Made by a program: the position numbers and the translations under genes
Notes under the pieces: model-generated
The model's input: only the letters and a program-made list of their open reading frames with translations
What the model was told of the DNA's origin: nothing
Database searches by the model: none
NCBI GenBank assembly: GCA_030614005.1
Contig: JAUWKS010000016.1
Span: 27,560-59,559 of the forward strand
Direction: 5' to 3'
DNA from: Candidatus Heimdallarchaeota archaeon
Lineage (GTDB): Archaea; Asgardarchaeota; Heimdallarchaeia; JABLTI01
DNA length: 32,000 nucleotides
Shown here: in pieces, positions 1 to 32,000 of the stretch
Layout of the letters: every line of letters begins with the position of its first letter
Position numbering within the stretch: the stretch's first letter is position 1

Positions 1-2
1 GA

Positions 3-653
3 ATAATTGTCATTGGACTTACAGCTGTGCAACCTGAAACACTATCGTACACAGATTTATTGGTAAAATTCTTTGATTTCCGCGGAATAATTTTTCTAAG
101 TGTGTTCCTTGGTTTAGCGATTATTTTATACTTAATTAGTGAAAAAATAACTAAAAATTTTTCAGTTATTTTCTTAACTATATCCTCCTCTATTTGGACT
201 GCAACTTCTTTTCTTTTTTATAAAGCAATAGCTTCAGCAGTTAGAGATCTAGGAATTATCGCAGCATTTTTCGGGGAAGGTTGGCTTTATACTTGGTCTT
301 TCATTGGATTAATCGCACTTGTAAGTTCGATTGGTCTAGTAATGTTGAATATTGCTTATCAAAATGGTCAATGTGTTATTGTTGTTCCTATTTGGTCTTC
401 TCTTCAAGTTGTATTACCAATTCTTGCAGGTATTATCATATTCACGGAATGGATAAATTTCTCAACAAACACCATTATTTGGCAAACAATTGGTATAATT
501 GTGATGTTAGTTTCGTTAATTATCCTATCAATTAGCAATGGAAAAAAGGAAGACACTTGCGCCTTATTACAAAAAAATAGCAAGAATATAGATGAATCAA
601 TTGAATCAGCAACACCAAATCCAATTTTAGAAGAATCATTAGACCAAAATTGA
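3..653 (+). CDS. DMT-superfamily (NIPA/Mg2+ transporter-like) membrane protein, 5'-truncated
   Basis: Frame is open from position 3 (IIVIGLTAVQPE...), so the gene starts before the window. Multiple TM helices; NIAYQNG..VIVVPI...LQVVLPILAGIIIFTE is typical of DMT/NIPA. Confidence 0.7.
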   Translation: MIVIGLTAVQPETLSYTDLLVKFFDFRGIIFLSVFLGLAIILYLISEKITKNFSVIFLTISSSIWTATSFLFYKAIASAVRDLGIIAAFFGEGWLYTWSFIGLIALVSSIGLVMLNIAYQNGQCVIVVPIWSSLQVVLPILAGIIIFTEWINFSTNTIIWQTIGIIVMLVSLIILSISNGKKEDTCALLQKNSKNIDESIESATPNPILEESLDQN

Positions 654-733
654 ATATCAGTTGTTAATAACAAATAGCAAATATTAAATGGTCTAATGGG
701 TAATTATTGTTACTAATACAAATGTGATGTAGC

Positions 734-1603
734 ATGGAAAAAGGATCACTTCGTTGGGCTTCAAGTGATGGAGCCTTTTTGTTTCAAGTGCCATATGAGG
801 AAACAATGTTTTCTCTTGAAACAAGCATCCTCTTATCAAGTTGCCTCTATGCTATCTCAATTTTCTTGGAAAAAGGCGATCTCTCTTTTGGAGGTGAGAG
901 ACTTTCAATTATCCGATTGAATTTTCATCCACCTATACCAGAGGATGGAGAAGAATCTTCTGATGAGGAAAATGAAGAAGGATATGTTATTCATAGCACA
1001 TACAAAAGTGGTTTTGGTTTTCAAAGTATATTTCATACAAGTGAAATTACCAATGAGCTTAGTGAATTTGAGAAAGCTTTTCTGGAATCAGTAGTAAATC
1101 ATGTTCTGGATACTTTAGATAAAGCAGGATTTCATGTTTCAGATATTCCCTTCTTGCAAGATAATGTGGTAATTAATGACGTTGAACAAATGCTTCAAGA
1201 AATTGATACAAAATATAAATCTCTTGCAGCAAGTTGGGCGCTTGCAGCCGACTCTAATTGTGAAGATAATCGTTATGATTTTTCTAATGTATATTATCAT
1301 GGTAAAATTAATGTGAAAGATCTTTTCTATGATTTGGCTGAGCATGCTGATGAATCAATAGATGAGCTATTACTGAGCAAAGAAGGTAAAATGACTCTCT
1401 TCAGAATTGCTAAGAGTTTAGTCGGGCTATCAGGTCTTTTGTATAGCGATGATAATTCTGAAAAGATTAGTGATGAAGAGCTTAATTTTGCTCATTCTGA
1501 AATTATTTTGGAAACTTCTCAAAGTAAGAGATTGTTCAGGTTAGATGTTCGAGCTTATAACATTGTCGAAGAGCAATATTGTGATATTACTATTATGGGT
1601 TAA
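734..1603 (+). CDS. Hypothetical protein, possible N-terminal longin/roadblock-like domain
   Basis: 289-aa ORF. ILLSSCLYAISIF..G..L..IRL resembles the LLS(G/S)xLxAIxxF helix of Asgard longin-like proteins; acidic loop EDGEESSDEENEE. Confidence 0.45.
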   Translation: MEKGSLRWASSDGAFLFQVPYEETMFSLETSILLSSCLYAISIFLEKGDLSFGGERLSIIRLNFHPPIPEDGEESSDEENEEGYVIHSTYKSGFGFQSIFHTSEITNELSEFEKAFLESVVNHVLDTLDKAGFHVSDIPFLQDNVVINDVEQMLQEIDTKYKSLAASWALAADSNCEDNRYDFSNVYYHGKINVKDLFYDLAEHADESIDELLLSKEGKMTLFRIAKSLVGLSGLLYSDDNSEKISDEELNFAHSEIILETSQSKRLFRLDVRAYNIVEEQYCDITIMG

Positions 1604-1623
1604 TTCATTGCCTATTTTTTCTG

Positions 1624-2526
1624 TCATGACCGCATATAATCGAACAGATACAATTGAGCTAAACCGGCCCATTTCCCATACCTGCTAACCATCTTTTCTC
1701 TGCATTCTTCAAGAGATTTTTCTTTTCCTCTGAAAAACATTTTACTAATCCCTCTTTGAATCCAGATATCTGTTGGTGGAGCATCTATTTTACCCAACCC
1801 ATAAAGAAGAAACATATCAGCAACTTTTGGACCTATTCCACGGAGTTTTATGAGCATTTTCTTACTCTCATCAGTAGGAATATCATAGAATTTTTCAAGC
1901 CTTACTTGATAATTAGCTATTTCTTCAGTTGTAGTAATTATATAATCTTCACGATACCCCAGACGAGCTTCTTTTAAGAGGTGCTTATTTCGATACAACG
2001 TTTTTGGGTTAGGAAAAGAATACACCATAAAATGATCTGTAGGAAACTTTTCTCCTGCTAATTCTTTTATTTTCCTAATTTGGGCATTGAATTTCCAGAC
2101 AGAGTTATTTTGAGTCATAATTGAACAAATGAGGCTCTCGAATAAATCATGTGCTCGAGTTAAACGTAATCCTTGCCTATCTTTAAACGCTTTAGCCAGA
2201 GGATCACTCTTGAATTCTTCGTAGAACTGTAGTAAATTCATATCTAAACCAAAGATAGTTCGAAGATACTTTTTCATAACTTTTACATCATTCTCACTTA
2301 AAGATCCATATGGATCTGAAAGCTCAGCTTGTACTTTTGTTTTCTTCTGTCCTATTCGGCAAACAATCGTCTTATTTGTTCCTGGAACTTTTATCACAAG
2401 ATAGTATTTCTCTAATTTATCGCTCACAGGAATCGGAAATGAACTATGTCCTGATTCCATTGTTCTCTTTAGATCAATTGGTCCTTTTGTAGGTAAATTA
2501 AGAGGAATCCATTCACTCATTGCCAT
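1624..2526 (-). CDS. ogg: 8-oxoguanine DNA glycosylase, OGG1-type (HhH-GPD superfamily)
   Basis: HhH LRGIGPKVAD with the catalytic Lys; downstream PTD Asp; ICSIMTQNNS and RLGYR motifs; N-terminal OGG_N-like region. Confidence 0.8.
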   Translation of the reverse strand: MAMSEWIPLNLPTKGPIDLKRTMESGHSSFPIPVSDKLEKYYLVIKVPGTNKTIVCRIGQKKTKVQAELSDPYGSLSENDVKVMKKYLRTIFGLDMNLLQFYEEFKSDPLAKAFKDRQGLRLTRAHDLFESLICSIMTQNNSVWKFNAQIRKIKELAGEKFPTDHFMVYSFPNPKTLYRNKHLLKEARLGYREDYIITTTEEIANYQVRLEKFYDIPTDESKKMLIKLRGIGPKVADMFLLYGLGKIDAPPTDIWIQRGISKMFFRGKEKSLEECREKMVSRYGKWAGLAQLYLFDYMRS

Positions 2527-2619
2527 TTGTATTTAACCTTCTAAGCTCTTATCTCAACAGAGATTTATTCTGCCAAAAAAATCTTTTGTCCCGTTATCAA
2601 AATGAATTTTAACTTTGAA

Positions 2620-3714
2620 TTATTGACGAGAACTTGATATTGCGTTGCGAACTTTTTCTTCATATTTGAAGAAGGCTTCTTGTATTTTTCCAAGGAATTC
2701 GCCACTTTCTTTGAACTTCTCAGAGGAGTAATCCCTGGCACTTACAGCAAAAGCCATCATTCTTGTTGCTGTATAAACTTCATAAAAGAATATCCTATTT
2801 CCAATGTCAGGTAATTTAACCTTTGAATAATAGGTATTGTAAAAATGGTGTCTGTAACTATCCAGCTCAGGATATAATGAGAAAAAGAACAAGGTCCATC
2901 CAGCATCTAAAGCAGGGTCGCCTAAACGTGAATATTCCCAATCAATCAAGCCGGTTACTTTTGCGCCTTTGACCATAATATTTCTCGGTTGTGGATCACC
3001 ATGAAGAAGAGAGAATCTATCCAATTTGAGTTGCTTCTTGAAAGACATAAACCATTTACCAAGCGGATCGACATAATATCCTGCCTTCCTTAAGAAATTC
3101 AGAGAGCGATTAATATCATTCAAAATATATTTATCGTAAGGAATTTCTTCTTTAATGATTCCTTTTGGTGTTTCCATACCGTAATTCTTGAAACGGTAAT
3201 TATGTAGATTAACCAGATATTGCACAAATCCCGTTATTACTTTTTCAAAATCTGCTGGGGTGTATGTTTTGATAGCTTGCTCAAGTGTTACACCGGGAAT
3301 TCGTTCAATGATTGAAAATGGATAACCCAATATTTTTGAGTCTACTTCTAAGATATAGGGTTTGGGAACGGGTATTGGTGCTCCTTGTAATCGACCCAAT
3401 TTATTAAATTCTCTTTGAGGTTTTAATGAATCATGTTTTTCAGGGTAAATTCTTAGTACTACACTCTTTCTTATTTCTTGTCCCGAAAGAATAAACTTGA
3501 TCTCAAAGAAAAATACTTTATTTGACATTCCAGTTTGAATTCGTTCAGGGGTATCTATGGAAATTAATTGTGAATTCTTTGGAATAAGTAACCATATCTT
3601 ACCTGACTCTATAAGGTAATTCTTTAATCTTTGTTGGATTTCAACGACAGGTAATAATGGTTTCATAATCCTCGTTTTCCTGAGTAATATCTTTTGTAAA
3701 TTGTCAATAAACAA
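2620..3714 (-). CDS. Aminoglycoside phosphotransferase/choline kinase-like phosphotransferase
   Basis: VLRIYP, REF, PVPKP, LHGDPQPRNIMV (Brenner motif), LIDWE, GDPALD. The ATG at 3666 (MKPLL) may be the true start. Confidence 0.85.
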   Translation of the reverse strand: MFIDNLQKILLRKTRIMKPLLPVVEIQQRLKNYLIESGKIWLLIPKNSQLISIDTPERIQTGMSNKVFFFEIKFILSGQEIRKSVVLRIYPEKHDSLKPQREFNKLGRLQGAPIPVPKPYILEVDSKILGYPFSIIERIPGVTLEQAIKTYTPADFEKVITGFVQYLVNLHNYRFKNYGMETPKGIIKEEIPYDKYILNDINRSLNFLRKAGYYVDPLGKWFMSFKKQLKLDRFSLLHGDPQPRNIMVKGAKVTGLIDWEYSRLGDPALDAGWTLFFFSLYPELDSYRHHFYNTYYSKVKLPDIGNRIFFYEVYTATRMMAFAVSARDYSSEKFKESGEFLGKIQEAFFKYEEKVRNAISSSRQ

Positions 3715-3793
3715 ATTTTGATTTGCAGAATAATTCTTCTTCTTACATTTATTTTATACTTGTTATTTGAAGTTTAGGGTGAGTGAAAAAACT

Positions 3794-4687
3794 CTAAAGA
3801 GCATCAAATAACTTGAAAATAACATTAGCAGCTGTTTTTGAAGTAATATTATTAACATCTAATTGAGGGTTAACTTCTACGACTTCTAAACAACGAATTT
3901 TTTTAGCTAGTTTAGTAGTAATTTCAAAAAGCTCTCGTGTAGATATCCCACCAGGTTCAGGTACACTAACTCCCGGGGCAAAGGCAGGATCAAGAACATC
4001 AATATCTAAAGAAACATAGAGGTTTTTATGCTTCCCCAAAATTTCTTCAATGAAATTATTCCTTTTTGAATCATCTTTGACATCTGAGGCAGAGAGTATT
4101 TTCATCTTATTTTGTTTTACAAACTCGACTTCTTCCCAACCAAGGTTATGCCCGTGAGGACCTATGAAATAAACGTTTTCAGGTAGTATTAATTTCTGAT
4201 CTATAATTCTTTTTAACACTGTCGCTCGAGAATGCTTATTTCCTTTCGGAAACTCATTCATCAAATCAAGATGAGCATCTATCCAAACAATTGCATCTAA
4301 TTTTTGATTACTAATAGCAAATCCCTTTGTAGTTCCTAAGGCAATTGAATGATCTCCACCCAAAATTATTGGTATTGCTTTTTTATTAATTATAGTTTTA
4401 ACTCGAGTAGAGAGTTGGTTTTGCATTTCAGCATAAGTAAGGTCTTGATCGATATCACCAAAATCTAAAACATTGAATTGATGAATTGATTGTTCAAGCA
4501 GCCCTTGCCCCGAATAAAACTGGGAGCTTTTACGTATACTCTTGGGTGCAAGAACGGAACCTTCAGTATAAAATTCAATGGTGTTCTCAAAGGGAACACC
4601 AATTATTACAGCATCGACATCAATAGCAGATTCAATTTCTTCAACTAAGAATGTTCCACAGAATTCTTCAGTCATCTTACTCATCAT
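3794..4687 (-). CDS. speB: Agmatinase/ureohydrolase (arginase family)
   Basis: GGDHS, DAHLD, SLDIDVLDPAFAPGVSVPEPGG, VEVNP. Substrate is not certain. Confidence 0.85.
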   Translation of the reverse strand: MMSKMTEEFCGTFLVEEIESAIDVDAVIIGVPFENTIEFYTEGSVLAPKSIRKSSQFYSGQGLLEQSIHQFNVLDFGDIDQDLTYAEMQNQLSTRVKTIINKKAIPIILGGDHSIALGTTKGFAISNQKLDAIVWIDAHLDLMNEFPKGNKHSRATVLKRIIDQKLILPENVYFIGPHGHNLGWEEVEFVKQNKMKILSASDVKDDSKRNNFIEEILGKHKNLYVSLDIDVLDPAFAPGVSVPEPGGISTRELFEITTKLAKKIRCLEVVEVNPQLDVNNITSKTAANVIFKLFDAL

Positions 4688-4855
4688 AAAATTAGTTTTT
4701 TGCTATTTTAATTATTTCTTTGATAATGTATATTATAATACAATCCATTTTTTCTTTTATTACGTAACGAAAGAACTTTTAACCTTATTGTCTCGAACTT
4801 TATATGAGAAAAACAAATCTCCAAAATTGTCTATCTAAACAGAATACGTAGTTGT

Positions 4856-6130
4856 TTGACTATTCATCCCGGTGTGTTTCTGATGGCTAAAGAAGTACCA
4901 AAACAAAAAAAATCTGATATTGGACCAAATTTGAAAGATTTCAGTGGGTTGATCCGAGCGGGTAATATTTTTCTCTCACAATCGAATAGAACTCGGAAAG
5001 CTATGTTAAATCAAAGCGATAAGCTCCTTGAATTTCGTGATTTACTCCTCGAAACCAAAAAGAAAAGAAAAATTGTTCATGTTACAGGTATGGGGCGCTC
5101 AGGCAGAGCAGCGCAATTCTTTGCTGAACTTTTAAAAGATCTTGGCTATCATGTATCAATTATTGGTAAAACCCTTGCGTTACCTGTTTCAATAGATGAT
5201 GTTGTTATAAGTTTTTCAGGTTCAGGAAAAACTACAACCACTGTTGCAAATGTTGGTGTTTGTGTAGATGGTGGGGCTAAAATCGTAACCTTGACGCAAA
5301 ATGAACATTCACGACTTGGCAGGTTAGCAGATATCTGTCTTTTAGTACCAAAAACAAAAAAATTACAGAGAGCAGAAGAGCCACTTGAAATTGAAACAGA
5401 CAAGGGATTTGTTGTAGCTGTTAGCCAAATTCCAGATGATATGAAAAGCTCACTTTCTCCAATGGGTACTTTGTTTGAATTATCAGCTCTATTAGTATCA
5501 ATAGGTATAACTGGAATGTTACATAGTGAAGATGAACCAATTAAAGCATTTCAAAGTACTATGGATTCAGTCATTGATAATGCCGAAAAAGCTGTTCAAA
5601 AAATCATTAAGAAAGAAAAAACACAAGATGAAATTATTAGAGTAATGAAATTTTTCATTGATCTTAGTCCAGCATCCACTAAGAAAGTTTTTTGGGTTGG
5701 TGCGGGTCTCAGTGGTATTGTTGCTTCAATGCATGCTATGAGGTTTCAGCACTTGGGTTACAACATTCATTTACAAGATGATTGGAGATTCAGAAAGAAA
5801 AACGATATCATAGTAGCAATCAGTGGGAGTGGAAGCACTCCATTTACAAATAGTTTCGTTAAAGAAGCTAAGAAAAAAGGTATGGCAACTATTGGATTCA
5901 CTTCTTTAGTTAATTCAGAATTTGGTAAGCATACAGATATCACCGTTAAAGTAACAGGTAGATTGGATCCAGAAAGCTGGTATAATAGATTATCTGAAAA
6001 TAAACCATTTATTGAAACGCAATTTGAATATGCTGCTGCAATAGTAATTGAAAGTATAATTGCCCAATTAGCAATCCATAAAGGAATTACAGAAACAGAA
6101 ATGAAAGGTCGACATGCAAATATCGAATAG
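4856..6130 (+). CDS. Tandem-SIS protein, two 6-phospho-3-hexuloisomerase (PHI/HxlB)-like domains
   Basis: Domain 1: GMGRSG, SFSGSGKT, SPMGTLFE. Domain 2: GAGLSG, AISGSGST, TQFE, C-terminal MKGRHANIE. Likely start is ATG 4883 (MAKEV). Confidence 0.8.
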   Translation: MTIHPGVFLMAKEVPKQKKSDIGPNLKDFSGLIRAGNIFLSQSNRTRKAMLNQSDKLLEFRDLLLETKKKRKIVHVTGMGRSGRAAQFFAELLKDLGYHVSIIGKTLALPVSIDDVVISFSGSGKTTTTVANVGVCVDGGAKIVTLTQNEHSRLGRLADICLLVPKTKKLQRAEEPLEIETDKGFVVAVSQIPDDMKSSLSPMGTLFELSALLVSIGITGMLHSEDEPIKAFQSTMDSVIDNAEKAVQKIIKKEKTQDEIIRVMKFFIDLSPASTKKVFWVGAGLSGIVASMHAMRFQHLGYNIHLQDDWRFRKKNDIIVAISGSGSTPFTNSFVKEAKKKGMATIGFTSLVNSEFGKHTDITVKVTGRLDPESWYNRLSENKPFIETQFEYAAAIVIESIIAQLAIHKGITETEMKGRHANIE

Positions 6131-6175
6131 AAACTAGAAAATAATCACTAATTGCATAATTGACAACACATTTAA

Positions 6176-6610
6176 TTGAGAAAAATTGAAAGAAAAAATA
6201 TTACTACGAGTGTGAGAAAATTGACTGATCGCGAACTAGAAAGTATACGAGAAAAACGCAAAAGAGAATTACTGTCACAATCACTCAAAAAAGATCTTGA
6301 GCAAAAAAAGCAAGATGATGCAGTTCGCAAGCAACAAGAACGAGTGATTCGAGCAACAATTATCATCAATCAATTTTTGGAAATTGATGCACGGGAATAT
6401 ATGGAATGGCTAACCCGAGCTAAACCAGCTGTTGCCCAAACAATAAAAGATACGATTATTTTACTTGCACAAAAGAAAATGCTTCCAAAACCTCTATCAA
6501 AAATTGAGATTAGAAAAATCGAAAGAGAAATTACTGGAGAGGAATCTAAAATAAGAGTTAAAAGAAGAGGTAAAGAAGCAGAAGATTTGAATGAAGTTAT
6601 GAAGGGATAG
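6176..6610 (+). CDS. PDCD5-like DNA-binding protein (divergent)
   Basis: DRELESIREKRKREL...QFLEIDARE....AKPAVAQTIKDTIILLAQ matches the PDCD5 pattern. TTG 6221 is an alternative start. Confidence 0.7.
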   Translation: MRKIERKNITTSVRKLTDRELESIREKRKRELLSQSLKKDLEQKKQDDAVRKQQERVIRATIIINQFLEIDAREYMEWLTRAKPAVAQTIKDTIILLAQKKMLPKPLSKIEIRKIEREITGEESKIRVKRRGKEAEDLNEVMKG

Positions 6611-6651
6611 AACAAATAATCGATGATTAAAAAAAATTGTTCATTCTTTTC

Positions 6652-7599
6652 TTATTCTTTAATTTCGTAAACTATTCGCTCTATTTCTTTTAGTATTCCT
6701 TTAATTGTTGGAGTAGCGGTACCCACACCTTTTCTAGCTTCCGATTCAAAAAGGAAAAGGCCGATATATGCTAATTGTCTTTTTGATTTTCGATTTCTAA
6801 TTGCTTCTATCCAAACAATGTGTTGTTGAGCAGATATCCATCCATATTCATCTCGTTCTTCTAATGATAGACTAATTTTCCATATGAGTGTTGAAATGCT
6901 TTCATGAATAATACCCAACGTTTGTTGAGCGTGTTGATCATTAGAAAAACTGAATATCCCTTCTCCTCTTTTATTATAAATTGCAAATCCTGTACAAGCA
7001 GGGAAAACAGTCATAAATTGTTGGATGATCTTTTGAATAGCATTCTTTTGTTCTTGTGATATGCTAAATTCAGCGGAAGGAAGCTTAATTGTATCGTGAA
7101 TTTTCTGCACGGAAACTTCGACTATTTCTTTCAATTTTTGGTTTTGTTCGAGTCTATCAAGTTGCCCAAGGTAATGTGATATTTCTTTATCTAAATCATC
7201 AATTAAATCATCGGATGTAACAATAAAATCATCTTGTTTCATAGATAACTCCATAGCATAAAGAGCTAAATCACCTGCATGTTCTAGATTTATCTTCAAA
7301 GCTTTTGCAATAATAGTGGGATTAGCTTCAGCCAATTCTTGTATGGTCATATAACCCATTGTAGTTAATGCTTTATTTATTCCTTGAGGAGGATCCCCAT
7401 GAAATTCCTTTTGCACTAAGAGCATATGAGATTTTATTGCAGCCATAAATAACTGCTCTGCAATTGTAATAGTCGAATCGATTACATTCATAATTGTCGG
7501 GGGCAAAATTTCAACAAGATCTGGAATTGAATGATATCCCGCTGATTTTAAACGTTGCAAATATAATTGTTTTAATTCTTGCTCTTTATCAACAGTCAT
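6652..7599 (-). CDS. Protein with two RadA-N-terminal-like HhH repeats and a C-terminal roadblock/profilin-like domain
   Basis: RLKSAGYHSIPDL and KALTTMGYMTIQELAEANPTIIAKALKINLEHA resemble RadA/Rad51 NTD. IQKIIQQFMTVFPACTGFAIYNKRGEGIFS resembles roadblock a1-b1-b2. Confidence 0.6.
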   Translation of the reverse strand: MTVDKEQELKQLYLQRLKSAGYHSIPDLVEILPPTIMNVIDSTITIAEQLFMAAIKSHMLLVQKEFHGDPPQGINKALTTMGYMTIQELAEANPTIIAKALKINLEHAGDLALYAMELSMKQDDFIVTSDDLIDDLDKEISHYLGQLDRLEQNQKLKEIVEVSVQKIHDTIKLPSAEFSISQEQKNAIQKIIQQFMTVFPACTGFAIYNKRGEGIFSFSNDQHAQQTLGIIHESISTLIWKISLSLEERDEYGWISAQQHIVWIEAIRNRKSKRQLAYIGLFLFESEARKGVGTATPTIKGILKEIERIVYEIKE

Positions 7600-7808
7600 T
7601 TGACTCCCAACCTTTAGTGAAGTAATGAAATATTCATACTACAAATTATTTTGTCTATTTTCATTCTTATTGGTTTTGATATAACAATTTTTCAAATAAA
7701 TATTGAAAATAACTTTAGAATGGTAATTTTCCAAGAATAAAATTATAATTAAATGAATCTAAGGCATTATATATTTGAAACAATACTAAACAGTATGGAA
7801 GGTAGCAA

Positions 7809-8585
7809 ATGAATTTGCATTCTGATGATTTCTATAAATTAGATGCCCCTCCGGCAGTAGAAATAAATGTACGATCAAATATTTTCTACACAGAAGAATA
7901 TTCGTACCTCACTAAAGATGAACTTGAGGTTCTTTTCCTATTGGCTACTACAGAAATGTCTGCTGAAGGTATGACAACTTTCTCTTTTTCAGGCATTAAA
8001 AGACAATTGGGAAAGCATCAACAAAAAATCACCAAAGCAATTAATAGATTAGTAACAAAAGGGCTCCTCAGCAAAAACGACACAGGTTATTCTATTTCCC
8101 ACAAGGGCACTTCAGTATTGTCACAGGTTATTAAATTACAAAACACCATAGATATGCATAAAGCAACTGATAGATATCTTGAGCAAAGAATCATTTTTGA
8201 CTCAAATATTTCTCTCGACGAAATTGCTAATCTCCTAGTAGGTAAATGGTTCGGATCTTTTAGATACATTTCTCATACTGAAGGAAAACAACTCATTGTT
8301 CGATGGCAATTAGTTAATACTAAATCATCTGCTACATTGAAACTCTTACCAGATGAGGCAATATTAAACATCATTCCAGATAGTAATGATCTGTTACAAT
8401 TTTCTTATGAACAAGCATTGGAAGATCTTTCACAGCATATTATAACCTTGGTTGCTTCTCTGGGAGTGAAAGCAACAATTGATAGCGAAGGATGGCAAAA
8501 TAGCTCCATCTCAGAAATTGAATATGCACAAAAGTTAACCTCTTGGCTAGGAACATGTAATGCAGCATCTCTTTCTGAAAACTAA
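7809..8585 (+). CDS. Winged-helix DNA-binding protein, putative transcription regulator
   Basis: LTKDELEVLFLL...FSFSGIKRQLGKHQQKITKAINRLVTKGLLSKNDTGYSISHKG is a MarR-like wHTH with wing; C-terminal domain of unknown type. Confidence 0.7.
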   Translation: MNLHSDDFYKLDAPPAVEINVRSNIFYTEEYSYLTKDELEVLFLLATTEMSAEGMTTFSFSGIKRQLGKHQQKITKAINRLVTKGLLSKNDTGYSISHKGTSVLSQVIKLQNTIDMHKATDRYLEQRIIFDSNISLDEIANLLVGKWFGSFRYISHTEGKQLIVRWQLVNTKSSATLKLLPDEAILNIIPDSNDLLQFSYEQALEDLSQHIITLVASLGVKATIDSEGWQNSSISEIEYAQKLTSWLGTCNAASLSEN

Positions 8586-8680
8586 TTCTTCTTGGAAGAG
8601 GCAAGCTATTTTTTCAAGTTATTTTTGACAGTGAATTTGTTATTTATTGATATAAAATAGACATTATAAGACCTAGTCAT

Positions 8681-8730
8681 TTTATATAATGATATTACAA
8701 GTGTAATATAGAATAAAAATAATGTGAGGT
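8681..8730 (+). promoter_or_regulatory. Putative psmB-psmA promoter: TATA box, palindrome and RBS
   Basis: TTTATATA at 8681-8688; ATATTAC-aagt-GTAATAT at 8692-8709; GAGGT at 8726-8730, 7 nt before TTG 8738. Confidence 0.5.
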
Positions 8731-8737
8731 TGAAAAA

Positions 8738-9385
8738 TTGCAACCAACTAAGAATTTCGAAGAACAACTTGCTAAAGGAACAACAACCGTTGGAATAAAA
8801 TGCAAAGATTGTGCAATCCTTGTAGCTGATATGCGAGCAAGCATGGGAACATTAGTTGCCTCAGATCACGCCGAAAAAGTTCATTCATTGAATGAATTTT
8901 CAGCGATAACTATTGCAGGATTAGTATCTGATGCCCAATACATCATAGATATTATGCAAGCACAAATTCGACTCTTTGAGTTGGATCGTAAACGTTTGCC
9001 AAAAACTTCTATGATCGCTAACCTAGTGAAGAACATGCTCTACGGTCAATATCGAGCCTATTTCCCATATTACGTCCAATTAATCATTGGTGGTTGGGAT
9101 AAAACTGGACCACACATCTTTTCATTTGATATGGCAGGATCCCTATCTGAAGATGATTGGTTTTCATCTGGTTCTGGATCACCAGTTGCTTTTGGTGTTT
9201 TAGAAGTATTATACAAAGATGATTTGACCGAAAAAGAAGGGATGAAAGTAGCCCTCAAAGCATTGAAAGCTGCAATAAAACGCGACACTGCAACTGGCGA
9301 TGGTATTCGCGCAGTGGTAATTGATAGCAAAGGATACAGAGAGCTATCAAAACAAGAAGTAATTGAACATGGAGGAGGACTATAA
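8738..9385 (+). CDS. psmB: 20S proteasome beta subunit (catalytically intact)
   Basis: 14-aa propeptide ending in G, then TTTVG. Thr1, Asp17 and Lys33 are present by count; AGLVSDAQ, GSGS, RDTATG. Confidence 0.95.
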   Translation: MQPTKNFEEQLAKGTTTVGIKCKDCAILVADMRASMGTLVASDHAEKVHSLNEFSAITIAGLVSDAQYIIDIMQAQIRLFELDRKRLPKTSMIANLVKNMLYGQYRAYFPYYVQLIIGGWDKTGPHIFSFDMAGSLSEDDWFSSGSGSPVAFGVLEVLYKDDLTEKEGMKVALKALKAAIKRDTATGDGIRAVVIDSKGYRELSKQEVIEHGGGL

Positions 9386-9386
9386 A

Positions 9387-10094
9387 ATGTTTTCACAACC
9401 AAGTCAATTCGGATATGACAAAGCAACGGTTATCTTCTCACCTGACGGCAGAATTATCCAAGTAGAATATGCTCGAGAAGCAGTTAAAATGGGTAGTACC
9501 GCTGTTGGTCTTAAAACAAATAATTGTGTAGTACTAGCCGGTCAAAAACGAGCTTTTGAACTAATTGAATCAGCTGATAAAGTATTCAAAATTGATGAGC
9601 ATATTGCCTCCACTTTTTCAGGTTATTCTGCAGATGGTAGAGCTCTTTTACAACGTGCTCGTGTTGAATCACAAATTGAAAGAATTACTTATGGAGAAGT
9701 TATTGATCCAGAAGTTCTCTCTGAAAAGATAGGTGATTACTTGCAATCCTTTACTCAATATGGAGGAGTGCGACCATTTGGAATTGCTATACTGTTTGGT
9801 AGTGTGTACGAAGGTGATACATTCCTGTACTTTATTGACCCTGGTGGGGCAATCTTCAGTTGTTTAGCAACAGCTATTGGCGCTAATGAAGGTGCAGCAA
9901 AAGAAGTTTTGAAAGCTGGCTTTAAGAAAACTCTTAGCAATAAAGCAGCGATGAAACTTGCTTTAGATGCCTTAAAAGCTGCAGCAGATGAAGAGGAAGG
10001 AACTATCACTGCTGAATTGGCTCTCATAGACACAAAAACAAGTAAAGTTCAAATTTTAAATCAAAAAGAACTTGATGAGTTATTGAAAGCTTAA
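9387..10094 (+). CDS. psmA: 20S proteasome alpha subunit
   Basis: YDKATVIFSPDGRIIQVEYAREAVKMG, RPFG, DPGG. Start reassigned to ATG 9387, 1 nt after the psmB stop and preceded by GGAGGAGGA at 9371-9379. Confidence 0.95.
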   Translation: MFSQPSQFGYDKATVIFSPDGRIIQVEYAREAVKMGSTAVGLKTNNCVVLAGQKRAFELIESADKVFKIDEHIASTFSGYSADGRALLQRARVESQIERITYGEVIDPEVLSEKIGDYLQSFTQYGGVRPFGIAILFGSVYEGDTFLYFIDPGGAIFSCLATAIGANEGAAKEVLKAGFKKTLSNKAAMKLALDALKAAADEEEGTITAELALIDTKTSKVQILNQKELDELLKA

Positions 10095-10098
10095 AATC

Positions 10099-10131
10099 TT
10101 TCAATTCTCTCTCTTTTATTTTTCTAATTTT
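10099..10131 (+). terminator. Oligo-T/pyrimidine-rich archaeal-type terminator after psmA
   Basis: TCTCTCTCTTTTATTTTTCTAATTTTT directly after the psmA stop, between convergent genes. Confidence 0.45.
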
Positions 10132-10848
10132 TTAATAACCATTTATTTTTAAAAGTAATTCAGGTAAATCCTTCAATAATGGGATGGTATATGTTGGATT
10201 ATATTCAGCTATTTTTTCTCCATAAATTGGTCCAAATTCACCTAGAACGCTCACCATTCGAACTTTGGCTCTTTGAGCAGCAACAATATCAGTTGGTAGG
10301 TCCCCAATGTAAAGGCATTCACTTGATTTCAAACCTAACCCTTTGACCCCTTTAAGTATGCTTTCGGGATGAGGTTTTGCATGATTACAATCATCTCGAG
10401 TTATAATGACATCAAAATCTCTCAAACTTGGTATCTTTTTCAAAGCTCTATCAATAACATTTCTCTCAGCAGAAGTAACTAAGCCCATTTTGTACTGTGT
10501 AGCTAATTTTTCTAATGTTTCATTTGCTTGAGGTAAAGGTACAATATTCATTTTACTTTTATAGTACAAAACACCGCCATAAACCAGGAATTTTAATCTT
10601 TGAAAATTACTTAAAGTTCTAACATTGGTTATTTCTAGAAATTTCATCAAAGCATAAAGTGGACTAACCTTTTCACCGGTCAAAATTTGTTTCAATGTCT
10701 GTTCCATAGTTTCAACAACAAGTTCTCGTTTAATGTTTGGTTTTGCTTTTTTAAGTGCCCAGAGATATGGCCAACCTATTCGACCCATCAGCGAGGAAAT
10801 CACGCCATCAAAATCAAATAGTATACCAGTAACTGTTGTTCCCGTCAT
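10132..10848 (-). CDS. HAD-superfamily hydrolase (phosphoglycolate phosphatase-like)
   Basis: FDFDGV (motif I), VTS (II), KPHPE (III), YIGDLPTDI (IV). Confidence 0.88.
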   Translation of the reverse strand: MTGTTVTGILFDFDGVISSLMGRIGWPYLWALKKAKPNIKRELVVETMEQTLKQILTGEKVSPLYALMKFLEITNVRTLSNFQRLKFLVYGGVLYYKSKMNIVPLPQANETLEKLATQYKMGLVTSAERNVIDRALKKIPSLRDFDVIITRDDCNHAKPHPESILKGVKGLGLKSSECLYIGDLPTDIVAAQRAKVRMVSVLGEFGPIYGEKIAEYNPTYTIPLLKDLPELLLKINGY

Positions 10849-11020
10849 TATAATTAGTCCTTATAAATTTCTATCATAGGAAGGTCTATCGACATTAAAG
10901 TTTATTGATGTAGAAGTAAATCACTTTTTTACAAAAATCAGCTCAGAATTGATTTAATCAGAAATATTCATTTAATTAAAGAAAGAAATATTTACAAGAA
11001 TACTAATTATCATTCGGGAT

Positions 11021-11890
11021 GTGAACGGTATTTCGTCTAAACACGAAAAGACACTTACGGAATATATTCGAGAATTAAGCAGTGACGAAAACAAAGTACA
11101 AATTCAGGCAGCAATAGCTTTAGGAGAATGGGACAATGATCGAGCAGTATCACCACTTATTGGTGCTCTTTCTGCAAAGAATGACGATTTTAGAAGAGAG
11201 GTAGCTCGAGCCTTAAAAGAGATTGGAAATAAAAGAGCAATTAAACCACTAATAGATGTTGTCTATAATGACCCTTCCCCCGAAGTGCGAGCCGAAGCTG
11301 CATATGCTCTCGGATATTTTTCACTTTCAAGCAATGAATCTGATGTGCTCATAGAATCACTCAACGATGATCACTATTTAGTTAGACAAAATATTGCCTT
11401 TGCACTCGGGAAGATAAAAAGAAGAAAAAGTGTAATGCCACTGATAAAACTACTTGAAACAGAAGAAAACTATAATGTAAGAGAATTGATTGCCTGGTCT
11501 TTAGGAGAGTTCAAAGATAAGAGAGCAATTCAACCTTTAATCCTAGCTTTAAATGATAATCATATAGCAGTTAGAAGGAATGCTGCTTATGCACTTGGAA
11601 GATTAGGCAATCCTTCAGCAGTTACTGCACTAAAAAATAATCTTCTTCGAGAAGGTGAAGCAAAAGAGACAGCTTGGGCTCTAAGTAAAATATTAAAGAA
11701 ACGTTTTGCGATGAAAATACTAAAAGAGACCTATAAGAAGAAGAGAAAGGGCAGAGTATTTGGTGATTGTGTGGAAATTTGCAGAATACTATTTGAGATA
11801 GATCGTAAAAGTGCCGAAGAGCTCATTAAAGAAATGCTAAATGAACGAGATTTCACCCACTATCACGATGAAATTAAAACTATAATCTGA
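11021..11890 (+). CDS. HEAT-repeat (PBS lyase-like) protein
   Basis: About six repeats of the type VR..AA.ALG.....A...LI..L.D. Confidence 0.88.
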   Translation: MNGISSKHEKTLTEYIRELSSDENKVQIQAAIALGEWDNDRAVSPLIGALSAKNDDFRREVARALKEIGNKRAIKPLIDVVYNDPSPEVRAEAAYALGYFSLSSNESDVLIESLNDDHYLVRQNIAFALGKIKRRKSVMPLIKLLETEENYNVRELIAWSLGEFKDKRAIQPLILALNDNHIAVRRNAAYALGRLGNPSAVTALKNNLLREGEAKETAWALSKILKKRFAMKILKETYKKKRKGRVFGDCVEICRILFEIDRKSAEELIKEMLNERDFTHYHDEIKTII

Positions 11891-11905
11891 GGAAGTTTCT
11901 TTTTC

Positions 11906-12619
11906 CTAATCATCCTCAGTTGAAACAATAATAGTCTCTAAAACATCATCTAACAAAGGTCTATCTTGCTCAGGTGGAGGTCCATCAATTGGTTTTGCTA
12001 GACCAATTTTAGGCGCATCTTCTAAGTCACGTAAACCGCCACTTCTTCGTCCACTCGTAGTTGCAGGCCCAACGGCAACCCTTGATTGAGAAATTGCTCT
12101 AGTAAGTTTTGATTCCATTTGATCAATCCTTTTAATTAATTGTAGAATCTCTTCATTACTCATTTCAGCAGTTACTGGTTTCTTTTGCCCTTTCGGAGTT
12201 TTTTCTTCTTTGGGTATAATTTTGCTGAACTTCATTCCTAGATCTTCAATTTTCTCAAGTATTTTTTCATTAGCTTCATCCGATAATTGAAATAAGTCTG
12301 TTTGGTTGATTGTTTTTGATTCAGCTGGAACAATATGTCGGATGTCTTCTTTCAAAGTTTGAATAAAAGTATGTAATTCATCTAATCGCTTAGAAGTGTT
12401 GGGATCAGTTGTAGCGAGCGTTTCAGAATATTTTGGTGGTTTGGTTTTTGTAGATGATTTGCCAAAGTGTTGTCCATGAAGTACAGAAATAGCATCAGTA
12501 ACAACATCCTCTACAGAGGGATACTCAGTTAAAAGATCTTCAATTTGACCTTTAGTGTCAGAATCATACACATATTCCAAATTGAATCTTGGTCCTGTGA
12601 TTTTTTTACCACTCAACAA
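11906..12619 (-). CDS. Hypothetical protein (possible N-terminal RHH-like segment, coiled coils, acidic tail)
   Basis: 237-aa ORF with coding-like composition; YPSVEDVVTDAISVL; heptads LDELHTFIQTLKEDI and ILQLIKRIDQMESKL; ends RPLLDDVLETIIVSTEDD. Confidence 0.5.
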   Translation of the reverse strand: MLSGKKITGPRFNLEYVYDSDTKGQIEDLLTEYPSVEDVVTDAISVLHGQHFGKSSTKTKPPKYSETLATTDPNTSKRLDELHTFIQTLKEDIRHIVPAESKTINQTDLFQLSDEANEKILEKIEDLGMKFSKIIPKEEKTPKGQKKPVTAEMSNEEILQLIKRIDQMESKLTRAISQSRVAVGPATTSGRRSGGLRDLEDAPKIGLAKPIDGPPPEQDRPLLDDVLETIIVSTEDD

Positions 12620-12770
12620 TCTTTCGCTCCGTCAACAGAACAATAATTTCTATTTATAGTCTTTTGTTTCTCAACCATTTTAATGTTTTTTTAACAGATA
12701 AAAAATGACTGTTTGTTATTATTCAATTTTTTCACAATACTATCTAAGTTTTGTTCCTAATAAGACCACT

Positions 12771-13571
12771 TTATCGTTTAAACAACCATTTTTCATCTTT
12801 AAAGAGTTCTTGTCCAATTCTCACTGCTTCTGTCTTTTCCTTTTCAGAAAGCTTGCCAGGAACAAGTTTCACTTTCAAAGCATTTTCAAGTCCATCTATC
12901 AAAGCGTTGCCTATTTCATCAAAGGATGGAATTGTGCCTAATTCCAACTCGAGACTTGACACCCGTTCTTTCACAGAGGATATCATCTTTGATTTTATCT
13001 TTTCATCAGGGACGATTAGCAATGAAAACATTTTCTCAACGTTAACTTTTCTTAATATAGTCCCATGTTGTAATATGACACCATCACGACGCGTTAAAGC
13101 GCTTCCAGAAATCTTCTTACCTGATTTTTTGAGAACAATATCATTTATTGGTTTGAATTCTGATTCGATATTTAGCTTTGCTAAACCATCAACGATACCT
13201 CCACAAATCAATTCATAAATTTTGATTATATCTTGTGGCATTCGTTTGTCTGAATTCAAACAATTAACAGAATAGGTTAATTCCCCTTCAAGATCGTGGT
13301 ATACTGCTCCTCCTCCGGTAATTCGCCGGATGAAATCTACTCCTGTCTTCTTACAATTGTCAATATTGATTACCTTTCTCATCGATTGAAAATAACCAAT
13401 TGAAACTGATGATGGATTCCAACGATATAAGCGAATAGTGTTTCGTGATTCACCCGAAGCAACAGCTTCTTGCACCGCTTTGTCTAATCCCATATTATAA
13501 TAACAATCGCTGGGTTTTTTTCCCCAGATTAAGCGCCATTCTGAATCGTTCATAAGTATCAACACAAACAC
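12771..13571 (-). CDS. lplA: Lipoate-protein ligase/octanoyltransferase catalytic domain (LplA-N/LipM-like)
   Basis: RRITGGGAVYHD, NDI, KKISGSA, QHGT; no C-terminal LplB domain. ATG 13553 is a plausible start. Confidence 0.88.
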   Translation of the reverse strand: MFVLILMNDSEWRLIWGKKPSDCYYNMGLDKAVQEAVASGESRNTIRLYRWNPSSVSIGYFQSMRKVINIDNCKKTGVDFIRRITGGGAVYHDLEGELTYSVNCLNSDKRMPQDIIKIYELICGGIVDGLAKLNIESEFKPINDIVLKKSGKKISGSALTRRDGVILQHGTILRKVNVEKMFSLLIVPDEKIKSKMISSVKERVSSLELELGTIPSFDEIGNALIDGLENALKVKLVPGKLSEKEKTEAVRIGQELFKDEKWLFKR

Positions 13572-13619
13572 TAGAAGAAAAGCATTTCTAATAAAATAAT
13601 AATTAGACGGTAGCTTCTT

Positions 13620-14114
13620 TCAAAAACTAGTTGAATATAGAAGTGGAATATATATGAATATCAAAAATAAAGTCTTAAATATAGTTTGTACAACCACTCC
13701 AACAACAGCAATTATTAATGACTGTTTTATTTTTGAATCGGTACTACCTAATTTCTTTGCTTCAAGGGCAAAAAAGATTGTAAAAATAAGCCACGTTGTT
13801 CCACCTAAACAAAAAGTAATCCAAGCAAATAACCAAGCAAATTTGAGTTTATTCTCAATTTGCTCTTGAATATAGGATTGTGGTTGAGCATAAGTTGTTT
13901 GTTGACCGTACACGGGTGGGGGTTTGTAATAACCAGATTGTGCTGAGTTACCAGGCCTATAACTATCTTGAGAGGGCTGAGGTAGAGTATTTGATGGTTC
14001 AAAAGCACCTTTCTTTTGTTCTTTCATATTTCCACCACAGGTTCCACAATATAGACCATTTTTATCGGTAATAGCTCCACAGTGGGGGCATATAACAAAT
14101 TTTTCTGATGACAT
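13620..14114 (-). CDS. Zinc-ribbon membrane protein
   Basis: CPHCG..CGTCG, P/Q/Y-rich linker, C-terminal TM helices. Confidence 0.75.
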   Translation of the reverse strand: MSSEKFVICPHCGAITDKNGLYCGTCGGNMKEQKKGAFEPSNTLPQPSQDSYRPGNSAQSGYYKPPPVYGQQTTYAQPQSYIQEQIENKLKFAWLFAWITFCLGGTTWLIFTIFFALEAKKLGSTDSKIKQSLIIAVVGVVVQTIFKTLFLIFIYIPLLYSTSF

Positions 14115-14209
14115 ATTATTCCTCTTTCCAAAAATTATTGTTCATTTAGAACCATAGCAGTCATCTCTATATTAAAACTTGTTCAAATTACTTTAGCTCT
14201 TTAACAGTA

Positions 14210-15196
14210 CTACTTTAAAAATCCGGTAAAGTATTGCTCAACTTCAGACAATTCTTTGGCATTTGCATCTCTTGGAAAATTGTACAGTTCTTTGCCTGGG
14301 GATTCATTATAAAATGGTCTATTACAATGAGGACAACCAGTTGTTTTGAAAGGTTTTCCAGAAACGAGTGCTTTTTTAATTTCAGTCGTTGATGTTCCAA
14401 AATCAGTAATGGTGCCTTCTTTTGAGAAGGACATATTTGAGAGGGAGCTTATCCCTTTGAAGACCAAGTATCTTGCAAGTTGGATTCTTCTATAAGAAGC
14501 CATCTCTGGTTGAGGATGCTTTTCTAAATCCGTTCCACGTACTGCAGTAAAAGCAAATAATCCAACTGTGACTTTTTTATCATAAAATTGTTGGATGAAA
14601 TTTACTGCTTGTTGTTCGGTTTCACCCAAACCTACGATCAAATGTGTGCTTACAAACCTATTGCCAAAGACTTCTGTAGTATCAACCATTGTTCTCTCTA
14701 GTGTTTGCCAAGTTATGTCCACTCCTCTCTTCAATCCTTTGATTTTCTCAAATAGTTCTGGAGTAGCGCAATCAAAAGAAATTCCAACACGTTTTACACC
14801 CAAGTCTTTCATTTCTCTTAATTCTGTCTTGTTAACTGGATAACTACAAACCGTAAGTGGAACAGTAATCGAACTTTTAGAGAGCATTGTTAGAATATTC
14901 ATCAAGTCAATTGTTGAATTATCAAATCTAACAGTTTGAATGCATATTCGTTTTATCCCCGAATCAATTGTTTCAAATCGTTCTATTAATTCGGATAATT
15001 CATAAACAGGCCAAAGCACTCGAGATAACTGATTAGTACTTCCGTGACTATCACGAGCTTGAGAACAAAACATACAATTTGATTGACAATGAGATTCAGA
15101 ATAAAGCATTAAATAAGCAGTAGTTGGTTTAACAAATACTCTTATTTTTTCTAAACCAAGAGCAGCTGCGGTGCCAATTGATGCTCGAATTTTCAT
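14210..15196 (-). CDS. lipS2: Radical SAM protein, archaeal lipoyl synthase subunit LipS2-type
   Basis: CQSNCMFC (CX3CX2C), LSRVLWP, THLIVGLGETE and C-terminal TTGCPHCNRP, matching the TXGCPXC(N/D)RP signature described for LipS2; close to a lipoate ligase gene. Confidence 0.75.
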   Translation of the reverse strand: MKIRASIGTAAALGLEKIRVFVKPTTAYLMLYSESHCQSNCMFCSQARDSHGSTNQLSRVLWPVYELSELIERFETIDSGIKRICIQTVRFDNSTIDLMNILTMLSKSSITVPLTVCSYPVNKTELREMKDLGVKRVGISFDCATPELFEKIKGLKRGVDITWQTLERTMVDTTEVFGNRFVSTHLIVGLGETEQQAVNFIQQFYDKKVTVGLFAFTAVRGTDLEKHPQPEMASYRRIQLARYLVFKGISSLSNMSFSKEGTITDFGTSTTEIKKALVSGKPFKTTGCPHCNRPFYNESPGKELYNFPRDANAKELSEVEQYFTGFLK

Positions 15197-15218
15197 TGCT
15201 TCACACTCGAATGTTCAT

Positions 15219-15875
15219 TTATTCTTGATTTAAAGTTGGTATCAGCTCTTTTAATTCTGCTAATTCATGAATATAAAGGTGAGATTTGGAGAGCTCATCA
15301 AATTGTTCTCGAGAGAACATACCAATCCTACCAATAAAGAGAATATCACTATTTTGAGCTCGTTCGCAATCTTTGAGAGAATCACCGATATACACGATTT
15401 CTTTTGAGCTTAAATCAAATTCCCTCATTAAATAATCAAAATGATCTTTGCCTTTTTCAAAACCCTTACGATAACCAAGAATGCCATCAACTTCTAAACC
15501 TTTCAATGAACAATATTTTTCAATTATCGGTTGAGTAGAAGAGCTGGAAATTGCTACTTTGTAATTATTCGCTCGAAAATAGGTAATTGTCTCAATGGAA
15601 TCTTTGAACAGTGGAAGATCGAAAATCCCTTCTAATTTCTTTTGCTCATATTGCTCAACAACTGTAATATTATTATCATTGCCAGGAAAAAGCATGCCGA
15701 TTTGTTGAATAAAAGGTAAACCAGTGGTGCTACGATATTGAGTTCGGGCATCACCTTCTTCTAAGGCATAATATCTAACTATTAGTTCAACAGCATACTT
15801 CTCAAGAGTAGGCATTGTATCAGCAGTGGTTCCATCAAAATCTAAAGCAATCAACTTTATCATGGGAAGAGACAT
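15219..15875 (-). CDS. HAD-superfamily hydrolase
   Basis: LDFDGT, ISSSS, K in EKGK, YIGDSLKD. Confidence 0.85.
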   Translation of the reverse strand: MSLPMIKLIALDFDGTTADTMPTLEKYAVELIVRYYALEEGDARTQYRSTTGLPFIQQIGMLFPGNDNNITVVEQYEQKKLEGIFDLPLFKDSIETITYFRANNYKVAISSSSTQPIIEKYCSLKGLEVDGILGYRKGFEKGKDHFDYLMREFDLSSKEIVYIGDSLKDCERAQNSDILFIGRIGMFSREQFDELSKSHLYIHELAELKELIPTLNQE

Positions 15876-16044
15876 CCTTCTGTATTCAAATAATCATTTT
15901 TTTGTATACGGTTTTCTTTTTGATTCTTTCTAATAAACCTCAATTAATAGAAAAATAATCGATAACTCAGACACTTAATATTGAGGAAAAAGTCTAAAAG
16001 TAGTAATAAGATATTCTGCTAACAAACTTCTAGGAGATAGAAAA

Positions 16045-17052
16045 ATGGCAAAAGCAATTGTAATTACAGGCGCAACATCCGGTTTAGGATTATCACATGC
16101 TGTGTATTTAATATCAAAAGGATATACAGTATTTGGAACGAGCAGGAAAGAAAATCCTGATTTGAAAGAATTAAAAGAAATATATTTGCGAGACCATACC
16201 AAATGGAAGTTTTCTAACAAAGAAAAAACAGAGGTCATAGCTAAAAAGATGCTATTACCAAAAAAGATCATTGCTAATCTAGATGAACTCCTAAAGAAAA
16301 TTCAATTCTATAAAATGGATGTTACTTCAGATAAAGAAGTTAATGATACAATCAAAGAAATAAATGAAAAAGCAAAGGTAGTAAATGGAAGAGGAATAGA
16401 TGTTTTGATCAATAATGCTGGTATAAGCTTTTATGAGAGTGTTGAAGGACTCTCAATGGAAAATTGGCAAAAAACATTTGATACAAATTTCTTCGGTGTA
16501 TTGCGAGTAGTAAAAGCTGTTCTGCCATTTATGAAAGAACGCGGAAATGGACAAATAATAAACACTAGCTCTTTAGGTGGGGTAATTGCAATACCATTCC
16601 AATCACACTACTCAGCATCAAAAGCAGCTCTAAAATTATTTACGGAAGGGTTGCACGTAGAACTAAGACCATTAAATATCAAAGTTTCTGTCCTCTTACC
16701 AAGTGATATTAATACTAACTTTAACAAAAATACCGGAAAACTCTCGAGTAACACATTCGGGGAATTGAACTCAATCAATCTCAAAGAGATGATAGAGAAT
16801 AATCCAATGGACAAGAAATCACCACATTTCACTAAAGCTAAAAAAGTTTGGTCAGTAATAATCAAGAATCTAATAATATCTCCTCCACCCATTACAGTAT
16901 CAAGAAAGCTCTCAAAAATCATCAAAGCAAGAAAACCAAAAATAAGTTACTATGCTGGAGATTTTATACAAGGATTCCTATTATTATTCCTTAGAAGATT
17001 TGTTACAGAGAACTTTGCTTACTTTATTCTACCAAAATACTACGGAATGTAA
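16045..17052 (+). CDS. Short-chain dehydrogenase/reductase (classical SDR) with insertion
   Basis: TGATSGLG, NNAG, TNFFG, SS, YSASK. Confidence 0.9.
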   Translation: MAKAIVITGATSGLGLSHAVYLISKGYTVFGTSRKENPDLKELKEIYLRDHTKWKFSNKEKTEVIAKKMLLPKKIIANLDELLKKIQFYKMDVTSDKEVNDTIKEINEKAKVVNGRGIDVLINNAGISFYESVEGLSMENWQKTFDTNFFGVLRVVKAVLPFMKERGNGQIINTSSLGGVIAIPFQSHYSASKAALKLFTEGLHVELRPLNIKVSVLLPSDINTNFNKNTGKLSSNTFGELNSINLKEMIENNPMDKKSPHFTKAKKVWSVIIKNLIISPPPITVSRKLSKIIKARKPKISYYAGDFIQGFLLLFLRRFVTENFAYFILPKYYGM

Positions 17053-17106
17053 GAATTAATACCAAAATATTCTGGTGTTTTTAAACTAAAAAAAGAAAGT
17101 CTCTAA

Positions 17107-17217
17107 TAGAGAACTTAAACAGGAGTTCTCTACCTCTCTCCCACGAGAGACTTACGAGTCTTTCAACCCCTATTTTCCTTTTCTTGAGTCGGGGGTGCTA
17201 TTTTGCTCCCCACTCAA
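17107..17217. other. GC-enriched multi-hairpin intergenic element (terminator, ncRNA or mobile remnant)
   Basis: Four stem-loops in 111 nt between convergent genes (see findings). Confidence 0.4.
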
Positions 17218-17238
17218 AATAAACTAATTTCAATTTAA

Positions 17239-19011
17239 TTAGTAAACCTTCCAAGATTCCTTATCATAATCATATAACTCGTGGTAGGGTATGAATTTCG
17301 ATTTCATTATTTTAATTGTGTAAAAAGTTGGAAAAATACCAGACTTATTGAAAAGAGTCTCAATAGTATTTCTAATTGGATGTTGGGCATTAGCTCCAGG
17401 TATTGTTAGAATTATCGAATCATAAACATTCATTTGTCCGAAAAAAGAGAAAACACGAAGCTGCTCAATAATGTCATTTATTTCTTTTTCCTTAGAAAAA
17501 TCAAGCAATGGAATTTCAACATTTAAAATATCCGAACCTCGTCTATTGAAATTTAGCATAAAAAGAGAGTATGATAGAAGGTCTCTACGCCTTGCTCTAA
17601 TTTCGATTTGATTGAGAAAATCCATTTTCTCACTTATGATGGAATCAGACAATTTATTTTTTTCATATAATTTGGAGAGTTCGTTAACCCAAACAGTGTA
17701 ATTTGCTCTAACTAAATATCTTCCTTTTAATAGAGATAAAAAGTAAAGAAGATTATAATCAAGTGATTCTGAATAGTACTCAAATTCAGTTGAAAAATCT
17801 CGTTTTTCATCAGCAAAGAGATATTTTCTTAAATTTTCTTGTTCACCATTAACGAATGAGTTAAAATTTTCAATTGTATTTTTATACGGATAGGAAGTAA
17901 CTGTGCCATAGTGAATTTTTCTTCGTACTAATTGAATACTATAATCATCAATTAAATTCTTGTCCTTATACCTTGACAAAAGTCTTGCCAGATTATCACT
18001 TGAAGTATGAGGGCATAATAGGGTAGCAGAGTAAAGAATAGTCGATTGTTCAGTTTCACCTGAAAACAAAGACTTCAAATATGGATTCTCAGATATCTTA
18101 TCAGCGATAATATCAATATTTTTCGTTTCCTTTAATGAAACTTTAACATAATAATTATGAAGATTCAATTTTTGAAAATTGAATACTGCTCTCCAAAAAG
18201 TATAGAAAGTAGAGGTTAATCCTTCAAAATATTTTCTAACTGTAGACTGATTAACTTCTAAATTACGGCTGATTTGTTTGGTTGTTCCACCTTCAAACCC
18301 ATATTTCAATAATTGATCTAATACATTGATTAATTTCCAGTTGATGTATATCGGAGCTATTACGTCATCGATTTTTACTGTTAGATTTGTTACCCAATTG
18401 CTAAAAGAACTAACTCTTTTTTCTGATGAGGGATCATCTACATTCGAATAATAATCAAATAATGACTTAGATGGTATATCCATACTAAATAACAGATTCA
18501 GTAAACTTTGCCATAACTGATAACTTGAATTTGCTATTTCATCTGGAAATATTTTCGAATTAATCCGTATAAAGAGAACATTGCTTATTGAAGAAATTTT
18601 CTCAATTTCTTTGATAAATAAATAACTTAGAATATTGATCAATGATTGATCGAAATCAGAAAATTTCCGTTTAAAAATAATTAAGAAACATGATTTAATT
18701 AAGAAAAAGTATAAGAAGAATTTTCTTGTCCTTGTTGCTGAATCTAAAGCCCATTTTGATAGAATCAATATATTGTCTCTAAATTTTAAACCGATATCAG
18801 TGCAATTTTCTTCATCAATATCTTCAACTCTAATTTCAAAAGAAAAGTCATTATCTATTATAATTCCATAATAATCTGCAACGTTTTTTAGTAAAGCTGA
18901 AACAGCTTTATGAAAAAAAGTTTGGATAACATCAGGTTCTTCGTTTGTTTCTATTTTTTCAAGAAATTTCAGAATTTCCTTTTTGATAATGGAACTCATT
19001 ATCTTATTCAA
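17239..19011 (-). CDS. Large HTH/Lrp-AsnC-like putative transcription regulator with unknown N-terminal domain
   Basis: Central HTH TTKQISRNLEVNQSTVRKYFEGL followed by FNFQKLNLHNYYVKV (Lrp linker, NxxKLGL-like) and a ferredoxin-like/RAM region; a second degenerate unit appears near the C-terminus. Confidence 0.6.
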   Translation of the reverse strand: MNKIMSSIIKKEILKFLEKIETNEEPDVIQTFFHKAVSALLKNVADYYGIIIDNDFSFEIRVEDIDEENCTDIGLKFRDNILILSKWALDSATRTRKFFLYFFLIKSCFLIIFKRKFSDFDQSLINILSYLFIKEIEKISSISNVLFIRINSKIFPDEIANSSYQLWQSLLNLLFSMDIPSKSLFDYYSNVDDPSSEKRVSSFSNWVTNLTVKIDDVIAPIYINWKLINVLDQLLKYGFEGGTTKQISRNLEVNQSTVRKYFEGLTSTFYTFWRAVFNFQKLNLHNYYVKVSLKETKNIDIIADKISENPYLKSLFSGETEQSTILYSATLLCPHTSSDNLARLLSRYKDKNLIDDYSIQLVRRKIHYGTVTSYPYKNTIENFNSFVNGEQENLRKYLFADEKRDFSTEFEYYSESLDYNLLYFLSLLKGRYLVRANYTVWVNELSKLYEKNKLSDSIISEKMDFLNQIEIRARRRDLLSYSLFMLNFNRRGSDILNVEIPLLDFSKEKEINDIIEQLRVFSFFGQMNVYDSIILTIPGANAQHPIRNTIETLFNKSGIFPTFYTIKIMKSKFIPYHELYDYDKESWKVY

Positions 19012-19051
19012 ATACGCTATGCTTTTATGTGTTTTTATCCCTTGATTAGAG

Positions 19052-19092
19052 AAAAAAAGAATTGTTGAGAAGAATGTGTATTATTTCTTCTC
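19052..19092 (-). terminator. Hairpin + U-tract (intrinsic terminator/attenuator-like)
   Basis: Minus strand GAGAAGAA-ataatacaca-TTCTTCTC (perfect 8-bp stem), then aacaattc and T7. Confidence 0.55.
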
Positions 19093-19115
19093 GATAGTGG
19101 GTACTTGTTAATTGT

Positions 19116-19262
19116 TTAAAATAAACTAGTATCGGTTGGGCTTGCGCCATTTTCGGTTTCAGATACTCCGCCAATTGCTTCGTCTAAAGTTATCCCACCA
19201 GCTACCAATAAGGAAAGCAGCATTACGACTATTGTAGTTACTTTTGGATTGATTTTCTTCAA
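19116..19262 (-). CDS. Unannotated 48-aa small protein with signal-peptide-like N-terminus
   Basis: TTG start with GAGGT 9 nt upstream; MKKINPKVTTIVVMLLSLLVAGGITLDEAIGGVSETENGASPTDTSLF*. Basic n-region, hydrophobic h-region, acidic tail; below the ORF-track cutoff. Confidence 0.6.
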   Translation of the reverse strand: MKKINPKVTTIVVMLLSLLVAGGITLDEAIGGVSETENGASPTDTSLF

Positions 19263-19287
19263 CTCGTTCGAACCTCGTTAAATAATC

Positions 19288-19310
19288 TAGTGTGTGGATT
19301 AAGCACACTA
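19288..19310. promoter_or_regulatory. Palindrome, candidate operator or 5'-leader hairpin upstream of the small ORF
   Basis: TAGTGTG-N9-CACACTA; a TATA-like ATAAATATAAATA lies upstream on the minus strand near 19337-19349. Confidence 0.4.
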
Positions 19311-19998
19311 TTAAGCTAGTCTTACAAAGATAGTGCTATTTATATTTATCGTAAAAAATAGGTCTTTATTTAATAGATAAAACATTTTTTTGAAAGTTCT
19401 ACTGACAAAAATAACATTGTCCAGAGAAAGTCTAGAAACAAACTTAAAGAAATACTCAGAAAAATGGTCTTTCAATCAAAGGAAAGCGGGACAAACCAGA
19501 AAAAAAAGATTTAGTCGGCTCCTTGAGCCTCCTTAATTCTATCTAGAAAACGTTGTGCTTCCTTTAAACGTGGATTTATTTCTAATATTTTCTGAATTGC
19601 TTCAATAAATAGATCAAAAAAGAATGATGAATATTTTGCAGAAGCAGAGAGATTTACTCACGCATAAAAGGCAATGTTCCAGAAGTAAAATTCAAAGAAT
19701 TTCTCAAGGAGTAAAAAGCAATAAACAGGGAAGCTGATGAAGAAACAATTCAATGGTTACAAAATCATATTGTTTTCATCAATGAGATGAATATAGATAG
19801 TGCAACAGTATACATCTTCTTACGTAGCTTAAATTACCAAAAATAGAAAAATGACTACTTTATTGCAAAAAGTTGCAGATTTAATTGATTTTAACATTTT
19901 GTAAAATAAAAATCACCTTTGAGAAGAAATTAAGCCCCAGAATGTTTTTAATTTATATCGATTTATTGTTATTCAGTTTTTCTGGAGAGAGAAGAAAT

Positions 19999-20460
19999 AT
20001 GAGTGAAACAAAATACTGTCCAATCTGTGGAACAATGAATGATACTTAAAATGTTTTTTGTGGTAACTGTGGAAGCAATATGGATCAACCAGCTAATTCA
20101 ACACCCACCATCCAACCAATCCCTCAACCTCAACACTCACCACCACAAGAAACTCAGAGAATGTATTCTACTCAATATGTAGCAAAACCCCAAACAAGTT
20201 CACCAACAACATTAGGAATTATCGGGTTTATACTGAACATTATTACTTTTGTTGGATTGTCATGGGGGAGTTGGGTGGTCCGTCTCTATTTAGTAATAAT
20301 CTTCTTTGTTGTAGCAATAGCAGGGATAATTATGTCAGCTACTTCAATCAAGAAAAGTAGAACATTAAGTGTTGTAGGATTAGTCTTAGGAATATTAGGA
20401 GCATTGCCAATTCTTGGAGCATTGTTTATATTGATAATATTTTATATAATGATCCTATAA
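19999..20460 (+). pseudogene. Zinc-ribbon membrane protein with in-frame TAA (20047-20049)
   Basis: ATG 19999 reads MSETKYCPICGTMNDT*NVFCGNCGSNMDQ..., in frame with ORF 20080..20460 (P/Q-rich linker plus TM helices). Confidence 0.7.
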
Positions 20461-20564
20461 TCTCCTTTTTTAGAACTGGTTCAGCTGAAAAAAAGTAATT
20501 ATCAGATTTGAAGTAGCGTTCTAATTTTCTTATTAATAAAATAGATTGCTTATTGGGGATTATT

Positions 20565-20678
20565 ATGAATAAAATGAAACCAATCGTCTATACTGGAATA
20601 GAAAAACAACCATCTTATTGGAGGATCAATGAGAAAATTGCTGATGCCTTCAGGATTGAACGTGAGTTCAATAAATAA
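20565..20678 (+). CDS. Possible 37-aa small ORF or gene remnant
   Basis: GGGGAT upstream; MNKMKPIVYTGIEKQPSYWRINEKIADAFRIEREFNK*. Confidence 0.25.
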   Translation: MNKMKPIVYTGIEKQPSYWRINEKIADAFRIEREFNK

Positions 20679-20856
20679 ACACAACTCATTTTCAATAGAA
20701 CTTTTTTATTCAATTTAATAAAACCACAAATATTAATGTGTTGAATTTAGAATCTAGTTTTAATTAATTTTTTTTCATATAAGTAAATTTATTGAATATT
20801 AATAGATAGAAGATCTAACAAAGCCACTACTTCATCTCTTTTCAGATGTTCAAAAA

Positions 20857-22311
20857 CTACTTTTGATTGATTGTGAAATAAAATGTTGCACCCTGATTTA
20901 TTTCCCCTTCAGCCCAAATCTTTCCATCAAGTTTTTGAATTATACGCTTAACAGTAGCCAAACCAATACCCGACCCTTCAAATTCTTCAATAGTATGTAA
21001 TCGCTGGAAAACTCCAAAGAGTTTATCAATATATTTCATATCAAAACCAACACCATTATCCCTTACAAAAAAGACAGTCGTGTTATCTTGATCTAATGTA
21101 CCGAATTCGATTTTTGGATTGGAATTTGCTGTTGAAAATTTCAAAGCATTACCAAAGAGATTTTCAAGAATGATACGAATAAGCTTCGGATCGCTGTTAA
21201 TAGACATATCTTCTTGAATGTGATATACCACTTTATAATCAGGATATAGTAAAAGTAAATCTTTCAGTATGTCATCTGCTAGATTACTTAAATCAATAGA
21301 TTCTATATTATAATCAGTATAACGTAAAGTGTTTGATAACTTGAGCAAATCAGTAATTAAATGGTCCATTCTATCACTACTTTTTATTATTCTCTCGAGA
21401 AAATCTTTTCCTTCCGCATCAAGGTTACTTGAAAAATCTTGTGAAAGAGCTTTACTAAAACCCTGTATGCTTCGCAGAGGAGATTTAAGATCATGACTAA
21501 CTGAATAAGAAAATGATTCGAGCTCTTCGAGAGCTTCTTTGAGTTGTAATGTTCGCTCGGTTACTTCGTCTTCGAGATGTACACTTAGTATACGGTATTT
21601 TTCTTCCGAGGATGCTAGCCGTGATTCAACGGGTGCAGCTAACGCTGTGGTCAACATAAGCGTAATAAAAACGAAATTAAATGCATAGTTCAAAGGATGA
21701 CCCCACCAAGCATAAACTGTTAATATAGTAGTTGTTGCAGTAACTGCTCCAATAATAAAAGTATAGAACATAAATAAGCGAGTAATTGTTCTTTGTTTGC
21801 GATAAATCTTCATCACAAGAAACAAAATTGGAACAAGTAAAGTAATCATCAGCAAAGCGATTACCACTAAAATAGTAAGAAACAAGAATAATTGCAACAG
21901 TATAATAATTAAAATACAAAACAAAAGTGAAACAGAAAATATTAGTACTAGAAATTTTTTCTCATTCTTCGAATGATGTTCATCGGTTATAGGCTTAAAT
22001 ACTGACAAATAATATTCTTTGAATGTTGAAGCAATTACTACTAATAATGCTATTACAATAAGACCATTACCAACATAGGCAATTTTAGGATTTACTTGTT
22101 TAAAAATAAATAAAACATGACTGATGGCGTAAATAATAATTGCTATGAACCAATCTCGAAGGTCAGGTCTTTTTCTCCAAGAAAACCAAAATATAAAGAA
22201 AGTAAAAACTACTTGTACTGCCATTAATATGTTAAGTATCAATATAAATTGATCAACCATCAAAATCACAAGTGAATTTATTGTCTTTCCGAAATTTAAC
22301 CTAGTAACCAT
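20857..22311 (-). CDS. Membrane sensor histidine kinase (about 7 TM + HisKA + HATPase_c)
   Basis: H-box FSYSVSHDLKSPL, N-box NLFGNALKF, G1 DNGVGF, F-box LFGVFQRLH, G2 GSGIGLA; about seven hydrophobic N-terminal segments. Confidence 0.92.
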   Translation of the reverse strand: MVTRLNFGKTINSLVILMVDQFILILNILMAVQVVFTFFIFWFSWRKRPDLRDWFIAIIIYAISHVLFIFKQVNPKIAYVGNGLIVIALLVVIASTFKEYYLSVFKPITDEHHSKNEKKFLVLIFSVSLLFCILIIILLQLFLFLTILVVIALLMITLLVPILFLVMKIYRKQRTITRLFMFYTFIIGAVTATTTILTVYAWWGHPLNYAFNFVFITLMLTTALAAPVESRLASSEEKYRILSVHLEDEVTERTLQLKEALEELESFSYSVSHDLKSPLRSIQGFSKALSQDFSSNLDAEGKDFLERIIKSSDRMDHLITDLLKLSNTLRYTDYNIESIDLSNLADDILKDLLLLYPDYKVVYHIQEDMSINSDPKLIRIILENLFGNALKFSTANSNPKIEFGTLDQDNTTVFFVRDNGVGFDMKYIDKLFGVFQRLHTIEEFEGSGIGLATVKRIIQKLDGKIWAEGEINQGATFYFTINQK

Positions 22312-22448
22312 TGTTGTTCTGTTATAAATCTCTTATTCTAGATGATGTTTGCAGAATCAGCTGGAAGAGAAAAAAAAGAAGAAATATGCACTCAAAACGA
22401 GTACTAAGTGATGTTGATTAATCTTGCAAGTCTTAAATGAATTTAATA

Positions 22449-25261
22449 TTATTTCTGAAGTAGAGTTACTATTTGTTTTCTTTGCATAGTAAATAGGAAT
22501 GGTTGGAGTGTAAGTAATGTAGTGATTGAAAGGAGAGGTATTAAAAATAGAATATAAACTGGTTTTATGTTGATCGCAATAGGAATAATAATTTGATCCA
22601 TAAAAAATGGAGGAGTAATTGTTAATGCCAAATAAACTAGTAGAAAACCTATCGACAAACCAAATAAAATACTTAGAAATAAAATAAAAACAAGTTCAAT
22701 TAGCAATTCTTTGTACAAATTTTTGAAAGTATTTCCAAGAGCAAAATAGATACTTTCAGCGAACTTTCTTTTATGTAAAGAAAAATTTAAACAACCAACA
22801 ATTAAAGAGGAGCTAAGGAGAATAACAAGAATAGTTTCCAGATAAAGGTAAAAATGTATGTCAGGCAAATATTTTGCAACATAATCTCTGATTGTGCTAT
22901 CTACAGAGATAGCGGGATTTACTTTAGTTATAATAGAAGATGACATTAACTTTTCAGTAACTTCAGACAAGGTATAATCAGGTTCCTTAGAGGCAAAAAA
23001 TAATTCAACATTTAATAGTTGATAATCTGTTATCATACGAATTTCATGTATAAAAACAAAATCACTATTGGTATCAGTAGATAAGCCAAATCCAGGAGCG
23101 GAATGCAAAATTCCAACTATTAAAAATGAAGAATCACCTTGCCCGTACAGAGTTTGAATGTCTCTGATTTTTATTAAATCACCTATGTTATAATTATAGA
23201 TATCAGCTAATCCCTCACTGATAATTATTCCATAAGGCTGTAAGGTCAATTGATGCAATAATTCTGAAGTATTCATATTTTGATAAGAAGAAGGATAATA
23301 TTTCTCATTAAAACTACTTGGATGCCATCGAGCGATACGAGCAAATTTGTCAGGATTAACACCATAGATGGTAATAGATCTGTACAAAACTTTGCCTGAG
23401 AGCTCAAAAAAAGGCATTGCTTCCGTTATTTCTTCATAGTTTCTGAGTGTATTTGAAAACTGGTAATCTGTTTCGACTGTATGAATACGTAAATCTGCTC
23501 CTTCGTTGTAAAAAATAGTTTGTTGTTCATTATTATTTAATGAATTTGCTATTGTTAAATTGGTTATAGAAGAGGAAAAAAACACCATTGCTAATAATAG
23601 AATAACACCGATTTCATTTCTATTGGATTTGAAATTTTGAACAAGAAAGAAACCAGTATGGGGGAACAATTTCCTAAAAATTTTCTTTGATTTGGATAGC
23701 AAGAAAACTATTCCTATTGATAAAAGAATAAGAAAACACTGGGAGAAAATTAGAAACAATGCGAGAAGAAATGCACTGTCTTTTACATGAGAGAGAGAAT
23801 AAGGACTAACATAAGCGATTTCCTGAGAAAAAACAATAGAACGATAAATCAGATAGCCCAGTAAGGACAAGGTCAATACTATCCCAGATATCAACGAAAT
23901 GTTGAACAGAAATTTTATTCGTTCCTTTTTCTGCCTTTCTTCCAGCACTTGGTTAATCGAGTGATTCGTTCGAAGCACTACAAATAGAATAGTAGTAAAA
24001 ATGAAAATTGCTAAAGTGATAAAATAAGAGAGAAAAGGAAATTTCAGTACAGCAAGAAAGGTAGTAAAAACTTCAAACGAAGAATTTCCAGATGACAATG
24101 TGGGAATCAATGCTGCAAAGAGAAATGAACAAAGCAAAGAGATAAGGGATACAAAAAGTATGATTAGAGTAAACTCGGTGCTTAACAAGCTGATAATTTG
24201 ATTTCGACCAGCATTTCTAGCTGCCAAAGTTTTGATACTATTTTTTCTCTCAGCAATAATAAGATTAGAAACAATCAGTGATGACAATAATCCCAAAGTG
24301 ACAATTGGGATAAGAATAATGAAGTATAAATTTGCTTGATGAAATGCTAAAGATAATTCGGTGAAAGGTTCTTCGAGAAGATAAGCAAATATCGAAGGAT
24401 TTCTAGTAGTCAAAATATCGCGGAAATATACCGCCTGAGAATAGAGACCATCTATTCCATTTTGAGACATAAACTCATTAGTTAATTTTGACAGAATAAT
24501 AGGATATAATCCATTGTCCTCCATTAGCTCGATATCTAAACCATCAAGATTGTCACGCAAGAAAATAACAGAATTATAAAGATAATTACGAGCAAAAGCT
24601 TCTTGTAACGTTGTGAATGAGGGTATCACTTGGTAAATACCTCGAACAGTTACATTGTAAAAATGAAGAGGTTGATAAGCTAATAGTATTGTATGATAAC
24701 CAATTTCTGGGCTATTTCGACAGATACTAAGATTTATCTGCATCCCAGGAACAATCATTTGATTGGTGGCAATTGATAGCTGTTGTGCTTGACTAGTACT
24801 AAGAAGCACTTCATTCTCTTCTAGAGAAAAATCACATCAACAGTAAATTGATGGTCAATACGTTCTAGAGCTTCTTGTGTTGGCAATAACAAGGAAGAAA
24901 GGAATACTGGTCTTTCTTGATCCAATTGTGATTCATACGGAAGAAAGGAGTAAAATGGATCTTTATCCACTGCATTGAATAACGCACTGTTATAATAATA
25001 TTCATCAGCAGAAAGGACTTCTGATTGATTTTCAAGCCAGCTAGTTATATCATGTATTGTAGCCGGATTAAAAGAATGAATTCTCAATTCGTAATCTACA
25101 TCACCCATGAAATCATCAATAAGAAAATCTTCAGAAGATTGCGACCAGAGAGTCAAGGAAAATAGAATAGTCATTGAAATAAAGATACTAAGAGCAAAGA
25201 GTAGCGTCTTTCGCTTATGGTTCATAATATTCCGAAATGAATGGGTTAGAAAAAACCTCAT
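22449..25261 (-). pseudogene. FtsX/MacB-type ABC permease split by a 1-nt deletion (about 937 aa if repaired)
   Basis: ORFs 24821..25261 and 22449..24809 join as ...FTVD-G-DFSLEENEVLLS if one G is restored at 24835. Two FtsX repeats (LAARNAGRNQI; EGADLRI). Confidence 0.8.
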
Positions 25262-25388
25262 TATAACCGACCCTTCTATTCCTCAATGGACTATTATGGT
25301 TTGAATACTTAACTATTATCCAAAATTTTTTTGGTTTAATCTATTTAAATTAAATGTAAAATTTTGTAGGAAAAAATCCCCTTTTTAC

Positions 25389-27041
25389 TTATTTGACTAA
25401 ACCATCTTTGGAAATCTGACCATCAATTAGTTGAACGATTCTCATACCATTTTTTAACAAATTAATATCATGGGTAGCAATTATTATCGTAAGGTTATAC
25501 TTTTGATGAAGCTCATAGATGCGATTCATTACTTGTTCCGCTAATTCAGCATCCATATTTGCTGTGGGTTCATCGAGAATTAAAATACTTGGAGACTTAT
25601 AATTTGCAATAGCTAATGATGCTCTTTGTAATTCTCCACCTGAAATTTCAAGTGGATATGAATTTTTTCGATGAATTATCTCGAAATCTTCTAAGAGTTT
25701 GCTATTTTGTTCTAAATCTATTTGATCTGATCTTATTTTCTCGCCGGCTATAATATCTTTTAAAATGATATTTTCTTCAATAGTTAAATATGGATGCAGA
25801 TTTCCTTGTTGGGGAACTATGCCGAATGTTTCTAACCTGAACTGTGCTTTTTCTTCATCATTGAGGTTGCTAAAGTTTACACCCTTTATTATTATCTCTC
25901 CGAAAGAATGCAATTCAACTCCACTGATAAGTTTGATTAGTGTTGTTTTTCCAGAACCACTTGGACCTAAAATAAAAATTAGTTCCCCTTTGTGAATATT
26001 CAAGTTTATGTTTTTTAATGCTTCAACATTTTCTCCCTTTTTTTCATAGATTTTAGATATATTTCTAAATTTGATATCAATTTCTTGATCTTGATGATAA
26101 TCAGTTGGTATATCTTTTAAAATCAATTTCTTGCGTCTTACTTTCAGCTCTTTTAATACTATTTTTTCTATTGAAACTTTTTTTGGATTTCTTACTCGAA
26201 CATCAACATCCTCAGATATTTCGAATTCAACATCAGTCTGAATTTTTAATTTTTCGATAACTAAATCGGGTAATCGAACACTATTTGAAGAATCAAGTTG
26301 CCTTTTGTATCTTATTGGGAATTTTGTTTGTCCGCCATAGATCATTTGTTCTTCTTTACCCATGAGAATAGAAACACGACCATTTCGAATTTCACATGTT
26401 TTATCAACCCCCTCTAAAAACCGTTCATCATGGGTTACTACAAGAACTGTTGTACCAAAGCTGCGAGCGATATTTCGCAACGTTTCTTTGACTTTCTCTG
26501 TATTTTCACTATCAAGTTGACCCGTTGGTTCGTCACACAACAACAATGGAACTCTCTTAACAAGAGCACATGCAATAGCTGTTCTAATCATCTCTCCACC
26601 CGAAAGTAAGCGAACCTTTCGATTAGAAAGATGAGCAATCCCTAATTCATCTAGAATTTTTATTATATTAGATTCCATATTAGCAGTGTCATCAGGTTGG
26701 AGGCTGTAAACAAATACCATATTATCGTATACTGTTCCAGATAAAAAGAGGGTTCTTTCTGGAAATTGGTCAACAATACCAATGGTCTTTAATCGATAAT
26801 ACAATAATTCAGTTTGGTTTAGATCTTCGAGGGTATATTCTCCTACTCTTAGAAACCCACTAGATATTGTTTCAAATCCAGCTAAAATGTTGATTAAGGT
26901 TGTTTTTCCAGAACCGCTAGGGCCAACGATTGAAATAACTTCACCCTTGCCTACTTTTAAGTCAATTCCTCGTAAAGCAGGTACTTTTAGATTTGATGTT
27001 TCATCTAGATAGATTTTTATTAAATCTCTACATTCAATCAT
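25389..27041 (-). CDS. ABC ATPase with two MacB/LolD-type NBDs
   Basis: Two GPSGSGKT Walker A motifs, LSGGE/ISGGE signatures, CDEPT/LDEPT Walker B, VTHD/ATHD switches; GGAGTGA RBS overlaps the upstream stop. Confidence 0.92.
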   Translation of the reverse strand: MIECRDLIKIYLDETSNLKVPALRGIDLKVGKGEVISIVGPSGSGKTTLINILAGFETISSGFLRVGEYTLEDLNQTELLYYRLKTIGIVDQFPERTLFLSGTVYDNMVFVYSLQPDDTANMESNIIKILDELGIAHLSNRKVRLLSGGEMIRTAIACALVKRVPLLLCDEPTGQLDSENTEKVKETLRNIARSFGTTVLVVTHDERFLEGVDKTCEIRNGRVSILMGKEEQMIYGGQTKFPIRYKRQLDSSNSVRLPDLVIEKLKIQTDVEFEISEDVDVRVRNPKKVSIEKIVLKELKVRRKKLILKDIPTDYHQDQEIDIKFRNISKIYEKKGENVEALKNINLNIHKGELIFILGPSGSGKTTLIKLISGVELHSFGEIIIKGVNFSNLNDEEKAQFRLETFGIVPQQGNLHPYLTIEENIILKDIIAGEKIRSDQIDLEQNSKLLEDFEIIHRKNSYPLEISGGELQRASLAIANYKSPSILILDEPTANMDAELAEQVMNRIYELHQKYNLTIIIATHDINLLKNGMRIVQLIDGQISKDGLVK

Positions 27042-27047
27042 TTTACT

Positions 27048-29945
27048 TCACTCCTGTTTATGAGGCTTGTATCCTCTTATTAGTGGAATAATCCCACTCA
27101 ACCATCCTATTACTAATGTGAATACACTAGCAAATATTGCAATAATTATTATCCACCATGGTAACCAAAGAATAAATCTCAAATAATTTTCATATAACCC
27201 AAAAATTGCCGTACCTACAATTCGGACAAGTGGTATAAAAGCAAATATTGATACTAAAATAATTGGTAGAGCAATAAATAATAATTCAATTGAAAAATAT
27301 TGCCAAAGTTGTTTTCTTTTACATCCAATTCTATACATTGCTTCAATTATTCTTGTTCTTGCTTGATAGATATTTCTTGCTCCAATATATCCTATGATAA
27401 TTTGACTCAGAAGCGTTATTATCGAACTAAATATTATGAATGCTAGAAAAAAATCACTTATTTCCGAATGAAGTTTTAGCTCAATATCCTCTTGACTCAG
27501 AGCAGAAATACCATGTTCAAACAGCTTTTCCTTTATTAAAGTAGCATTAACATTTTCTTCAATTTTTATTATTAAGCTAGTTTCTTCATTTACTGGGATA
27601 TTATTTGAAGTATTATTGCACAGTTTATCCGCAGTATATCTATTAGTAACTATGTTATAGCTTTCCAGATTCATTAGGAAATTACTTTTGATAGGTTTTT
27701 TCAATAAAGGAAAACAATCAAAAATATCTACTAATACTAAATCTATGTCAGGAGTTAAACCTGTAAACCTGCTACTTGTAAGGATATCACCTGTCTCAAG
27801 ATTATAAGCTGAAGCGTACTCGGAATCTATTAGTATAGTGTCGTTTGTTTCTAACAAGTCAAGTTTTTCCAAATAACCTTCTATCTCATTTATAATATCT
27901 GTTTCAACTATTTCTTTGAAAATTGTTATATTTTCTATTTCTAGAATATTAATTGAAAATGCAGTTGGAAATGATCCCCATAAATTATCGCTATTTAGCT
28001 GCGTTGTTTTTACTTCAGTAATTGCTTCGATACTAGTTATATTTCTAATTGTTTCCTTTAACACTCCACTATCATCTTCCCAATCGAATACTATGAGGTC
28101 AGAACATCCTGCAGATAATTCTGATTCCAATTCATAATGATTATCAATTGATTTTGAAAGCACTAAACCTGGCAGTAATCCAATTCCAATAATCAATGCA
28201 AACATCACTATTGTATGATAATGAGCTCTATCTGTTCCTAAATGCTTCAATGAGAGTGTTAAGAAAGATTTCGTTTTTTGCCATGCACTTTTACTAATAG
28301 CCGTCCAAATGAGTGTGACAACTCTCGAGATTAATGAGAATATTGTGGTAACAACAAAGATAATACCAATTACCAGAAACAACCAAAAGATTGATTCAAG
28401 AGTAATTAGTGGGTTGATAAAATAAAGGTCAAAAGTATTTGTGTTAACAAACGCTGCTATTAGTAGTGCAATGATGACAAGTATCAATCCGATTATCAAA
28501 GAAACGGATTCCGTACTTGCCATAATTTCTCGCATTTTAGTTCTTTTCCTTTTGAAATGCTCGGAAGTGACTTTTGCTGTTTTATCTGCAATATTTCCTT
28601 CCAAAAGAAATCCAAGTATTGCAAAACTTATCCAAAATATCACAAGCGCAAAATAAATTGAAGGTTCTGATAATGAGCCAATATATGTAATGATACTGGT
28701 ATTCCCAATCATTAACGAGAAAAAGAAACCGACCACCACTCCCAAAATAAAACCTAAAAGAAAGCAAATACCGGAAATAAATACATTCTCAACAAAAATA
28801 ACTTTCCTAACAGTTTGTTCATTGAGTCCATGTAATTTCATAAGTCTGAATTTTGTTTCGAGTTCATATGAACCGATTTTTAGTGTTTGCATACAGAGTA
28901 AACCTATTAGGAAAATTAGCGGAGAACTAAGAGCAAAGACTCTAGAAGTTTCCACCGTCCAAGAGATATGAAAATCATATAATGCTTGATAGAGATCTGC
29001 TGCTAAAATGACATTCTGACTAAGGTATGAGGAAACGTATTTTTTTAGGGTGCGTTCATCAATTTTAAAATTATTCAAATATGTACGAATATGTTTTGCA
29101 TCCAGATTTTCTGTATCATAATCGAAGTCTGTTAAAATTGCTATGCTGCCATAATATCGAGAGTAACTATTTATCGTTTCATAGAGAAATGAAGATTTGG
29201 TGAAAAATACTTCTTCTGCATAAAAAATATTATAATTCAGTCTAACAATATCTTCCCAATTCAAAATATCCACAGACTTTTCTGCATGGTATAGGTTTGT
29301 AGCTATACCCTCAACAATACCTACAATTGTACAATTTTTAGCTACATCACTTTCATCTTTGTATCCATTTAATGCATAAATATCATTTAATTCAACAGTT
29401 GAAGTATTATCTTGCTTAAAATACAACAGTTCATTGGAATTTGTTGGCATTCTTCCTTCGGTGATACTATCTTCCATAATTGGTATTGTGGATTCGTCAA
29501 ATGTCATTAAGCCAATGTCTTTCCAGATGAGAAATGTTGGATGATAGTTAAATAATTGTACACTCATTGCTCCTGTATAATCCTCAGTAGCAATGTTTGG
29601 AACGATATCATTAGCCATTTCTGTAAAATCATCAATTGCTTTCTCGAGATAGTTAGATTCAAAATAAGGTGAAAGAGCATTATATTTACACGTATGTACA
29701 CTAATTTGGTTATCATTGTTCCAATCATAATTTGTAGCAATTTTATTATTAAAAAAACTTTGACGATAGGTAAACCAAACCATAAAAAAGGAAGTCAATA
29801 GCAAGAAGATTATTGTACCAGATATTATTGTTAAAAGTAAACGATTTTTCCCTGTTTTCAAAAACACCTTTAAAATATTCTTAAATACAATTTGTTTTTT
29901 TCTTTCAGATTTCTCCAATTCTGAAATATTTATCCAACCCCTCAA
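27048..29945 (-). CDS. FtsX/MacB-type ABC transporter permease (duplicated FtsX)
   Basis: 965 aa; two TM blocks each preceded by a large extracytoplasmic domain; LMKLHGL and AMYRIGC motifs; GCSDLIV. Confidence 0.85.
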   Translation of the reverse strand: MRGWINISELEKSERKKQIVFKNILKVFLKTGKNRLLLTIISGTIIFLLLTSFFMVWFTYRQSFFNNKIATNYDWNNDNQISVHTCKYNALSPYFESNYLEKAIDDFTEMANDIVPNIATEDYTGAMSVQLFNYHPTFLIWKDIGLMTFDESTIPIMEDSITEGRMPTNSNELLYFKQDNTSTVELNDIYALNGYKDESDVAKNCTIVGIVEGIATNLYHAEKSVDILNWEDIVRLNYNIFYAEEVFFTKSSFLYETINSYSRYYGSIAILTDFDYDTENLDAKHIRTYLNNFKIDERTLKKYVSSYLSQNVILAADLYQALYDFHISWTVETSRVFALSSPLIFLIGLLCMQTLKIGSYELETKFRLMKLHGLNEQTVRKVIFVENVFISGICFLLGFILGVVVGFFFSLMIGNTSIITYIGSLSEPSIYFALVIFWISFAILGFLLEGNIADKTAKVTSEHFKRKRTKMREIMASTESVSLIIGLILVIIALLIAAFVNTNTFDLYFINPLITLESIFWLFLVIGIIFVVTTIFSLISRVVTLIWTAISKSAWQKTKSFLTLSLKHLGTDRAHYHTIVMFALIIGIGLLPGLVLSKSIDNHYELESELSAGCSDLIVFDWEDDSGVLKETIRNITSIEAITEVKTTQLNSDNLWGSFPTAFSINILEIENITIFKEIVETDIINEIEGYLEKLDLLETNDTILIDSEYASAYNLETGDILTSSRFTGLTPDIDLVLVDIFDCFPLLKKPIKSNFLMNLESYNIVTNRYTADKLCNNTSNNIPVNEETSLIIKIEENVNATLIKEKLFEHGISALSQEDIELKLHSEISDFFLAFIIFSSIITLLSQIIIGYIGARNIYQARTRIIEAMYRIGCKRKQLWQYFSIELLFIALPIILVSIFAFIPLVRIVGTAIFGLYENYLRFILWLPWWIIIIAIFASVFTLVIGWLSGIIPLIRGYKPHKQE

Positions 29946-30417
29946 ACCAATTAGTGGATACTAATAAAATAGCTCTATTTTTGCTTATAAGAATAATTAC
30001 GATTCTCTGAAAATTGAATCCGACAAATTTAATATTACATGATCGCAATTAAAAAAAATTTTCAGCTTTCGTTTTAGTTACATAAATGAAGTGGATAATC
30101 ACCTAATAAAATTGGGGATAGAATAGACAGGCGTATAAAATAATAAAAAAGAAACTGAAACACTCATTCCGAGCGCCTACTTCATCTAAATTCAATCTTG
30201 TAAGTCTTTAATGAAAAGTAATACTTCAGCAACTAACCAATTTAAACCTCTTTTTTTCTCTCCAAAAAAGGAGACCCATTAACCTACTCTTTAGTATTCT
30301 TAAAAAATTTTTCCACTACTCATTACGTTTGAAAAAGAATAAGTTAATATATTTATTTGTGATAAGATATTATTGAAATTGAAAAGTGAATAAATTATTG
30401 CGGGATAGTATTACAGC

Positions 30418-32000
30418 ATGTTTGTTACTTTGATAAAGACTTTATTTAGAAATAATAAAAGAAATTATTTCTTCTTATTAGTAGGATTTACTTTAGCTAG
30501 CTTATTCCTTACTCAAGTCTTTGTTGTAACTGAGTCTAATGAACTTGCCATTAGAAAGTACATTTACGAAGAAGGTTTTACATCAGCATCTATTAGATGT
30601 TCATCACAATTAGCTTTTTATGATTATTATTTTAATAATAATAATTCTTTTGAAGGATATACCATGCCTTCAGAATTTAACAATATTATAATTGAGGAAA
30701 TTGAACAAAGTCCATTAACTGAAAAAATGCCTTTAAGTTCAACTGCTTTTAGATATTCTGATGCTAGAGCAATTTTAGATAATGGATATCAAACTGGTAG
30801 TTTACCAATAACAGTTATTCCTAACGAAATATTTCAATATATTACACCATTTGCAAATTGGGAGAAATCCAATGTTTCATTAGAGGAGTTTTGTATACTT
30901 CTAGTTGCTAGCAGTGCATTAAGTCCAACAAGTAGTCATAGTTTTCCCTATAATGAATTATTCAATCAGGAAAATGTTACAATGGCAACAATAGATAATG
31001 GAATTTTCTACTCCAATCCAATAACATTCAATTTTACCCACAAAATAACTTATGAGTCAATTGATTTTAATGAAATTTGTAAAATACTAAATACCTATCT
31101 CTATTCTAGTATTAATTCTGGTTTAGTCATCACTGAGAAGTTATTCCAACAGCTACTTACATCAATTAATGCAACCATTGATACTATTGAATATATACAA
31201 AATTTTGAAAGTGTTAGAATTTTTGTTAATGCTAAAGTAATTCATGATTATACTAAATTGGAATGTACATTGGAGGAATATAAACAAATTGCGACTCTGA
31301 GAGGACAGATTCGAGATAACTTGCTTGAAAAGATGCCTTTAATAACTGAATTAAAAGTATTTGGAGCTACCTCTGCTGATGCTGTTACCCTCACCTCTTA
31401 TTATGAAAATTTTAATGTAGAATTTCATTGGGAGCAACTTAGACTTTCTTTTCTAGCAATACCAATAGTGCTATTGCTGTGTTTTTCAATATATTATGAA
31501 AATCAAATATTTAATTCCGCACAAAAGAAATTAACAGAGTTTTTTAGAACACACGGTATTTCTCGAACAAAATTCCTCACTTCTGAATTAGTGTTATTGT
31601 TGCTCTTTGCTTTTGTAGGTCTTGTTGTAGGAGTGTCTCTTGCAATTCCTGTAGCGCTTCTTGGTTATTCTTCTATTGGTTTTTTGGCAACGACAGCAAC
31701 TGCACCAATTGTCATAACTGGATATGCACTTCAACAAACAGCAATTGTTTATAGCTCAATAGTTGCCCTGTTTATTATCCCCTTCTTCATCAATAGATCC
31801 AGAAGCTTTATTCCTTCAAATCAACCAAGAGAAAGAAGGCTAACAGCTAAAACAAGTCAAATTATCTCACTAGTAGCTAGTTCAACAATCACTCTTTCAC
31901 TACTAGCTGTTATGATGTTTGTACCAGCAGATGCTTATGCACGTCAATATTCAACCTATTTATCCATCTATTTTGTTATGTCTCTGCTGACTATTTGTTC
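30418..32000 (+). CDS. FtsX-type ABC permease, 3'-truncated (absent from the ORF track)
   Basis: Frame read codon by codon from ATG 30418 with no stop to the window end; N-terminal TM, about 300-aa extracytoplasmic domain, FFRTHGISRTKF motif, further TMs. Confidence 0.8.
   Translation, partial: MFVTLIKTLFRNNKRNYFFLLVGFTLASLFLTQVFVVTESNELAIRKYIYEEGFTSASIRCSSQLAFYDYYFNNNNSFEGYTMPSEFNNIIIEEIEQSPLTEKMPLSSTAFRYSDARAILDNGYQTGSLPITVIPNEIFQYITPFANWEKSNVSLEEFCILLVASSALSPTSSHSFPYNELFNQENVTMATIDNGIFYSNPITFNFTHKITYESIDFNEICKILNTYLYSSINSGLVITEKLFQQLLTSINATIDTIEYIQNFESVRIFVNAKVIHDYTKLECTLEEYKQIATLRGQIRDNLLEKMPLITELKVFGATSADAVTLTSYYENFNVEFHWEQLRLSFLAIPIVLLLCFSIYYENQIFNSAQKKLTEFFRTHGISRTKFLTSELVLLLLFAFVGLVVGVSLAIPVALLGYSSIGFLATTATAPIVITGYALQQTAIVYSSIVALFIIPFFINRSRSFIPSNQPRERRLTAKTSQIISLVASSTITLSLLAVMMFVPADAYARQYSTYLSIYFVMSLLTIC

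Follow-up and report, generated by a model that had tools for sequence, protein, structure and literature searches.

Our analysis identifies a gene for a small peptide that is almost always kept beside a gene for a large, receptor-like protein in a group of Heimdall (Asgard) genomes, an adjacency that is far above chance. The pair lies on the minus strand of a 32,000-nucleotide stretch of a Candidatus Heimdallarchaeota archaeon genome (the window, to which all coordinates refer). Judged by its codon-level record, the 48-aa ORF is a real, conserved gene, and the large protein is clearly, at the level of the modelled fold, a zincin-like domain joined to two tandem Lrp/AsnC (wHTH+RAM) modules. 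The best explanation we can offer, to which we give an even chance of being correct, is an RRNPP-like module of propeptide and cytoplasmic receptor in which the receptor is not a TPR protein. The peptide-signalling module proposed in the initial annotation thus stands as far as gene pairing, coding constraint, protein folds and a controlled co-fold are concerned; its export, processing, re-import, DNA binding and cell-to-cell signalling role we infer.

The minus-strand elements that had been listed for the locus (TATA-like box, palindrome, GAGGT, TTG-started ORF, hairpin with T-run and 590-aa ORF) are all present. In the order of transcription the locus reads:

19336-19350, minus strand: TATA-like box of the peptide gene (GATAAATATAAATAG), read from the sequence
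19288-19310, minus strand: inverted repeat TAGTGTG-N9-CACACTA (7 bp, perfect), 3' of the TATA box and 5' of the RBS
19272-19276, minus strand: Shine-Dalgarno-like GAGGT, 9 nt 5' of the TTG start at 19262
19116-19262, minus strand: peptide ORF, 48 aa, TTG start (ORF list)
19049-19092, minus strand: stem-loop followed by a T-rich run (8-bp stem 19085-19092/19067-19074; T7 at 19052-19058)
19022-19038, minus strand: A-rich TATA-like element, about 25-40 nt 5' of ATG 18999, kept in ortholog L061
17239-19011, minus strand: large receptor-like ORF, 590 aa from TTG 19011 (ORF list)

Two orthologous loci, L061 (an 80% ortholog) and L003 (59%), were compared with the window. The core of the TATA-like box is kept in L003, while the L061 sequence begins 3' of most of the box. 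The inverted repeat is near-invariant in all three loci and better conserved there than the peptide tail. As an RNA structure it was rejected, its stability equalling that of shuffles (z 0.03), which favours a role at the DNA level; it is a candidate operator and overlaps the point where transcription is expected to begin. Family-wide, inverted repeats 5' of peptide genes are not significantly enriched (6.70 vs 6.30 +/- 0.22), and a general operator motif was dropped, the clear inverted repeat being confined to the window's clade and a few others. Starts in the family are preceded at 5-12 nt by a Shine-Dalgarno-like motif (GAGGT, AAGGTG, GGAGAC) or by the clade-specific CGAGTTGAAG. The stem-loop 3' of the peptide ORF (-8.5 kcal/mol, z = -2.75 vs shuffles) recurs with its stem kept and its loop variable in L061 (z -3.87) and L003 (z -2.10), and together with the T-run it is likely the terminator of the peptide transcript. 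The A-rich element that follows suggests a separate promoter for the receptor gene, whose mRNA would be leaderless or have a short leader. The 590-aa ORF exists as described; its start is more likely ATG 18999, which yields 586 aa, than TTG 19011. This ATG is conserved in the 80% ortholog, and the 586-aa form is the protein database entry.

The peptide ORF matches its family HMM at E 6e-21. Members of the family are 43-50 aa long, place their start codon at one alignment position (ATG in 26/34 members, TTG in the window) and share a near-invariant head, in which MKKINPK is followed by about 13-19 hydrophobic residues and then by the small residues A/G-G-G/S. The tails, 20-27 residues long, are clade-specific, acidic or Gly-rich and mostly net negative. 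In the window peptide the basic head MKKINPK is followed by 19 uncharged residues, the last of which are AGG, and then by an acidic tail of 22 residues with DTSLF at its end. Two GG dipeptides had been singled out in this peptide: the first (residues 22-23) is conserved, with G22 in at least 90% of sequences, and the second is not. Coding conservation, proposed earlier as a check, is borne out by synonymous codon use (2-5 codons per conserved residue) and by dN/dS (0.16 for the head, 0.34 for the tail); indels are multiples of three. The head stays near-invariant across receptor paralogs of just 24% identity and is far more conserved than the receptors themselves. A six-frame HMM search of the window's genome found only three peptide genes and found the peptide N-terminus in no larger protein. 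Neither the peptide nor the large protein has a match above cut-off in Pfam or NCBIfam, and a protein language-model atlas returned no informative neighbour for the peptide.

Across 38 Mb, 36/47 peptide genes lie within 1.1 kb of a large-family gene, where about 0.2 would be expected by chance, and 33/36 assessable large genes in 12 related genomes have a peptide gene within the same distance (20-1040 nt). Both genes are confined to one identical set of 13 among 399 Asgard genomes. When four database peptides were taken as starting points, the neighbour was in each case a large-family member of 563-598 aa. Homologous regulators therefore do carry a neighbouring ORF of 43-50 aa whose n/h region is conserved and whose tail varies, as had been suggested for examination, and the peptide family is almost never found apart from the regulator. 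The orphans amount to six peptide loci and three large genes, and no family-like small ORF was found beside the latter three. The small ORF does not always lie upstream in the same orientation, as first described; it is also found upstream and divergent, which is the commonest layout (310-370-nt intergenic region), or downstream and convergent, with 20-47 nt from stop codon to stop codon. The 2-6 peptide/receptor pairs of each genome differ in their tails, a pattern in keeping with specific channels working in parallel. On the tree, the receptor clades, the types of tail and the arrangement of the genes change together. Apart from the pair itself, no third gene (exporter, peptidase or transporter) is conserved, and neighbours vary by locus. 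A link to a TPR receptor was rejected: the window genome's third peptide gene (contig C34) is convergent to a gene for a 772-aa TPR protein, and this adjacency is incidental because an 85%-identical TPR ortholog in another genome and the 11 other paralogs checked have no peptide gene beside them.

Among 1.84 billion proteins the large family has 85 representatives, which are about 570-620 aa long, and receptor lengths overall span 563-625 aa. The AF2 model of the window protein (pLDDT 87, pTM 0.78) divides into three parts:

18352-19011, minus strand: N-terminal zincin-like domain, residues 1-220 (domain model pLDDT 90)
17812-18339, minus strand: Lrp/AsnC-like module 1 (wHTH + RAM 1), residues ~225-400 (Foldseek probability ~1)
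17242-17769, minus strand: Lrp/AsnC-like module 2 (divergent HTH + RAM 2), residues ~415-590 (fold match)

Nearly all top structural matches of the N-domain are zincin metallopeptidases (Z 5-7.8), and its AFDB matches are M48 and IrrE-N-like proteins. HExxH or HxxEH occurs in 0/72 full-length members of the family; at the equivalent helix the window protein reads K-S-C-F-L-I, and its clade lacks the Glu and His seen there in other clades. As HExxH is absent, the domain presumably lacks protease activity. The Lrp/AsnC structures matched by Foldseek include 2dbb, 2p6t and 2cyy (probability ~1). The profile match of the module 1 region to Pyrococcus LrpA (1i1g) is weak (E 0.087), the Pfam HTH matches at residues 230-270 are sub-threshold (E 0.02-0.2), and PF13404 and PF01037 have no match in the large protein. 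The label 'Lrp-like' given to this protein consequently holds at the level of the fold and not at that of Pfam. The tandem modules match NirDL (4ch7, E 1.7e-6) and archaeal tandem HTH_AsnC proteins, and in the structurally nearest clusters 93-100% of members have Pfam HTH_AsnC-type domains. The statement that the receptor is not a TPR protein is upheld by the modelled architecture and by Pfam, where no TPR exceeds the cut-off (TPR_CAND1, E 0.018, 15.7 vs 32.8 bits).

Co-folding of the window peptide with the large protein, an experiment proposed at the outset and here run with controls, gave a median score of 0.66 against 0.00 for the best of three controls and placed the tail in the receptor. 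This mark is reached by 58/80 solved complexes and 2/110 mismatched pairs, a calibration that is rough here because our own alignments were used. The weak points of the model are the agreement between its three runs, which share 18-36% of contacts, and a low peptide pLDDT of 42-48. The predicted interface sets peptide residues 42-48 against strands of both RAM domains, and the confident contacts involve tail residues 30, 40 and 42-48 and leave the head aside. On the receptor side the predicted peptide contacts fall at 262-274, 313-316, 327-330 and 365-367 in module 1 and at 484-497, 523-527, 536-538 and 566-571 in module 2. The model thus supports binding, with the last seven residues of the tail predicted to sit between the two RAM domains. 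Among the pocket columns are W273, Y327, R274 and K/R365, which are conserved. At column 367, H goes with tails that have D-T-G-hydrophobic at their end and R with those whose last residue is Gly or Asp, a covariation that is confounded by shared ancestry.

In the mechanism that we favour, the small gene, with its own promoter, RBS and terminator, would give rise to a pre-peptide of 43-50 aa, which the basic head and hydrophobic segment would steer into or across the membrane, N-in and C-out. After a head of charge +3 come an uncharged run of 18-19 residues, which reaches the length of a transmembrane helix, and small residues at positions 21-23. From these features the peptide would be secreted or membrane-anchored, and an uncleaved anchor fits the 19-residue stretch equally well as a cleaved signal peptide. 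Possible cleavage after A/G-G-G/S would expose or release the 20-27-residue tail outside the cell. Since the positive-inside rule puts the tail outside and the receptor has no signal peptide, the signalling model needs an uptake step. Re-import might proceed, for example, by Opp/Dpp-type transporters; the genome has at least nine genes for SBP_bac_5 (Opp/Dpp-type) binding proteins. At the loci examined no transporter is kept beside the peptide/receptor pairs, and the ABC system nearby in the window is of the MacB/FtsX type. RAM domains bind amino-acid effectors in Lrp/AsnC regulators. Here the last five to seven tail residues would be the ligand, binding in the cleft between the RAM domains of the adjoining cytoplasmic protein of about 590 aa and altering DNA binding by its winged-HTH modules. 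Probable targets would include the peptide gene itself, through the inverted repeat at 19288-19310 in its promoter. The tandem-Lrp fold is also used by the enzyme NirDL, so that DNA binding by the large protein is not assured.

Two other classes of exported peptide were considered and do not fit. An archaeal type IV pilin-like class III signal peptide would have a [KR]-[GA] site before the hydrophobic stretch; here N-P-K is followed directly by V/I/L, and G/A stands at -1 in 0/32 aligned members. A double-glycine leader of the class II bacteriocin/ComC type does not fit either, as the conserved GG closes a hydrophobic segment and not a hydrophilic leader; this class would also call for an adjacent ABC exporter with a C39 peptidase, and the pairs have no conserved transporter at their side. 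As a separate observation, the conservation of the head is far above what a generic Sec signal needs, which the peptide-signalling model leaves unexplained.

Lrp/AsnC regulators are typically encoded beside their targets, often divergently. The small gene could accordingly encode a single-pass membrane micro-protein that is the local target of an Lrp-like regulator sensing some other small ligand, e.g. an amino acid. The prevailing divergent arrangement over 310-370 nt is the classic Lrp-type regulator/target pattern, an 18-19-residue hydrophobic run suffices for a transmembrane helix, and in the window's clade the inverted repeat is conserved at the peptide promoter. We nevertheless consider this explanation unlikely, while giving it real weight: it leaves unexplained why clade-specific tails should be under purifying selection and diversify alongside the receptor, and why the controlled co-fold puts the tail C-terminus in the inter-RAM cleft, and the convergent pairs, 20-47 nt between stop codons, have no shared-promoter layout.

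Direct contact between peptide and receptor, as the co-fold supports it, could also take place inside the cell or at the membrane without a diffusible signal. Either the C-terminus would be bound before export (as feedback, chaperone or immunity-like function), or the uncleaved peptide would use its strictly conserved, cytoplasmic MKKINPK head to hold the regulator at the membrane, as a tether or by sequestration. Such variants would make re-import unnecessary, and they draw on the head, which is far more conserved than the receptors (paralogs 24% identical) and unique to the peptide family in the genome, suggesting a specific recognition step. Yet the confident co-fold contacts are made by the tail only, a secretion monitor needs no set of diversified tails per genome, and the data give no sign of receptor membrane association; taken jointly, these variants appear quite improbable.

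Still less probable, to a degree that we would call slight, is an enzyme/substrate pair in which the large protein processes or modifies the peptide in RiPP-like fashion and is not a transcription factor. The zincin peptidase folds nearest to the N-domain (Z 5-7.8), the siroheme decarboxylase NirDL as best PDB match of the body (E 1.7e-6) and the modelled position of the peptide C-terminus in a cleft would all agree with it. It is countered by the missing HExxH/HxxEH (0/72 members) and the lack of the equivalent-helix Glu and His in the window's clade, by the AsnC-like sequence of the first HTH and the HTH_AsnC-type regulators in the structurally nearest clusters, and by the fact that no extra biosynthetic or export genes are conserved beside the pairs. 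The leader-peptide-controlled regulator of the initial annotation was rejected, as was attenuation control, because most loci have the small gene divergent from the large one or convergent with it and because, in the window, the conserved hairpin with T-run and the separate TATA-like element part the two genes.

The RRNPP-like module resembles the RRNPP(A) systems of Bacillota and their phages (PlcR-PapR, Rap-Phr, NprR-NprX, Rgg-SHP, AimR-AimP) in several respects. RRNPP criteria comprise a Sec-secreted propeptide of 10-100 aa and an adjacent gene for a receptor of about 250-500 aa with peptide-binding TPRs (PMC10075063). Here, too, a small propeptide gene (43-50 aa) adjoins that of a receptor taken to be cytoplasmic; the propeptide is basic at its N-terminus and hydrophobic over a long central part, with the predicted active part in the C-terminal 5-7 residues; and gene orientation is variable, with several paralogous pairs per genome and orphans. 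In contrast, the receptor is non-homologous, has no TPR and is 563-625 aa long instead of 250-500, the host is an Asgard archaeon and not a member of the Bacillota, and secretion, processing and Opp-dependent uptake are putative here.

With Lrp/AsnC proteins (Pyrococcus LrpA 1i1g, FL11, NMB0573) the large protein shares the winged HTH plus RAM (beta-alpha-beta-beta-alpha-beta) and, as a regulatory principle, a ligand bound at the RAM-RAM interface. It differs in having two modules per chain and a 220-aa N-domain, in the absence of a Pfam-level sequence match and in its proposed ligand, which on the co-fold model would be the C-terminus of a gene-encoded peptide and not a free amino acid. Among PDB structures NirDL/AhbAB (4ch7, 4czc) matches the tandem-Lrp body best (TM by target 0.53), and it provides an earlier case of a ligand bound between the modules of a tandem Lrp-like fold, whereas it is a haem d1/haem biosynthesis enzyme of about 300 aa, has no zincin-like N-domain and is 11% identical; no haem-pathway genes flank the pairs at any locus examined. 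The same two-module architecture occurs in tandem HTH_AsnC proteins of Thorarchaeota, Bathyarchaeota and DPANN (ESM Atlas/AFDB clusters, 320-720 aa; TM 0.40-0.55 by query), some of which span the N-domain too, and which are not detectable by sequence from the large family. ImmA/IrrE (COG2856) and HTH-associated zincins likewise join a zincin-like domain with HTH domains; unlike them, the large protein has no HExxH, and the structural similarity is moderate (Z below 8).

Little is known of archaeal cell-cell communication, and the archaeal signals in a 2025 study are only carboxylated AHL, diketopiperazines and an unidentified small molecule (PMC12240190). Our literature searches brought up no archaeon with a described system of peptide and receptor. 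The broadest form of our reading, to which we assign a little less than even likelihood as a whole, is that the Heimdallarchaeia of this one family signal by secreted, gene-encoded oligopeptides, each read by its own cytoplasmic tandem-Lrp receptor via the RAM-RAM cleft, that this is the first peptide-based communication known in Archaea, and that such signalling is convergent with RRNPP, with an unrelated receptor and 2-6 'pherotype-like' channels per genome. If true, the archaeal lineage closest to eukaryotes would have evolved, independently, its own signalling by ribosomal peptides and a cytoplasmic receptor, and the ligands known for Lrp/AsnC RAM domains would come to include peptide C-termini besides amino acids. 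Since the ligands would be small and synthesisable and the receptor soluble, the system could then be tested in vitro although the organisms are uncultured. Homology-free searches for a small ORF next to a regulator overlook such systems when they are limited to TPR receptors.

The sequencing runs listed as containing the region are all of DNA, from metagenomes of marine sediments and cold seeps, with no RNA run among them. Of nine further DNA matches that encode KKINPK in related genomes, eight were discarded because they lie within larger, unrelated genes; one is a true peptide locus. The description of the 48-aa ORF as unannotated is correct for the window; elsewhere, several public assemblies of Heimdallarchaeota list homologous peptides under the label hypothetical protein.

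The 48-aa small ORF upstream of the large Lrp-like gene is a genuine gene. Applied to the collected loci, a profile made from the first copies recovered 37 peptide genes, all of 43-50 aa and sharing one aligned start position, which is occupied by ATG (26/34), TTG (5) or GTG (3) and preceded by an SD-like motif 5-12 nt 5' of the start. Conserved residues are encoded by synonymous codons (CCA, CCT, CCC and CCG for P6; five codons each at L16 and L19, three at G22), differences between orthologs include in-frame 3-nt indels, and within clades the head evolves at a dN/dS of 0.16 and the tail at 0.34. Searched with a profile, a set of 5.8 billion proteins contains at least 135 clusters of peptides of this kind, 41-86 aa in length; those that carry a name are annotated as hypothetical proteins, from Heimdallarchaeota or "Asgard group" assemblies. 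The minus-strand elements listed in the initial annotation were accurate and were all found again in order, by sequence and ORF reading, with an A-rich TATA-like element in addition:

19336-19350, minus strand: TATA-like box, read from sequence
19288-19310, minus strand: perfect 7-bp inverted repeat TAGTGTG-N9-CACACTA, from sequence
19272-19276, minus strand: GAGGT, from sequence
19262-19116, minus strand: 48-codon ORF with TTG start, by ORF reading
19085-19092 paired with 19067-19074, minus strand: 8-bp stem-loop followed by a T7 run, from sequence
19022-19038, minus strand: A-rich TATA-like element, from sequence
19011-17239, minus strand: large ORF, by ORF reading

The true start of the large ORF is likely the ATG at 18999, giving the 586-aa form present in the protein database. 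In the window and its 80% and 59% orthologs the stem-loop keeps its stem, varies in its loop and is more stable than shuffled sequence (z -2.75, -3.87 and -2.10, respectively). The promoter-proximal inverted repeat is almost invariant in the same three loci, exceeding the peptide tail in conservation; its unremarkable folding as RNA (z 0.03) points to a role at the DNA level.

The peptide gene and the large gene travel together. The family of the large protein is small, with 85 representatives (50% identity) in a set of 1.84 billion proteins and lengths nearly always of 570-620 aa. It was found in 13 of 399 Asgard genomes, namely all 12 of one family-level lineage plus one outside, and the peptide profile matches exactly those 13. 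The outside genome, G019 (a different GTDB family; L009, L025), is the only non-lineage carrier of pairs, and a branch length of ~0.008 separates its copies from their counterparts in a lineage member; such near-identity suggests mis-binned contigs or very recent transfer. The 12 lineage genomes hold 41 large-gene and 47 peptide matches. A peptide gene lies 20-1040 nt from 33 of the 41 large genes; three have none within 2 kb, and the remaining five are cut by contig ends or outside the assessment. Conversely, 36 of the 47 peptide genes stand beside a large gene, seven matches at six loci are orphans and four are not assessable, while chance would give about 0.2 adjacencies. The reverse approach, from four database peptides on long contigs to their neighbours, led each time to a family member of 563-598 aa. 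No third gene is conserved beside the pairs at the loci examined.

Three layouts in all follow the receptor tree:

Peptide gene upstream, co-oriented: the window's clade
Peptide gene upstream, divergent, ~310-370 nt apart: most clades ~37% identical to the window protein
Peptide gene downstream, convergent, 20-47 nt between stops: the clade at ~25% identity, at times with a second copy upstream

The pair has therefore been kept together through rearrangements. With the peptide gene co-oriented, divergent or convergent by clade, this variety excludes translational coupling or attenuation, and with it the leader-peptide-controlled regulator once considered.

The peptide head, M-K-K-(I/V/L/M)-N-P-K, is nearly invariant (charge +3) and is followed by an uncharged run of 18-19 residues, with small residues at positions 21-23 (G22 in at least 90% of sequences). 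Tails are 20-27 residues long, mostly net negative and of a type proper to each clade, for example ...D-T-G-(I/L)-(F/W/Y), ...G-D-P-T-L-x-P-x-P-P-E-D-D-G-G-G or ...P-S-G-F-G-Q-G-D-A-G-T-G-G-G-G. By the positive-inside rule the tail is predicted to face outward, and the hydrophobic segment would be either a cleaved Sec signal or an uncleaved anchor; A/G-x-G/S agrees with the -3/-1 rule for the former. In the window's genome this N-terminus occurs on three peptide genes only and on no larger secreted protein, and so is not the organism's generic signal peptide. MKKINPK (residues 1-7) stays near-invariant even where the receptors of the pairs share only ~24% identity, far above the need of a generic signal-peptide n-region, and no model considered accounts for this.

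In the AF2 model of the large protein (pLDDT 87, pTM 0.78), residues ~225-590 form two tandem winged-HTH + RAM modules. The best PDB match of this body is NirDL, a fused Lrp-like siroheme decarboxylase (E 1.7e-6); single modules match Lrp/AsnC regulators with a probability of ~1, the neighbours in AFDB and the ESM Atlas are tandem proteins of archaea, with Pfam HTH_AsnC-type domains in 93-100% of cluster members, and a profile of the family gives a weak match to Pyrococcus LrpA (E 0.087). These fold, cluster and profile matches bear out the description "Lrp-like", despite only sub-threshold Pfam HTH matches on the protein itself. Residues 1-220, modelled alone (pLDDT 90), have as nearest folds almost exclusively zincin metallopeptidases at modest Z values (DPP III 7.8, thermolysin 6.6, M1 aminopeptidases, minigluzincins), with M48 and IrrE-N-like proteins in AFDB. 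HExxH is present in none of 72 full-length family members, and we read the N-domain as probably non-catalytic and zincin-like.

Co-folding of peptide and receptor supports binding, as a predicted interaction and not a demonstration. Three runs scored 0.70, 0.59 and 0.66 (median 0.66), against 0.00 for the best of three controls; the same mark is reached by 58/80 solved complexes and 2/110 mismatched pairs, counts that are only rough here because the co-fold used our own alignments. Contacts common to the runs amount to at least 18%, with partner pLDDT of at least 41. On the peptide side only residues 42-48, plus 30 and 40, make confident contacts; on the receptor side these fall on strands of both RAM domains (270-274, 313-316, 327-330, 365-367, 484-497, 523-527, 536-538, 566-571). 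To our knowledge no structure pairing a RAM domain with a protein chain has been solved, which makes it unlikely that the co-fold merely reproduces a known complex. Pocket columns W273, R274, Y327 and K/R365 are conserved family-wide; others vary with tail type, for example column 367, which is H for D-T-G-hydrophobic ends and R for Gly or Asp ends. As receptor and peptide genes share their inheritance, this covariation is descriptive and no independent proof.

Read most economically, the pair would be a module of propeptide and cytoplasmic receptor, working by analogy with the bacterial RRNPP systems. RAM domains bind amino-acid effectors in Lrp/AsnC proteins. The peptide would be exported and perhaps trimmed; its cognate regulator would then recognise the C-terminal tail residues in the RAM-RAM cleft, and transcription would change, probably including that of the peptide gene itself. 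Receptor contact would require uptake, supported only permissively by at least nine Opp/Dpp-type binding-protein genes in the genome. Pairing, coding conservation and the controlled co-fold favour the peptide-signalling module on an Lrp-like receptor first proposed from the window; its co-oriented upstream layout is not universal. In one rival reading the regulator sits beside its local target, a membrane protein. In a second, the two interact inside the cell or by tethering at the membrane, and this would better account for the extreme head conservation. In a third, they are an enzyme and its substrate. RRNPP criteria include a TPR receptor, receptor size, small propeptide, adjacency and secretion (PMC10075063); the present pair shares the small propeptide and adjoining receptor gene, and membership was rejected on both receptor type and size. 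Our searches of the literature turned up no archaeon with a described communication system of peptide and receptor; the signals named in a 2025 paper are limited to AHL-like compounds, diketopiperazines and an unidentified small molecule (PMC12240190).

Elsewhere in the window, 19885-20460 (plus strand) holds a short ORF with a zinc-ribbon-like CPICG motif at its end and, 30 nt on, a 126-aa Pro/Gln-rich membrane protein with a weak DUF2157 match; a stop or frameshift may have divided what is one gene here. At 20857-29945 (minus strand), the gene for a histidine kinase (HisKA+HATPase) has upstream of it a MacB/FtsX-type ABC system with genes for two large permeases (786 and 965 aa) and a 550-aa double ATPase, a layout reminiscent of Bce-type peptide-sensing modules and not kept beside the orthologous pair in L003.

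The unrelated neighbours of orphan peptides are a TPR protein, an enolase, an LVIVD-repeat protein, a TPP enzyme and, twice, an M28 peptidase. The third peptide gene of the window's genome (G000 C34:6340-6492 = L033:2341-2493, plus strand) is such an orphan, whose tail is that of the distant clade, convergent to and 56 nt from a 772-aa TPR protein gene; this genome (90% complete) contains no third receptor gene to match, and where the TPR gene has its ortholog in another genome, a peptide gene is missing. Those at L068:3120-3254 (G084:C105) and L069:3001-3135 (G085:C295) are each convergent to an M28-family peptidase gene (705/721 aa), for which a processing role is conceivable; G084 carries a second, stop-interrupted peptide copy in tandem there. 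In-frame TAG or TAA stops interrupt some of the large-family matches (G086:C192, G080:C106, G084:C69, G084:C68), which may be pseudogenes or matches read through upstream sequence. One receptor gene stands between two response-regulator receiver genes (L004:2770-3153 and 5791-6150), and the longer contig of that place shows a second receptor/peptide pair within 1 kb. One peptide gene, at a single locus, has a rhomboid protease gene ~1 kb away (L048:4672-5379).
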